In this document: piece after piece, positions 1 through 64,000 of the stretch
How the letters are laid out: every line of letters starts with the position of its first letter
Position numbering within the stretch: position 1 is the first letter of the stretch
Assembly: GCA_963712305.1 (NCBI GenBank)
Contig: CAVQHI010000002.1
Span: 1,705,075-1,769,074 of the forward strand
DNA: 64,000 bases
Direction: 5' to 3'
DNA from: an uncultured bacterium
GTDB lineage: Bacteria > Bacteroidota > Rhodothermia > Balneolales > DATFMH01
The notes under the pieces: generated by a model
What the model saw: only the letters and a program-made list of their open reading frames with translations
The model's database searches: none
What the model was told of the DNA's origin: nothing
Translations under genes and position numbers: made by a program

Positions 1-388
1 GTTTGATTTTACGACTCCAAAGAAGATTGGCCAGGATATTAATGCCGACAATCAGCAAATAAAATATGCACGTGGTTATGATGATAACTTTGTTCTGAAT
101 AAGCAGAAAGACTATGAGTTAAGTCTGGCTGCAAAAGTCTATGATCCAAATTCAGGTCGTGAACTTGACGTACTGACTACGGAACCGGGGATCCAGTTTT
201 ACAGCGGTAATTTCCTGGATGGCGTTACCGGAAAGGACGGTAAGAAGTACAACTACCGGAGTGCTTTTACCCTCGAAACACAGCACTATCCGGACTCTCC
301 CAACCACAGTAATTTTCCATCGACAGTGCTGAAACCAGGCCAGATCTATCATTCGATAACGATCTACCAGTTCGGCATTCATAAGTAA
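1..388 (+). CDS. galM: Aldose 1-epimerase (mutarotase), 5'-truncated by the window edge
   Basis: Not in the ORF track. Frame from base 2 reads FDFTTPKKIG...GYDDNFVL...TTEPGIQFYSGNFLDG...LETQHYPDSPN...FGIHK* (TAA 386-388), the typical GalM C-terminal motifs. Confidence 0.9.
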   Translation, partial: FDFTTPKKIGQDINADNQQIKYARGYDDNFVLNKQKDYELSLAAKVYDPNSGRELDVLTTEPGIQFYSGNFLDGVTGKDGKKYNYRSAFTLETQHYPDSPNHSNFPSTVLKPGQIYHSITIYQFGIHK

Positions 389-400
389 GTCCAAACCGCT

Positions 401-424
401 GGTACAGGCGTCCTCGCCTGTACC
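401..424. repeat. REP-like palindrome GGTACAGGCG-TCCT-CGCCTGTACC
   Basis: Perfect 10-bp inverted repeat just after the galM stop; no U-tract. Confidence 0.6.
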
Positions 425-461
425 ACAGGCACCTCCAAGGCATGGTTCAAGCAATTATGAA

Positions 462-1051
462 TTGCGATAGATCGATGGACCGATTGGAGAATTTTGATTT
501 AGTCCTTAAAAATAGATGTGATTAAAGGAGTTTTTAACTGATTAACTCGATCAATAATGTAAGGTATTCAATGTTATTGTTTCTTATTAATAAGACCTTA
601 ATTATCAATTTAATATAAGAAACATGGATAAAGCAGAATTGGAAGATCGGTTGATCGAATTTGCTGTAACGATCATTGACATAATAAATGAATTGCCTAA
701 TACAAAAGCCGGCAGTCATCTGTCTGGGCAATTGGTTCGATCAGGAACTTCACCGGCATTGAATTATGGTGAAGCACGTAGTGCTGAATCCCGGAAAGAC
801 TTCATTCACAAATTACAAGTGGTTTTGAAAGAACTCAGAGAATCACTGGTTGCCTTAAAGATTATCTTAAAAGCAAGATTATATAAAACAGATATTAAAT
901 TAAAACAAGCACTTGTAGAATGTAATGAACTCATTTCGATATTTGTAAAGAGTGTTCAAACCGTAAATAAAAGATAACTCAAACAATTCATCGTAAATAA
1001 TGAAAGTATTACCATTCACAAATCGGAAATCGGTCCAACGATCTATCGCAA
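462..1051. repeat. 24-bp inverted repeat pair (462-485 / 1028-1051) enclosing the four-helix-bundle gene
   Basis: TTGCGATAGATCGATGGACCGATT versus AATCGGTCCAACGATCTATCGCAA: 23/24 reverse-complement match. Confidence 0.85.
624..977 (+). CDS. Four helix bundle protein (23S rRNA intervening-sequence protein / Avd-like family)
   Basis: 117 aa with family motifs LEDRLIEFA, QLVRSGTSPALNYGEARSAESRKDFIHKL, LKELRES and ECNELISIF. Confidence 0.9.
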   Translation: MDKAELEDRLIEFAVTIIDIINELPNTKAGSHLSGQLVRSGTSPALNYGEARSAESRKDFIHKLQVVLKELRESLVALKIILKARLYKTDIKLKQALVECNELISIFVKSVQTVNKR

Positions 1052-1104
1052 ATCAAATAGAAAATCACATAATAGATTAAACAGTATCAATAAACTTATT
1101 TCCA

Positions 1105-2673
1105 ATGAAAAAGATGAACATACGAAACAAATGTCAGTATTTACTTACGCTGCTGTTCCTTTTGACAGGCTTTAGCTTTGCAACAGCTCAGCAGAAGGAC
1201 ACGGTCGTGGTCAATGCCGACCTTGGGCACGTAACGATCAGCAAGTACATCTACGGGCAGTTTGCCGAGGACCTGGGCCAGAGCATCTACGGCGGGGTCT
1301 GGGTCGGCCGGGATTCGGACATCCCCAACGTCGACGGGATCCGCAAGGATGTGGTCGAGGCCCTGCGCAAGCTGGACGTACCTGACGTGCGCTGGCCGGG
1401 CGGCTGCTTCGCCGACGAATACCACTGGAAGGACGGCATCGGTCCGGAAAGCTCGCGTCCCAAACGGGTCAACCTCTGGGGCAACGTGAGTGACAACAAC
1501 CACTTCGGTACCCACGAGTTCCTGGAGTTCTGCAAGCTGATCGGGGCCGAACCATACCTGGCCGGCAACGTAGGCAGCGGGACCCCGCGGGAGATGAAAC
1601 AGTGGGTCGAGTACCTGACCTATCCCGGGGACAGTCAGCTCTCCGAGCTTCGGGCAAAGAACGGACACCCGGATCCCTGGAAGATCAAATTCTGGGGCGT
1701 GGGTAACGAGAGCTGGGGCTGCGGGGGCAACATGACCCCGGAATACTACGCCGACCAGTACAAGCGCTACACCACCTATCTGCACAATTACGGGGGCAAC
1801 CACCTGTTCCGGATCGCCAGCGGACCGAACGGGGCGGACTACCACTGGACGGATGTGTTGATGAAGGATGTGGGCCGGCGCATGAACGGACTCTCTCTGC
1901 ACTATTACACCATCGCCGGACCGGGATGGGGAGACAAAGGTCCCTCAACAGGATTCGGGGAGAAACTGTATTTCGATGCCCTGAAGAAAGCAGCCTATAT
2001 GGATCAGATCGTGAGCCGCCACTCGGCGATCATGGACCGGTACGACCCGGACAAGCACGTGGCCCTTGTAGTTGATGAGTGGGGGATATGGACCGATGTG
2101 GTGCCGGGGACGAATCCCTCGTTTCTCTACCAGCAGAACTCGATGCGGGACGCCCTGGTGGCCTCGACGACCCTGGACATCTTCAACAAGCATGCCGACC
2201 GGGTGCGGATGGCCAACATTGCCCAGATGGTGGATGTGTTGCAGTCGATGATCCTGACCAAGGGCAAGCAGATGGTGCTGACCCCGACCTACTATGTGTT
2301 CCAGATGTACAAGAAACATATGGAGGCGACCTATCTGCCGATCCACATCAGCTCGAAGAACTACACCTACGATGGGGATTCGATGCCGGCCATCAGTGCG
2401 ACAGCGTCTAAGGATTCGACAGGTTCAATTCATCTGACCATCAGCAATATTGATCCATCGAAGAAACAATCGGTTGTTATTGACTTGAGAGGCGTAAATC
2501 TTCATTCGGTAGAGAATGGACAAGTTCTGACAGCTAAGAGTTTTGATACTGTTAATACGTTTGATCATCCGGATAACGTAAAGCCGGAATCATTCAAAGG
2601 TGCCAAACTCCGAAACGGCAAGCTTACAATTGAAATGCCACCAATGTCGATCGTATCTCTCGACCTGAAGTGA
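1105..2673 (+). CDS. abfA: Alpha-L-arabinofuranosidase, GH51, secreted
   Basis: Signal peptide; [31 protein letters not shown] and VDEWG motifs. Confidence 0.93.
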
Positions 2674-2746
2674 GGGGTATGATACAGGTGTTTAACTAAG
2701 ATTTAGTATATGTAAATGACAGAGTAATCATAAAATGGAGTAGAAA

Positions 2747-3790
2747 ATGGCGTGTGAAACTAAAATATCGTTGAGAAGTAAGATTATACGAAGGTCGTAT
2801 TCGCCATTTTCTCTCTTCATAGTTCTGGGATTCCTGCTCTTGACCACCGTCCGTACTCATGCTCAATCAGTTGATATACGTGTGCATGACCCGGTGATGA
2901 TAAAACAAGGGAATACTTATTATGTATTCTGTACAGGTCCCGGAATAACTGTTTACTCCTCACGGGATATGAAGAACTGGAAGCGTGAACATCATGTCTT
3001 CGATAAAGCTCCGGACTGGACACAAAAGATCGTTCCGGGTTTCCGCAATTTCGAGTGGGCCCCGGACATTTCATTTCATAATGGTAAGTACTACCTGTAC
3101 TACGCAGTATCAGCTTTCGGAAAGAACACATCTGCCATTGGTCTGGCTACGAATACCACACTCGATTCGGCCGATCCGAACTATCATTGGAAAGATCTTG
3201 GATATGTTATTCAATCGGTGCCTGGGAGAGATTTATGGAATGCCATCGATCCCAATCTCATTCTTGATGAATCAGGTACAGCATGGCTGGATTTCGGCTC
3301 TTTTTGGCATGGTATTAAACTGGTCAAAATGGCCCCGGATTTAACCAAAATCGCGCAGCCGCAGGAATGGCATACCATAGCCAGCAGGGCAAGAAATTGG
3401 AAAGTGCCCGATGCAAAACCGGGGGATGCTGCAATCGAGGCACCATTCATTTTTCATAAAAGGAACTACTACTATTTGTTCGTTTCGTTTGATTATTGCT
3501 GCCGTGGCGTGAATAGCAACTACAAGGTTATGGTCGGCAGATCGGATAAAGTGACAGGTCCCTATGTTGATAAAGATGGTGTTAAAATGAGGGATGGAGG
3601 CGGTACACTCTTGTTGCAAGGAAACAAGCAATGGCCGGGTGTGGGACACGAAGGTGTCTATACATTTGACGGCACCGACTACATTATCTTCCACGGGTAT
3701 GATGCTTCTGATAAAGGTAAATCCAAATTATGGATCGAACGGTTGCACTGGACTAAGAATGGATGGCCTGAGGCCTCGCTCAAAGAATGA
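2747..3790 (+). CDS. Arabinan endo-1,5-alpha-L-arabinanase, GH43
   Basis: VHDP, WAPD, NAIDP, FGSFW, IEAP and SFDYCCRG motifs; signal-peptide-like N-terminus. Confidence 0.9.
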   Translation: MACETKISLRSKIIRRSYSPFSLFIVLGFLLLTTVRTHAQSVDIRVHDPVMIKQGNTYYVFCTGPGITVYSSRDMKNWKREHHVFDKAPDWTQKIVPGFRNFEWAPDISFHNGKYYLYYAVSAFGKNTSAIGLATNTTLDSADPNYHWKDLGYVIQSVPGRDLWNAIDPNLILDESGTAWLDFGSFWHGIKLVKMAPDLTKIAQPQEWHTIASRARNWKVPDAKPGDAAIEAPFIFHKRNYYYLFVSFDYCCRGVNSNYKVMVGRSDKVTGPYVDKDGVKMRDGGGTLLLQGNKQWPGVGHEGVYTFDGTDYIIFHGYDASDKGKSKLWIERLHWTKNGWPEASLKE

Positions 3791-3839
3791 TATCAGCGAC
3801 AGATATCTAAAAACAGAGGCATGCAATAAGACTCAGTAA

Positions 3840-6800
3840 ATGACATCAAAAGATTCCATTTGGAAACCAGGATCGGGATTATTCTTGATGGTACTTCTAA
3901 TCTCAGCCTGCTCATACCGACAACCTCCGCTGACATGGCATGAGGGTAAGGGGTTTCGCTGGGCTGGTTTGGCACATGGTTCTGATGGGGTTGGATTCAG
4001 GAAATTGGATTCCGATAAAACGGGCATCACTTTTGAAAATCATCTTTCTGAAGATGAGATTGTTAAGAATCGAAACTTGCTCAACGGATCGGGTGTTGCG
4101 GCCGGTGATGTAGATGGGGACGGCTTGGTGGATTTATACTTTGCACAACTCGATGGTCCCAACAAGCTGTATAAAAATCTGGGTGGATTCAGATTCAGAG
4201 ATATTACGAAAGAAGCTGGCCTGGCCCATAAGGGATACTTGTCAACAGGGGTTACGTTTGCCGATGTGGATGGCGATGGTGATCTGGATTTACTGGTTAC
4301 CTCACTCGCACAGGGAAACGTGATCTATTTAAATGACGGGAAAGGACATTTCACACTTGATAAGAACAGCGGTTTAAAAGGCAAAAAGGGAAGCATGTCA
4401 ATGGCCCTGGCCGATATCGATGGCGATGGCGACCTGGACTTGTATATTGCCAATTATAAAGAAGAGGCTGTCAGAGATTTATATAGTCCCTCTCAACTGG
4501 TACTTACAAAAATTGTTAAAAAGGATGGAGACAACTACTCGGTGATTCCACCTTTCGACAAGTATTACACCGTTATTAATGCTCCGGACGGACCAAAATT
4601 ACGAGAGACCGGGGAAGATGACGAACTTTATCTCAATGATGGAAAAGGACACTTTTCGAGAGTTCGGGATGTGGCGGATCGTTTTCTCGATGAAAATGGA
4701 AAACCGGAGGGCTTTAAACCCGATTGGGGACTTACTGCGAAATTCCAGGATCTGAATAATGATGGTCTTCCCGATCTCTATGTGTGTAATGATTTCTGGA
4801 CTCCTGACCGTATCTGGATCAACCAGGAAAACGGGACTTTCAAAGCGCTGAGTAATTTGGCGGTTAGAACCATGAGTTTTTCTTCCATGTCGGTTGATTT
4901 TTCGGATATTAACCGTGATGGCATCACAGATTTCTTTGTAACCGAAATGCTAAGTCCGGATCACAGGACACGAATGCGGCAGTTTGCTTCCTATCCGCCC
5001 GTGATGCCAGGGATCGGTGATATTGAGAGTCATCCGCAGTATACGAGAAACACAATGTTTCTGGGCCGTAAAGATGGCACCTATGCTGAAATAGCACAAT
5101 ACAGTGGTGTTGATGCCACCGGCTGGTCATGGGCCACTAATTTTCTTGATGTTGACCTTGACGGTTACGAGGATTTGGTCATAAATACGGGTAATGCATA
5201 TGATGAACTCGACATGGATACGCAGGAATACATCGGACAATTGAGCAAAAAGAATAATGGAAATATAAAAGGATACATATTAAGGTATCCGCCATTGAAA
5301 CTGTCCAATGTGATCCTTAGAAACAATCATGATCTTACTTTTTCGGACAAGAGCAAGGCCTGGGGATTTGGTGAAAAAGATGTATCCAACGGGATGGCAC
5401 TTGCCGATCTGGATAACGACGGCGACCTGGATATTGTGGATAATCGACTGAATGAAGAAGCTGGTGTTTACGAAAACACCGCCTCTGCGCCACGTATAGC
5501 TGTTCGGTTAAGAGGTCAAAAACCAAATACACAAGGTATTGGAGCCAAAATTGAACTTTTTGGGAAACCGGTTAAACAAACAAAGCAAATCGAAGCTGGT
5601 GGAGGGTACCTTTCGGGATCAGAAGCTGAGGCTGTATTTGCAGCACGTAGTGACGATTCAGACCACAAGATCATTGTTACATGGCCATCTGGAGTACAAA
5701 CTATTGTTGATAGTGTGAAGGGGGACAGGATTTATGAGATATCAGAACCGGATCATAAGAACTTGTCACCTGGTGAACCGGCGAAGAAGATGGAACAAAA
5801 GGTAGTACATCCAATCTTCCGGGATGTTTCTGACAGAATTAATCATAGACATCATGAGGAGCAGTATGATGATTTCAAGGTTCAGCCGCTGCTGCCGGTC
5901 AAGCTTAGCCAATTAGGTCCCGGTATTGCCTGGATCGATTACAATCATGATGGATATGATGATTTGTTCATAGGCAGTGGGAAAGGTGGCAATCTGGATG
6001 TTTATCAAAATCTCGGAAGTGGTCGTTTTAGACTTAGACATCTGAGCAAAATTTCAGAGAAAGCACCTGGTGATGAGACGGCAATCATAGGATGGAATAC
6101 GCAAAAAAGAACGACGGTTCTAGTGGGTAGTTCAAACTATGAGCAAAAAGACAGAGCCAAAGTTCCAGCGGCTTACCAATACTCAATAAGTGGCAATAAC
6201 ATCTCAGAAACTGGGAGAATACCTGGTAGTGTGTCTTCAACAGGAACCTTGGCTGCAGCTGACGTGGATGGGGACGGGGATTTGGATCTGTTCGTCGGTG
6301 GTCGTTTCGTTCCTGGCCATTACCCGATGGATGCGACGTCAAGATTGTATCTAAATGATCGAGGCCATTTCAGTCTTGACCAACAAGATACATCCGTATT
6401 TAAAAATATAGGTTTGGTCACGAATGCCGTGTTTACCGACTATGATCAGGATGGTGATCCCGATCTTTTGTGCAGTACTTCCTGGGGATCGATAAAATTA
6501 TTCAGGAATGACCACGGTGTCTTTCATGATGTTACCAAAGAGGTTGGCCTGGATAATTATGAAGGATGGTGGAATGGTATTGCAATGGGCGATTTCAACA
6601 ATGACGGATTACCTGATTTTGTTGCGACAAACAGGGGATTAAATACTGACTACCATGTTGTTGATGATCATCCTATAAAATTATTCTATGGTGACTTTAC
6701 GCACAACAATCGAACGGAAATTCTGGAAGCAAATTACGATTCTTCATTTAATGCGTATGTTCCCAGAAAGGATTTGTATTCTATTTATCAGTCGATACCG

Positions 6801-7556
6801 AATATCCTGAGGTATGTGAAATCGTACAGGCAGTTCGCAAACTCTACCCTAAGAGAATTACTGGGACAAAATCTTGCCTACGTTTCATCCAAAGAGATCA
6901 ATACGCTTCAGACTATGATTTTTATAAATAATGGAAAAGGGTTTACTGCTCATCCATTACCACTGGAAGCCCAGTTATCAGCAAATTTTTATGCCGGTGT
7001 CGTTGATTTTAATAATGACGGAAATGAGGATATATTCCTGAGTCAGAACTTTTACGCATTGCCCAAATTAACCTCCCGCTTCGATACCGGAAGGGGACTA
7101 TGGCTGGAGGGAGACGGGAAGGGTAGTTTCAAAGCCATATCAGGAGATGTCTCCGGAATTAAAATTTATGGTGAACAGAGAGGAGCCGCACTCGGTGATT
7201 TCAACAACGACGGAAAGATCGATCTGGCAGTGTCGCAGAACGGTGCAGCAACCAAGCTGTATCTTAATGCCACAAATAAAACCGGTTACGTCGTACGTTT
7301 GGTGGGTCGTTCGAAAAACAGGAATGCCGTCGGTTCCAGCATCAGGTTGGTTTATACGGATGGTAGCAGCGGGCCGAGGCGAGAAGTTCAGGCCGGATCA
7401 GGATATTGGTCTCAAAACAGCTACACTCAAATCCTGGGTTTCCAGGATTTGAAACAACCATCAAAGATCGAGGTAATCTGGCCAAATGGAAAACGACAGG
7501 TCGTACCTATCGAAAAGAATAGAATGAAATACATTATTAATTACCCGGGGAAATAA
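3840..7556 (+). CDS. FG-GAP/VCBS-repeat, ASPIC-UnbV (CRTAC1-like) lipoprotein
   Basis: Lipobox-like ISAC; many D-x-D-G-D-G-D-L-D repeats; two UnbV-like segments (GGGYLSG...VTWPSG and GSGYWSQ...VIWPNG). Confidence 0.85.
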   Translation: MTSKDSIWKPGSGLFLMVLLISACSYRQPPLTWHEGKGFRWAGLAHGSDGVGFRKLDSDKTGITFENHLSEDEIVKNRNLLNGSGVAAGDVDGDGLVDLYFAQLDGPNKLYKNLGGFRFRDITKEAGLAHKGYLSTGVTFADVDGDGDLDLLVTSLAQGNVIYLNDGKGHFTLDKNSGLKGKKGSMSMALADIDGDGDLDLYIANYKEEAVRDLYSPSQLVLTKIVKKDGDNYSVIPPFDKYYTVINAPDGPKLRETGEDDELYLNDGKGHFSRVRDVADRFLDENGKPEGFKPDWGLTAKFQDLNNDGLPDLYVCNDFWTPDRIWINQENGTFKALSNLAVRTMSFSSMSVDFSDINRDGITDFFVTEMLSPDHRTRMRQFASYPPVMPGIGDIESHPQYTRNTMFLGRKDGTYAEIAQYSGVDATGWSWATNFLDVDLDGYEDLVINTGNAYDELDMDTQEYIGQLSKKNNGNIKGYILRYPPLKLSNVILRNNHDLTFSDKSKAWGFGEKDVSNGMALADLDNDGDLDIVDNRLNEEAGVYENTASAPRIAVRLRGQKPNTQGIGAKIELFGKPVKQTKQIEAGGGYLSGSEAEAVFAARSDDSDHKIIVTWPSGVQTIVDSVKGDRIYEISEPDHKNLSPGEPAKKMEQKVVHPIFRDVSDRINHRHHEEQYDDFKVQPLLPVKLSQLGPGIAWIDYNHDGYDDLFIGSGKGGNLDVYQNLGSGRFRLRHLSKISEKAPGDETAIIGWNTQKRTTVLVGSSNYEQKDRAKVPAAYQYSISGNNISETGRIPGSVSSTGTLAAADVDGDGDLDLFVGGRFVPGHYPMDATSRLYLNDRGHFSLDQQDTSVFKNIGLVTNAVFTDYDQDGDPDLLCSTSWGSIKLFRNDHGVFHDVTKEVGLDNYEGWWNGIAMGDFNNDGLPDFVATNRGLNTDYHVVDDHPIKLFYGDFTHNNRTEILEANYDSSFNAYVPRKDLYSIYQSIPNILRYVKSYRQFANSTLRELLGQNLAYVSSKEINTLQTMIFINNGKGFTAHPLPLEAQLSANFYAGVVDFNNDGNEDIFLSQNFYALPKLTSRFDTGRGLWLEGDGKGSFKAISGDVSGIKIYGEQRGAALGDFNNDGKIDLAVSQNGAATKLYLNATNKTGYVVRLVGRSKNRNAVGSSIRLVYTDGSSGPRREVQAGSGYWSQNSYTQILGFQDLKQPSKIEVIWPNGKRQVVPIEKNRMKYIINYPGK

Positions 7557-7568
7557 TCCTTTGAAGTA

Positions 7569-9521
7569 ATGATTAAGAAGATATACACCTTTGTTATTGC
7601 AGCGCTGATATTTGCGTCGTGCTCATCCCTCAAAAAGAAATATGAGGTTAAGAGTCCGGATGGTCAGCTTTCGGTTGAATTCTCAATGTCACCCGATCAC
7701 ATGGCCTTGTATCGAATTCAACGGGAAGATTCTGTGGTTCTTCAGAACTCGCACCTTGGGGTCGTTCGAAACGACGGAGATTTCTCCCAAAATCTGAAGC
7801 TTGAATCGGTATCCGATGTTAAACCGGTTAGTGAAAGCTACACGATGAGAACGGGCAAGAGAAAGAACCGAACGTATCATGCCAACGAGCAGACCTACCG
7901 TCTGTCAAATGTTTCGGGTGATGAAATGGACATCACATTCAGGGTTTCGAACGATGGCGTTGCTTTTCGTTATCATTTCCCCGGCTCGAGTTCTGAGGAC
8001 AAGGAGATAGAGAAAGAGACGACATCCTTTCATTTCACAGGTTCAGCTAAGGCATGGCTGCAACCTATGGACAGCGCTAAATCGGGCTGGCGGCGGACCA
8101 ATCCATCGTATGAAGAAGATTACCTGCAGGGCATCGCTGTTGGCACGCCATCGCCTTCAGCAGCCGGTTGGGTATTCCCGGCGCTGTTTAAATCAGGATC
8201 CAACTGGGTCGTGATTACCGAAGCGGGTTTAGACAGTACGTACTGTGCCTCGAGGCTGCAACAAAAATCGCCGAATGGTGAGTATCGGCTTGGCTTTCCA
8301 GATAAAGCAGAGGTATTTCCAGGTGGGGGATACAAGCCTAAAGCAAAGTTGCCGTGGAGCTCTCCATGGCGGATTATAGCTGTTGGATCGATGAAAACGA
8401 TTATGGAGTCGACCTTAGGCACTGATCTTGCAAAGCCGGCAGTAAAAATGGACTCTGCTTTTATTAAACCTGGTCGGGCGTCGTGGAGCTGGGCGCTGCT
8501 TAAAGACAACTCGATCGTATACGATGTCCAGAAACGGTTCATCGATTATGCCTCCGACATGCACTGGGAATATTGTCTGGTTGATGTGAACTGGGATACG
8601 ACAATTGGTTATGATCGGATTGCTGATCTTGCCAGGTATGCAGCCAAAAAGAACGTCGGACTCATCCTCTGGTACAATTCTTCCGGGAGCTGGAATACAA
8701 CGACCTATCATCCGAAGAGTAAACTGCTCACTCATGCCGATCGTGTTATGGAATTCAGCAGGCTTGAAAAGATGGGTATTAAGGGTGTTAAAGTCGATTT
8801 TTTCGGCGGGGACGGCGAGTCGATGATAAAGTATTATCTGGATATCCTGAAGGATGCGGCGACCTATCATCTCCTGGTCAATTTTCATGGAGCGACGTTG
8901 CCTCGTGGATGGGAACGAACATATCCAAATCTGATGACGATGGAAGCCGTGCGTGGTTTCGAGTACATCACATTCACCCAGGAGGATGCTGACAGGGAAC
9001 CCAACCATTGCACGATGCTACCGTTCACGCGAAACATATTTGACCCTATGGACTTCACTCCAATGAGCCTGTACAAAATTCCACGGATTGAAAGGCAAAC
9101 AACAGACGGGTTTGAATTGGCGCTCCCGGTGATTTTTACATCAGGTATCCAGCACTTTGCAGAGACCCCGGAAGGTATGTCCCATATGCCTGATTATGTG
9201 AAAAACTTTCTCAGGAAAGTCCCTGTGCACTGGGATGATACCCGATTCATAACCGGCTATCCTGGAAAACTCGTCGTTCTTGCACGGAAGTCTCAGGGAA
9301 CCTGGTATGTGGCAGGTATTAATGGTGAGGACTCGACCAAAGCAGTATCCGTGAATCTCTCGTTCCTGCAATATGGGCAACACGGGACTCTAATTACTGA
9401 TTCTGATTCAAAGATGCCGTTTTCAGAACAGGATGTTACCGTTCCTGCGAGCAAAACCCTGACTATCAATCTTCAGCGGAATGGTGGATTTGTCATCGTA
9501 TGGAAAAAGCAACAGATGTAG
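7569..9521 (+). CDS. Glycoside hydrolase family 97, lipoprotein
   Basis: FASC lipobox; VKSPDG, KPGRASWSW, GVKVDFF, NFHG, EAVRG and MDFTP motifs. Confidence 0.9.
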   Translation: MIKKIYTFVIAALIFASCSSLKKKYEVKSPDGQLSVEFSMSPDHMALYRIQREDSVVLQNSHLGVVRNDGDFSQNLKLESVSDVKPVSESYTMRTGKRKNRTYHANEQTYRLSNVSGDEMDITFRVSNDGVAFRYHFPGSSSEDKEIEKETTSFHFTGSAKAWLQPMDSAKSGWRRTNPSYEEDYLQGIAVGTPSPSAAGWVFPALFKSGSNWVVITEAGLDSTYCASRLQQKSPNGEYRLGFPDKAEVFPGGGYKPKAKLPWSSPWRIIAVGSMKTIMESTLGTDLAKPAVKMDSAFIKPGRASWSWALLKDNSIVYDVQKRFIDYASDMHWEYCLVDVNWDTTIGYDRIADLARYAAKKNVGLILWYNSSGSWNTTTYHPKSKLLTHADRVMEFSRLEKMGIKGVKVDFFGGDGESMIKYYLDILKDAATYHLLVNFHGATLPRGWERTYPNLMTMEAVRGFEYITFTQEDADREPNHCTMLPFTRNIFDPMDFTPMSLYKIPRIERQTTDGFELALPVIFTSGIQHFAETPEGMSHMPDYVKNFLRKVPVHWDDTRFITGYPGKLVVLARKSQGTWYVAGINGEDSTKAVSVNLSFLQYGQHGTLITDSDSKMPFSEQDVTVPASKTLTINLQRNGGFVIVWKKQQM

Positions 9522-9530
9522 CAAGCATAA

Positions 9531-11264
9531 ATGATCCAGCTAATGAAAGCTCCGAAAACGAGTATCCGATTCAGCCTCTTAATAGCACTCCTGCTATGCG
9601 GTTTGCTTAGTGGAAATTGTCTTGGACAAGGGATATCAGCGAAGCCAGACACGGCACATATCACCGTATATTTGGCAAAGGAGTTGGGGCCAATGAATCC
9701 GATCTGGGTCTACTTCGGCTATGATGAACCAAATTATACGTATATGAAAAACGGGAGAAAGCTAGTTAGAGAACTTTCGGAGTTAAGCCCGGTTCCCGTT
9801 CATATTCGTTCCCATAATTTCCTGAATAGCGGTGATGGAGTTCCATCATTGAAATGGGGCTCAACTAATGTGTATACGGAAGACAGTAACGGTAAACCGG
9901 TATACGACTGGAAAATCATTGACAAAATATTTGATACGTATGTACATAATGGTGTTCATCCCATCGTAGAGATTGGGTTTATGCCAAAGGCGCTCTCTAC
10001 TAAACCTTTACCTTACAAACATCACTGGGAGCCGGGAAAACCCTACAAGGATATTTACACCGGCTGGGCTTACCCGCCTACCAGTTATGAAAAGTGGGGT
10101 AATGTTGTTTCCAAATGGGTAACTCATTGCGTCGATCGATACGGAAAAGAGGCCGTTAGCAAGTGGCAGTGGGAGGTTTGGAATGAACCTAATATTGGTT
10201 ACTGGCAGGGCACCGAAGAGCAGTACTTTAAATTATATGATTATACAGCAGCTGCTGTGAAGGTAGCCTTCCCGGAAGCCAAAGTAGGCGGTCCTGCAGC
10301 AACAGGTCCGGGATGGGACAAAGCAGCCAAATTCCTAAAGGATTTTCTCGATCATTGTGATAACGGGAAAAATTACAAGACAGGGAAAACCGGAGCTCCG
10401 CTCGACTTTATCTCATACCATGCAAAGGGGAATCCCAAAGTTGTGGATGGACATATTCGGATGGGTATTAATTCAGAGCTGAATGATGTGGCGACCGGGT
10501 TCAAGATTGTATCTTCAAACCAGAAGTTTAAACACTTGCCAGTCATAATATCGGAATGTGATCCGGAGGGATGTGCCGCATGCTCGGTTAAGTTTGATCC
10601 CAATTACGCCTATCGCAACGGTACGATGTATCCAAGCTACACCGCTGCTGCCTTTTCAAGGATTTATAAATTGGCACTCAAGTATGACATTAACCTGCAG
10701 GGTGCTTTGACATGGGCGTTTGAATTCGAAAATCATCCGTGGTTTGCCGGGTTCAGGGATCTTGCTACAAACGGAGTTGCCAAGCCTATACTCAATATCT
10801 TTCGAATGTTCGGGATGATGCAGGGCCGATTTGTCCAAACGCAGGATCCCTCAGAAATCAAACTCGACAGCATTGTTACGAATGGCGCACATGGTGATAG
10901 TCCGGATATTGGCGTGATGGCAACTGTGTATGATCATTCCGCTTCTGTAATGATCTGGAATTACGACGATGATGCTGTGTCGGCTCCGGCGGCTGAAGTA
11001 TCTGTTCATGTCAGTCATTTGATGCAAAAACGCGTCTTATTACATCATTACCGGATCGATGAATATTACAGTAATGCCTATCAAAAATGGCTGGCTATGG
11101 GAGAACCAAAGAAAGTATCTGAAGATCAGTACCAAATCTTAGAAAGGGCAGGGCAATTGCAGCAATTGAGCTCCCCGAAATGGATTGACGTAAGTCATTA
11201 TGAAACCAATATCACATTCTCACTGCCAAGACATGGTGTGTCGTTGTTGAGGCTTTCTTGGTAA
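9531..11264 (+). CDS. GH39 beta-xylosidase-like glycoside hydrolase
   Basis: FGYDEPNY, EVWNEP (acid/base), SECDPEGCAAC and ALTWAFEFE motifs; signal peptide. Confidence 0.85.
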   Translation: MIQLMKAPKTSIRFSLLIALLLCGLLSGNCLGQGISAKPDTAHITVYLAKELGPMNPIWVYFGYDEPNYTYMKNGRKLVRELSELSPVPVHIRSHNFLNSGDGVPSLKWGSTNVYTEDSNGKPVYDWKIIDKIFDTYVHNGVHPIVEIGFMPKALSTKPLPYKHHWEPGKPYKDIYTGWAYPPTSYEKWGNVVSKWVTHCVDRYGKEAVSKWQWEVWNEPNIGYWQGTEEQYFKLYDYTAAAVKVAFPEAKVGGPAATGPGWDKAAKFLKDFLDHCDNGKNYKTGKTGAPLDFISYHAKGNPKVVDGHIRMGINSELNDVATGFKIVSSNQKFKHLPVIISECDPEGCAACSVKFDPNYAYRNGTMYPSYTAAAFSRIYKLALKYDINLQGALTWAFEFENHPWFAGFRDLATNGVAKPILNIFRMFGMMQGRFVQTQDPSEIKLDSIVTNGAHGDSPDIGVMATVYDHSASVMIWNYDDDAVSAPAAEVSVHVSHLMQKRVLLHHYRIDEYYSNAYQKWLAMGEPKKVSEDQYQILERAGQLQQLSSPKWIDVSHYETNITFSLPRHGVSLLRLSW

Positions 11265-11486
11265 CAAAACTTTACAAATAAATCTAAAATATTAAAATCA
11301 TGAAACATAAGATATTGTATTTTACAGGTAAGTCGTGCCGACGGAAGAGAAAAGTACAAAAGTTGTGCTGGCAACCTATTAGGAATGTAGCTTGAAAACT
11401 GAAGTAGCGTTATTTTATAGGTTCTTCTGTCGTTTTTGAAAATCAAATTTAATGACTATCCACCCCGATGTATCGGGGTTACATAC

Positions 11487-11503
11487 TTGTCATTTAATGA
11501 CAA
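11487..11503. promoter_or_regulatory. Palindrome TTGTCATT-T-AATGACAA upstream of the NUDIX regulator (candidate operator)
   Basis: Perfect 8-bp dyad about 140 bp upstream of 11646. Confidence 0.4.
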
Positions 11504-11645
11504 ATGTACGCCAGTTTCGCAGAATAAATCTGTTTATTTTTTGCGTTTCTTAGTGATCTTGGCGGTATACATTTTCTGATCTGAGAAACAACTAAGATTA
11601 CGGGTAGTCATTTAAATTAATTATCTAAACGAATTATTTTTAATA

Positions 11646-12344
11646 ATGGGGAAAATGCAGAATTTTTATGAGAATCATGTAAAACATTATATAGCTACTG
11701 ATTGTATCATTTTTGGCTTCGATCAGAAAGAGCTGAAGATACTTTTGATAAAGAGAGGATTCGAACCGGAAAAGGGCAATTGGTCGTTAATGGGTGGATT
11801 TGTAGGAAACGAGGAGAGTTTGGATGAGGCAGCCAGCAGAATTTTGTTCAAACTCACCGGACTCAGGGGCGTCTATATGGAGCAGTTATATGCCTATGGG
11901 GAAGTTGATCGTGATCCCGTGGCGAGAACGATGTCGGTAGCCTATTACGCGCTTATTCGCACTGAGAGTTATGAACAGGCGCTGTCTGAAAAATACCATG
12001 CACAGTGGTTTGTCGTCTCTGAGAAACCACCACTGATTTTCGATCATGATGTCATGGTTCGTAAAGCCCTGGCTCGTCTCAGGCGGAAAACCAAAACGCA
12101 GCCGATTGGATTCGAACTGTTACCCGAGAAGTTCACCATGCCGCAGTTGCGACATCTTTACGAGGCTATAAACGATACCAAATATGACAGGCGAAATTTC
12201 AGCAAAAAAGTCCGATCTATGAAATGGATTGTAAAGCTTGATGAAAAGGATAAATCTTCATCCAAGAAAGGTGCCTATTACTATCGGTTTGACAGCGATA
12301 TGTATCAGGAGATGCAGGCTGATGGATTCAGTTTTCAGTTATAA
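11646..12344 (+). CDS. araR: NUDIX-wHTH transcriptional regulator (NrtR family, AraR-like)
   Basis: TDCIIFGFD...WSLMGGFV...ESLDEAA NUDIX domain plus LLPEKFT...LYEAI...DRRNF wHTH; sits directly upstream of the ara operon. Confidence 0.82.
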   Translation: MGKMQNFYENHVKHYIATDCIIFGFDQKELKILLIKRGFEPEKGNWSLMGGFVGNEESLDEAASRILFKLTGLRGVYMEQLYAYGEVDRDPVARTMSVAYYALIRTESYEQALSEKYHAQWFVVSEKPPLIFDHDVMVRKALARLRRKTKTQPIGFELLPEKFTMPQLRHLYEAINDTKYDRRNFSKKVRSMKWIVKLDEKDKSSSKKGAYYYRFDSDMYQEMQADGFSFQL

Positions 12345-12398
12345 ATAATCGATGTTTAATCGTGAAAATTGGAGTTGTGTTATTTGTTTTATTATTAA

Positions 12399-12419
12399 TA
12401 AGTGTATACTTTACACGTA
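12399..12419. promoter_or_regulatory. Putative AraR operator TAAGTGT-ATACTTT-ACACGTA
   Basis: GTGT-N7-ACAC dyad resembling the Bacteroides AraR box (from recall), 65 bp upstream of the epimerase-araBDA operon. Confidence 0.7.
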
Positions 12420-12483
12420 ATGAAAATCATAACGAAATTTACGATTAAGTTAGTGCAGAGTGGCATTGACGAATGGTTAGAGA

Positions 12484-13488
12484 ATGAGTAAGAAAAAGAT
12501 TTTGGTAACAGGTGGAGCAGGTTATATCGGCTCGCATACCGTAAGGCTTCTTGCCGATCAGGGATATTCTCTAATTGTCGTCGATAATCTTGTATATGGT
12601 CATCGGGAAGCGATTTTATCATCAGAAGTGGAACTGGTCGAGGGTGATCTGGGAGATAAAATCCTGATGAATGAGATATTTTCGGATAATGAGATAGAAG
12701 CCGTACTTCATTTTGCAGCGTACGCCTATGTTGGAGAGTCGGTCACAGATCCTGAAAAATATTACCAGAACAACATTGGCTCTCCTTTGAATCTCCTGGA
12801 AGTGATGAGAAAACATGACTGCAAAAAGTTCATTTTCTCTTCGACATGCGCTACATATGGTAACCCTGAATACACGCCTATTGATGAAAACCATCCCCAG
12901 GATCCCATCAATCCTTATGGAAAGAGCAAGAAAATGCTCGAAACGGTTTTGAAGGATTATGCTTCTGCCTACGGTTTTCGATATGTTTTCCTGCGCTATT
13001 TTAACGCGGCCGGGGCTTCGGCGGATGGGAAAATCGGCGAGGACCATGATCCGGAAACCCATCTTATCCCATTAATATTGGATGCTGTAACCGGCGATCG
13101 CGAGAATATCACCGTGTTTGGCACGGATTATGAAACCCCGGACGGGACTGCTATTCGTGATTATATTCATGTTTCTGATCTGGCTAAGGCTCACTTATTA
13201 GCGGTCGAACATTTGGGCGGTGGCGGTGAATCGTTGATCTGTAATCTCGGTACAGGAAATGGCCTTTCGGTAAAAGAGGTCATTGCCTCCGTTGAACGGG
13301 TTACGGGAAAACCGGTTCCGGCAAAATACGGTGATCGTCGGGCTGGCGACCCGCCACGACTTGTAGCCGATCCGTCCTTTGCTAAAAAAGCTCTTGGCTG
13401 GGAAGCTGAATTCAAGGATATCGACCAGATAATCACCACGGCGTGGAAATGGAAAAATGGTCCTCGTAACGGGCATTACTCATCGTAG
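12484..13488 (+). CDS. galE: NAD-dependent UDP-sugar 4-epimerase (GalE / UDP-arabinose 4-epimerase-like)
   Basis: GGAGYIGSH, HFAAYAYVGES, SSTCATYG, YGKSK, RYFNAAGA and RDYIHV motifs. Confidence 0.88.
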   Translation: MSKKKILVTGGAGYIGSHTVRLLADQGYSLIVVDNLVYGHREAILSSEVELVEGDLGDKILMNEIFSDNEIEAVLHFAAYAYVGESVTDPEKYYQNNIGSPLNLLEVMRKHDCKKFIFSSTCATYGNPEYTPIDENHPQDPINPYGKSKKMLETVLKDYASAYGFRYVFLRYFNAAGASADGKIGEDHDPETHLIPLILDAVTGDRENITVFGTDYETPDGTAIRDYIHVSDLAKAHLLAVEHLGGGGESLICNLGTGNGLSVKEVIASVERVTGKPVPAKYGDRRAGDPPRLVADPSFAKKALGWEAEFKDIDQIITTAWKWKNGPRNGHYSS

Positions 13489-13518
13489 AATTTATAATTA
13501 ATAAGGTGATTGAATTAA

Positions 13519-15219
13519 ATGGGTAAATATTCTATCGGTCTGGATTTCGGTACCAACTCTTGCAGAGCTGTAATCGTTGATATAAGCAACGGTGAAGAAC
13601 TGGCAAACCAAGTATTTAATTACCCGTCCGGAGATGCTGGAATCATTACCGATCCGGCCGATCCCAACCTTGCTCGTCAAAACCCTGACGATTATCTGAA
13701 AGGTATCGAGGCCACCATAAAGGGCGCCCTGGAGAAAGCCCGGACTGCAACAAACGGTTTCTCTTCCGATGACGTGATCGGTATAGGCGTTGACACAACG
13801 GGCAGCAGTCCACTACCCGTGGACAATGAGGGCACGCCACTGTCATTTAAGGATGAATTTAAGAATGAACCTGCTGCCATGGTGTGGTTATGGAAAGATC
13901 ACACCTCTTTTGAAGAAGCAAAATTCATCACCGATAAGGCTGCAGATCTGCGTCCGGAGTACCTGGCAAAGATCGGCGGCGTGTATTCATCGGAATGGTT
14001 CTGGAGTAAAATACTGCACTGCAGGAAGGAAAACCCACAAGTATTTGATGCTGCCTACAGTTTTGTTGAGATATGTGACTGGATACCGGCTGTATTGACC
14101 GGAAATACGAAACCAGATGATATAAAACGAAGTGTGTGTGCGGCCGGTCATAAGGCGATGTACAACGAAAAGTGGGGCGGATTGCCCGATGATGAATTTC
14201 TAACGGCCCTATCTCCGGATTTAGTCGATTTGCGAAAACGATTGGATTTCAAAGCCTATCCGGCAGAAGAGAAAGCAGGATACCTTACCAGTGAATGGGC
14301 AGATAAACTTGGACTTTCTACAGATACTGCGGTTGCTGTCGGTGCATTTGATGCACACATCGGAGCAGTCGGAGCAGGTATTAAGGTTGGCACGCTGGTT
14401 AAAATTTTGGGAACGAGCACCTGTGATGTCATGATCCATCCGGCTGATGAAAAACTCGCCGACATCCCGGGCGTATGCGGTATTGTGGATGGATCAGTCA
14501 TGGGCGGTTATTACGGTATTGAAGCGGGACAATCAGCTGTTGGTGATATTTTTCTTTGGTTTGTAAACCAACTTGTGCCTGAGAAGTATGGCAAGACCAA
14601 CGATGAAAAATTCCGAAATCTTGAAAAGGAAGCTTTGAAATTAAAACCGGGCGAGACCGGTTTGCTTGCTCTCGATTGGAATAACGGTAACCGGACCATC
14701 CTGGTGGATGTTCGCCTGACTGGTCTTTTATTAGGTCAAACACTTCACACACAGCCACATGAAATCTATCGGGCGCTTGTCGAGGCCACGGCTTTTGGGG
14801 CACTGGCAATTATCGACCGCATCGAAGAAAACGGCGTGCAAATCAATGAAGTGATAAACTGCGGCGGACTTGCGGTTAAGAACAAGCTATTGATGCAAAT
14901 CTATGCCGATGTAACAAACCGGCCCATGAAAATCTCCCGGAGCGAACAAACCCCGGCACTCGGCGCCGCCATCTTCGCAGCTGTAGCATCCGGAAAAGAG
15001 GCCGGAGGTTATGATGACATCGGGAAGGCACGTGATACCATGACCGGCGTCGGCAAGGTGTACACACCAATCCCCGAAAATCATGCAGTTTATAAAGAGT
15101 TATATAAGCTGTATAAACAAATACACGATGGTTTTGGTACCGAAAATGATAAAGGCAGTATGTTCAATGTGATGAAAGACTTGCTGGATATCAGGGATAA
15201 CGTACGCAGGGAGAATTGA
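13519..15219 (+). CDS. araB: L-ribulokinase
   Basis: IGLDFGTNS, GVDTTGS, LWKDHT, YSSEWFW, AFDAH and LDWNNGNRT motifs (FGGY kinase). Confidence 0.93.
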   Translation: MGKYSIGLDFGTNSCRAVIVDISNGEELANQVFNYPSGDAGIITDPADPNLARQNPDDYLKGIEATIKGALEKARTATNGFSSDDVIGIGVDTTGSSPLPVDNEGTPLSFKDEFKNEPAAMVWLWKDHTSFEEAKFITDKAADLRPEYLAKIGGVYSSEWFWSKILHCRKENPQVFDAAYSFVEICDWIPAVLTGNTKPDDIKRSVCAAGHKAMYNEKWGGLPDDEFLTALSPDLVDLRKRLDFKAYPAEEKAGYLTSEWADKLGLSTDTAVAVGAFDAHIGAVGAGIKVGTLVKILGTSTCDVMIHPADEKLADIPGVCGIVDGSVMGGYYGIEAGQSAVGDIFLWFVNQLVPEKYGKTNDEKFRNLEKEALKLKPGETGLLALDWNNGNRTILVDVRLTGLLLGQTLHTQPHEIYRALVEATAFGALAIIDRIEENGVQINEVINCGGLAVKNKLLMQIYADVTNRPMKISRSEQTPALGAAIFAAVASGKEAGGYDDIGKARDTMTGVGKVYTPIPENHAVYKELYKLYKQIHDGFGTENDKGSMFNVMKDLLDIRDNVRREN

Positions 15220-15926
15220 TGCTAAAGGATTTGAAAAAGAAAGTTTACGAAGCCAACCTGCAAATCGTTGAGTACGGTTTGGTCACACTGACCTGGGGAA
15301 ATGTCAGTGGTATCGACCGTAATGAAGGATTGGTTGTTATAAAACCAAGCGGGGTAGACTATGCTAAAATGTCTCCGGATGACATGGTCGTCGTCGACCT
15401 GAATGGAGATGTTGTTGAAGGAGACCTGAGACCGTCATCTGACACGCCGACTCATGTTGAGCTATACAAGAATTTCAAGGAGATCGGCGGGATCACTCAT
15501 ACCCACAGTGAGTATGCAACTACGTTTGCCCAGGCACTGGTTGAGATCCCCTGTTACGGAACAACCCATGCGGATCATTTCAATGGTGTTGTCCCGGTAA
15601 CAAGATTCCTGACTGAGAAAGAGGTGGATGAGAGCTATGAATTGAATACCGGTAAACTGATCGTCGAACGGTTTAAGAATCTTGATCCGGTTGCTATGCC
15701 GGCGGTGTTACTTGCGGGCCATGCCCCATTTACGTGGGGCAAAGATCCGGAAGATTCTGTGAAAAATAGTTTAGTTCTTGAAAGGGTAGCAAAAATGGCA
15801 CTTAACAGCCTGAGGCTGAATCCAGATCTCGAGGGGTTGCCGGGTTATATCCTAAAAAAGCATTATCTGCGTAAGCACGGAGCAAATGCATACTACGGAC
15901 AAATTCAATCTCATCAGAACAAATAA
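15216..15926 (+). CDS. araD: L-ribulose-5-phosphate 4-epimerase
   Basis: TWGNVSG, IKPSGV, PSSDTPTH, HTHS, GTTHADHF and KHG.NAYYGQ motifs; start overlaps the araB stop. Confidence 0.95.
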   Translation: MMLKDLKKKVYEANLQIVEYGLVTLTWGNVSGIDRNEGLVVIKPSGVDYAKMSPDDMVVVDLNGDVVEGDLRPSSDTPTHVELYKNFKEIGGITHTHSEYATTFAQALVEIPCYGTTHADHFNGVVPVTRFLTEKEVDESYELNTGKLIVERFKNLDPVAMPAVLLAGHAPFTWGKDPEDSVKNSLVLERVAKMALNSLRLNPDLEGLPGYILKKHYLRKHGANAYYGQIQSHQNK

Positions 15927-16007
15927 CTGTTTGGTCGGAATAAAACCAGGTGGTGGCTTACTAAACACTGAATTGATAACCAAAAGAATGTACACAGGAA
16001 TAAACAG

Positions 16008-17519
16008 ATGATAGATTTAAAAAAATATGAGGCCTGGTTTGTAACGGGTAGCCAACATCTCTACGGGGATGAAACATTAAAGCTTGTGGAAGAACATTCC
16101 AGGGAAATAGTTAATGGATTATCCGCATCGTCAAAGATTCCAGTTACGATAAAATTCAAACAAGTGCTTACCACGCCGGATGCCATTTATGATCTGTGCC
16201 TCGAAGCCAACAATGCAAAAAACTGCATAGGGCTGGTCATGTGGATGCACACGTTTTCACCTGCTAAAATGTGGATAGGTGGATTGAAGGTCCTGCAAAA
16301 GCCATTCGTACATCTGCATACGCAATTCAACAGGGACATCCCGTGGGATAAGATCGATATGGATTTCATGAACCTGAATCAATCGGCTCACGGAGGCAGG
16401 GAATTTGGGTATATCTGTACCCGGATGAATAAGTCACGCAAAGTGGTAGTTGGTCACTGGCAGGATGAAAATGTCCACGACCGGCTTTCGGTATGGATGA
16501 GAGCAGCCAGTGCCTGGCAGGATGCTCAGGGAGGCAAGATTGCTCGCTTTGGTGACAATATGCGCCATGTGGCAGTTACTGAGGGAGATAAAGTTGGAGC
16601 CGAGATGCAGATGGGTTACTCTGTAAACGGATACGGCGTCGGTGACCTTGTCGAATATGTCAACGAAGCAGGCAATAGTGAAGTCGAAAACCTGCTGTCG
16701 GAATATGAACAGAGATATAACCTTGAACAAGTGCTGAGCAAAAACGGAGAAATGCGATCATCTCTTCGCGATGCGGCCAAAATTGAACTTGGTATCAAAG
16801 GCTTTCTTGAGGATGGCGGGTTCCAGGGGTTTACCACCACTTTTGAAGATCTGCACGGACTCAAACAGCTTCCCGGACTGTCTGTTCAACGACTAATGAG
16901 CCAGGGATATGGTTTCGGGGCCGAGGGCGACTGGAAGACTGCGGCACTTCTGCGGGCGATGAAAGTGATGTCCACCGGTCTTGAGGGGGGAACTTCCTTT
17001 ATGGAAGATTACACCTATCATTTCAATCCGGCCAACGGCGGCATGAAGGTACTCGGAGCCCATATGCTGGAGATTTGTGAGTCAATCGCAGATGGAAAGC
17101 CAGATCTTGCTATTCAGCCGTTATCTATTGGCGGTAAAGAAGATCCACCAAGATTGATTTTTAACGTAGCCCCTGGTAACGCTATCAATGCGTCAATCAT
17201 CGATATGGGTAATCGTTTCAGGATGATTGTGAATGAAGTCGAGGCAGTTGCACCTGAAGCCGCCCTACCGAAACTTCCGGTTGCGCGAGTCCTGTGGCTT
17301 CCAAAACCTAATTTAGAAGTGGCCGCAGGGGCATGGATACTTGCAGGAGGAGCCCATCATACCGGGTTCAGTAAGGCGCTCACAAAAGAGTATATGGAAG
17401 ACTTCGCTGAAATAGCGGGTATCGAATACTTACTCATAAACGAAGACACTCAGATCTCCGAATTCAAGAAGGAGCTGCGGTGGAATGACATGTATTATTC
17501 GATGAATACACGTAGTTAA
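16008..17519 (+). CDS. araA: L-arabinose isomerase
   Basis: [44 protein letters not shown] and GGAHHT motifs. Confidence 0.97.
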
Positions 17520-17561
17520 GACTACTCGCGGAAAATTCGTCTATTCTCAGAAGAAATGGTT

Positions 17562-17622
17562 AACACCCGGATTCATCCGGGTGTTTTCATAATGTGAAGC
17601 AATGAGAACCGTTTTAATGGTT
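17562..17622. repeat. Bipartite REP-like repeat, copy 1
   Basis: AACACCCGGATTCATCCGGGTGTT followed about 23 nt later by AACCGTTTTAATGGTT; related copies at 18808 and 31975. Confidence 0.75.
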
Positions 17623-17678
17623 TCCCGTGTTACCGTGATGTCGAACATTTTTAAGATAAATAGCAAAAGGGAGTACGA

Positions 17679-18716
17679 TTGAAGAAAGTAGCGCTCACCG
17701 GATTAAAGACATTTGACATCCTGGATGTGCCCAAACCGAAGATTGAAAATGACCACGATGTGCTTTTGAAGATCGATTCGGTCGGCGTGTGCGGATCGGA
17801 TATGCATTATTATAATGAAGGTGGCATCGGGGATCAGATTATCGAATTCCCATTCACACTCGGGCATGAGGGCTCTGCTATTGTTGAAGAGATTGGCAGT
17901 TCGGTGACAGGGGTGAAACCGGGCGATCTTGTAGCCATCGAACCGGCCGTTTCCTGCCATCACTGCCAGCAGTGTTTGAGCGGTAGAGAACATACGTGCT
18001 ATGATCAGAAATTTCTCGGCTGTCCGGGACAAATGGACGGATGCTTATCCGAGTATATTGTCATGCCTGAGAACAACTGTTACCCGGTTCCATCAAATAT
18101 GAGTGGGGAAGATGCTGCACTGGTCGAGCCGTTGTCTATCAGCTATTATGCCTCAACTTTTCTGGATAAAATTAAGAATGTTGAAGCAGCAGCTATTCTG
18201 GGTGTCGGTCCGATCGGAACCGGTGTTCTTCTCTCACTTCAAGCCCGGGGACTAAAGAACATATTCGTTACCGACAAGTTAGATTATCGGCTATCTATAG
18301 CAGAGGACGCCGGAGCTGTCTGGAGTGGAAATCCATTGAAGCAAGATGTGGTGGCATCGTTGCAAGAAGAAAATCCGGAATTATTTGATGTTGTTTTTGA
18401 GTGCTGTGGTCAACAGGAGGCACTCGATCAGGCAATTGAGATACTGAAACCCGGTGGAATGCTTCTGATTGTCGGTATACCATCCGATGACAGGATCTCA
18501 TTTGATATCAGCATCTTGAGAAGAAAGGAAATCACCGTACAGAATGTTCGCCGCCAGAACAACTGCGTACAACCGGTCATTGATTTGATTGCTTCAGGAA
18601 AGTTGTCGCCGGAGTTTATGGTGACTCATCGTTTCCCGTTTCATGAAACCAGCAAAGCCTTTGATATCGTCGATCATTATCAGGATGGCGTGCTCAAGGC
18701 GATGATCAAGTTTTAG
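17679..18716 (+). CDS. Zn-dependent polyol (sorbitol/arabitol-type) dehydrogenase, MDR family
   Basis: GVCGSDMH, GHE, structural Zn CHHCQQC...C and GVGPIG motifs; TTG start with a GGGAG RBS. Confidence 0.85.
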   Translation: MKKVALTGLKTFDILDVPKPKIENDHDVLLKIDSVGVCGSDMHYYNEGGIGDQIIEFPFTLGHEGSAIVEEIGSSVTGVKPGDLVAIEPAVSCHHCQQCLSGREHTCYDQKFLGCPGQMDGCLSEYIVMPENNCYPVPSNMSGEDAALVEPLSISYYASTFLDKIKNVEAAAILGVGPIGTGVLLSLQARGLKNIFVTDKLDYRLSIAEDAGAVWSGNPLKQDVVASLQEENPELFDVVFECCGQQEALDQAIEILKPGGMLLIVGIPSDDRISFDISILRRKEITVQNVRRQNNCVQPVIDLIASGKLSPEFMVTHRFPFHETSKAFDIVDHYQDGVLKAMIKF

Positions 18717-18807
18717 TTGAATGAGTATTGAGATGGGAGTATTGAGTAGTGGGATCTGCACTAAAGTAATTATCAATAACGGTACGTTTCAGATTTGTCT
18801 GGTATAG

Positions 18808-18867
18808 CACCCGGATTCATTCGGGTGTCGAGAAGAGTTTGTTAACTCCTTAACCGTTTTAAGGGTT
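18808..18867. repeat. Bipartite REP-like repeat, copy 2
   Basis: CACCCGGATTCATTCGGGTG, 24 nt, AACCGTTTTAAGGGTT. Confidence 0.75.
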
Positions 18868-19055
18868 TATGCTATTTCCGGTACACGTTTATATATGCGA
18901 AATTAGCATAGGGTCAGTTTATCTCGTCTCGAACGTGTGTTAATTAATTGCTTAAACAGAGATCGTTAGGTATTATTAAGTCAAGTAATTCAATAACTCA
19001 GTTCTTCATAGAAGGATTTTTTTATAATTGAAATAGCGGGTTAAGAGAGGTTCTC

Positions 19056-19445
19056 ATGAAGAGATTGGTATTTTCCGTAATCTTATCCGTATTTATTGGC
19101 TGCAGTAATAATGTTACAAGTATTCAAACTGCAAAGCTGAATCAGAAGTTTAAGATTAAATATGAACAGGAAGTCCAGATCGTGCCTGAAGGGTTTACCG
19201 TGAAGCTTGATTCCGTAATGGATGGGCGATGCCCAAGAGACGCTGAGTGTTTTTGGGCGGGCAATGCGCGAATCGTGTTGTCAGTGAACAACACATCTGT
19301 TTCACTAAATTCTGAACTTGAACCTAAAGAAGGATCCTTTAAGAACTATAAATTCGAAATGATTTCGTTAACTCCTCTGCCGTCATTAAAAAATCCGGTT
19401 CCCTTAAAGGATTATGTCGCAGAACTCATTATATCAAAGAACTGA
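19056..19445 (+). CDS. Hypothetical lipoprotein
   Basis: Lipobox FIGC; DGRCP..AECFWAG motif; GAGAGG RBS. Confidence 0.75.
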   Translation: MKRLVFSVILSVFIGCSNNVTSIQTAKLNQKFKIKYEQEVQIVPEGFTVKLDSVMDGRCPRDAECFWAGNARIVLSVNNTSVSLNSELEPKEGSFKNYKFEMISLTPLPSLKNPVPLKDYVAELIISKN

Positions 19446-19497
19446 ATAGTGAAAAATTAGCAGCAATCAACAAGGATAGTCGTGATTGGCGTATAAG

Positions 19498-19599
19498 GCT
19501 GATAGCTGATTGCTGAGAGCCACCTTCCCACTCTAACACCTTAACACTTTAACACTTTAACACTTTTTCCCACCTGTAAACCATCAACCATCAACTATA
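19498..19599. repeat. Cluster of short tandem repeats: (GCTGANN)3, (TAACACYT)4, (AACCATC)2
   Basis: Directly visible 7- and 8-nt periodic runs in the intergenic region. Confidence 0.75.
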
Positions 19600-19805
19600 T
19601 GTACTTCGAGAGTACACAGCCCATCAATCAAACTCTTTTCAAAAGAATTGATTAATTGTTTGGATTTTCACGATAAAAGTGAAGATTATACATACCAAGT
19701 GTTTCCTTTGAAACAGCTATGAAAACTGCGAACAGGATGATTTGACGATTGTTCAAAGGGACGTAGCCATTCGAAAACCATGCAATCAGAAATATTATTA
19801 TTCTT

Positions 19806-22346
19806 ATGAAGAAACATCATCACTACCGTAAGATGCTGTTGGCACTACTGGCCCTATTGATAGGTTCACTGCCGGTAATGGTTCAGGCACAAACAAAAAT
19901 GGATGAAGCGGCGGTCGATAAAAAAGTTGACGAGCTGCTGCAAAAACTGACATTAAAGGAAAAAATTAGTCTCCTGGGTGGAACCGGTTTCACAACGCAG
20001 CCGATACCTCGTCTCGGCATTCCTGCTCTTAAGATGACAGACGGACCTATTGGGGTTCGCTGGGACAAGGGGACTGCCTTCCCAAGTGGTACTGACATGG
20101 CAGCCAGCTGGGATACGGACCTTCTATATAAAGTTGGGCAAGTCATTGGACAGGAAGTGAAAGGAAAAGGCCGACACGTCATTCTTGGTCCCAATGTGAA
20201 TATCGCCCGAAATCCCCGTAACGGCCGGACGTTTGAAGCATACGGCGAAGATCCCTACCTGACCTCTCAGATGGGTGTGCATTATATTGAAGGAGTTCAA
20301 TCTCAGGACGTAGCCGCTACCGTGAAGCATTTTGTAGCAAATACCCAGGAATATGAGAGGAATTATGTTAATTCAGAGATTGGCCAGCGTGCCCTGCATG
20401 AGATTTACTTCCCGGCATTTAAAGCGGCCATTCAAGATGCTCATTCTTTGGCCATTATGCCCGCCTATAACAAACTGAATGGTACATTCTGTAGTGAAAA
20501 CCAATATTTGCTGACAGATGTGCTTCGCAAGGATTGGGGATTTCGTTATATCTCAATGTCGGACTGGGGAGCCGTTCACGAAGTTTTACCCACCGAAAAC
20601 AGCGGCCTGGATCTTGAGATGCCGACAGGAAAATTTCTGAATGAAGATAACATCATGCCGCTGGTCAATTCAGGCAAAGTGAGCAAGGCAACCATCAATG
20701 AGCAGGTCCGACATATCCTGCGCGTCATCGTGAAGCTCGGCCTAATGGAAAATCCCGGTAAAGTGGATGATTCGATGGTCAATTCTAAAGCCAACCAGGA
20801 AGTTGCACTGCAAGCAGCTAAAGAAGGGATTGTGCTGTTAGAAAACAAAGATAAAACGCTGCCTCTTGATTTGTCGAAAGTACATAATATCACGGTGGTC
20901 GGCCCTGGTGCGAAACATGTCTTTCGGGGTGGCGGCAGTGCTATGACGATTCCTTATTTCTATGTAACACCATGGGAAGCATTGCAGACACGTATTGGCA
21001 ACAAGGCTAAAATGAATTATGAACCGGGGGTTATTCTCGGAAACGGGGCAAAAGCTATTTCCGGATCCAGTCTGCATACAAGTGCCTCTGGCTCACAAGA
21101 AGGCTTGAAGGGAGAATATTATGCGAATGCTTCGTTCTCCGGTAAGCCAGTTTATACACGCGTCGATAAATCGGTAAGTTTTGGTCTGGGTGATGTGACG
21201 AATGGCGTGAACATGTCGGATGTCATCCCAAAATCTGATGATGAATTCAATAATGGTTTTTCCATGCGCTGGACCGGCTATCTAAGCGTGCCGGAGTCAG
21301 GCACATACGTAATCGATGTCGCCGACAACAATGGCATGGATTTCTACTTTGATGGCAAGAAAGTGCTCGATGCAAGACTGCATTACGGTATCAGAGTGAA
21401 TAGCTACAAAGTGGATTTGGAAGCCAATAAACGGTATCCAATCCGTCTGGACTATTTCTTCCGCGGTAATGGAGTGAATATCAAATTAGGTATTCGTCGT
21501 CCCAATGATTATTTGATCAAACAGGCGGCAAAAGCTGCAAGCAAATCGGATCTGGTGTTGGCGTTCGTTGGACGTACGAAATATGATGTCTCCGAGGGAC
21601 ATGATCTCGCATCATTGCGTCTGCCAGGTAACCAGGATGAACTTCTGGATGCTTTAACTAAAGCCAATCCTAAGACAGTCGTTGTTATCAACACTGGTGA
21701 AGCTGTCGAGATGGATCCATGGAATAAACAGGCTGGTGCTGTAGTTGATGCCTGGTTTGGCGGCGAGGAGGCCGGTAACGCCATAACTGATGTACTGCTT
21801 GGTGATTATAACCCATCAGGTAAACTTCCTCTTACATTTCCATATCGCTGGGACCAGACGTCGGCATCGAAGACATACATGAAACAAGACAGTACAGCAC
21901 CTCACCAGGAGGGGATCCTGGTCGGTTATCGTTACTACGATGCTCATAACATCAAACCGCTTTATCCATTTGGTTATGGTTTGTCGTACACAACGTTTGA
22001 TCTAAGCAATATGTCTGCAAGTAAAATGGGAAGCGGAGATGACGCGTACGTGAACGTGAGCTTCACTGTAAAAAATACCGGGAGCCGCGAGGGAGCTGAA
22101 GTCGCCCAGGTGTATGTTCACAAACCAGATTCAAAAGTGGAACGTGCACCGCGCGAGCTAAAAGGGTTCAAGCGCGTTGAACTGAAAGCTGGCGAAAGCA
22201 AGCAAGTGACCGTGAAGATCCCAAGGATGGAGTTTGCTTACTATGATGCAGATGCCAAAAAATGGACAGTCGAGCCGGGATCATATGAGATCCTTGTAGG
22301 CAACTCATCACGCGATCTGCCATTGCATACGACAGTTTCGTGGTAA
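19806..22346 (+). CDS. GH3 beta-glucosidase with PA14 insertion and FnIII C-terminal domain
   Basis: Signal peptide; TDGPIGVR, GRTFEAYGEDP, KHF, SDWGA, PA14 segment (FSMRWTG), FGYGLSYT and RELKGF. Confidence 0.92.
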   Translation: MKKHHHYRKMLLALLALLIGSLPVMVQAQTKMDEAAVDKKVDELLQKLTLKEKISLLGGTGFTTQPIPRLGIPALKMTDGPIGVRWDKGTAFPSGTDMAASWDTDLLYKVGQVIGQEVKGKGRHVILGPNVNIARNPRNGRTFEAYGEDPYLTSQMGVHYIEGVQSQDVAATVKHFVANTQEYERNYVNSEIGQRALHEIYFPAFKAAIQDAHSLAIMPAYNKLNGTFCSENQYLLTDVLRKDWGFRYISMSDWGAVHEVLPTENSGLDLEMPTGKFLNEDNIMPLVNSGKVSKATINEQVRHILRVIVKLGLMENPGKVDDSMVNSKANQEVALQAAKEGIVLLENKDKTLPLDLSKVHNITVVGPGAKHVFRGGGSAMTIPYFYVTPWEALQTRIGNKAKMNYEPGVILGNGAKAISGSSLHTSASGSQEGLKGEYYANASFSGKPVYTRVDKSVSFGLGDVTNGVNMSDVIPKSDDEFNNGFSMRWTGYLSVPESGTYVIDVADNNGMDFYFDGKKVLDARLHYGIRVNSYKVDLEANKRYPIRLDYFFRGNGVNIKLGIRRPNDYLIKQAAKAASKSDLVLAFVGRTKYDVSEGHDLASLRLPGNQDELLDALTKANPKTVVVINTGEAVEMDPWNKQAGAVVDAWFGGEEAGNAITDVLLGDYNPSGKLPLTFPYRWDQTSASKTYMKQDSTAPHQEGILVGYRYYDAHNIKPLYPFGYGLSYTTFDLSNMSASKMGSGDDAYVNVSFTVKNTGSREGAEVAQVYVHKPDSKVERAPRELKGFKRVELKAGESKQVTVKIPRMEFAYYDADAKKWTVEPGSYEILVGNSSRDLPLHTTVSW

Positions 22347-22403
22347 AATTATATATTGATTCCGTTGTAGTTATTGAATTACAAGGATTGATTTATTGAT
22401 CAT

Positions 22404-22443
22404 AACAAAGGGAAGAGGTGTGTCGTCTTCCCTTTGTTTTTTT
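22404..22443 (+). terminator. Intrinsic terminator after GH3
   Basis: AACAAAGGGAAGA / TCTTCCCTTTGTT stem followed by a T-run. Confidence 0.8.
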
Positions 22444-22495
22444 ACCGACTGAATTCGCTAAGTCCCGAGTTAGTGTATAAAACCTAACTGCCTGG

Positions 22496-22543
22496 AAATT
22501 CAAAATTCAAAATTCAAAATTCATCATTCAAAATTCAAAATTC
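22496..22543. repeat. Heptamer tandem array (AAATTCA)n
   Basis: aaattcaaaattcaaaattcaaaattcatcattcaaaattcaaaattc immediately before the GGAGG RBS of GH97. Confidence 0.85.
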
Positions 22544-22556
22544 CAATGGAGGTTGT

Positions 22557-24521
22557 ATGAAACACGTTGTCCTGACCGCATTTTGTATCATTGCTCTTAG
22601 CATCTCGCAGCAGAGTTACGCCGCCGGCAAACAGTATGAATTGTATTCGCCCGATAAGCATGTGAAAGTTACCGTCACTGTTAACGGCGATGTTACCTAC
22701 CAGGTCTCGGTAGATGGGAAAGCGCTTTTAAAACCATCACCCATTTCCATGACCTTCGAAAACGGAGACGTGCTGGGAATGAATGCCAGCGTCAGTAAAA
22801 GATCCACCCGGAGCGTGAATACAACTGTCAAACCTCTGTATGGGTTCAATGACAATGTTAACGATCACTTCAACGAACTGACACTTCGTTTCAAGAAACC
22901 GTTTTCAATCGTATTCCGGGTCTACAACAATGGTGTCGCCTATCGTATTGAAACACGGATGCAGGGGAATGTAAAGGTGAAGCATGAACAGGTGGCATAT
23001 AACTTCCCTAAAGATGAAAAGGCGTGGTATCTCGATCCAAAAAGCCCGCGTTGGCATGGTTACGAATCGACATATTCATACGGTTATATCTCGAAGATTG
23101 ACTCGATCAAAGTTCCTCTCCCAATGCTGATCGATCACAGTTCAGGGATAAAAGTGCTACTGACAGAGGCCGATCTGCACGATTACCCGGGACTATACCT
23201 TGAACCGGGTCATGGCGAGTACTATGGCATGAAAGGGATCATGCCGGCCTATCCGTCGAAAGAAAAGCAGAACAGGCTGGACATAAACGTTCTGGAGCGC
23301 ACCGACTATATCGCACAGACAGAAGGGACACGTACATTTCCATGGCGTCTGATGATCCTGGCGCGTCAGGATAAAGATTTACTCAACAATGAACTGGTTT
23401 ATCTGCTTGCCACGCCCAATAAACTTCAGGACACCTCCTGGATCAAACCTGGACTGGTATCATGGGACTGGTGGAATGACTGGAATCTGGAAGGTGTGGA
23501 CTTCAAGACCGGCATCAACATGGATACCTATAAGTACTACATCGATTTTGCCAGCAAGAACGGTATTCCCTATATCATCCTGGATGAAGGCTGGTCCAAT
23601 GATTTCGATTTATTTGACGTAAATAAAAACCTCGACATAGCGAAACTGGCTGAGTATGGAAAAGAGAAGAATGTCGGTCTGATCCTTTGGTGCGTATGGC
23701 ATACGCTCGACAGTCAGCGTGACAAAGCATTAGCCCAGTTTGAAAAATGGGGTATTGCAGGTGTGAAAGTCGATTTTATGGATAGGGATGATCAGAAGGT
23801 CGTTGATTTTTACACACGGTTAGCCAAAGCGGCGGCGGAACATCACCTGATGGTCGATTTTCACGGGGCATTCAAACCGACGGGGCTGTCCCGCACCTAT
23901 CCCAATATCATAAATCGTGAAGGTGTCTTCGGAATGGAAAATGACAAGTGGACTGATGCTGAAGATCCGTTTCATGAAGTGATGTTGGCCTTCACTCGTA
24001 TGGTTGCCGGCGCAATGGATTATACACCCGGTGCAATGCGAAATTATAATAAGAACGATTTCCGCCCGCTCCACTCTCGTCCGGAGAGTCAGGGTACGCG
24101 TTGTCACCAATTGGCGATGTATGTCGATTACTATGCGCCGCTACAAATGTTGTCCGATGCCCCGACAGCCTATCAGAAAGAGCCGGTGATTATGAACCTG
24201 CTTTCGGGTATGCCAACCACATGGGATCAAACCGTAGCACTGGATGGTAAAGTCGGCGATTACCTGATGATTGCCCGCCGTAAAGGAGATACCTGGTACA
24301 TTGGCGGAATGACCAATTGGACACCGCGTGATCTTTCGGTGGATTTATCATTTCTGGGTAGCGGGAACTATAATGCTGATATCTATTCAGATGCCATCAA
24401 TTCCAATCGGATCGGAAGTGATTACAATAGGAATAATCAGCAGGTTACCTCGTCGACAAAGCTGAAAATCCACATGGCTCCCGGCGGTGGATGGGTTGCT
24501 GTTATCAAGCCGGCCCAGTGA
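22557..24521 (+). CDS. Glycoside hydrolase family 97
   Basis: Signal peptide; SWIKPG.VSWDWW, ILDEGWS, GVKVDFM, DFHG, EGVFGME and MDYTPG motifs. Confidence 0.92.
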   Translation: MKHVVLTAFCIIALSISQQSYAAGKQYELYSPDKHVKVTVTVNGDVTYQVSVDGKALLKPSPISMTFENGDVLGMNASVSKRSTRSVNTTVKPLYGFNDNVNDHFNELTLRFKKPFSIVFRVYNNGVAYRIETRMQGNVKVKHEQVAYNFPKDEKAWYLDPKSPRWHGYESTYSYGYISKIDSIKVPLPMLIDHSSGIKVLLTEADLHDYPGLYLEPGHGEYYGMKGIMPAYPSKEKQNRLDINVLERTDYIAQTEGTRTFPWRLMILARQDKDLLNNELVYLLATPNKLQDTSWIKPGLVSWDWWNDWNLEGVDFKTGINMDTYKYYIDFASKNGIPYIILDEGWSNDFDLFDVNKNLDIAKLAEYGKEKNVGLILWCVWHTLDSQRDKALAQFEKWGIAGVKVDFMDRDDQKVVDFYTRLAKAAAEHHLMVDFHGAFKPTGLSRTYPNIINREGVFGMENDKWTDAEDPFHEVMLAFTRMVAGAMDYTPGAMRNYNKNDFRPLHSRPESQGTRCHQLAMYVDYYAPLQMLSDAPTAYQKEPVIMNLLSGMPTTWDQTVALDGKVGDYLMIARRKGDTWYIGGMTNWTPRDLSVDLSFLGSGNYNADIYSDAINSNRIGSDYNRNNQQVTSSTKLKIHMAPGGGWVAVIKPAQ

Positions 24522-24543
24522 GAGAATCTATTTGATTCTAACG

Positions 24544-24624
24544 GTGTAGGGGTGATTCGCAAATCGCCCCTACACAATCAAATGTTGACGCTATGTAGGG
24601 TAATCACGGGGGATTGCCCGTACA
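24544..24624. repeat. Pair of GTAG-type REP elements
   Basis: TGTAGGGGTGATTCGCAAATCGCCCCTACA and GTAGGGTAATCACGGGGGATTGCCCGTAC; the second recurs near 58471-58497. Confidence 0.75.
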
Positions 24625-24636
24625 ATAGGATATATC

Positions 24637-26880
24637 ATGTTAAATCGAAAGATACTGTCGTTTTTCTTGCTTTTGATGTTAGTGTTGGTCTCTGTTGCGG
24701 GGGCTCAGGATCGGGATGTAACCCGGTATGTGGATCCATTCATAGGCACCGAGGGCGGGGGGCATGTCTTTCCGGGTGCTGCTCTTCCATTCGGGATGGT
24801 AAAACTGGGTCCGGATATGGGGAAGAACAACACTAATTCCGGCTATGAGGTAAACGGTAAGATTAACGGATTTAGTCATACGCATGTAAGCGGGACCGGC
24901 GGTGGTGCCAAGTATGGAAACATCATGATTATGCCGTTTACGGGACCAGCTACGTTGAATGACATCTCATCACCAGGTAGCAATGATATGGCCACTCCCG
25001 GGTATTATTCGGTTGATCTAAAGCGGTATGGTATTCGTGCTAAATTGACGGTGACTCAACATGCCGGTTTTCAGCAATATACATTTCCTGAATCATCAAA
25101 CGCTCACATCCTGATTGATGCCGGGCACTTCCTTCAAAGTGGTGTTCCGTATGGTGAGGGGCAGGAATTAGTCGGTTCTGAAGTGCACGTTCTCTCTGAT
25201 CACGAAATAGAAGGGTATAGCCGGGTCCGGGGCGGATGGAATGAAGGCGGACCCTACACAGTCTACTTTTATGCTATTTTTGATACTCCTGCTGATCAGT
25301 TTGCTACCTGGAAAAATGATCATGTTGTAAATGGCAAAAGAGATGAGTTTGATTCGGGTGACAAGACCGGGGCCGTGTTTACTTTCCATACGAAGCAGGG
25401 ACAGAAGATCAGGGTAAAAGTCGGAATCTCGTACATAAGCATGGCCAAAGCGTATCATTATGCAGAGGCTGAGTTAACTACCTGGGATTTTAATACTGTC
25501 AGGAAGCAAGCATCGAACAAGTGGGAAAAGGAACTGGAGAAGGTCTCGATAGAAACGAACAACCAGGTGTACAAGAAAATGTTTTACACAGCCTTGTACC
25601 ATGTGTTGCTTATGCCGACTGACAAGACAGGTGAAAATCCCAAATGGCATTCCGATGAACCGTATTATGATGATTATTACGCCATCTGGGACACCTTTCG
25701 CTCCTCGAATCCATTACTCACGCTTATTAGTCCCGATCGTGAACGAGATATTGTACGATCGCTCATCGATATCTATAAATACGATCGTTATATGCCGGAT
25801 TCCCGCAGTGGAGACGACAATGGGCGTACACAAGGTGGTTCCAATGCCGAGGTGCTTATCGCTGATGCTTTTGTGAAAGGATTGAAAGGAATCAATTATC
25901 AAACGGCCCTGAAAGCAATGATCAAGGATGCTGAACTCCCGGCCGGTGGTAATCAGCGGAAACAGGGCAGAGGCGGTCTACATGATTATAAGACATTAGG
26001 TTACGTCTCAACTAACTATGAGCGATCGGGGACACGAACGCTCGAATATGCTTATGACGATTTCTGCCTGTCTGAAGTAGCAAAAGGATTGGGAATAGAT
26101 TCACTCTACCGACGCTACCGGAAACGGGCGGATAACTGGCAACATTTGTGGCGCCCGGTCACAAACGAAGGTGTTACAGGTTTCATCTGGCCGAGGAACA
26201 GGGATGGTTCCTGGCAAAAGGATTTCACGACGCTGACTGCCGGAAGCTGGCCGGATTTTTTCTATGAGAGCCAATCCTGGGAATACTCGTTATATGTGCC
26301 GCAGGATGTGCGGGGACTCATTAAAAAATGTGGCGGTAAAGACGCGTTCATCAATCGTTTGAACACGTTCTTTTTGAAGGATGGCAAAACGGATTCGCTC
26401 ATTGGGCATTATTATAATGTAGGTAACGAGCCCGGATTCCTGACCCCGGCTTTGTACATATGGGCCGGTCGCCAGGATCTGACAACGGACCGGGTGTGGG
26501 CCATTATCCACAAATATTTTCATGATTCCCGTGATGGACTGCCGGGAAATGACGACTCCGGGGCAATGTCATCGTGGCTGGCGTTTCATATGATGGGACT
26601 CTACCCGTTAGCAGGACAGGATGTGTACCTGGTCACGGCGCCGCATCTCAAGCAGACGACCATCCATCTTGAAAATGGTAAAACATTCGTGATTAAAGCG
26701 GAAGGATTGAGTCCGGCCAACCGGTATGTTACCTCGGCAACACTGAATGGAAAGAATTTGAGTCAGGCGTGGTTCCATCACACTGATATTAAAAAAGGCG
26801 GAACTCTGATACTTCATATGGGGGCCCAACCGGATGGATGGGGATCGGAAAATCCACCACCTTCTATGTCAGATAAATAA
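24637..26880 (+). CDS. GH92 alpha-mannosidase
   Basis: YVDPFIGT, PFGMVKLGPD, FSHTHVSGTGG, WDTFR, RTLEYAYDD, GNEP and GNDDSGAMSSW motifs. Confidence 0.92.
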   Translation: MLNRKILSFFLLLMLVLVSVAGAQDRDVTRYVDPFIGTEGGGHVFPGAALPFGMVKLGPDMGKNNTNSGYEVNGKINGFSHTHVSGTGGGAKYGNIMIMPFTGPATLNDISSPGSNDMATPGYYSVDLKRYGIRAKLTVTQHAGFQQYTFPESSNAHILIDAGHFLQSGVPYGEGQELVGSEVHVLSDHEIEGYSRVRGGWNEGGPYTVYFYAIFDTPADQFATWKNDHVVNGKRDEFDSGDKTGAVFTFHTKQGQKIRVKVGISYISMAKAYHYAEAELTTWDFNTVRKQASNKWEKELEKVSIETNNQVYKKMFYTALYHVLLMPTDKTGENPKWHSDEPYYDDYYAIWDTFRSSNPLLTLISPDRERDIVRSLIDIYKYDRYMPDSRSGDDNGRTQGGSNAEVLIADAFVKGLKGINYQTALKAMIKDAELPAGGNQRKQGRGGLHDYKTLGYVSTNYERSGTRTLEYAYDDFCLSEVAKGLGIDSLYRRYRKRADNWQHLWRPVTNEGVTGFIWPRNRDGSWQKDFTTLTAGSWPDFFYESQSWEYSLYVPQDVRGLIKKCGGKDAFINRLNTFFLKDGKTDSLIGHYYNVGNEPGFLTPALYIWAGRQDLTTDRVWAIIHKYFHDSRDGLPGNDDSGAMSSWLAFHMMGLYPLAGQDVYLVTAPHLKQTTIHLENGKTFVIKAEGLSPANRYVTSATLNGKNLSQAWFHHTDIKKGGTLILHMGAQPDGWGSENPPPSMSDK

Positions 26881-26900
26881 ACAGATTTGAGGATTACATC

Positions 26901-29291
26901 ATGAGGTCAATTCGGTCAGGATATTATGCACTTTTTGCCGTGATTATGTTTCTTGCCACTGCAAGTATATCCTATGCGCAGCAATCGTTTTCGGTAATTC
27001 GTTACGAGAAATTACAAGACGGTTTACTGTTTCATTTGAAAGAAGGAAACCTGCGTTTAGCTGTTTCTGATCCATCCGTAATTCATGTAGAATACACTCC
27101 CGGATCATCGTTTCCGGACAATCCTGAATTGGTGGTCATTCATAAGCAGATTAAAAAGGCAGATTGGGGTGTCACAGAGTCCGGTGATGATATTATCATG
27201 ACGACAGATAGCCTGAAAGTATTGGTCAGCAAAAAGACCGGCTCGATAACGTATCTCAATCGAAACAGCGAGCAGATCCTTGCGGAGCATCCTGCAGGAA
27301 GAATCATGGAAGCAGCTACAGTCCAGGGAGAAAAGACCTATCACATTGAACAGCAGTTTGATTTTGATCGAGATGAGGGATTGTATGGACTCGGGCAGTA
27401 TCAAGACGGGCTGATGAATTACAATGGGCATGACATACTGATGGCGCAAGCCAACAAGATAGCCGTCGTGCCGTTCCTGGTTTCATCTAACGGATACGGG
27501 ATTCTCTGGGACAACACCTCTAAGACATGGTTCCGGAGTCAATATCAGGGATCATTCCGGTCGCAGGTGGGAGATGAGATCAGCTATTATTTTGTGTATG
27601 GACCCGATATCGACTCAGTCGTTTCAGGTTATCGTAATCTGACCGGAAAAGCTCCGATGTTCGGGAAATGGGCCTATGGATTCTGGCAGAGCAAAGAACA
27701 TTACAAGACCAGGAAAGAACTCACAGATGTGGTTGCTGAATACCGCAAGCGTCAAATCCCGATAGATAACATCGTGCAGGACTGGAATTACTGGGGAAAA
27801 TGGGGATGGAACGGACTTCATTTTGATCAGTCACGGTACCCCAATCCAAAAGAGATGATGGATGAGCTGCATAACAAGTATCACGCTCATCTGTTGTTGT
27901 CGGTATGGCCAACGTTTGGTTTTGATACGGAAATGTATCATAAAATGGATTCTCTTGGAGCGTTGTTTCCGGATACGACGTGGTCAAAATCGCGTGTGTA
28001 TGATGCGTTCAATCCGGAGGCCCGAAAGGTATACTGGAAAGGGATGAATGATGGTCTGTTCTCGAAAGGAGTGGACGCCTGGTGGCTTGATGGAACCGAG
28101 CCTGAGTTTAAAACCACGAATACCCGTGAAGTCAGTATCAGAGCCTCGCTGGAGAATAAGAGAAACTACCTCGGCACATGGGCAAGATATCTGAATACCT
28201 ACTCATTAATGACCACAAAAGCTGTATACGAGGGACAGAGAAGTGAGACATCAAAAAAACGGGTCTTCATTCTTACAAGATCATCCTTTGCGGGTCAGCA
28301 GCGGAATGCGGCAGCTACTTGGTCTGGAGATATTCATGGATACTGGTATGTGTTTCGGCACCAAATTACAGGGGGACTGAATTTCTGTATGGCGGGAGTA
28401 CCTTACTGGACGACAGATATTGGCGGTTTTTTTGTCAGCGTGGGTGGCTTTGCAGATTTTCCTGGTGGATCAAAGAATCCAAATTATCGCGAACTGTTTA
28501 CGCGATGGTTTGAGTACGGTGCATTTTGTCCTTTGTTCCGGGTTCACGGGACGAATACCCCACGTGAGGTCTGGCAATTTGGCGACCCCGGATCGTGGGC
28601 TTACGACGCACTTGTAAAAGCAGATCAGCTGCGGTATCGCCTGCTCCCATACATTTATTCTCTCGCCTGGAAAGTGACGAACCAAAATTATACGATCATG
28701 AGGGGATTGGCCTTCGATTTCAGAGAGGATCCCAATGTGCGAAATATAGCTGATCAGTTCATGTTCGGGTCGTCAATTTTAGTTAATCCCGTGACCGAAC
28801 CGGGTGCAAAAAACCGACAAGTCTATCTGCCAAAGGGTGTTAATTGGACAGATTTCTGGTCCGGGAAGGAATACGATGGGGGACAGACTGTTATCGCTGA
28901 TTCACCTATTGATCACATTCCTTTATTTGTAAAACAGGGTTCCATTATCCCGATGGGTCCCGTTCTTCAATACGCCGATGAGAAACCGGAAGATCCCATA
29001 GAGCTGCGTATTTATCCGGGAGCCGACGGGCATTTCACATTGTACGAAGATGAGAATGATAATTACGACTATGAGAAGGGGATCTATTCTACAATTTCAT
29101 TTGACTGGAATGATAAGACTCAGACATTAAGAATAGACGATCGTAAAGGTTCATTTCCCGGAATGCTTCGAAAGAGGACCATTAATGTAGTTATTGTGGG
29201 AAAAGACCACGGAACTGGTATCAATAATACCCAAAAAGCAGATAATCAGATAGTCTATGAGGGACAACGCATGCAGGTCTCATTCCGTTGA
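26901..29291 (+). CDS. GH31 alpha-xylosidase/alpha-glucosidase
   Basis: Signal peptide; WQSKEHY, VQDW, WWLDGTEPE, WSGD, WTTDIGGF and FRVHG motifs. Confidence 0.92.
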   Translation: MRSIRSGYYALFAVIMFLATASISYAQQSFSVIRYEKLQDGLLFHLKEGNLRLAVSDPSVIHVEYTPGSSFPDNPELVVIHKQIKKADWGVTESGDDIIMTTDSLKVLVSKKTGSITYLNRNSEQILAEHPAGRIMEAATVQGEKTYHIEQQFDFDRDEGLYGLGQYQDGLMNYNGHDILMAQANKIAVVPFLVSSNGYGILWDNTSKTWFRSQYQGSFRSQVGDEISYYFVYGPDIDSVVSGYRNLTGKAPMFGKWAYGFWQSKEHYKTRKELTDVVAEYRKRQIPIDNIVQDWNYWGKWGWNGLHFDQSRYPNPKEMMDELHNKYHAHLLLSVWPTFGFDTEMYHKMDSLGALFPDTTWSKSRVYDAFNPEARKVYWKGMNDGLFSKGVDAWWLDGTEPEFKTTNTREVSIRASLENKRNYLGTWARYLNTYSLMTTKAVYEGQRSETSKKRVFILTRSSFAGQQRNAAATWSGDIHGYWYVFRHQITGGLNFCMAGVPYWTTDIGGFFVSVGGFADFPGGSKNPNYRELFTRWFEYGAFCPLFRVHGTNTPREVWQFGDPGSWAYDALVKADQLRYRLLPYIYSLAWKVTNQNYTIMRGLAFDFREDPNVRNIADQFMFGSSILVNPVTEPGAKNRQVYLPKGVNWTDFWSGKEYDGGQTVIADSPIDHIPLFVKQGSIIPMGPVLQYADEKPEDPIELRIYPGADGHFTLYEDENDNYDYEKGIYSTISFDWNDKTQTLRIDDRKGSFPGMLRKRTINVVIVGKDHGTGINNTQKADNQIVYEGQRMQVSFR

Positions 29292-29422
29292 TTACACACT
29301 TCTGTGTAATTAGTACAATGTTATTAATTGCGGGGAAAGGGTGATCACGGAACGCTAACTAATTTTCATCCATTTAATTCGACGAGTATAGTTACAAATT
29401 ACACTAATCTTTAAGAACTATT

Positions 29423-30421
29423 ATGAACTATCGATTTTTAGGAAAATCAGGATTAAAGGTGTCCGCGCTGTCATTTGGTGCGTGGGTAACATTTGGTGAC
29501 CAGGTGGATGAGAAAATAGCCTATGATTCTATGATGGCGGCACGTGATGCCGGTGTTAACTTTTTTGACAACGCCGAGGGTTACGCCAGCGGTGCCGCAG
29601 AAACGATGATGGGAAATGTCATCAAAAAAGCTGGCTGGAATCGGTCAGATCTTGTTCTTTCGACCAAGATATTCTTTGGTGGAAATGGACCCAATAATCA
29701 GGGACTTTCATTCAAACACGTCGTAGAAGGAACAAACGCAGCTTTAAAAAGACTACAGACCGATTATGTGGACCTGATCTTCTGCCACCGTCCCGATCTG
29801 TACACACCTATCGAAGAAACGGTATGGGCCATGAATCAGGTTATACGCCAGGGGAAAGCATTTTACTGGGGAACGAGCGAATGGTCGGCCGGACAGATCC
29901 GGGAAGCATACCATATTGCCCGACGTGAACATCTGATACCGCCTCTGATGGAACAACCGCAGTATAACATGTTGCACAGAGAAAAGGTTGAGAAAGAATT
30001 TTCCTTGCTCTATGATGAAGTAGGCCTTGGTACTACTATATGGAGTCCATTGGCCAGCGGATTGTTAACCGGTAAATACAATAATGGTATTCCCAAAGAC
30101 AGCAGGCTCAACATGAAGAATTACGAATGGCTTCGCAAACAACTTCTCGAAACCGAAGAAGGGAAGCAGAACCTGGAGAAAGTGAAAAAACTGGCACCAC
30201 TTACTGAAGAATTAGGTGTAACCATGCCGAACCTGGCAATGGCATGGTGCCTGAAAAATCCGAATGTTAGTACCGTCATTACAGGTGCTTCCAAACCGGA
30301 ACAAGTGAAACAGAATATGAAAGCCGGCGATGTAGTAGAAAAGCTGACTCCGGATGTAATGGAAAGGATCGAAAAAATACTTGATAACAAACCAGAAGCC
30401 GATCAGGACTGGCGGGTCTGA
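29423..30421 (+). CDS. Aldo/keto reductase (Kv-beta-like)
   Basis: [31 protein letters not shown] and WSPLASG motifs. Confidence 0.92.
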
Positions 30422-30465
30422 CCGGGAACAGTTAGCAGCAAGCAATTAATAGTAAACAGTTAAAG

Positions 30466-30495
30466 AAGGGCGATCTCATGATCGCCTTTTTTTTT
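30466..30495 (+). terminator. Intrinsic terminator after the aldo/keto reductase
   Basis: GGCGATC-TCAT-GATCGCC stem followed by T9. Confidence 0.8.
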
Positions 30496-30584
30496 CAGAA
30501 TGTTTCTCAGGTTTTCATTTTATCTAAATCAACATGAGTTCGAGATGGCACTGGAAAAAATCATTAAAAAGATTCGTTTTAGAT

Positions 30585-31951
30585 CATAGCTGTCCAAAAC
30601 GTTTTGCAATTTACGAATTATATGCGTTTCTGACTGTTTAGGACAGATTTTTTCGCACTTCCAAAATCAATCCCCCCCAATTAAACAAATTTATCTGCTT
30701 ATAATCGGATTCTGGGGGGATATCCGGAGGTTTAAAGGGATGGTCCATTAGCTTTTTCAGGTCAAACTTGACAAACAGGTTTAATCGCAGAAACGCCACC
30801 ATATTGGATAGACACCAGCGGTAGGAGGCGCAGGCTTTGAGGTATTTCAAGATCAGCATAGCAATCATTGCTGTCCAAATCTGAATGAGCACAGCATTGG
30901 CCGTAGTCCCCAGAAAGGATTTGATTTTGAGTAGTTGTTTGATCTCTTTAAAGAAGATTTCAATGTCCCATCGGGCTTTGTACAACTCACCGATGGTGTT
31001 TGCTGTCCAGGTAAATTGATTGGTAATCAGCTCAATCGTTTGATCTTTGTCCGAATCGTAGACCACCACACGCCGTAGCCTGGTGGGATATTTTTGATAG
31101 GTCGGGGGATGACTCAATTCAATGTATTCATCGACCAGGACATGCTCGTGGCGCCCCTCTGGGAGAGGTTTTTCTTTTCCCCGTTTGAATTGGATGGAAT
31201 CTTTGAGGCGGATGACAAAATAGCTGCCTTCGGTGTTCCACCGGTACAGGGTTGGGAAATCAACGTAGGCCCGATCAGCTACGACTACCGCATCAACGGG
31301 CAAGGATAACTCCTTTGCTACGGTGGAGTCGTGAGGCTTTCCATCCGTCATACGTATATACACCGGAAGACATCCATCGTAGTCAAGCAGGGTGTGGAGT
31401 TTGATAGCTCCTTTCTTCTTGCGGAACCTGGCCCAATCATATAAACTCAGGCAGAGGCTAATGGTGGTCGAATCCAATAGCAGGATCTTGCTTTTGATCT
31501 TAAAACGGGTCTGCCTGAATCGAGCCATCCCGCTAAGCTTTTTCATCATCGTAAAGTAGTAATCCTGAAACAGCCGCCAATCGCGATGCTTGTTTTGATA
31601 GGATAAAGAAGATTTACACGGAGCACGGGTAATGCCTAAATGATTGAGGTTTCCACTTGCTGATTTAAGACCATTACAGACATCACGAAGGCTGTTTAAC
31701 TTCGAGAACTGGCAGAACAGCATCGTTGTCAGATGCGTCCAGCTGGTGATTCCTTTGGCGTGCTTGTCGGTGCCATGTTTGCTGACCAGTTTGGTGAAGC
31801 TAAGGCGGTCTAAGGTCTGCATAATCTGGGCAAATAGTGTTACATTTGTCATAGTCAGTGATATTTTAGGTTGGGTTGGACCTCCTAAAATAGTAAAGCC
31901 CCGACTTCGGGGCTTTCACTGGCTACTTTTTAAACGTTTTGGACAGATGTG
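30585..31951 (-). mobile_element. Complete IS4-family insertion sequence (1367 bp)
   Basis: Terminal IRs CATAGCTGTCCAAAACGTTT (30585-30604) and AAACGTTTTGGACAGATGTG (31932-31951); 9-bp direct repeat GTTTTAGAT at 30576-30584 and 31952-31960. Confidence 0.95.
30638..31852 (-). CDS. IS4-family DDE transposase (DUF4372 + DDE_Tnp_1)
   Basis: LDSTTI, IKLH, DRAY and Y..RW.IE.FFK (YREK) motifs; frame is uninterrupted. Confidence 0.95.
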   Translation of the reverse strand: MTNVTLFAQIMQTLDRLSFTKLVSKHGTDKHAKGITSWTHLTTMLFCQFSKLNSLRDVCNGLKSASGNLNHLGITRAPCKSSLSYQNKHRDWRLFQDYYFTMMKKLSGMARFRQTRFKIKSKILLLDSTTISLCLSLYDWARFRKKKGAIKLHTLLDYDGCLPVYIRMTDGKPHDSTVAKELSLPVDAVVVADRAYVDFPTLYRWNTEGSYFVIRLKDSIQFKRGKEKPLPEGRHEHVLVDEYIELSHPPTYQKYPTRLRRVVVYDSDKDQTIELITNQFTWTANTIGELYKARWDIEIFFKEIKQLLKIKSFLGTTANAVLIQIWTAMIAMLILKYLKACASYRWCLSNMVAFLRLNLFVKFDLKKLMDHPFKPPDIPPESDYKQINLFNWGGLILEVRKNLS

Positions 31952-31966
31952 GTTTTAGATATGTTA

Positions 31967-32031
31967 TTCCATAGCCCCCGGATTAATCCGTGTGCTATGG
32001 GAAATCCGTTATCTTCTTAACCGTTTCAACG
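31967..32031. repeat. Bipartite REP-like repeat, copy 3, beside the IS end
   Basis: CCATAGCCCCCGGATTAATCCGTGTGCTATGG, then AACCGTTTCAACG 24 nt after the core. Confidence 0.65.
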
Positions 32032-32186
32032 ACCCTGCGCATAACCCCGAAGCCCCGAAGGGATCCCAACAGGAGGATCCCTATGTGAGGGGCTAAAATA
32101 CAAGCAACGATCCCCAATTTAGTTAAAACCTTACGCACCAGAGAGAAACCGATTCCTGCCCGGCCGGCTTAGGCCCCTTAATGCGC

Positions 32187-32480
32187 TTAATATACCACCG
32201 TTGTGTCCGCAAGTTCAACTTTCAGAGTTTTGCCAAAAGCTTTCGCGTACTTTTCTAGTGTGGAGAGCCGGATATCCTCGGCGTGGTTTTCAATTCTTGA
32301 AATGGCTGTTTTGTGAGTGTCCAGCTTTTTGGCCACTTCTTCCTGTGTCATTCCGGCATTTTCTCTGGCCAGGCGAAGCATGACACCGATTTTAAATTTC
32401 TGATATCCTTCCTCGAACCCTTCGGCGAATTCCGGGTCTTCTTTTTTACGTTTGCTTATGTAGGCTTGAAGATCACTCAT
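32187..32480 (-). CDS. XRE/HTH antitoxin (HigA-like)
   Basis: ARENAGMTQEEVAKKL.T.KTAISRIEN HTH; overlaps the toxin stop by 4 bp. Confidence 0.85.
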   Translation of the reverse strand: MSDLQAYISKRKKEDPEFAEGFEEGYQKFKIGVMLRLARENAGMTQEEVAKKLDTHKTAISRIENHAEDIRLSTLEKYAKAFGKTLKVELADTTVVY

Positions 32481-32830
32481 TTCCTTTCTCCTTTATGTGT
32501 AAGGTGATCGCCTTTTCGTTGTTCGACGATTTGGATCTCCCGTCGGGGAGTCTGTTGTGATTTCTTTACAAATCCATTGGTTAGTACAAGATGGTTGCTA
32601 TCCGGAAAGCCAAGAATTCTGAAAATATCCGAAGCCAATTGAATCAGTACTTCCCAGATATTGTCTGTGCCGGTAAGTTTTTTGTAATACTCTTTGGGAA
32701 CCTGATCCATATTCTCGATCAAGCTTAATACCCAAGTTACTTTTTTTGCCTGTTTCGAATTCAAAGAATCGATGAATTCGGCAACAGGACGTTTTCCAGT
32801 TCTCGTTTTATAAAAGATGATTTCTCTCAT
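32477..32830 (-). CDS. Type II TA toxin, RelE/HigB (Gp49-like) family
   Basis: FYKT..GKRPV.EFI, KKL.GTDNIWE, RIL.F and LTNGFVKKSQQTP motifs; toxin-first gene order. Confidence 0.85.
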   Translation of the reverse strand: MREIIFYKTRTGKRPVAEFIDSLNSKQAKKVTWVLSLIENMDQVPKEYYKKLTGTDNIWEVLIQLASDIFRILGFPDSNHLVLTNGFVKKSQQTPRREIQIVEQRKGDHLTHKGERK

Positions 32831-32838
32831 TACGAGAA

Positions 32839-32856
32839 GTTAACAAATATGTTAAC
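32839..32856 (-). promoter_or_regulatory. TA autoregulatory palindrome GTTAACAAATATGTTAAC in a probable promoter
   Basis: Dyad 8 bp upstream of the toxin ATG, lying between TTGCTT and TAACTT hexamers on the minus strand. Confidence 0.6.
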
Positions 32857-33378
32857 ACAAGCAAGCTGTAAAAATTGTGCAGATTGAATCAGGGTAAGGT
32901 GGTATAAAGGTTTCTTCCAATTCAGATATACGTTTGAATGCTTGAATACAGTATTCGTGCAGGTTAAACTGATCTCGAACTCGTGTTAAATCAGATTTAC
33001 AAAATTGATGAGCAAAACCAATCGTAACTACGAATCAGTCCATCGGCAAGATCTCTATTATTAATGGAAGGGCTGACTGACATCCCATTTGCACGACGGG
33101 CTGCATAATTAATCATCTGCCCGGAGCCCTATAGTCCGGATATAAAGGGAAGAAACATGTCTTTCCATCCCAGAGTTGTTCATTTTGAATGCAGGTATTG
33201 GAGCATTGATCAGTTGCTGAATGGATTAACCCAATTATCTAACCTGCCTTTAGGGGGTACCTATGTTCAGGGTACTATTGACACGTGTAGGTATGCCTGA
33301 AATCTTATTTGAGGTGTATTATTCCTGTTATTCAATAACTTACGTGCTATCAAATAAGAAGAGTTAGATCTTTTACAG

Positions 33379-33433
33379 ACTAATTAGTTGCTTTGAATAA
33401 CTAAAAAATGTTATATTATATAACTAATTAGTT
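33379..33433 (+). promoter_or_regulatory. Repeated palindrome ACTAATTAGT (33379-33388, 33423-33432) upstream of the efflux operon
   Basis: Two copies of the same 10-12 bp dyad in the AT-rich region before tolC. Confidence 0.6.
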
Positions 33434-33514
33434 GTTCAGTTATGAATTGGCGAGCTGCCTTACTCGTCTCGACAACACACAAACTTCTAAACATTTAAAC
33501 AAACGTAGCAACAC

Positions 33515-34870
33515 ATGAACCGATTTTACCGGTTGTTTGTGCTGGCTTTGGGGATGACTGTAATCACGGCAATACCCGGACTACTGAAGGGGCAGGATAC
33601 GGCCCAGGTACGACGGATTTCGCTGGAACAGGCTCTGAAGTTGGCGCAGAAGCAAAATTTCGATATACGGAAAACGGAAGCGGATGTACGGGTAGCCCGA
33701 TCTGATTACCGAAGCACGAATGCCTTGTTCCTGCCTCAGGTAAATGTAGAGGAGACGGCCATCTCAACTAATGATCCTCTTAATGTATTTGGTTTCAAAC
33801 TAAAACAGGAGATCGTAAGTCAGTCCGACTTCAATCCCGTTCTGCTCAACAATCCAGACCGAATGCATAATTATCAGACAAAAATTTCGGTACAGCAGCC
33901 GATTCTCAATGTTGATGGTTTCCTTGGGAGAAGTGCGGCGCATGACAAGTTGTCGGCCGTTAAGCAACAGCTTAATCGTCAGACATACTATGTGGAATTC
34001 CAGGTCAAACAGGCATATTACGGTCTGACACTTGCTCAAAAGCAGCTATCAGTCATTGATACGGCCTTGAATATGGCACGTGCTTTTAGATCGCAGGCCG
34101 AGCATTTTTATGAGCAGGGCATGATTAATAAAGCAGATTTGCTGGCAGCCCGAGTGAGAGTGCTTGATCTCGAGAGTCAATACACTGGTGCGGAAAACAA
34201 TATCAAAAAAGCCGATGACAACCTTCGTTATCTGTTGGGCATCGACGAGGGAACCACACTGCAACCGACCGATAGCCTCACGATGGTTAAACCCCAAAAA
34301 GCGCAAGTGGACTATAACTGGCTGAATCGTAATCGTTCGGATATGAAGGCGATGCGTGATATGATGAGTGCCTCGCAGAAAATGATGCAATCCGGATGGG
34401 CAAAATATCTTCCGTCCCTAAATGTCTTTGGATCCTATGAGTGGAATGATACGTCATTGCTCGGGACCGGGGCTAATAACTACATGGTAGGTGCGGTGCT
34501 TAAGTGGAACCTGTTCGGCGGATATAAAAATGCCGCAGGAATAGAAAAATCTCAGGCCCAATATTCGAAAGTGAAATTGATGTATGAAGATAAGGTCTAT
34601 CAAAACCGACTTCAGGTAAATCAGACAAGACGCAACATGAACCAGGCTCACCGGCAGGTGGAACTTGGCAATGCAGCGGTGGGACAGGCGGCGGAGAACC
34701 TGCGGATTCGAACCAATCGCTATAGTAAGGGACTGGAGCGGACAACTGATGTGCTGCAGGCTGAGGCGTCTTTGTCCGAAGCCAGGCTGAAACGACTTCA
34801 CGCGCTCTACCAGTATCGAATAAGCGTGGCTATGATGGAATTGTTACTCGAACAAAACCTGGTCAAATAA
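33515..34870 (+). CDS. TolC-family outer membrane efflux protein
   Basis: Signal peptide; ISLEQAL.LA..QN and two OEP repeats; first gene of an MFP/RND operon. Confidence 0.88.
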   Translation: MNRFYRLFVLALGMTVITAIPGLLKGQDTAQVRRISLEQALKLAQKQNFDIRKTEADVRVARSDYRSTNALFLPQVNVEETAISTNDPLNVFGFKLKQEIVSQSDFNPVLLNNPDRMHNYQTKISVQQPILNVDGFLGRSAAHDKLSAVKQQLNRQTYYVEFQVKQAYYGLTLAQKQLSVIDTALNMARAFRSQAEHFYEQGMINKADLLAARVRVLDLESQYTGAENNIKKADDNLRYLLGIDEGTTLQPTDSLTMVKPQKAQVDYNWLNRNRSDMKAMRDMMSASQKMMQSGWAKYLPSLNVFGSYEWNDTSLLGTGANNYMVGAVLKWNLFGGYKNAAGIEKSQAQYSKVKLMYEDKVYQNRLQVNQTRRNMNQAHRQVELGNAAVGQAAENLRIRTNRYSKGLERTTDVLQAEASLSEARLKRLHALYQYRISVAMMELLLEQNLVK

Positions 34871-34914
34871 CAAAGATTTTTAATCAACCTTTACAAGAAC
34901 CAAAAGAAACTGAT

Positions 34915-36003
34915 ATGAATCGCAAGCAATTGCTTTACCTTATCATCCCTGTTTTAGCTGTGACAGTGTTATCGGGATGCAGTTCGGACAGCGAACACAA
35001 AGCTGAAACGACCGGTGAACCGGTTAATGTTTCGACAATGACCGTTAAGCAGGAGGAGGTCCCGGCACAGGTTGCTTTTACAGGCACGGTCGGTTCCGAC
35101 CATAAAGTCACACTCAGCACCAAGATGATGGGGCATGTCACGGAAGTGCCATTCGACATCGGCGCCCGCGTACACAAGAATGACGTTATCGTGCGTATCC
35201 AGAGCGACAACCTGCAGGCACAGAAGCAGCAGATCGAAGCCAACCGCATGGAGGCGGAAGCCGCTCTTCAGAATATGAAGATCAATTATGATCGCATTAA
35301 GGCACTATACGACGAGAATAGTGCAACAAAGAAGGAGCTGGATGACATTACAATGCAGTACAAGATGGCGAAGGCACGTATTGACGCCATTGACAGCAAG
35401 AAGAGAGAACTGGATGACTTGTTTAAGTATGCCGTACTGCGTGCTCCAATGGAAGGATTTATTGTTCAAAAGAATGTAGAACCGGGGGATATGGCGGCAC
35501 CGGGGCAGCCGTTGGTCGCACTCGAAGATGCCAATGATCTGCAGGTTACGGCTACAGTGCCTCAGGATCAAATCGGATTGTTTTCCCCTGGCGATTCTGT
35601 GAATATCCGGATTGATGCCCTTGACGGAAAGCTTCTTCCCGGCCGGATACTACATATCAATAAAGCCGGTGATGCGATGAGTGGACAGTTCCGGATAAAA
35701 ATCGGATTTGTCGGCAATCACAAAACCTGGTCTGATGTTCGAAGCGGCATGTTTGCCCACGTACTCTGGCAGGCCGGGAAAGAGCAGCTCATCACTATAC
35801 CGAAGACTGCACTCGTTGACCGTGGCCAGCTGACCGGCGTCTATATTGTCGCCGATGACGGGCAAGCTGTATTAAGATGGGTCCGCACCGGTAAAACCTA
35901 CGGTGATAATGTCGAGATCCTGGCCGGGCTGAACCCCGGTGATCATCTTGTGACCCATTTCACCGGCAGGCTGCTCGACGGACAAGAAGTGGTATCGAAC
36001 TAA
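34915..36003 (+). CDS. RND periplasmic adaptor (MFP) lipoprotein
   Basis: LSGC lipobox; lipoyl-hairpin RAPMEG...PGD; C-terminal VEILAGL.PGD. Confidence 0.9.
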   Translation: MNRKQLLYLIIPVLAVTVLSGCSSDSEHKAETTGEPVNVSTMTVKQEEVPAQVAFTGTVGSDHKVTLSTKMMGHVTEVPFDIGARVHKNDVIVRIQSDNLQAQKQQIEANRMEAEAALQNMKINYDRIKALYDENSATKKELDDITMQYKMAKARIDAIDSKKRELDDLFKYAVLRAPMEGFIVQKNVEPGDMAAPGQPLVALEDANDLQVTATVPQDQIGLFSPGDSVNIRIDALDGKLLPGRILHINKAGDAMSGQFRIKIGFVGNHKTWSDVRSGMFAHVLWQAGKEQLITIPKTALVDRGQLTGVYIVADDGQAVLRWVRTGKTYGDNVEILAGLNPGDHLVTHFTGRLLDGQEVVSN

Positions 36004-36024
36004 CCGGCAAAAGAGAAACTGGAT

Positions 36025-39000
36025 ATGAAGACAGGAATTGCAGGAAAAATCGCGCAAGCGTTTATCAACTCTAAACTTACGCCGCTGCTGGCCATCGCCT
36101 TTCTGGTTATCGGTCTGTATACGGCGTATCTGACGCCCCGGGAAGAAGAGCCACAGATCAATGTGCCGATGGCGGATATATTTATCCGCTATCCGGGAGC
36201 TAATCCGAAGGAAGTGGAGCAGCGCATCTCCATTCCCATGGAGAAGGTGATTTCCAACATCGATGGAATCGAGTATGTTTACTCAACATCAATGCCCGGG
36301 CAAGCAATGCTCTCGGCACGTTTTTACGTTGGAAAGGATGTGGAGCGCAGCCTTGTCAAGCTCTACACGGAGCTCATGAAACACATGGATCAGATGCCAC
36401 CGGGCGCAAGCATGCCTCTGATCAAGACCCGATCGATTGATGATGTGCCCATTCTTTCGCTGACACTTTGGAGTAAGAAATATTCGGATTACCAGCTCCG
36501 GAGGATGGCCGATGAACTATCACTTCGAATCAAACAGGTCAGTGATGTTGCCGAGACACAGACTATTGGCGGGCGTACGCGACAGGTACGAGTTGAGCTG
36601 GACAAGAACAAAATGGAGGCCTATCATGTAGATCCTCTCATTATTGCCCAACAGATAAAGGCTTCAAACAGCCAGATGATGTCCGGTTCATTCTCCCGTG
36701 ACAATAAGAGTTTTGTCGTTGAGACGGGACATTTCCTGAAGACAGATGATGATGTAAAAAATCTGGTCATCGGAGCATGGCAGGGTAGCCCTGTTTATCT
36801 GAAAACAGTGGCAACTATAAAGGATGGTCCGTCGGAACCCTCGCAATATGTAAGCTTCGGTTATGGAGCTGCTCACAATGTCCATTCTGATAATGATGGT
36901 CTGTATCCTGCTGTGACGATTGCCGTGGCTAAACGAAAGGGTACCGATGCTATGCGTATCGCCGATGAGGTAATCGAGAAGGTGAATAACCTGAAAGGGG
37001 AGTATGTACCTTCGGATGTACACATAAGCATAACGCGCAACTATGGCGAAACAGCTTCGGACAAGGTTTCCGAACTCCTGTTCCACTTGTTTGTCGCTAT
37101 CGTTGCCGTAACTCTGCTGGTCATGGCAACCATGGGATGGCGTAGCGCACTGGTCAACTTTGCATCGATTCCGATTACTTTCGCGTTGACGCTGTTCGTC
37201 TACTACATGTTCGGGTACACACTGAACCGGATCACATTGTTTGCCCTTGTGTTCGTAACCGGGATTGTGGTTGACGACTCGATCATCGTGGTTGAAAACA
37301 TGCACCGGCATTTCATGATGAAGAAACTGCCGTTTTACCAGGCGGCATTGGCTTCAATCGATGAGGTTGGGAATCCGACCATTTTGGCAACATTTACGGT
37401 CATAGCAGCGGTACTGCCGATGGCGTTTGTGTCAGGATTGATGGGACCGTACATGAGTCCGATGCCTATCGGTGCTTCGATAGCGATGCTTTTCTCACTG
37501 ATGGTCGCCCTGATCATTACACCCTGGCTATCATTCCGCCTGTTAAAGAATGATCACGGACATTCGGAGAAAGAGTATAAGCTCGAGGAGACGATGCTCT
37601 ACCGGGCATACGACAAGACGCTGCGGCCATTGATGGATAGCGGAGTAAAGCGCTGGGGATTTATTATTGGCGTTGTGGTCCTGTTGCTGATTTCAATGAC
37701 GTTATTTTATTTCCGACTGGTTCAGGTCAAGATGCTGCCGTTTGACAACAAAAACGAGATCCAGGTTGTGATCGATACCCCGGAGGGGACTCCTCTCGAG
37801 CAGACCTATGCTGCTGCCCAGGCAATTGCGCTGCAATTAAAGAATACCCCGCAATTGGATAACTACCAGATATATGCAGGTACTTCTTCGCCAATTAACT
37901 TTAATGGCCTCGTCCGGCACTATGATCTGCGTAAGGGGCCCAATATGGCGGACATTCAGCTGAACCTTGTGGATAAAGGAGAACGGAGCAAGCAAAGTCA
38001 TGAGATAGCGACTGAGATCCGTCCTCTGGTTCACAAGATTGCCGGGAAGTTTAATGCCAATGCCAAAGTGGTAGAAGTGCCGCCCGGACCGCCCGTCCTT
38101 TCCACACTTGTTGCAGAAGTGTACGGGCCTAATTTTGATCAACAGATCAAGATTGCGCGTAAGGTTAAACAACTATTCCAGAAGACAGATGGTATTGTTG
38201 ATGTCGACTGGATGATGGAAGATGACCAGGTGAAGTACGATTTTATTGTCGATAAAGAACAAGCGATGCTCAAAGGTGTCGCACCGCAACAGATCACACA
38301 TGTATTGGGTATGGCTTTGCATGGTCAGAATGTGTCTCAACTCTCTAATAACCGGGAAGTAGAGGCGGTGCCCATTCATCTGCAACTTACCGAACAGGAG
38401 CGATCCAGTGTATCCGATCTTAAAGGTGTATATGTGCGGTCGCAAAGTGGTGCGATGGTCCCGGTTTCGGATCTGGTAACGGTGAAAAAAGATACGATGC
38501 CTAAAAGTATTTTCCGGAAAAACCAGCGCCGGGTAATCTATGTCACGGCCGATGTCGCCGGGGCGATTGAGAGTCCGGTGTACGCTATCCTCGATTTGCG
38601 AAAGGATATCGATAATATCGCCGTTCCGGCTGGTTATAACATGACAGAATACTTTGCCCACCAGCCATTTTCTACTGAAAATTACTCTGTGAAATGGGAT
38701 GGAGAATGGCAAATTACGTATGAAGTGTTTCGTGATTTAGGTGCGGCTTTTGCTGTCGTATTGTTAATAATTTATATGCTGATTATCGCATGGTTTCAGG
38801 ACTTCAAGGTCCCACTAATCATGATGGTGGCGATACCATTGTCACTGATCGGGATTGTGGCCGCACACCTCCTGTTTGGAGCATTCTTTACAGCAACATC
38901 GATGATCGGTATGATTGCTCTCGCCGGTATCATGGTACGTAACTCTGTGTTGCTTATTGATTTCATCCAGATACGTGAGGAGGATGGCGTGTCCCTCAAA

Positions 39001-39213
39001 GATGCAGTGATCGAAGCGGGCGCCGTTCGGACAAGGCCGATTCTGCTTACGACCGGTGCCGTGATTATCGGAGCTTTCGTAATCATATTCGACCCGATCT
39101 TCCAGGGACTGGCACTCTCGCTGATCGGTGGTGCCATTGCCTCAACGGCGCTGACGCTGGTCATCGTACCGCTCATCTATTATATGGCAGAGAAAAAACA
39201 TAAAACTGATTAA
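36025..39213 (+). CDS. RND efflux permease (AcrB/CusA superfamily)
   Basis: 1062 aa; PREEEPQI, GIVVDDSIIVVEN, GIMVRNSVLLIDF and RTRPILLT motifs. Confidence 0.93.
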   Translation: MKTGIAGKIAQAFINSKLTPLLAIAFLVIGLYTAYLTPREEEPQINVPMADIFIRYPGANPKEVEQRISIPMEKVISNIDGIEYVYSTSMPGQAMLSARFYVGKDVERSLVKLYTELMKHMDQMPPGASMPLIKTRSIDDVPILSLTLWSKKYSDYQLRRMADELSLRIKQVSDVAETQTIGGRTRQVRVELDKNKMEAYHVDPLIIAQQIKASNSQMMSGSFSRDNKSFVVETGHFLKTDDDVKNLVIGAWQGSPVYLKTVATIKDGPSEPSQYVSFGYGAAHNVHSDNDGLYPAVTIAVAKRKGTDAMRIADEVIEKVNNLKGEYVPSDVHISITRNYGETASDKVSELLFHLFVAIVAVTLLVMATMGWRSALVNFASIPITFALTLFVYYMFGYTLNRITLFALVFVTGIVVDDSIIVVENMHRHFMMKKLPFYQAALASIDEVGNPTILATFTVIAAVLPMAFVSGLMGPYMSPMPIGASIAMLFSLMVALIITPWLSFRLLKNDHGHSEKEYKLEETMLYRAYDKTLRPLMDSGVKRWGFIIGVVVLLLISMTLFYFRLVQVKMLPFDNKNEIQVVIDTPEGTPLEQTYAAAQAIALQLKNTPQLDNYQIYAGTSSPINFNGLVRHYDLRKGPNMADIQLNLVDKGERSKQSHEIATEIRPLVHKIAGKFNANAKVVEVPPGPPVLSTLVAEVYGPNFDQQIKIARKVKQLFQKTDGIVDVDWMMEDDQVKYDFIVDKEQAMLKGVAPQQITHVLGMALHGQNVSQLSNNREVEAVPIHLQLTEQERSSVSDLKGVYVRSQSGAMVPVSDLVTVKKDTMPKSIFRKNQRRVIYVTADVAGAIESPVYAILDLRKDIDNIAVPAGYNMTEYFAHQPFSTENYSVKWDGEWQITYEVFRDLGAAFAVVLLIIYMLIIAWFQDFKVPLIMMVAIPLSLIGIVAAHLLFGAFFTATSMIGMIALAGIMVRNSVLLIDFIQIREEDGVSLKDAVIEAGAVRTRPILLTTGAVIIGAFVIIFDPIFQGLALSLIGGAIASTALTLVIVPLIYYMAEKKHKTD

Positions 39214-39224
39214 TGAAAGGTAAG

Positions 39225-39259
39225 CAGGTGCGAGGCACTTCTGATGTGCGTCGCACCTG
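39225..39259. repeat. REP-like palindrome CAGGTGCGAGGCAC...GTGCGTCGCACCTG
   Basis: 14-bp near-perfect inverted repeat between two genes of the operon. Confidence 0.65.
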
Positions 39260-39283
39260 ACACCAGTAAATTGGAGACTATTT

Positions 39284-39595
39284 ATGAAACTAATCGTTGT
39301 GATGAGCATTGCAGAATATTCGCGGGATGTCAGGAAAATCCTTATTAGCCAAAACATCCCGATATTCAGCGAGATGGAGATGGAAGGTTACCGTGTGGAC
39401 AGCGAGAAATCAATCGAGGATAACTGGTTTGCCGACAGGGATCGTGGAATCTATTCCCGTGTATATCTGGCGTTTGTAGACAGTGAACAAGCCGATCATC
39501 TCCTGAATGCCGTACATCATTATAATGATGACCATCGGGAACATGAGATGCATCCATTGCGGGCCTTTCAACTGAACGTAGAGAAATCCATTTGA
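39284..39595 (+). CDS. Small PII-like protein associated with the RND operon
   Basis: 103 aa, MKLIVV start, GGAG RBS; beta-alpha-beta pattern typical of small PII-like proteins found downstream of RND genes (fold is inferred). Confidence 0.6.
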   Translation: MKLIVVMSIAEYSRDVRKILISQNIPIFSEMEMEGYRVDSEKSIEDNWFADRDRGIYSRVYLAFVDSEQADHLLNAVHHYNDDHREHEMHPLRAFQLNVEKSI

Positions 39596-39661
39596 AGCAT
39601 TGGGCTAAAACCGTTTCAACGGTTTTATTACCTACAGATAATATGTATAAATACGTATAAA

Positions 39662-39859
39662 ATGTTAGAACGACTCATACGTGCTCTTGCCGGTACATTG
39701 GTGTTAGTGTCGCTTGCACTTGGCTATTTTGTGAATCCTCAGTGGTTTCTATTAACCGCATTTGTCGGAGTAAACCTGCTGCAATCATCTGTGAGCCGTT
39801 TCTGTCCGGCGGAGATGGTAATTCAGAGGATACTGAGAAGAAAAGAGCAGAAAAGCTAG
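39662..39859 (+). CDS. DUF2892 (YgaP-like) membrane protein
   Basis: ERLIRALAG...FVGVNLLQS..SRFCP motif. Confidence 0.85.
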   Translation: MLERLIRALAGTLVLVSLALGYFVNPQWFLLTAFVGVNLLQSSVSRFCPAEMVIQRILRRKEQKS

Positions 39860-39876
39860 AAAAATACGTCTTAAGC

Positions 39877-39909
39877 AAAAGGCCGCGAGGGGAAAACGCG
39901 GCCTTTTTT
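39877..39909 (+). terminator. Intrinsic terminator of the efflux operon
   Basis: AAAAGGCCGCG / CGCGGCCTTTT stem followed by a T-run. Confidence 0.8.
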
Positions 39910-40131
39910 ATATCCATCTATGAATCCGGAAAATATCTTCAGATAGGCATTTTACCGGATAGGGATTGGGTTTATAGAGGGATTAGTATCTGGTAGAACA
40001 AATATAATTCTTTCCGTAAGTAGTTGTAAATACTTATATACAGTCTATGGTATGTAGGTATTTATAATGAGTAAGCGTAATTATCTGTATTTGCCAAACA
40101 TGGCATGTGGCTGAGTGGCATTGGGAGATAC

Positions 40132-40158
40132 AAAAAAAGCAGGACATGCCTGCTTTTT
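40132..40158 (-). terminator. Terminator of the RRM gene (possibly bidirectional)
   Basis: AAAAAAAGCAGG-ACATG-CCTGCTTTTT. Confidence 0.75.
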
Positions 40159-40180
40159 AAAATAGTTCAACGAAATATCT

Positions 40181-40486
40181 TTATCGTCTGCTATATCTGT
40201 TACGGTTGCCACCACCACCACCAAAGTTGCCACCACCACCAGAACTTCTGGGACGAGCCTTATTGACTTTAATAGTACGGCCTTTAACCTCTACTCCTTC
40301 CAGCTCATCAATAGCTGATTGAGCTTCATCATCATTTTCCATCTCAACAAAGCCGAAGCCTTTTGATCTGCCGGTTTCCCGGTCGGTGATAACGGTTGCT
40401 GAATTTACAGCTCCGTATTCTTCGAACAGTTCTTTCAGTGTGTCATTGGAAACGCTATAGTCTAGATTTCCTACATAGATATTCAT
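40181..40486 (-). CDS. RNA-binding protein (single RRM, Gly-rich tail)
   Basis: RNP2 IYVGNL and RNP1 KGFGFVEM. Confidence 0.95.
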   Translation of the reverse strand: MNIYVGNLDYSVSNDTLKELFEEYGAVNSATVITDRETGRSKGFGFVEMENDDEAQSAIDELEGVEVKGRTIKVNKARPRSSGGGGNFGGGGGNRNRYSRR

Positions 40487-40848
40487 AAAGCAATTGATAT
40501 ATTTAGAGATAATAAATCAAGGAATATTGGTCTCAGGCCTCACTATTGCATTTTCGAAAACGATAAATGCTGTAGAACCGTAAACATTAATTCCTTAAAC
40601 ATGGAGACAATTTACACTCTTTTTTGAGGAATCCCATGTTTTTTTCGTGGTTGAGCAAAAAAAGTATAAAAAAACCTTTTGATAAATAAGACAACATATA
40701 ACAGTTTTTAGATAAAATGATTAAAAAAACAGTTATTACTGCCTGTGTATACGGTTTCACAAATGATAATAACGAGTTAAAAGAAGAGCTTACAATTTAA
40801 ATTTTTTCAAACGTTTTTTTCAGGTGATGTATCCTATTTGCATTCGGT

Positions 40849-41661
40849 TCAATCATCTTTCTCATCAAGCATATTCCTGAGCCTGTTTTTCCCGGATTCA
40901 TTAAACGAGTGTCGTGATTCATTTGGCTTACTCGCATCAGCCATGCGCAGCTGATAATTTTTTAAATCCTCATTGCCTGACGCGACAGCGTGGTACATGG
41001 ATGCTATTGCAAGTTTTACCCAAATCATCGAGATGACGATGCCGACACCGAATGTTATTAATCCTGCCAGATAAATAAGCGCTGCAACCAGACCAATGCC
41101 TAACAGTGTACCTGTATGACCACGTGTCATATTCCAGCTCATTCTGACCGATTCGATACTATCCATTTTCTCCTCAACAACCAGATAGCGGACAAATGCG
41201 AGTCTGCAGCCGAAGACGAGACCGGGCAGTATCAGTAATCCGATGCCGAGTCCTACAATCGTAAATACAAGAAGTCTTGCCATCACGGCACTGGTATAAT
41301 TTTTGAGAACCTCCAGAACGGACTGTATTTCAGGAGTATCGTTACGCGCCACTTTGAGAAAAGCATAGGAAATACCGTATGAGACAGGGTCATACAGGAG
41401 AATAAGGTAGAGAACCGTAAACAAGGATGTCTGTCGGGTAGCATTATTTGAGACAACCTGGCTATACTCCGTTGACAAAGGAAGACCGGACAAGGTGAGC
41501 AACACGAGCGAGACGGCTATAAGCAGAAGCACATCAAGGAAATAGCGTTTCATCTGATGCCATCCATTTTGATAACATGCCAGAACCGTTGGACTCACAG
41601 AGATCATACTACTCGTTGGACTGTTTCGGGACTCCATACTTCTCCTCCATTTATATATCAA
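40849..41661 (-). CDS. Integral membrane protein (DUF975 / GDPD membrane-domain-like)
   Basis: Several TM helices; GLLILPG...RLAFV.YLVV...ES.RMSW.MTRGH motif. The start may lie a few codons downstream. Confidence 0.7.
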   Translation of the reverse strand: MIYKWRRSMESRNSPTSSMISVSPTVLACYQNGWHQMKRYFLDVLLLIAVSLVLLTLSGLPLSTEYSQVVSNNATRQTSLFTVLYLILLYDPVSYGISYAFLKVARNDTPEIQSVLEVLKNYTSAVMARLLVFTIVGLGIGLLILPGLVFGCRLAFVRYLVVEEKMDSIESVRMSWNMTRGHTGTLLGIGLVAALIYLAGLITFGVGIVISMIWVKLAIASMYHAVASGNEDLKNYQLRMADASKPNESRHSFNESGKNRLRNMLDEKDD

Positions 41662-42072
41662 ATATAAGAACAGCAGCTATGAAAATACCGGCTTAGATAA
41701 ATCAATGAACATTGAGCAATTTTGGTTATTACCTCGTGCAACGAGTTTGATAATCTGATCAATGAATTTCTAATTTCTGATTACCAAATTCCAAAATTCT
41801 ATTCTTTCATGTTCATTAGAAATAATTAGTAATGTAAGCATTTGTGTGTGCTATAGGTGATCGTTGGATATTGAAAGGCCAATTGTGATTTTGCAGTATC
41901 CTGAATTATTTGAAACGATCTTAAATAGAATAATTTACGGGGGAGACAAAGTATTCATAGATCGATGCAAGAGGAGCCAGAATGGATCGGAAAACATATT
42001 CAGATTATTTAAGATCGCATCCGGAATATTCAGAAATGGTGGCTTTCCGTAATCAAAACTCCACGTGCCAGG

Positions 42073-43026
42073 ATGGTTATAAAGTGCTCCCGATGGGTAT
42101 TTGTAGCGGTCATTCTTGGCTACATGATTTATCATTTCTTTGAAATAGGCTGGGTAAACTTGTGGAAAAGTCTACCCGTTAAGCCACTTTTTTACATTCT
42201 GTATTTGCCCCTGTTTTTTATTCTACCATTCACGGAATTATTCATTTATAAGTTTATCAGGTCCATCCCATATAAGAAACTGCTACCTCCTCTATTAGTA
42301 AAAAAGGTCTATAACAACGAGGTCCTGGGATATTCAGGAGAGGTATTCTTGTTCTGGTGGGCTCGCAAGGAGCTTGGCAAGAGCAATATCGATGTCATGA
42401 GAAGTATCAAGGACAATAATGTGATATCTGTGATTGTCTCCACGTTGTTTACTTTGATCATATTAATCATCTTTTTTGAAACAAATCCGACGGTTTCCAA
42501 CAGGTGGGCTCAGAAAATTCCTGAAAACCAACTCAATTATACTGTGATTTCCATTGCAGTCATTGCCGTGTTAGTCATAAAATTCAAACGATATATTATT
42601 TCTCTGTCTTTAGTCTCATCCCTTGAGATTTTCGGTATCCATTATCTTCGGCATGTACTGGTTGTTGTCATCCAGATTTACCAATGGCACATTATTCTAC
42701 CTGCGATTTCCCTTCATATCTGGTTTACGTTTGTGGTTGCACAGATTGTGCTAGCCATGCTTCCATTTGTTCCAAATAAAGACCTCCTGTTCATCAGTAT
42801 CAGCATTAGTATGTCGACTATGCTGGAGGCTCCGTTAGCAGCGGTTACAGCGATTCTTCTGGTAAACAGTATACTCGACCGGTCGCTTCATTTAAGCATT
42901 TATTCTTACTATGAGTTTATATTCAAGAGGAAGATGGATTTTACGGATCTGCAGGTGCCGGAAATCCTTACTACCCCGAATCCTCAACTTTCTGCCGATA
43001 TTGATTCAATACCATTGAAATCATGA
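42073..43026 (+). CDS. Polytopic membrane protein (flippase/LPG-synthase TM-like)
   Basis: Multiple hydrophobic helices; YSGE and LPFVPNKDL motifs; N-terminus uncertain (see findings). Confidence 0.6.
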   Translation: MVIKCSRWVFVAVILGYMIYHFFEIGWVNLWKSLPVKPLFYILYLPLFFILPFTELFIYKFIRSIPYKKLLPPLLVKKVYNNEVLGYSGEVFLFWWARKELGKSNIDVMRSIKDNNVISVIVSTLFTLIILIIFFETNPTVSNRWAQKIPENQLNYTVISIAVIAVLVIKFKRYIISLSLVSSLEIFGIHYLRHVLVVVIQIYQWHIILPAISLHIWFTFVVAQIVLAMLPFVPNKDLLFISISISMSTMLEAPLAAVTAILLVNSILDRSLHLSIYSYYEFIFKRKMDFTDLQVPEILTTPNPQLSADIDSIPLKS

Positions 43027-43818
43027 TTCATCAATTCCGAGCGTGCCTTGAGCTGTCAGTGATCCTGCCATGGTACCTTTCCCTTTGAGTATCCATTCGA
43101 ACAAGGCACCTATTAAGGCACCGGCAAGCGGACCAATTATGTAGATCCATGTTGTTGAAAAATCACCACGAATCAGATCAGGTGCAAAAGAACGTACCGG
43201 ATTCATAGAGGCGCCGGTGAGTGGAGCAGCCCACAGACCAGCCAAAGCAATGTAACCGCCAACGGCAATAGCACCATTTGTACCTATATTACGGGCCCCG
43301 GAAGCCGTGCCCAGAATGGTATTCACCAGACCGGCTGTAAGAACTATTTCTACAGCCATGGCTTTAATACTATCAATACCCGGGTCTGGGATTGTAGCCC
43401 CGAACGATCCCGAATCTCCAAAAATGCTATAAAGAAACACGGTTGCGAGAATACCGCCAAGAAACTGTGCCACGATATAACCAGGTACCCTGCGCCAGGG
43501 GAAGTTGCGCCTAACGGCAAAGGCTAGCGTAACCGCCGGATTCAAATGCGCACCACTGACCGTTCCCATAAAGTATATGATGGCCATTACCATGAGTCCG
43601 GGTGCAACAACAGCCATACCCAACGTTACGGATCCATTGCTTTGGATAACCTCAATGCCCCCGCCGGCAGCAACAAGGACCAACAGAAATGTACCCCAAC
43701 ACTCTGCAAAAAGGCGCTTCCATTCCAGTCTGGGATCAAGGAAATTGGGTGATTGGTTGGGATGGACCATTCGTTGTTTCTGCGCAGAGTCGAGGTGAGT
43801 TCGATTAAAGAGTGACAT
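43021..43818 (-). CDS. MIP family channel (aquaporin)
   Basis: AECWGT, SGAHLNPAVT and GASMNPVRS motifs. Confidence 0.92.
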   Translation of the reverse strand: MSLFNRTHLDSAQKQRMVHPNQSPNFLDPRLEWKRLFAECWGTFLLVLVAAGGGIEVIQSNGSVTLGMAVVAPGLMVMAIIYFMGTVSGAHLNPAVTLAFAVRRNFPWRRVPGYIVAQFLGGILATVFLYSIFGDSGSFGATIPDPGIDSIKAMAVEIVLTAGLVNTILGTASGARNIGTNGAIAVGGYIALAGLWAAPLTGASMNPVRSFAPDLIRGDFSTTWIYIIGPLAGALIGALFEWILKGKGTMAGSLTAQGTLGIDES

Positions 43819-44304
43819 AGCCAGCTCCAGATAGGTTGTGATATTCTAAGGTGAGAAAATAAGTAAGAACCAGTATCCAGTTTATGAATCTATGTGACAA
43901 AGTAAAAAACATGGCTGCTCCATGTGGTAGAAGAGATCACTATGAATTTACACTTGACCTGATCATTAAGAATGGGGGCCAAGCCCATTGATCCCGATGC
44001 TTACGAAGTGAGTAAGCATCTGCTCTACAATAAAGGAATGGTTGAGTATGATAAAAAATCCCGGAACTGACCGATGACGATTTGAAAGAACAACTACATC
44101 GGGAACAGCAAACATAGGTCCATTGCTGATGTCGGAAATGGAAAGATATCGGGCAATGGATAGCCTGAAGAGAAGGAAAAGGAAAAACCCGTCGCTAAAT
44201 AAATAACGTGAATTCGAGATAAGATAAACCTGTTCAAATACTGATTTCGCACATACAAGCGTAAACCAAGACTTGCATAAACCGTTAAGGAGTTGTCGCA
44301 TTCT

Positions 44305-44336
44305 TCCTAACACCCTGATTAATCGGGGTGTTAGGA
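44305..44336. repeat. REP-like palindrome TCCTAACACCCTGATTAATCGGGGTGTTAGGA
   Basis: Near-perfect dyad related to the 17562 family and to 11462-11479. Confidence 0.65.
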
Positions 44337-44492
44337 GTTTTTTGCTGGAGAAACTCTACTCCTTTGATTTGGAAACATAGAGGTGGTTTGATCTAAAATA
44401 AGATTAAGCCTCCTTCCTTTTTACGTATATTATACAAGGTATTGTTTCCTGCAAGCGGAAACGCTTCGCCTTTAGAAAGAGAGGAAAACTGT

Positions 44493-44930
44493 TTATCTAA
44501 TAATGATCTTAGGTGGTGACTCGCCTTTTGCAAACTCTGAGCTGCCTATGACAAAAACGGCATATTCCAGTGTATCAGCCGTAGCACTTTTCTTGACATG
44601 AAATTTAATTTTATGACCCGCTTTTACATGTTTGGTATACCCGTCCGTCAGATCATCACCATTTGAATCGGCGTCAAGAATTTTTTTGACTTTACTCGGG
44701 AATTGAAATACAACATCGGAAGCGGGGCATGTCCATGTTATTTGAGTGCCTTTACCTGCAATGATTACCGGACTGTCACTTGAATCAACGACTCTCCATA
44801 CTCCATCAATTACTTTGATGGTAAGGTCAATCTTGTTAGGGGGAGGTAGGGTGGGCGTCTCGTCATTAAAACCGTACGAGGCGAGTAGCAAAACTGCGAT
44901 GACTGTTAAAGATATGGTTTTTAGTTTCAT
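44493..44930 (-). CDS. Secreted hypothetical protein, directly downstream of the kinase
   Basis: Sec-type signal peptide; GGAGG RBS; 23 bp downstream of the kinase gene. Confidence 0.75.
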   Translation of the reverse strand: MKLKTISLTVIAVLLLASYGFNDETPTLPPPNKIDLTIKVIDGVWRVVDSSDSPVIIAGKGTQITWTCPASDVVFQFPSKVKKILDADSNGDDLTDGYTKHVKAGHKIKFHVKKSATADTLEYAVFVIGSSEFAKGESPPKIIIR

Positions 44931-44953
44931 GTAACCTCCATTATAAATGAATA

Positions 44954-47533
44954 TTATTTTAAGTTGGCAAGAATCGTTTTAAATCGTTGATCAGCAATCA
45001 GATCTTTCAATTCGGGTTGATTGATTACTTCTGACTTTGAATAGCCATTATCCAGTGCCTTTCCAACCCAGAAAAGAGCTTTATCCCTGTATCCAAGCTT
45101 CTCATATGTTGTACCTGTCCTAAACATGATCTCAGGATCATCAGAACCCAGTTTTAGAGACTTATCGATCAGCGGCATTGATTTATCCTTTTGACCGATA
45201 TCCGCATAATAGCCAGCCAGACTTGAGATGGCCTGAGAGTCTTTTGGATTTACTTTTAAATAGTCTTCAGCATATTGTATTGCCTTTTCGTATGTCGGTT
45301 TGGCCTGATCACGTTTGCCTGGAGTCCAGTAATATGAGGTGGCCAGGTTGCCCCACACCGAGTAATCGTTCTGGTTCAATTCCAGCGCTGTTTCATACAT
45401 TTTCGATGCTTCAGAATAGTCGCCCTCGATAAAGTTAAGAGTAGCGAGATTGGAGGCGGCGAAATAGTTTTTTTTCAAAGCCAGGGAACGTTTGAACATC
45501 TCACGTGCCTGTTGCCAGTTTTGCATCAGGTAGTAGATTCCCCCAAGGTTCGAGTAACCCTGGTAATTGTCTGGTGTGAGTTGAATCACTTGTTTGAACT
45601 GCTCGATAGCTTTTAAATATTGACTATTTCTGTAATAAAAAACGCCCAGATCGTTGTATCCGGCCCAATAATCAGGTTTTAATTGAATGGCTTGTTTGTA
45701 AGTATCTTCGGCTTTAACGAGTGAATTCTGCGACTCATACGTTTTGGCCAGTCCCCGGTATGCCGATGCATCTTTCGGATCGATTTCGAGTGCTGCGGTG
45801 AAGTAGGAGACGGCTTCTTTATACTCCCCGGTACCCAAATTGACCAAACCCATGGTTACTTTAACCGGGGCCAGATCTTCATTGATTTTCAAGGCCTTTG
45901 CGCATGATGACTTAGCCAGGGGCACATATTTGGGGTCTTTTTTTGCTTCGAATTTTCTCCAATAACCCTCCCCAAGAGCAGCATAAGCAAGCGCATAGGA
46001 AGAGTCAGCATTTATTGCTTCCTGGAAGAGATGTATGGCATTATCAACATTAGACTCGTTTTCATATCGCCGAAGATACGCTATTCCCTGCAGGTAATAT
46101 TCATAAGCTCCCGGGACAGTCGTTCCTCCTTTTTGAATCGTCTCGGTGAGTTGCGGGTTCAATTCAATATTCAGCATATCCAACAGCTTTTTTACTGAAC
46201 TGCTTTGCAACGATGCCAGGTTTTTTGACGAAACATCGATTATCGTAGAGTTTAACTGAACCATTTTCTTTGCATCAACGAGGTTCAGCGTTAGCCTCGC
46301 TACTCCCTGGATAAGCTGCAGGCTACCCGTGACGGCAAGATTAACGCCAAACGCTTTATTCGCTTCACCCGGACTCTCAATATTATATCTTTGAACCTCG
46401 CTGGCAGGAACCACCCACAAGTTGCCCTGGTATTTCTCCAACTCCGTAATCTTGCTGGATAGCGTCTCCATAAGTCCGTCACACAGAGCCTGGTTCCTGG
46501 TATCACCGCCGATGTTTTTAAATGGAAGTATGAGAATGTGTTGCGCCGAAGTATTTTTCCTGAAACCAAACCAATGACCAATGGAACTAAGAGATGGCGG
46601 ATATGCCAGCAGAATAGCAATCATCAAAACCGGAATACTCACAAGCAGGTAAGTCAGTTTCGACCGGCTCTTTTTAGATGATCTTTGTTTGTCTGGTGTT
46701 TTGTTTGAGTCGATTGCCTCAGTTTGATGAGCTGACTCTGTAAGATCATCAATGATGTCGCCGAAAGTGGAGTAGCGGTTTTTCCGGTCTTTTTGCATAC
46801 ACCGGTTAATGACTAGTTCTACCGGTTCGGGAATTTCAGGGGAGATTTCCGATGCCGGTTCCGGTTCCTCTTCAAGTATCGAATACATCTGGGCCTGTTC
46901 ATAAACGCCGGTAAAGGGCATCTTTCCAGTGAAAAGTTCATATAGCAATACCCCAAAAGACCAAATGTCCGAACACCTGTCGGCAGGTTCACCAGAAATC
47001 TGTTCAGGAGACATATAAGCCATTGTCCCAACAGTAGTACCCGGACTGGTGATTTGTGCCGAACCGAGGATTTTTGCCAGGCCGAAGTCCATGATTTTCA
47101 CGTTCCCACTTTCATCGAGCATGATGTTAGTGGATTTAATGTCGCGGTGAATAATCCCTTTATCATGCGCGAGTTTCAGCGCATGACAAATCTGCAGCGT
47201 AATCTGAGTCTTTTCATCAATTGTCAGATTTTGTGACTGAATAGCTTTCTTCAATTCGTTTCCCTGCAGATATTCCATCACGATGAAGATTTGATCATCA
47301 CATTCTTCAATCGCATAAATTTGTGCGATATTGGGATGATTCAATGCTGCGGCAGCCTGGGCTTCAACTTTAAACCGTTCTCGTTCTTCTGTGTTGTCTG
47401 AGATGTAACCGGGCAGGAATTTTAACGCAACTTTTCGTTTGAGCTTTGTGTCATCAGCAAGGTATACCACACCCATTCCGCCTTCGCCGAGTTTTCCCGT
47501 AATTTTGTAGTGGAGAAATGATTCTCCTATCAT
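44954..47533 (-). CDS. Membrane Hanks-type Ser/Thr protein kinase with C-terminal TPR region
   Basis: LGEGGMGVVY, VALK, HRDIKSTN, DFGLA and YMSPEQ; a TM helix; ILPFKNI TolB-N-like segment; multiple TPRs. Confidence 0.93.
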   Translation of the reverse strand: MIGESFLHYKITGKLGEGGMGVVYLADDTKLKRKVALKFLPGYISDNTEERERFKVEAQAAAALNHPNIAQIYAIEECDDQIFIVMEYLQGNELKKAIQSQNLTIDEKTQITLQICHALKLAHDKGIIHRDIKSTNIMLDESGNVKIMDFGLAKILGSAQITSPGTTVGTMAYMSPEQISGEPADRCSDIWSFGVLLYELFTGKMPFTGVYEQAQMYSILEEEPEPASEISPEIPEPVELVINRCMQKDRKNRYSTFGDIIDDLTESAHQTEAIDSNKTPDKQRSSKKSRSKLTYLLVSIPVLMIAILLAYPPSLSSIGHWFGFRKNTSAQHILILPFKNIGGDTRNQALCDGLMETLSSKITELEKYQGNLWVVPASEVQRYNIESPGEANKAFGVNLAVTGSLQLIQGVARLTLNLVDAKKMVQLNSTIIDVSSKNLASLQSSSVKKLLDMLNIELNPQLTETIQKGGTTVPGAYEYYLQGIAYLRRYENESNVDNAIHLFQEAINADSSYALAYAALGEGYWRKFEAKKDPKYVPLAKSSCAKALKINEDLAPVKVTMGLVNLGTGEYKEAVSYFTAALEIDPKDASAYRGLAKTYESQNSLVKAEDTYKQAIQLKPDYWAGYNDLGVFYYRNSQYLKAIEQFKQVIQLTPDNYQGYSNLGGIYYLMQNWQQAREMFKRSLALKKNYFAASNLATLNFIEGDYSEASKMYETALELNQNDYSVWGNLATSYYWTPGKRDQAKPTYEKAIQYAEDYLKVNPKDSQAISSLAGYYADIGQKDKSMPLIDKSLKLGSDDPEIMFRTGTTYEKLGYRDKALFWVGKALDNGYSKSEVINQPELKDLIADQRFKTILANLK

Positions 47534-47719
47534 GGTAAAGCCAATGTATCAGATTTTGGGAGAGCCTTCGAAATGCTACCTGTGAAGCAAGATATACCTA
47601 ATAAGCCATACACCACTATATTTAAGTGTAGCAACAATATATTGAAGAAATAGATAGATGGGTGTTTAATATAAAATTCTAACAGTATATGGATAATTAT
47701 AGTCATAATTAATGGATGG

Positions 47720-49048
47720 ATGTATATGGTAATCAATAATTTTGATAAATATGGTTGGAAGGATATGCTTGAAATCAACAAGCTGGAAACTGAAAATAAA
47801 AAGCTGCAGTCAGCGGTCAATGAATTAGCTGTTTTAAATGACGTTGCCACCACTGTGTCGTCAACGCAGTCGCTTGAAGAGGTGATCGATCAAATCGTAT
47901 TCAAGTGTATCAGGCATTTGCATGTGGAGGAAGGGACCATCAGTCTGCTGGATGATGTTGACGATGATCAGACATTTCATACCATGATCAGACGGCAGGA
48001 TATTACGCAAAAGAGAGTCTCATTCAGACTTGACGGGCAAGTGACAGGGTGGATGCTTAAAAACCGGAAACCTTTGCTAAGCAATAATATTCGTGAAGAT
48101 GATATGTTCCGTTTTATTAAGAATGATGAGATATCCTTCAATTCCATGCTCTGTGTTCCATTGATGATAAAGGGCAAGTTGATCGGTTACCTGGCTGTGT
48201 TCAATAAAAAGAACGCAGAAATATTCATAGAAGAGGATCAAAGGCTCTTATCGATTATTGCATCACAGTCGGCTCACGTCATAGAAAATGCGAGGCTGTA
48301 TGAAGAGGAGAAGATGCTGATTACTCTTCGTGAGGAGATGCGAATGGCGAGAGAGATCCAGCGGAACCTGCTGCCCAAAGAAATACCGCAGGTTGATGGT
48401 TATGAATTCGCCGCAACTACGATACCTGCACAAGAGGTAGGTGGCGATTATTATGATTTTATGTATCTCGATAACGGATGGCTTGGATTCTGTGTCGGTG
48501 ATATTACCGGAAAGGGGATGCCGGCTGCCATGCTCATGGCAAATCTGCAGGCAGCGCTGCGCAGCCAGACCCTCACCGGAAGTAACTGTGCCGGGTGCTT
48601 AAGAAATGTCAATAAGCTTCTTTTCCGAAGCACGGAATCTACAAAGTTTGCGACTTTATTTTACGGGATTCTTGATCCTTTCACCAATTCAATCATGTAC
48701 ACCAATGGCGGCCACGACAATCCAATACTGTTAAAAAAAGACAAAGAACCGGTCATGCTGGAGGCCACTGGGTTGCTGCTTGGCATAATGGAAGATGTCA
48801 TCTACCAACAATCAACGATCGAAATGGGATCAGGGGATATTCTGATGTTATATACCGATGGCATTACCGAATCGATGAATGATAAAAGAGAGGAACTGGG
48901 ATTTGATGCCGTGCTGTCATCAGTTAAAAAGTACCAAAATGAATCTGCGAGTGTGATCCATGATAAATTGATTGCAGAGATCAGGCAGCACGCAAAAGGC
49001 GTACCGCAGAGTGACGATATTACCCTAATGATTATCAAAAAAAAATAA
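47720..49048 (+). CDS. GAF + SpoIIE/PP2C Ser/Thr phosphatase (RsbU-like)
   Basis: GAF (LCVPL...IG.L), VGGDYYD, GDITGKG, YTDG and DDIT motifs; the real start may be ATG 47765. Confidence 0.92.
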   Translation: MYMVINNFDKYGWKDMLEINKLETENKKLQSAVNELAVLNDVATTVSSTQSLEEVIDQIVFKCIRHLHVEEGTISLLDDVDDDQTFHTMIRRQDITQKRVSFRLDGQVTGWMLKNRKPLLSNNIREDDMFRFIKNDEISFNSMLCVPLMIKGKLIGYLAVFNKKNAEIFIEEDQRLLSIIASQSAHVIENARLYEEEKMLITLREEMRMAREIQRNLLPKEIPQVDGYEFAATTIPAQEVGGDYYDFMYLDNGWLGFCVGDITGKGMPAAMLMANLQAALRSQTLTGSNCAGCLRNVNKLLFRSTESTKFATLFYGILDPFTNSIMYTNGGHDNPILLKKDKEPVMLEATGLLLGIMEDVIYQQSTIEMGSGDILMLYTDGITESMNDKREELGFDAVLSSVKKYQNESASVIHDKLIAEIRQHAKGVPQSDDITLMIIKKK

Positions 49049-49280
49049 CTATGAATGGATTACTCCTGATTGGATGATAAGGACGATATTAAGAGGGAGG
49101 GCGCAGTTGCGTTATATAGAACTGCTTATCGATTGCATGATGGAAAAACGAAAGTATACGTTAGGTGTCGCGTACAATTGTTAGAAGGGGCGATCCAACA
49201 CATAGAATAATCGCCTCGTTTCCGGCGATCCGGAACATATCACCCACGGGAAGCGGGAGAAGTAATGTGCGTACAGATTT

Positions 49281-50342
49281 TTAAACGGCGTTGGCTATGC
49301 CGGAGGGTACCCGTTCTACGGCATCTGAGGTGTAGGGACTCAGAGTTAAGTAGATATCAACCAGCTTTTCACGGATGGTGTTTTTATCGAACTGGGTCAT
49401 GAGTGTCCTGGAGATTTGCACGGCTTGTCTGTGAAATTCCTTGTCATCGATCAATCGCCTGGTGAAGTCGATAAACTCCTGGGTGTTTTTTGCATTCAGA
49501 TACGGATACTCATATAACACTGAATATTCCTTAATATCCCGATAAACCACAGGGAGTCCGGAAGCGGCGGCTTCCATGGGTGCCAGTGGACAGTTTTCCT
49601 GGTAAGATGGGAATAGAAACGTGTCTGCAGCTGCGTAGATGTACGGCATATCCTCAAGGTCGAGCATGCCGGTAAATCTGACGTGGGAAGAACAGTGGGC
49701 CATTCTTGCGTTGATGCGCGGAATACCTTCCGTTAAAGCACCAAAGGGGCGGCCGCCCACCCAAACGAAACGGGCATCCGGGATAGCATCGGCTACGTCC
49801 AGAAAATCTTCCACGCCTTTCCTTGGCTGAAGCTGGCCGACGCCCAGTACAACAAACTCATCATCCGACAATCCCAAAAGTTCACGACCTTTTTTACGTT
49901 TTTCCTGAGTACGTTTCCAGTGGTCAATAAATATGGGATTGTAAATCTTCTCGATAGGAGTATTCACACCCAATTTGCGAATTTCATTTTCAACGGTAGG
50001 TGACAGCGCGATCACAACATCCGCGTAGGTAAAGACTTTCTTGAAATACCACTTGAAGAACGGCATAAAAAATTTCCACATCGGAATGGAGCCCTTGATG
50101 GAATCAGGTATGACGTGTGCCGTGTGTACGCGTCGCCCTTTGTAGTTGCGTCCTTTCCAGAAATAATAGGGACCATAGGTATGACAATGAAACACATCAC
50201 CCTCGCCTTCTTCATTGATTACAACCTCTATATCACCCTTTTCCCGCAACAAATCGATCGAGTCCAAAAAAGCGGTATTGACACCGTTTCCTTTCCTCAC
50301 AAAAGGCGTTTCTGACACGAGATGTACTTTCAAAGTATGCAT
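49281..50342 (-). CDS. GT4 glycosyltransferase (glycolipid synthase-like)
   Basis: GVGQLQPRKGV, FPSYQENCP and EAAASGLPVV motifs. Confidence 0.88.
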   Translation of the reverse strand: MHTLKVHLVSETPFVRKGNGVNTAFLDSIDLLREKGDIEVVINEEGEGDVFHCHTYGPYYFWKGRNYKGRRVHTAHVIPDSIKGSIPMWKFFMPFFKWYFKKVFTYADVVIALSPTVENEIRKLGVNTPIEKIYNPIFIDHWKRTQEKRKKGRELLGLSDDEFVVLGVGQLQPRKGVEDFLDVADAIPDARFVWVGGRPFGALTEGIPRINARMAHCSSHVRFTGMLDLEDMPYIYAAADTFLFPSYQENCPLAPMEAAASGLPVVYRDIKEYSVLYEYPYLNAKNTQEFIDFTRRLIDDKEFHRQAVQISRTLMTQFDKNTIREKLVDIYLTLSPYTSDAVERVPSGIANAV

Positions 50343-50997
50343 ATTATGCCGTTTCCCGGTTAAACACAGATATCTCCATAAACAGGAGAACAGGTGTGGT
50401 TATTTCGATGTAATCTTAAAATGTTTGTAACTTTTTGAGGAAAAATATCTTCCTGTAATTGGTGATGTGTAAATATCAGTTAAAAAAAGATCTGTTGATT
50501 TGAATGTCCTCTGCTTTTGGAGAACGGAACTGAGACATAATATCCGATTTATCAGGCATATTATCACGTAATAATAGCCAATCGTATTGGTTTTGAAAAC
50601 CGGTTTAATGAAGTTTATTCTGGCTCTTTCAAATCGATATTCACAGTTAATGTTCAATCAGGTTTTACCACCCGAGAATACCTACCTACTACATACAACG
50701 CATGTCAATTTAATTAATTATTGTTATGAAATTGTGTAGGTCAGTGAAAATATTGTAAAAATATAAAAATAGATGGAGATGGATATATGTTTCTTTTATA
50801 ATGGAATTTATGCCAAGGTGGTTTTAAAATTCATGAAAATACTATCAACTTCTTAATAAATTAGAGTAGTTGATGGAAATTGCTTATTAAAAAGTATGAT
50901 CTTCCAATATGTTATGATGGTGACGGATGTGGTCAAAATAAAACGGCCCATAATCTTACAAGCAGGTCGTTGAAAGAATTATCAATTATAAAAAAAG

Positions 50998-52521
50998 TCA
51001 ACGAATAGAATCGAACCAGGAACTGTTATCGCCATAATTTTCAATAACTGTTGTTTCATTTTCGAAACGGTAGGAGCTGATCATTTTTGTTATGTCCTGC
51101 CGGAGCATGATTCGGGCACCGTCGATGAGATCTTTTCTGAATCCTCCGTCTTCCAATTCCATCAGCAGCCCAATACTGAATACATAAGCAATAGCACGTC
51201 CTAACTTTACCTGCTTGCGTTGCGACATCCTGGGATCTGGTTTGAAATTGACCAGATCTTTGACATGATCGTACGCACGGTCGGAGAGCGGATATGTTTT
51301 CAGGAATGCCAGAAGGTTTGGCTCTTTCTTCTTTCTCATCATCTTCATTACGGCCTCGGCGATCTGTACATATAGAATATCATTGGATCCCTCGAATATC
51401 TGAAACGGTCGGCTGTCTATAATACCGCGGCCGGCAATGTGATCGATTTTATATCCTTTAGCGCCGACAAGCTGCAGTAGCGATTGGGCTGATTCCTGCA
51501 TCAGATCAGTATTCACCGTCTTTAAGATATTGGCTTCTAATCCTTTTCCGGAAACATCCTTCTCCGGTTCGGCATGCTTGCTGCTGTATGTGCACATGGC
51601 AGAAAGGATGGTAAACGCACCCTGGATACGAGACAAACGGTGTTGTACCTGGTCGTATTCAGACAGCGTATTTCTGCCAATGTTACGTTGCAATGTGTGC
51701 TGTATAGCCTCATCGAGTATGCGTTTCACGAAACCCATACCCATACCCGGCATCATCAGCCGGCTTCTGTTCAAAACGTCGAGCATCATTCCCACACCGT
51801 TTGTACTCGGGTTCAATTTCTGTACTTCCGGTATTTTGACATCAATAAGGTTTCGGCCGTATGGAATCATGTAAAGTCCGAGGTTGTGGAAATATTCATC
51901 CACAACAATATGTTGATTCGGGGCATTAACATTACAGACGAAGAAATCGATGTCGCGCATCAGATCGCCCGACTTGGTCTGACGCCGGGCTGTGAGCAGC
52001 CAGTAATCGGCCCAGCCGGTGAGTCCTGCCCAATGCTTGGTACCTTTCAGATGATAGTACCCATCCTTGTGAGTATAGCTCGTTTGCATGTGCAGGGCGT
52101 CACTGCCGTAATCCGGTTCAGTGATCATCAGCCCGCCCATTTTCTTGTCTTCAATGAAGTCCTTAAATACAGAAATGCGAACTTCTTCATCTCCATATTT
52201 GGCGACTGGAATTAAAAATAATGCCAGATTTATACCGATGGTAAGTGAAAGTGCCAGTGATTCGTAGGAAGCAGCTTCCAGAATGGCCAGACATTCCGGG
52301 ACAAGTCCCCCGCGTCCACCGTATGTTTCCGGAATTGCAGCGGTCAGCGGATTTGTATTCATTATTTCACGCAACACGAAAGGGGGGATGCCACGTCGTA
52401 AACTGAATTCATCGATGTTTTCCCGGGTATGAAAAACGTGATTCATACTATCTTTGAATGACTCCAGAAAAACAGAAAAAGGGGTTAGCTGTTCGTTCTG
52501 CTCCACTTCGTTTAAATGCAT
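50998..52521 (-). CDS. Acyl-CoA dehydrogenase family protein
   Basis: IPE.YGGRG, LMITEPDYGSD, GTKHW, GAKGY and IFEGSN motifs. Confidence 0.88.
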   Translation of the reverse strand: MHLNEVEQNEQLTPFSVFLESFKDSMNHVFHTRENIDEFSLRRGIPPFVLREIMNTNPLTAAIPETYGGRGGLVPECLAILEAASYESLALSLTIGINLALFLIPVAKYGDEEVRISVFKDFIEDKKMGGLMITEPDYGSDALHMQTSYTHKDGYYHLKGTKHWAGLTGWADYWLLTARRQTKSGDLMRDIDFFVCNVNAPNQHIVVDEYFHNLGLYMIPYGRNLIDVKIPEVQKLNPSTNGVGMMLDVLNRSRLMMPGMGMGFVKRILDEAIQHTLQRNIGRNTLSEYDQVQHRLSRIQGAFTILSAMCTYSSKHAEPEKDVSGKGLEANILKTVNTDLMQESAQSLLQLVGAKGYKIDHIAGRGIIDSRPFQIFEGSNDILYVQIAEAVMKMMRKKKEPNLLAFLKTYPLSDRAYDHVKDLVNFKPDPRMSQRKQVKLGRAIAYVFSIGLLMELEDGGFRKDLIDGARIMLRQDITKMISSYRFENETTVIENYGDNSSWFDSIR

Positions 52522-52999
52522 GCTTTCTTTAAAAATTCGTTAATACCTGGTCGTTTTTGGGTAACATATCGGCTCAACTGACATATCCCACAAACAGGAT
52601 AACACGAGTGTGTGATCGATTCCGATATCCTCATATCATTTTCCGTCGAATGAAACTGTTCTTCGGATTAGCAAATTACCCGCGATACGTCTGCTTGTGG
52701 CAAAGATATCAGTGAATTCAAACGAATACAATGTTTTCATGAATTACTTTCACATTCAATAGAGATTGAACACTGTTCGTTACTGTAACATTGAAAATAA
52801 CTCAAAAACGACTACCTGTCGACTGTAAGTTTTAACGAAAATTTGCACTATTTCGATCGCAAAAGGGTGAAACAGGAATAGTGAGATCATTTATAATAAT
52901 CCAAAGACAGAAAGGATGATGATATGATATACTATTATGGGGTAATCAGGCCGATGGATCATCCATAATTTTACACATCAACTGATAACTGATAACTGG

Positions 53000-53668
53000 T
53001 TACTGTTTGCTGGTTACTGTAACCTGTTCCACTTTTACTCTCTTCCGTAAAACGTCGATGTGATCTTTGTGTTCGTCTATCACATTGGTCAGGGCAGTTT
53101 TGAAGTCTTCAAGAACACTTTTTCTCATCTTATCGAGCTTCTTTTTCTTCAGGCCCGAATTGACTCTTTCCTGCCGTTTCAGATATAAAATCAGGGAGCG
53201 CAGTGTGTTAGGAACATCGGCAATCTGGAGTGCACCGTTCGTATCACTAATATAAATTCCGAACGGCTTCCGGCCGTCTTCGATACTTAATGAAGCGGTT
53301 TCGAAATCATGTTCCAGCTTGTCGATGGTTTCGCCAAGTGAATCAAGCGATTCCGGTATCATTACCCTAAAACTGATATCACGGCCGGAGTAACGTTTTG
53401 TTTGACCATTCACATTGATTACCGCTTCTTTTCCTGTGTGCGACACCATCGGCTCCAGGAAGCTTGCGTAATATCCGTAAGCGAGCGCTTCCGGAATCGT
53501 AACTTCCCGGGCATTGCGTAATACAAGCCATACGATCAGCCCGATGGATGCAGCCGCTACAAGACCCAATATTAGTCCAAACCAGAAGTTTTCCATGCTC
53601 TGTAAAGGGTAGAAAACGCCAAAGGCACCTAACAATGAAATGAAAGCATCGACCATTTTACCTTTCAT
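53000..53668 (-). CDS. Transmembrane prokaryotic STING-domain protein (Cap13-like 2TM-STING)
   Basis: Two N-terminal hydrophobic helices, then ALAYGYYASFL, VMIPESLD, GRKPF, IADVPNTL and LEDFKTAL, matching in order the bacterial STING blocks (A.GYY..F / IP..L / R..F / D.P.TL / E.F...L). Confidence 0.78.
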   Translation of the reverse strand: MKGKMVDAFISLLGAFGVFYPLQSMENFWFGLILGLVAAASIGLIVWLVLRNAREVTIPEALAYGYYASFLEPMVSHTGKEAVINVNGQTKRYSGRDISFRVMIPESLDSLGETIDKLEHDFETASLSIEDGRKPFGIYISDTNGALQIADVPNTLRSLILYLKRQERVNSGLKKKKLDKMRKSVLEDFKTALTNVIDEHKDHIDVLRKRVKVEQVTVTSKQ

Positions 53669-54274
53669 ACGGCTGTTACTTTTAGGGTTGATTGTAATCT
53701 GCAGTATTCAATAAAACTGAGACATATTTCCGGATTGATTTTCTGACCCAGCTAAATTGCCTGGGAATTAAGACTTCCAGATTCAATCTAATAATCTCGG
53801 TCTGCAATCATGTAAAATGTCCGTATAAGAGACAAATAACACAACGTTTATGGGAAAATTAATGTTATCCTTGAATAATAAGGTCAAGACATTTTGTAAT
53901 TCTGTTGAAATAACATAAGATTCGGATAAGCATTTGAGAAAGTCTGGTAAGATAATTTTCTAAATATATTATCCGGATTAATTCGGTGATAAAGAAAGCT
54001 GCTTTACAATGTAAACCGGTTTGAGAGATGGAGATTAGACTTGTTCCCGGGAAATGGCAAAAAAAGGTTTCTGATGGTTAAATGAGAGCAACAAATCATA
54101 TGGAAAAATTCCGAGGTTATAGATACAATGAAGAAGGATGACAACGTAAACTAAATTTCAAAAGAAAGTTATCCCACGATTTTAAAAACGACTGTTTAAA
54201 CGACAGCGATTAACTATTAAAAAAAAATTTATCGAGGACGAAGAACCTCCCGATTAAAATAATTGAGGGTTGAA

Positions 54275-54655
54275 ATGAGCAACAAAAAGGTAATTTTTGT
54301 TTCCTACGCCGACGAGGATAAGGGAAAACGCGATCTTCTTAGGGACATTCCGCTTAATACCACAACTCCTTTTCGGTTTGTGGACGTACCAGATGGCGAT
54401 GTTCATGACGAGAAGTGGAGAGATGGTGTGCGTAAGAGTATTTTGAAATCAGATGCCGTGATCGCACTCATCAGCAAAAACACGTTAAGCTCACTGGGAC
54501 AGCGATGGGAAATTGATTGTGCCAGCGACGAAGAGAAGGAGATGATAGGATTATGGGCGTATGATGATGATACCACGCGCCCGGGTATTATCGAAAGATA
54601 TAGAACGATCCACTGGACGAAAGAAGATATATCCCGGTTTATCGATAGTCTGTAG
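54275..54655 (+). CDS. Stand-alone TIR domain protein (ThsB / DUF1863-like)
   Basis: IFVSY..ED, SDAVIALISKNT and RWEI (putative catalytic Glu); ATG 54275 preferred over TTG 54263. Confidence 0.82.
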   Translation: MSNKKVIFVSYADEDKGKRDLLRDIPLNTTTPFRFVDVPDGDVHDEKWRDGVRKSILKSDAVIALISKNTLSSLGQRWEIDCASDEEKEMIGLWAYDDDTTRPGIIERYRTIHWTKEDISRFIDSL

Positions 54656-54751
54656 TTATTTATAATCTCACGAACTGTTGAACCGGATGTAGAAAGTTGG
54701 CACGTAACAGGTGTTGACGAACCCAAACGAGATCCTTTTCGATCGAACGTT

Positions 54752-55429
54752 ATGGTCCGGTTGCCTTTTAAAAACAGAAAAAGTGCCGGCAATTTGCTGG
54801 CGCAGGCGCTGTCCGCTTATCGCGACCGGCAGGATCTCGTTGTGCTGGCTTTGCCAAGGGGCGGGGTTCCGGTTGGTGCAAAAGTTGCCGAAGCTATGGA
54901 CGCACCGCTTGATGTGATGATCGTCCGGAAGCTTGGTACGCCCGGGCAGGAAGAGTTAGCAATGGGAGCCATCGCCAGCGGGGGAATAAGAGTGTTGAAT
55001 GAAGAACTGGTAACCTTTGCTGGAATTGATCAGGAAACCATTGATGAAGTATCAACCCTTGAACAGAAAGAACTGGAACGCCAGGAAAAGATTTATCGCG
55101 GCGGACGGGCCCGTGTTGATCTGGAGGGACAGACAGTTTTACTTGTCGATGATGGATTGGCTACAGGCACAACTATGAGGGCAGCGGTACAAGCAACACG
55201 AGCAGAAGGTGCTGCCGTGATCGTTGTGGCCATACCCGTTGCCCCTCCCGATACCATTGAACAGCTTTATAATATTGCCGACGATGTGGTCTGCCTGCAA
55301 AGCCCCGAACCGTTTGGGGGCGTTGGACTCTGGTACCTTGATTTTCGACAGACTACGGACCAGGAAGTCATTGATTTGCTATATAGTGCACGAACACGTT
55401 CATATAAATCCAATATCGAAGAAGAATGA
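54752..55429 (+). CDS. Putative phosphoribosyltransferase (type I PRT)
   Basis: LPRGGVPV, RKLG.PG.EELAMGA and the PRPP loop VDDGLATG. Confidence 0.88.
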   Translation: MVRLPFKNRKSAGNLLAQALSAYRDRQDLVVLALPRGGVPVGAKVAEAMDAPLDVMIVRKLGTPGQEELAMGAIASGGIRVLNEELVTFAGIDQETIDEVSTLEQKELERQEKIYRGGRARVDLEGQTVLLVDDGLATGTTMRAAVQATRAEGAAVIVVAIPVAPPDTIEQLYNIADDVVCLQSPEPFGGVGLWYLDFRQTTDQEVIDLLYSARTRSYKSNIEEE

Positions 55430-56106
55430 TTATGGAAAATACAAATATACAAGCCTACGAGACTAAGCCTATTCCGGTTATGGTAAAAACCGAAACCGTT
55501 GATCTGCCCGGTGACCTTGTAATCCCTGAAGACAGCAAAGGATTGATCATATTTGCTCATGGAAGCGGAAGCAGCCGTTTTAGTCCGCGTAACCGGGCTG
55601 TAGCCGCATCACTAAATAAAGCTGGACTAGGAACACTATTGTTTGATTTGCTCACAGCCCGGGAAAATGAAGTTGATGAAGAAACATGTGAATACCGGTT
55701 CAATATTGATTTGCTGGGTATACGGCTAACACAGACTCTTGATTGGCTGCTGACACGTAAAGACACCGTTGGAATGAATATCGGAGTGTTTGGTGCAAGC
55801 ACGGGTGCCGCCGCCGCCCTCATTGCAGCAACTGAACGGCCGGAACGAGTACACGCCGTAGTTTCAAGAGGTGGCCGTCCAGATCTGGCAAAAGAACACC
55901 TCGCCCGGGTACGCACCCCATCTCTTTTCATTGTGGGCGAAGATGATGCGTCTGTCGTGGCCATGAACAGAAGTGCACTTTATGATTTGCGTTGTGAAAA
56001 AAAACTGGAAATCATTCCCGGAGCCAATCACCTCTTCGAGGAACCCGGTAAACTCGATGATGTAGCAACTCTCGCGAAAGATTGGTTTACTAAATGGATT
56101 GAATAA
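55426..56106 (+). CDS. Alpha/beta hydrolase (dienelactone hydrolase-like), PRTase-associated
   Basis: FAHGSGSSR.SPRN, GASTG, SRGGRPDLA and HLFEEPG motifs; overlaps the PRTase stop. Confidence 0.88.
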   Translation: MIMENTNIQAYETKPIPVMVKTETVDLPGDLVIPEDSKGLIIFAHGSGSSRFSPRNRAVAASLNKAGLGTLLFDLLTARENEVDEETCEYRFNIDLLGIRLTQTLDWLLTRKDTVGMNIGVFGASTGAAAALIAATERPERVHAVVSRGGRPDLAKEHLARVRTPSLFIVGEDDASVVAMNRSALYDLRCEKKLEIIPGANHLFEEPGKLDDVATLAKDWFTKWIE

Positions 56107-56163
56107 GGTGTTTGTTTTTTAGCTGATAGTTGGATGAGCGGGGAGATCGTGTGCATTGATCTA

Positions 56164-56455
56164 CCCCTAAATCCCCTGAAGGAGACGTTCACAGGATCCG
56201 TCTTTTCGATATAGCGTCTTAAAAAATGACTTGTTAGAACCATAAAATAAGTTTAGTCCATTGGGGCAGTTAAAGTTGTTAGTCATTACCGTTTTAACCA
56301 CAGGTTGGACAGATAAACGTAGATTTAATCTGTTTGGATCCGCGTAAATCCGCGGCTAATTACTTTACAAATTAACCAGTATTAGCTCTATCTATTCCTC
56401 AAGATTTTACTGTAGCAATGATGACTATTAAAAGTCCCCTTCAGGCGATTCAGGG
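56164..56455. repeat. Degenerate inverted-repeat (MITE-like) element
   Basis: CCCCTAAATCCCCTGAAGGAGAC near 56164 versus GTCCCCTTCAGGCGATTCAGGG near 56434. Confidence 0.5.
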
Positions 56456-56479
56456 TTAATATGAAATTCGCTGTTATTT

Positions 56480-57343
56480 GTGCCCATAGATAAAGTATAT
56501 TGGTGCCGCATAATAGGAACCCGAATCAAATTATACGTTTTTATGAATATGGGTAGCCGTTTCAAGATCTCCGGAGCAGCTCTGTTGCTGTTGATCATTA
56601 TCTCATTGCCGATTCACTGCAATGCAAAAGGTCCGCAAAGAGAATTCTATGCCATAAAGATTTATCATCTGAAAAATCACTCCCAACAGGAACAGACCAG
56701 TCAGTATCTGAAAGAAGCATATCTTCCGGCACTGCACAGGATGGGTATCCAACATGTTGGCGTATTCGAACCGGTAAAAAATGATTCGAGTTACGGAAAG
56801 CTGATATATGTCCTGATCCCGTTTCGGTCTCTGACTGCTTTAACCAGCCTTAATCAACAATTGGAGAAGGATCGGAAGTTTAAACAGGATGGCAGTGATT
56901 ATCTCAACGCTGCGTATAACGAGCCTCCATACGAACGAATAGAGACAATTATACTTGAAGCTTTCCCCGAACACCCCGTCCTCACGCTGCCGAAACTAAA
57001 CAATCCACCATCTGATCGGATTTATGAACTTCGCAGCTATGAAAATCCCACTGAAGAACTGTCGCGAAGTAAAATTGATATGTTTAACTACGGAGCCGAG
57101 TTGAGTATCTTCAAAAAACTGAATTTCAATGCCGTCTTTTATGGGGAAGTGCTTGCCGGGCCTAAAATGCCAAATCTCATGTACCTGACCACCTATGAAG
57201 ACATGAAATCACGTGATGCGCACTGGAAAGCATTCTCCAATGATCCTAAATGGAAGGAACTGGTTGGCATGAAGAAATACCAGCACAATGTCTCACATGC
57301 CGACATCATCTTCCTTCATCCTGCAGATTATTCAGATATCTGA
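56480..57343 (+). CDS. NIPSNAP family protein (exported)
   Basis: IYELRSYE, PNLMY.T and HWKAF..DP.W motifs; likely start ATG 56543 or 56549 followed by a signal peptide. Confidence 0.85.
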   Translation: MPIDKVYWCRIIGTRIKLYVFMNMGSRFKISGAALLLLIIISLPIHCNAKGPQREFYAIKIYHLKNHSQQEQTSQYLKEAYLPALHRMGIQHVGVFEPVKNDSSYGKLIYVLIPFRSLTALTSLNQQLEKDRKFKQDGSDYLNAAYNEPPYERIETIILEAFPEHPVLTLPKLNNPPSDRIYELRSYENPTEELSRSKIDMFNYGAELSIFKKLNFNAVFYGEVLAGPKMPNLMYLTTYEDMKSRDAHWKAFSNDPKWKELVGMKKYQHNVSHADIIFLHPADYSDI

Positions 57344-57654
57344 CTAAAATCGTGCATTTATATAAAGCAGAAAACGACGGGTTCGGATTTCGCGGATAAT
57401 GAAGTTGACCCGCAGCCGTAATCGATAATGGTTGTTATCAGAAACCATGATATCTGTTTATAAACACAATCCACGGCAACTCATTTGAAATAAAAGTATC
57501 ATTGGCGACGTAATTGAAGTGACTGAAAAAATGAAAATCATTAAGAACCCAAATTGCAGAAATTAATAGGTGTAATAATTCAGATAATGATCATTTGTTA
57601 CAAAAATCTGTCTTGTTCACAAAGGTGCTTTTTCTGATTTACTAACGATACCAG

Positions 57655-58293
57655 ATGTCCCCAGAGCTGATACATTATGTAACCCAATATGGCTACTATG
57701 CCATTTTTGTACTTGTCTTACTGCAGGAAAGCGGCGTGCCGGAACCTATTCCCAACGAGTTTGTACTGTTGTTTTCCGGATACATGGTTTTTAAAGGTGC
57801 GCTGTATTTTCCCCTGGTAATATTGGCCGTAGTTCTGGGCGATTTCATCGGGACCAATATCTTGTATACCGTATTCTACTTTTTCGGGTCCTATATTCTC
57901 GAACACAAGCCAAAGTGGTTTCCCTTAAAGGATGAAACAATTGAGAAGTACACCCATAAGTTCTCTGAAGGAAAGCTCTGGACAATCTATCTGGGACGAG
58001 TTACTCCTTTCATCCGGGGATATACCTCCGTCGGTGCCGGGCTGTTACAGATCAAACCTAAAAAATTTCTTCCGATAGCTTTTATCTCTGCTCTAACCTG
58101 GAGCTGCGCGTATGTTTTGACAGGTGAATTGTTAGGTCCATACTGGAAGCATGTGGTAAGCAATTTCAAATATATCCTGCCGGTTGTTCTCATTGTGATG
58201 ATCGTTATAGGTATCATCAAGCATCGGGTAGACAAATCCAAGAGGTCAGAAAAAGAAGAGAAAAAAGAATCTGCGATACAAAATGCTGGCTGA
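57655..58293 (+). CDS. dedA: DedA family membrane protein
   Basis: YGY.AIF...ESG.P.P.P.E..LLF.G and GRVTPFIR motifs. Confidence 0.88.
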   Translation: MSPELIHYVTQYGYYAIFVLVLLQESGVPEPIPNEFVLLFSGYMVFKGALYFPLVILAVVLGDFIGTNILYTVFYFFGSYILEHKPKWFPLKDETIEKYTHKFSEGKLWTIYLGRVTPFIRGYTSVGAGLLQIKPKKFLPIAFISALTWSCAYVLTGELLGPYWKHVVSNFKYILPVVLIVMIVIGIIKHRVDKSKRSEKEEKKESAIQNAG

Positions 58294-58879
58294 ATTCATT
58301 CATGGGATACATGAAGTTAAACGGTGAGAGATTTAAATAACTTATTTGTATATCGTTATTAGTGGGTAAAATATCGAACCCACGTTAACAATACCTTCTG
58401 GCGATGACGATTTCACCGGGTGTAATTCGGGTTGGTTAATCTAACTGTTGGATCGGGTTGTTTCTTTGTGGTGGGTAATCACGGGGGATTAGCCTACGGG
58501 AACATGACATTGGGGAAACAGTGAAATCTGCATTGTATCCTTATATCGAACTCACGTAATTTCCCATTCCCTCGATATTTGACAGAAAAGATTTTATATA
58601 AGGATCATCATATCAGGAGCATTGCGTACGTATTTCTAATTAATATTTTATCATCTTTTTATTTATCTATATGCAATTATGTAATATAGATTTAGAGATG
58701 AGTTGAAGAGCATCACTTAAAGAGCGTGGACTTTATTAGTCCAACAGATCAAAAGGCCTGGTTTTCTTGTAATTGCATAATTACAAATCCGGGTGTGATA
58801 ATGTTTGATGGGATATTCATTTATTCCGTTATATAAAGGATATAAACGAATAATTTCGATAAGTTCAGCAGAATCGTTT

Positions 58880-58915
58880 TTGTGCAAATCGCAATACAAA
58901 CCTTGATTTGCACAA
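58880..58915. promoter_or_regulatory. Perfect 11-bp inverted repeat TTGTGCAAATC-N14-GATTTGCACAA (candidate operator)
   Basis: About 150 bp upstream of 59069, in an AT-rich promoter-like region. Confidence 0.55.
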
Positions 58916-59068
58916 TAACTAACAAACAGGTTTATACTTGAGTAATGAGTCTAATTGACTTTGAACTTGCCTTATGTGAAACCAATAGCCTGTTTAAAAT
59001 TTTGTTAGGCTGCCTTCAGCTCATCTGTCACTAATAAAATCGTACTTCTTTTAAAAAGGAGAGATAAA

Positions 59069-61216
59069 ATGGCAACTAAGAAAAATGCATCTTCCAGTTC
59101 TAAGAAACCGGGCAGCTTTCGCATTACCGGACAAATTCAGCGAGAGCAGACCGACAGACAACCAGGAGAACTAAAACTAACCGCTTATGTCTTTGATAAA
59201 GCCGGGCATTTGCTTGGCAGCTCAGAAGTCGACGGCAAAGGCAACTACAATGTTGCCGTAAAACTAGCCAGACCTGCTGACGTTGAGTTACTTGTGGGGC
59301 CGGCTGATATGTCGGACGAGATACGCTCTTCAAGCGCATACCGGAAGTCGTTATCCGCAAAAGATTGGAAAGGAGAAGGAGACCAGTTTCGTCTTAAATT
59401 TGACGCTTCCCTGCCGTTTGAAATATGGTATCCGTGGTGGCCGACACGCATCTGTGTTTCAGGCCATGTTCGGAAAGTGAGTCATCAGGATGATGGCACT
59501 GAAATTTGTGCCGTCCCATTTGTAAAGGTCGAAATATTCGATGTTGACCGGGAGTTCTGCCTTTGGCCATATATCCGGGACTGGTGGAAAGTTCTGCTCG
59601 ACCGGCCAGTGATTCGATTGCCGGAATTGCAAAAGAAGCCGCCCTTTCCGCCCGAGCCTTTTCCCGGACCTGATCCTGTTCCTGATATTAACCTGGGGCC
59701 ATTTTCAGAACTCACTGGAGGGTTTGGTACTTCTCCGTTAGAACGGATAGCCTTAAACCCGCAGCCTCTCCCACCGAGAAGCAGTTTGAGTAATCCGGTT
59801 TCAAGGGTATCATTAAATCCGCAACCGGAACCACCTAGCCTCCAGACCTTGCAAACAGATACTTCAAGGGTTGGAGAGGCGCGCTTGATAGACAGCAGTA
59901 TTGCCTCGAGACTCGAGAAACTGACCGTGACTTCGAAGATTGCACCATGGATTATCTTTCCCGGTTGCTTTTACAGTAAGGTCAAGGTTTGTGAAACTAC
60001 GACCGATTGCAATGGGTATTTTAACTGCTGCTTCAAATGGTGGCCATTCCACTTCCGCAATGGCCGGCTTCGTTACGACTCCAGACCGGATATTATCATC
60101 CGTGTAACACAGGTCATTAACGGTGTTCCCACTGTCATCTATCTTGATCCTTACACCAGCACCCGCTGGAATGTTACAAATGCTCATATCGATCTGTTCC
60201 TTGACAACGAGGAGATCGTCTGCAGCCACGGTAACTGCTATGATCCGGAACCCGGCTCACCCGTTTTCTTCACCCGAATCGGTGATGATGAAGTCTATAA
60301 GATCAACCAGGCCAGTGGACTATATAACGAAGGAGCACTGGCTAATGTCGCGTACGGCGGAAACCTGTTGGTATACGGCCAGTTTGGTGATGATTTGACA
60401 TCTGGCTCGCCTGCACGTTACTATCGTCTTTCATATGCCAGGAACGGGACCACTGATTTCACTCCGATAACAGCGTCACTTTCTGACACGCGGGTATCAA
60501 AGAGTACGTTAAACGGTGAATCCCATCCACTTGGCCCACAAACCGTAAACGGTGTGCCGGCTTTGTATGAAGTCCGCGATTTCAGTGATTATTACTGGTA
60601 CAACCCGGACTGGCTCGGTACATGGTACACCAAACAGGTTGAACCAGACACGGATAAATATATCCTTCGGCTGGAAGTCTTCGATCAGAACGGGAATAAG
60701 CTTACGACAGCTATGGGCGTAGACTACAGGAATGGGGCAGGTTCCGGAAACGGCACACCACCCGCTCCGCTGCCGCCAATGACTGATCGTTGCGATCTCG
60801 TGCTTACCCTGGACAACAAACGGGCGGAAGTAGAGCTTACCATTCCAGCTGTTATCAACGAATGCGGCGTAATTCCATGGACGCCGGCATTGTCCCTGGA
60901 TTTCAATGTTCATGTATCACAGGAAAACAATCGCCTGAGATCATGGGGACTTTATTATACCAAAGGGATCAATCCTACTATCCACTACCTCGACAGCGGG
61001 TATTCCAATAATGGTCTGCCCGGCACTGTAAATAAAACGGTGCCCGGAGGGACGGCATCACCATCGCCGGGAACCGGCATGCTGGCGAACCTGAACAGTA
61101 CATGCGCGTTTGCACTCAAACTCTACGCTTATGCACATGTACGGGATGGGCGTCACTTTATCTACTATACTGAGGAGATAAAAGCGATTGCCATTGAAAA
61201 ATGCTCGTCTTCCTGA
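59069..61216 (+). CDS. Large hypothetical protein with a Pro-rich insert and two LNPQPxPP motifs
   Basis: 715-aa ORF; AGGAG RBS; Cys-rich, apparently beta-rich domains; no signal peptide. Confidence 0.8.
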   Translation: MATKKNASSSSKKPGSFRITGQIQREQTDRQPGELKLTAYVFDKAGHLLGSSEVDGKGNYNVAVKLARPADVELLVGPADMSDEIRSSSAYRKSLSAKDWKGEGDQFRLKFDASLPFEIWYPWWPTRICVSGHVRKVSHQDDGTEICAVPFVKVEIFDVDREFCLWPYIRDWWKVLLDRPVIRLPELQKKPPFPPEPFPGPDPVPDINLGPFSELTGGFGTSPLERIALNPQPLPPRSSLSNPVSRVSLNPQPEPPSLQTLQTDTSRVGEARLIDSSIASRLEKLTVTSKIAPWIIFPGCFYSKVKVCETTTDCNGYFNCCFKWWPFHFRNGRLRYDSRPDIIIRVTQVINGVPTVIYLDPYTSTRWNVTNAHIDLFLDNEEIVCSHGNCYDPEPGSPVFFTRIGDDEVYKINQASGLYNEGALANVAYGGNLLVYGQFGDDLTSGSPARYYRLSYARNGTTDFTPITASLSDTRVSKSTLNGESHPLGPQTVNGVPALYEVRDFSDYYWYNPDWLGTWYTKQVEPDTDKYILRLEVFDQNGNKLTTAMGVDYRNGAGSGNGTPPAPLPPMTDRCDLVLTLDNKRAEVELTIPAVINECGVIPWTPALSLDFNVHVSQENNRLRSWGLYYTKGINPTIHYLDSGYSNNGLPGTVNKTVPGGTASPSPGTGMLANLNSTCAFALKLYAYAHVRDGRHFIYYTEEIKAIAIEKCSSS

Positions 61217-61239
61217 TAGGAATAATGGATAACCTTCCG

Positions 61240-61270
61240 CGGCGGATACCTTGTTTAAAGGTATCCGCCG
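61240..61270 (+). terminator. Hairpin after the 715-aa gene
   Basis: CGGCGGATACCTT / AAGGTATCCGCCG 13-bp stem with a weak U-tract. Confidence 0.55.
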
Positions 61271-61274
61271 TTAA

Positions 61275-61512
61275 TCTCCCCTTCCGGGAGGGGATTAAGG
61301 GGTGGGTTTCCCACGTAGTATGTGGACTCCACGTCTATTAATTATCGTGAGTTCGATATAAGAACTTCGATCACCGCTTAATGTCATTTTCCCGAGGCCT
61401 CGGGACGTAGAAATCCAAGCTACCGAAAAACGCCAGAAAAATGCATTGACCATATGTGATGATTGTAACCAGGATGGATTCCTCCACTCGCTCAGCTTCG
61501 GTCGGAATGACA
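61275..61512. repeat. Cluster of REP-like palindromic repeats between convergent genes
   Basis: TCCCCTTCCGGGAGGGGATTAAGGGGTGGG; TGTCATTTTCCCGAGGCCTCGGGA; GATTCCTCCACTCGCTCAGCTTCGGTCGGAATGACA. Confidence 0.55.
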
Positions 61513-61583
61513 ATCAAAGGGTTGTAAGCACGGTTTCGTTATCTCGAACTCACCTTAATTAGTCTGTGTCGTTTATACGTAAT

Positions 61584-63641
61584 TCATTTCAACGACTCCC
61601 ACAATCTCTTGCCAAACGATCCTACCTTGTGGAAAATGCTTTTGATCTTTTGCACAAACAGGGGATCGCGGTCTAGATACTCATTCGCATTGAAATCAAA
61701 ATGTCCTTTTATACGCTTTGTAATCGCTGGCGATGCAAAGAAATGTTGCATGTATGGGACGAGTGAGGCGCCTTGTATAGCTCCTCCTGATGTGTAGGTC
61801 AGCGATTTCCCCGAACGGCTGAAGATGCCCATAAAAACGCTCAGGCCATTTGGCCGAACAATGAACAGACCGGCCGATGTATTTTCTTGAGCGGTCCCGG
61901 TTTTTCCAAGGAAGTCCGCATCACTCCAGTGATATTGATTCTCTGCAAAATGCAATGTTCCCATCGGGTCCTTCAGGGCATAGGTAAGGCAGAATGCCGT
62001 CTCGCGTGCTGTTTCATAGGAGAAGAGTGAATCATAAGGTGATACATCATTTTTCTCAGTGATGAAATGATGCGGGATTCTGCCGTAGGGCGGTACATAA
62101 GCCTGCAAAAGCCGGAACAGGTTGAGCGGCACCGGTGCATCCGCACCAATGAACGTGGCTGGATACGGGGTGAACGTTGAATCAACCCCGAGTTTATGAA
62201 CCCGCTGATATAGCGAATCACCATAATTCACAGCAAGATAAGCTGCCGCAACATTATTCGATCGCGCCAGAGCCATAATAGCAGGTTGTTTGGATGGTGA
62301 ATTATCCCTGGATGAATAATTTTTCACCGTCCATGTTCCGTCTATTGTTTGATAATCTTTCGGACCCTCAGCCGGTAGTTTTTTGCTAATGTCCCCACCC
62401 TGGGAGATATATTCGCTGTAAATGAGCGGTTTGACCAGTGAACCGGGCCGCCAGGCAGAGATAATTCTCAAATTGTTCATATACCGTGCACCCTGTTCGG
62501 CAGATCCTACGGCGGCCAAAATGGAATCATAATGAGCTACCACGATAAAACCGTCCAGATCATCGATGCCCGTCTTTTTTTTGAAATTTTGGATAGCCGA
62601 GGTCAGCGTCCGGTGGGCAAGTGCTGTAACCTTTAAATCGATGGTCGAATATATCGGACCGCGTCCGGTATCGGTGGGTTCAATCTGATCTGCAATTTGT
62701 TTGCGATTCTCAAGAAACAAGGCACGTTTCTTAACGTCACTTATGTTGATTACCGGGACATTATGAATCATATCCTGGTAATCGGCCTGCGATATGATAT
62801 TTCTCGATCTCAGGAACGCCGCTCGTCTCAGGTAAATATGTTTGAAAGCCTGAGTATTCTTCAGATAAAGATTTGGTCTGCTGATCAACGCCACAAGAGC
62901 CAAAGCTTCAGGCTTGGTAATTTCCGAAATGTCCTTGTCGAAGATTTCGTAAGCCCCTCTTTTTAGTCCCCTGATTTGTACGGCAGGATCAGAGAATGAT
63001 CCTAAAAAAACACTCGCCATGTAAAAATTAAGCAGTTTTTCGTGTGAGTATCGGTGACTGAGTCCAAGGCTGATTAATGCTTCTTTACCTTTTCGTGTCC
63101 AGAACTTTCTATCATTCTTAAGAATAATCCCGCGTGAAAACTGCTGGATGATCCCGCTTGCTCCCTGCGCAAATCCACCGCTTGAAATATCAGTGGCAAC
63201 CGCCCGCATGAAACCGGACCAGTCGATCACATATGTGTCATCGTATCTGCCATTCTCGATACTGATCAAATAATTCTTCAGAAATGAGGGGATACTGTCC
63301 GGATCATCCGCTTTTGCAATCACTTCCCCGTTGGCATCATAAATTGTGCGCGTCTCGATATATTTGTTCATCACAGTGTCGAGATTCTCAAACCGGTCTG
63401 CTGCGTTGCTGCCAACAAGCATCGACAACCCGAACCTGGGCATGTGAGCCACCCAGAAACCCGCACAGCGCTGAAGGGGGGCTGCCGGAGTGAAAAGCTC
63501 CAGGAACAGAATCAAAAGTACAATCAGCCCAGTGATGACCTTCCTGGGATGATGCTCAAGGGTGAGTTGTAATTTTTCCCTTATAGGATCAATAAAAACA
63601 GACATACAAATGGACGTCAGTAATTCTTTGAAGGTTGCCAA
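61584..63641 (-). CDS. Class A penicillin-binding protein (transglycosylase + transpeptidase), divergent
   Basis: N-terminal TM; GT51-like QGASGIIQQ and RKGKE; transpeptidase SLVK, SNN and KTGT motifs; start uncertain. Confidence 0.8.
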   Translation of the reverse strand: MATFKELLTSICMSVFIDPIREKLQLTLEHHPRKVITGLIVLLILFLELFTPAAPLQRCAGFWVAHMPRFGLSMLVGSNAADRFENLDTVMNKYIETRTIYDANGEVIAKADDPDSIPSFLKNYLISIENGRYDDTYVIDWSGFMRAVATDISSGGFAQGASGIIQQFSRGIILKNDRKFWTRKGKEALISLGLSHRYSHEKLLNFYMASVFLGSFSDPAVQIRGLKRGAYEIFDKDISEITKPEALALVALISRPNLYLKNTQAFKHIYLRRAAFLRSRNIISQADYQDMIHNVPVINISDVKKRALFLENRKQIADQIEPTDTGRGPIYSTIDLKVTALAHRTLTSAIQNFKKKTGIDDLDGFIVVAHYDSILAAVGSAEQGARYMNNLRIISAWRPGSLVKPLIYSEYISQGGDISKKLPAEGPKDYQTIDGTWTVKNYSSRDNSPSKQPAIMALARSNNVAAAYLAVNYGDSLYQRVHKLGVDSTFTPYPATFIGADAPVPLNLFRLLQAYVPPYGRIPHHFITEKNDVSPYDSLFSYETARETAFCLTYALKDPMGTLHFAENQYHWSDADFLGKTGTAQENTSAGLFIVRPNGLSVFMGIFSRSGKSLTYTSGGAIQGASLVPYMQHFFASPAITKRIKGHFDFNANEYLDRDPLFVQKIKSIFHKVGSFGKRLWESLK

Positions 63642-63749
63642 GTCCGAAACTTATCAAAAGAAATGCCCGGAGCCGAGTCTTTTGGGGCGAGTAACGCATG
63701 GGTGGTTGCCAGGGAAAGAGGTAGTGTAGTACCCCGTCCTGAGCAGGCA

Positions 63750-63926
63750 TATTCTGTACCTGACGGCACAGTATAAGAAGGGTAGATCAACCGCTTTCTA
63801 CCCATATTACGTCCCGAAGGGACATGACTCATAATCAAAGCGACAAATCATGCCGTCCCGGAGGAACACAATATGGGTAGAAATAGCAGGCACAACAACC
63901 GATCCCGTGCCGTCAGGTACGGAATA
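63750..63926. repeat. Composite inverted REP doublet (about 177 bp)
   Basis: TATTCTGTACCTGACGGCAC / GTGCCGTCAGGTACGGAATA and TTTCTACCCATATT / AATATGGGTAGAAA nested IRs around GTCCCG.AGG.AC units. Confidence 0.75.
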
Positions 63927-64000
63927 CGATGAACACCACGATAGTTGTTACAACCCCGCTCATTGTAATAAGTCATCTATCCTGCAAGGTTCCTGGCCTA

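Follow-up and report, generated by a model that had tools for sequence, protein, structure and literature searches.

Textbooks present STING, in bacteria as in humans, as a receptor of cyclic dinucleotides, and TIR enzymes, in bacteria as in plants, as the source of immune signals derived from ADP-ribose. The prokaryotic STING domain is, to our knowledge, so far known only as the cyclic-dinucleotide receptor of CBASS. A different logic is found in Panoptes, where a constitutive cyclic nucleotide keeps a 2TM-SAVED effector off.

In the portions of the literature on bacterial STING and Thoeris considered here, all STING ligands are cyclic dinucleotides and none is ADPR-derived. The lid over the pocket, R-X-(Y/F) in class I and R-X-R in class II, serves to read the base or to stack against it (Ko, 2022). 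A bacterial STING is also able to bind c-di-AMP by shape complementarity with the lid Arg unused, and ElSTING is not activated by c-di-AMP (Hou, 2023). The function of bacterial TM-STINGs has been described as unclear (Culbertson and Levin, 2023). Type IV Thoeris consists of a short TIR and a caspase-like protease, encoded co-directionally and adjacently in one operon and communicating via N7-cADPR, and the exchange E79Q in PsTIR abolishes defense (Rousset, 2024, bioRxiv). A recent catalogue comprises types V–XI and 29 putative Thoeris types and documents effector swapping inside single TIR clusters, CBASS-shared effectors included; the word “STING” has no occurrence in its main text, while its supplementary tables might list such a pairing (bioRxiv 10.64898/2025.12.03.692087).

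Results

The window, i.e., the whole stretch of 64,000 nucleotides analyzed, contains a 2TM-STING gene (53000..53668, minus strand) whose 222-aa product features an N-terminal helical hairpin followed by a prokaryotic STING domain. The assignment to STING, already made in a preliminary description of this DNA, was corroborated at several levels: residues 60–193 match PF20300 (Pfam prok_STING) with 60.2 bits at a cut-off of 27.1, a profile of 23 STING sequences retrieved Cap12/bacterial STING chains from the PDB (E 3e-17), and the AF2 model (pLDDT 84.2, pTM 0.73) shows two helices (residues 2–24 and 28–54) leading into a STING fold. With this model, all Foldseek matches listed to rank 37 are bacterial STING (best figures: 7un9, E 5e-9; TM by target ≤0.83). 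Pfam, alignments, AF2, and Foldseek together delimit the nucleotide-sensor domain to residues 58–216 (53021..53497, minus strand). The helical region (residues 2–54; 53507..53665, minus strand) was located by DSSP on the AF2 model and by Kyte-Doolittle analysis, and the two transmembrane helices proposed earlier stand up to different degrees: helix 2 is a clear TM helix (KD 2.4–2.7 for residues 30–50), but helix 1 is only moderately hydrophobic (KD 1.41 over 19 aa; 1.84 over residues 8–22). The best PADLOC and NCBIfam matches of the STING domain are Cap12 models, the NCBIfam Cap12 model scoring 29 bits at a cut-off of 450. An ESM Atlas search with the protein gave nothing usable, a pattern scan of metagenome contigs with a narrower STING alignment (A3) only two short contigs, and a pattern scan of genome contigs only a G003-like MAG.

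The binding pocket combines conserved and altered elements. Alignments place the lid motif K134-P135-F136 (53261..53269, minus strand) at the R-X-(Y/F) position of c-di-GMP-specific STINGs, so that the protein has neither an R-X-(Y/F) (class I) nor an R-X-R (class II) lid, while all seven cyclase-linked STINGs compared carry R-X-(Y/R/H). The Arg of the GRKPF motif had been proposed to occupy a nucleotide-binding position, which we do not uphold: R133 (codon 53270-53272, minus strand) is variable (R/Q/K/K/K across five close homologues, M in G003), and it is the invariant Lys134 that falls on the canonical lid-Arg position in alignments to ElSTING. The corresponding proposal for the Asp of ADVP was borne out, since Asp151 (codon gat, 53216..53218, minus strand) aligns to the Asp (D251/D252/D169) that contacts guanine N2 or adenine in bacterial STINGs of known structure. 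Also retained in the alignment are the stacking Phe F70, the lid Phe F136, and T155, and core residues are invariant inside the query clade. In the STING tree this clade forms a deep branch of its own, separate from the clades of other orphan STINGs, and its lid is likewise unlike theirs. The ORF is intact in the query genome (G000), in its congener G003, and at locus L010; pN/pS values of 0.18–0.26 against the latter two indicate purifying selection.

Head-to-head with the STING gene lies a gene for a stand-alone ThsB-type TIR of 126 aa (54275..54655, plus strand), a divergent member of a short-TIR family according to its ORF, profile matches, and tree; a TTG at 54263 offers an alternative start yielding 130 aa. 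Its earlier description as a free ThsB-like TIR agrees with Pfam scores above cut-off for both ThsB_TIR (30.9 bits; cut-off 21.2) and TIR_2 (29.9 bits; cut-off 28), a PADLOC ThsB1 match of 27 bits, and 122–125-aa ThsB_TIR proteins as nearest Atlas clusters (0.97). At the structural level, alignments to ThsB structures in PDB profile searches are sub-significant (E 0.09–0.2) and the AF2 model is poor (pLDDT 47). The family comprises 223 homologues of 123–126 aa, and its profile scores the query at 187 bits, caspase-linked members spanning 145–229. The putative catalytic Glu79 (codon GAA, 54509..54511, plus strand) in the W-E-I motif (RWEI) is invariant in 36/36 family members; it bears the same number as E79 of PsTIR, which is a match of numbering only, as PsTIR lies outside the alignment. 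Directly 3′ of the TIR gene, six of the seven close members outside the genus (≥145 bits; positives G372, G226, G363, G319, G436, and G674) have a gene for a Peptidase_C14 protein of 315–338 aa, a caspase-like protease, which corresponds to the layout of type IV Thoeris (Rousset, 2024). In the TIR tree, the query clade falls inside a group of 97% support that holds four caspase-linked TIRs, with two more caspase-linked TIRs branching outside of it. Judged from its sequence, the TIR is thus a descendant of type IV Thoeris-type, caspase-linked TIRs. The branch leading to its clade is long (0.61), and near-invariant positions are altered (KGQS to RDIP, SVK to PDG). Two copies of a TIR pseudogene were found in G655, where ±1.5 kb of context was covered.

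Neither gene has its usual partner in the genome, whose completeness is 98.4%; this extends the earlier statement on missing partners in that, besides a cyclase, the caspase of the TIR’s relatives is absent too. PF18144 (SMODS) alone was dropped as cyclase test, because it gives cyclases encoded next to STING no more than 17 bits, or no match at all; a profile built from six STING-adjacent cyclases (A4) and PADLOC models were therefore used in addition. Genome-wide, no CD-NTase was found with PF18144, the A4 profile, PDLC00784, or PDLC00788, nor by hmmsearch over 26,425 six-frame pieces at E≤10, searches that a very divergent cyclase could escape. The STING gene is flanked by an acyl-CoA dehydrogenase gene and the TIR gene, with no CD-NTase in the same operon. 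GGDEF genes, which had not been recognized in the window, are likewise lacking genome-wide, and two DAC genes are located on another contig. A homologue of the caspase partner is absent from the genome (tblastn E≤1e-2; hmmsearch E≤1), as are pseudogene traces of a cyclase (E≤10) or caspase (E≤1). An intact ThsA elsewhere was rejected as well, the SIR2/SIR2_2 matches being a 147-aa fragment and a 365-aa protein without PADLOC match, in line with the reported lack of a ThsA-type effector. The second TIR of the genome is a lone bSEFIR-like gene.

The divergent intergenic region, described before as about 600 bp of AT-rich DNA, measures 606 bp (53669..54274) at 33% GC, compared to 44.7% for the window. 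Upstream of the STING gene it contains a conserved block (53805..53869; 89% over 65 nt with L010, 86% over 35 nt with G003), probably a promoter or operator. A 139-nt conserved block upstream of the TIR gene (54053..54187, plus strand) is 73% identical with G003 and G002. A riboswitch or leader RNA was rejected here, as Rfam gave no match at E≤1 and the fold z-score is +1.24; a double change occurs in only one of 25 predicted pairs, with three sequences compared. Downstream of the TIR gene by 96 nt follows a phosphoribosyltransferase (PRTase) gene (54752..55429, plus strand; PF00156, 69.4 bits), whose stop is overlapped by 4 nt by a dienelactone-hydrolase-family (DLH) gene (55426..56106, plus strand). 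The TIR gene is co-oriented with both in all three congeners, with synteny in G002 and G003. The PRTase-DLH pair was nevertheless rejected as true TIR partner: homologues are absent from nine loci around other TIR-family members, and PRTase homologues occur without a TIR in other genera of the family. Membership of the PRTase in the STING/TIR system is consequently doubtful. The surroundings of the STING and TIR genes are not a defense island; broken defense genes lie ~12 kb past the window end. While STING and TIR genes diverge, the genes of the Thoeris loci examined are co-directional and adjacent.

Repeated pairing of STING and TIR, a pattern of interest since the preliminary description, was found within the genus, the head-to-head pair being kept in G003 and present as a remnant in G002, but nearly nowhere outside it. 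In G002, a deletion of ~635 bp takes the 5′ 80% of the STING gene, and the leftover is 78% identical as opposed to 88–91% in the flanks. The TIR genes of G002 and G003 differ by 17 synonymous and 3 non-synonymous changes (dN/dS 0.04); as G002 lost STING and its TIR gene is still this constrained, the TIR has a STING-independent function. Its ORF is complete in both G000 and G003, whereas nothing of the block is present in G001. Between congeners, block genes share 63–74% aa identity, compared to 84–94% for the housekeeping genes on the STING side.

A sample of 401 genomes was surveyed for both families. ThsB_TIR occurs in 97 and STING in 11 of them, and the short-TIR family of the query is found in 11. 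Besides G000, a single genome (G378) contains both ThsB_TIR and STING, ~3.3 Mb apart. A TIR of the query family was present in none of 19 other STING loci and in none of five other orphan-STING genomes. STING matches in the genome samples are mostly open frames of ~310–320 aa; the match in G366 (L029) lies in a frame other than that of the called ORF. A PADLOC- or profile-confirmed cyclase is encoded directly upstream in 7/18 other STING loci. Among the intact TM-type STINGs outside the genus, however, an adjacent cyclase was seen in only one of seven (G083, L030), and this lone cyclase-linked TM-STING has an R-A-R lid. The fetched regions of G320, G512, G543, G515, G513, and G437 contain neither a cyclase nor a query-family TIR, and whole-genome searches with cyclase profiles had matches in none of five genomes (G512, G513, G543, G437, and G003). 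Cyclase-less 2TM-STINGs without a TIR have a DUF4440 gene upstream in five genomes, while others are located beside an ECF sigma factor and an LTXXQ protein (G437), between a hybrid kinase and a beta-lactamase-fold gene (G320), or between sugar-metabolism genes (L011). Orphan TM-STINGs sit among housekeeping-type genes with conserved synteny.

Another combination was encountered in G425, where a full-length orthologue of the type IV caspase (379 bits) is encoded beside a TIR-STING, with a 90-aa TM protein as third member of the group. No short TIR or cyclase is present in the fetched region of ~20 kb (~8–10 kb on each side), and a STING-type (CdnE-profile) cyclase is absent genome-wide. By gene content, G425 is an independent second mix of STING and type IV Thoeris.

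Discussion

The observations to be explained are the domain identities, the TIR's descent, a STING lid that departs from the canonical one, the absent canonical partners, and the purifying selection on both genes. A functional link between TIR and STING is plausible, and we favor the reading that the pair is a two-gene Thoeris-like anti-phage system that arose by effector swapping, with STING as effector, at a probability of roughly 40%. The small TIR, of type IV Thoeris descent, would sense infection and turn NAD+ into a cyclic ADP-ribose-type signal. Having lost its caspase-like effector, it may have been joined by the cyclase-less 2TM-STING next to it, which would take over the role of receptor and effector. 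The TIR product or a derivative could then bind the re-modeled STING pocket, bound STING would oligomerize, and the N-terminal helical hairpin would damage the membrane, resulting in abortive infection. TIR activity, the nature of its product, binding of this product by STING, and killing of the cell by the hairpin are steps we infer. That STING receives an NAD-derived signal made by the TIR and drives a membrane-disrupting hairpin, and hence that the locus represents a new Thoeris type, is a tentative proposal, slightly less probable than the swapped-effector reading as such. In favor of the latter, chance adjacency is unlikely, since both families are rare (11/401 genomes each) and the surroundings are not a defense island. 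Further points for it are the caspase linkage of the TIR's relatives, the invariant Glu79, the K-P-F lid, the lack of cyclase, caspase, and intact ThsA in the genome, the selection on STING, the pair kept in G003, the effector swapping documented for Thoeris, and the second mix in G425. Several observations count against it, namely the loss of STING in G002, the divergent gene orientation, the range of one genus, the existence of orphan 2TM-STINGs without a TIR, and the co-orientation of the TIR gene with PRTase-DLH. Moreover, with F70, F136, D151, and T155 in place, the aligned pocket still looks cyclic-dinucleotide-like.

Nearly tied with the Thoeris variant is the possibility that the two genes are independent orphans and neighbors by chance. 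The 2TM-STING would then be one of a larger group of membrane STINGs, not described so far, that stand alone and are inherited chromosomally in bacteria without c-di-GMP, and would read a cyclic dinucleotide made without a dedicated CD-NTase, e.g., housekeeping c-di-AMP or a foreign or phage-derived dinucleotide. It could read c-di-AMP as a regulator, or act as a Panoptes-like guard triggered by the depletion of c-di-AMP through a phage sponge, while the TIR would be an infection-triggered NADase acting alone or with the downstream PRTase-DLH. Such independence fits the six of seven intact TM-type STINGs outside the genus without adjacent cyclase, none of which has a query-family TIR, the conserved housekeeping-type neighborhoods of other orphan STINGs, and a genome that makes c-di-AMP (two DAC genes) and has no GGDEF. 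Binding of c-di-AMP without the lid Arg is known (Hou, 2023) and the pocket residues are retained; furthermore, the TIR persists without STING in G002, and TIR-PRTase-DLH synteny extends over three congeners. Yet two rare immune-type genes, each partnerless, adjoining each other outside a defense island would be an unlikely coincidence, and the STING clade stands apart from the other orphans by its deep branch and its lid. Constitutive c-di-AMP would require an inverted or gated logic, ElSTING not being activated by it (Hou, 2023). The nine other TIR-family loci without PRTase/DLH homologue and the further STING/type IV Thoeris mix in G425 speak against independence as well.

Alternatively, both genes could be relics of a hotspot that once held a full type IV Thoeris and a full CBASS, from which caspase and cyclase were deleted, leaving functionless or decaying survivors. 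The deletion of STING in G002, the lack of the whole block in G001, the stronger divergence of block genes compared to the STING-side housekeeping genes, the degenerate lid, and the broken defense genes beyond the window are in agreement with decay. We consider it improbable, given intact ORFs in G000 and G003 (for STING also L010) under purifying selection, which is very strong on the TIR, the invariance of Glu79 and of the STING core residues in the clade, and the absent pseudogene traces of cyclase and caspase. Least probable, and proposed by analogy to Cap12, is a reversed signaling in which STING would sense a ligand or phage cue and the free TIR would serve as trans-acting NADase effector. 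Bacterial STINGs most often come as TIR-STING fusions, and the TIR-STING beside a type IV caspase in G425 suggests that a TIR under STING control can supply effectors of the Thoeris type. However, the query TIR belongs to the ThsB/type IV family, ThsB_TIR occurs in no TIR-STING genome except G378, where the two are in unrelated places, the N-terminus of STING is occupied by the membrane hairpin, and the TIR survives without STING in G002.

If the Thoeris variant with a STING effector is real, the ligand range of STING would reach past cyclic dinucleotides, and sensor domains, not killing domains alone, would be exchanged between CBASS and Thoeris. Taken together with G425, STING and TIR/cADPR-type signaling would be wired together in bacteria, bridging two nucleotide-immune pathways that are also common to animals and plants. 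Should the pairing prove a coincidence, it still holds that membrane-type STINGs of this bacterial order are mostly cyclase-less (6/7 of the intact ones outside the genus), with conserved non-defense neighborhoods and non-canonical lids, a group not reported in the literature examined. c-di-AMP is an obvious candidate for their ligand.

Compared to known systems, the locus combines traits of several. With the CBASS TM-STING (Cap13-type; Flavobacteriaceae TM-STING; Culbertson and Levin, 2023) the query shares the two-helix hairpin joined to STING, the size of ~220 aa, and the fold, as well as F70, the lid Phe F136, D151, and T155; it differs by the missing CD-NTase, both nearby and genome-wide, and by a K-P-F lid instead of R-X-R or R-X-(Y/F). 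TIR-STING (Cap12) of CBASS likewise has TIR and STING domains in one locus, whereas the query has two separate genes, a TIR of ThsB rather than Cap12 type, and no cyclase. Panoptes is similar by analogy, in that a 2TM sensor-effector would operate without an infection-triggered cyclase in a cell making a housekeeping cyclic dinucleotide, but the query sensor is STING instead of SAVED and no mCpol-like gene adjoins it. Type IV Thoeris shares the short-TIR family, as reflected by profile score and tree, and the conserved Glu79; in contrast to it, the query lacks the caspase-like effector, its TIR sits on a long branch, and its neighbor is a divergently oriented TM-STING. The favored reading follows the principle of the swapped-effector Thoeris types, in which one TIR cluster is found with various effectors, several of them membrane proteins or domains also used by CBASS (bioRxiv 10.64898/2025.12.03.692087).

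The STING and TIR genes

The preliminary description had delimited both open reading frames exactly: the STING gene (53000–53668, minus strand) encodes 222 aa and the TIR gene (54275–54655, plus strand) 126 aa, or 130 aa if translation starts at a TTG further upstream. The STING protein, single-copy in the query genome, matches Pfam prok_STING over residues 60–193 (60.2 bits, cut-off 27.1) and the STING half of the PADLOC TIR-STING effector model, and it does not reach the cut-off of the Cap12 equivalog models in NCBIfam (29 bits vs. 450). An AlphaFold2 model built from 23 relatives (pLDDT 84.2, pTM 0.73) features helices 2–24 and 28–54 followed by a mixed alpha/beta domain, and Foldseek against the PDB returned bacterial STINGs at all positions among the matches listed, to rank 37. 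Score, model and structural matches bear out the STING identity; of the two proposed TM helices, the second is a clear TM segment, whereas the first is just moderately hydrophobic. Intact STING copies are under purifying selection (pN/pS 0.18–0.26, with pS near saturation).

Residue roles in the bacterial STING pocket (Ko et al., 2022; Hou et al., 2023) were mapped by aligning the protein to 8hwj and 6wt4 with HMMER. The stacking Phe (F70), the lid aromatic (F136), the Asp of solved bacterial STINGs (D151) and the phosphate Thr (T155) are kept; the phosphate Asn is changed to S69 and the base-reading lid Arg to K134. The Asp previously suspected of nucleotide binding corresponds to D151 and is retained in these alignments, but the proposed Arg of GRKPF is R133, which varies in the clade (R/Q/K/K/K, and M in the congener G003). 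A lid of the form R-X-(Y/R/H) occurs in 7/7 aligned STINGs with an adjacent cyclase and in none of the cyclase-less membrane STINGs in the same alignment. Judged by its residues, the pocket still looks dinucleotide-like.

The TIR protein exceeds the cut-offs of ThsB_TIR (30.9 bits, cut-off 21.2) and TIR_2 (29.9, cut-off 28), and the ESM Atlas places it at 0.97 to clusters of 122–125-aa ThsB_TIR proteins. As its AF2 model reached a pLDDT of 47, the fold assignment rests on profiles and ESM Atlas, which agree with the suggested stand-alone ThsB-like TIR. The divergent spacer, read earlier as about 600 bp of AT-rich DNA, measures 606 bp at 33% GC (44.7% in the whole window). It holds a conserved non-coding block of 139 nt (54053–54187) upstream of TIR, common to three congeners and with no Rfam match or sign of structure, which probably serves as a promoter or operator.

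STING and TIR among congeners

In G003 the two genes again stand head to head, with the phosphoribosyltransferase (PRTase) and dienelactone-hydrolase-family (DLH) genes next in order. A second congener, G002, kept TIR-PRTase-DLH and lost about 635 bp comprising the promoter-proximal 80% of STING; its STING remnant is 78% identical to G003 vs. 88–91% in the flanks. Between these two, TIR shows 17 synonymous and 3 non-synonymous changes (dN/dS 0.04). The third, G001, lacks STING, TIR and PRTase, and elsewhere in the family PRTase homologues of ~40% identity occur in genera with no TIR or STING. The PRTase-DLH pair (54752–56106; also at L032/L033), which overlaps by 4 nt, is conserved past the genus at ~40% identity and shares 63–68% of its amino acids between congeners, about the rate of STING; housekeeping genes on the far side of STING reach 84–94%.

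The surrounding genes are non-defence: a Ser/Thr kinase with TPR repeats, an aquaporin, a GAF-SpoIIE phosphatase, a glycosyltransferase, an acyl-CoA dehydrogenase, a NIPSNAP protein, a DedA protein and a transglycosylase. A 715-aa open reading frame with Pro-rich linkers (59069–61216, plus strand) matches no Pfam family at E<=0.001 and is missing from the syntenic regions of G003 and G002.

Missing partners

The query genome (5.34 Mb, 5 contigs, 98.4% complete) contains no CD-NTase match to the SMODS profile. This test alone is weak, because STING-adjacent cyclases of related genomes, called CBASS cyclases by PADLOC with up to 487 bits, are either missed by SMODS or given 17 bits. Four sharper searches were therefore made, and none found a match: a profile of six STING-adjacent cyclases (E<=1), PDLC00784, PDLC00788, and hmmsearch of 26,425 six-frame pieces (E<=10) with a cyclase profile that, on the neighbour set, recovers its own six training sequences alone. 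The reported lack of recognisable CD-NTase, GGDEF and DAC genes in the 64 kb extends to the whole genome for the first two, but not for DAC, with two genes on contig C1.

An intact ThsA is likewise absent from the genome, as had been noted for the window. Of two SIR2_2 matches, one lacks a PADLOC match and the other is a 147-aa fragment with weak ThsA/Aga_SIR2 matches. The latter lies ~12 kb past the window end, in a cluster of defence genes that appear to be broken (L095, C2:1780320–1783586); the others are a 121-aa N-terminal piece of PADLOC PDC-S19 and a type I R-M specificity subunit. No homologue of the type IV Thoeris caspase was found in the genome. One further TIR, a lone 184-aa bSEFIR-like gene (L093 9341–9895, plus strand; C1:~705340–705894; PADLOC 246 bits), stands among unrelated genes, ~4.5 kb from an IS110-family transposase.

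Cyclase-less STINGs in other genomes

The query STING is rare, with 5 clusters at 90% identity; a profile search of 1.84 billion representatives gave just 49 clusters at 50% identity, most of 200–230 aa with the same hairpin. PF20300 occurs in 11/401 genomes of the phylum sample, and the 2TM-STING profile matches 13/283 genomes of the order. Among 18 loci outside the genus, a cyclase lies directly upstream of STING in seven and is lacking in 11; of seven intact membrane-type STINGs, only that of G083 has one. Whole-genome cyclase searches of G512, G513, G543, G437 and G003 gave no match (0/5).

In G512, G543, G515 and G513, a DUF4440/SnoaL-like gene (~165 aa) precedes a 2TM-STING of 216–218 aa with the lid T-P-F-W-x-R, overlapping it by 4 nt in three loci; G537 carries a truncated STING and a piece of the same gene. 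This unit (L055–L057, L059, L060) is conserved in syntenic, housekeeping-type flanks with no cyclase nearby. Elsewhere, STING follows an ECF sigma factor and an LTXXQ protein (G437), is flanked by sugar-metabolism genes on a short metagenome contig (L011), or, as a 265-aa protein at a locus with no cyclase (L031, G320:C43, 3665–7851, minus strand), lies between a PAS-domain hybrid histidine kinase/response regulator and a beta-lactamase-fold gene (4-nt overlap). In the STING-domain tree, the query clade forms a separate, well-supported branch apart from other cyclase-less clades. Lack of a cyclase is therefore a recurrent state, one that on its own does not require a TIR. An 80-bit Pfam STING match at L029 (G366:C1, ~9819–10241, plus strand) lies inside a 683-aa open frame beside a rhamnosidase gene, in a reading frame other than that of the called gene.

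The TIR family and its partners

A profile of seven close TIRs retrieved 223 proteins, nearly all of 123–126 aa and 44–56% identical to the query, whose source names span several phyla; the family occurs in 11/401 genomes (phylum sample) and 10/401 (class sample). W78-E79-I80-x-C82-A83 is invariant among 36 aligned sequences, in which the query-genus clade deviates at several near-invariant positions. Seven members outside the genus score at least 145 bits. A caspase-like Peptidase_C14 protein of 315–338 aa immediately follows TIR in six (G372, G226, G363, G319, G436, G674), and the seventh (G379) has a TIR-8xMP membrane protein in its stead. More distant members are partnered by SIR2-STALD (ThsA) in G321 and TIR-8xMP in G395. 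In the tree, a long branch (0.61) leads to the query clade, which is nested within a 97%-support clade with four caspase-linked TIRs, two additional ones lying outside; this nesting makes the caspase the ancestral partner.

The caspase-less G379 locus (L112, C1:1082000–1100000) holds three tandem TIR-type genes (8008–9731, plus strand), i.e., 161 aa, a 224-aa TIR-8xMP fusion and the ~124-aa family member; a similar TIR/TIR-8xMP pair occurs at L116 (G395). A duplicated region of G655 carries a TIR-family pseudogene, present as two identical copies with an internal TAA stop on two contigs (L122, L124).

A functional module or independent genes?

A functional module, in which the TIR would make an NAD-derived signal and STING act as receptor-effector, is our tentative reading (probability about 0.4). 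It is favoured because two rare immune-type genes adjoin outside a defence island, each without the partner usual in its lineage, because both are under purifying selection, because the TIR branch is accelerated and the STING lid re-modelled, and because a systematic survey documents effector swapping inside single TIR clusters. This survey annotated 29 putative Thoeris types, the word STING being absent from its main text (bioRxiv 10.64898/2025.12.03.692087). Against the module, the two genes came together in one evolutionary event, confined to a single genus. Co-occurrence of homologues had been proposed as a test: the pair is kept in G003, but in the 401-genome sample, with ThsB_TIR in 97 genomes and STING in 11, both occur only in the query genome and G378, in the latter at a distance of 3.3 Mb. 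The divergent orientation and a pocket seemingly suited to a dinucleotide also disfavour it.

Further counterpoints are the G002 TIR, which persists under selection without STING, and other orphan membrane STINGs that do without any TIR; both would suit two independent orphans, a reading just slightly less probable than the module. That both genes are relics would fit the STING remnant of G002 and is improbable alongside the selection on intact copies. A reversed or split-Cap12 relay seems very unlikely.

Comparison with known systems

Supplementary tables aside, neither a Thoeris system with STING as its effector nor a class of cyclase-less bacterial 2TM-STINGs is described in the literature searched. 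What bacterial TM-STINGs do was stated to be unclear (Culbertson and Levin, 2023), and stand-alone STINGs are discussed in that literature for eukaryotes only. A different combination is found in G425 (L027, C9:12000–31990), where a 321-aa TIR-STING with retained R-D-Y lid (9803–10768), a 90-aa membrane protein (10801–11073) and a caspase (11102–12049), all on the minus strand, adjoin. With 379 bits along the entire profile, this caspase is a full-length orthologue of the one in type IV Thoeris. Neither a short TIR nor a cyclase lies in the ~20-kb region (about 8–10 kb either side), the 100%-complete genome has no STING-type (CdnE-profile) cyclase, and a six-frame scan of the other 18 STING loci found neither a type IV caspase nor a TIR of the query family. 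The G425 locus may itself be a hybrid of CBASS and Thoeris.

Type IV Thoeris combines a short TIR, which makes N7-cADPR, with a caspase-like protease, and PsTIR E79Q abolishes defence (Rousset et al.). The match of the query TIR family to this system is one of architecture, length and residue number (E79).
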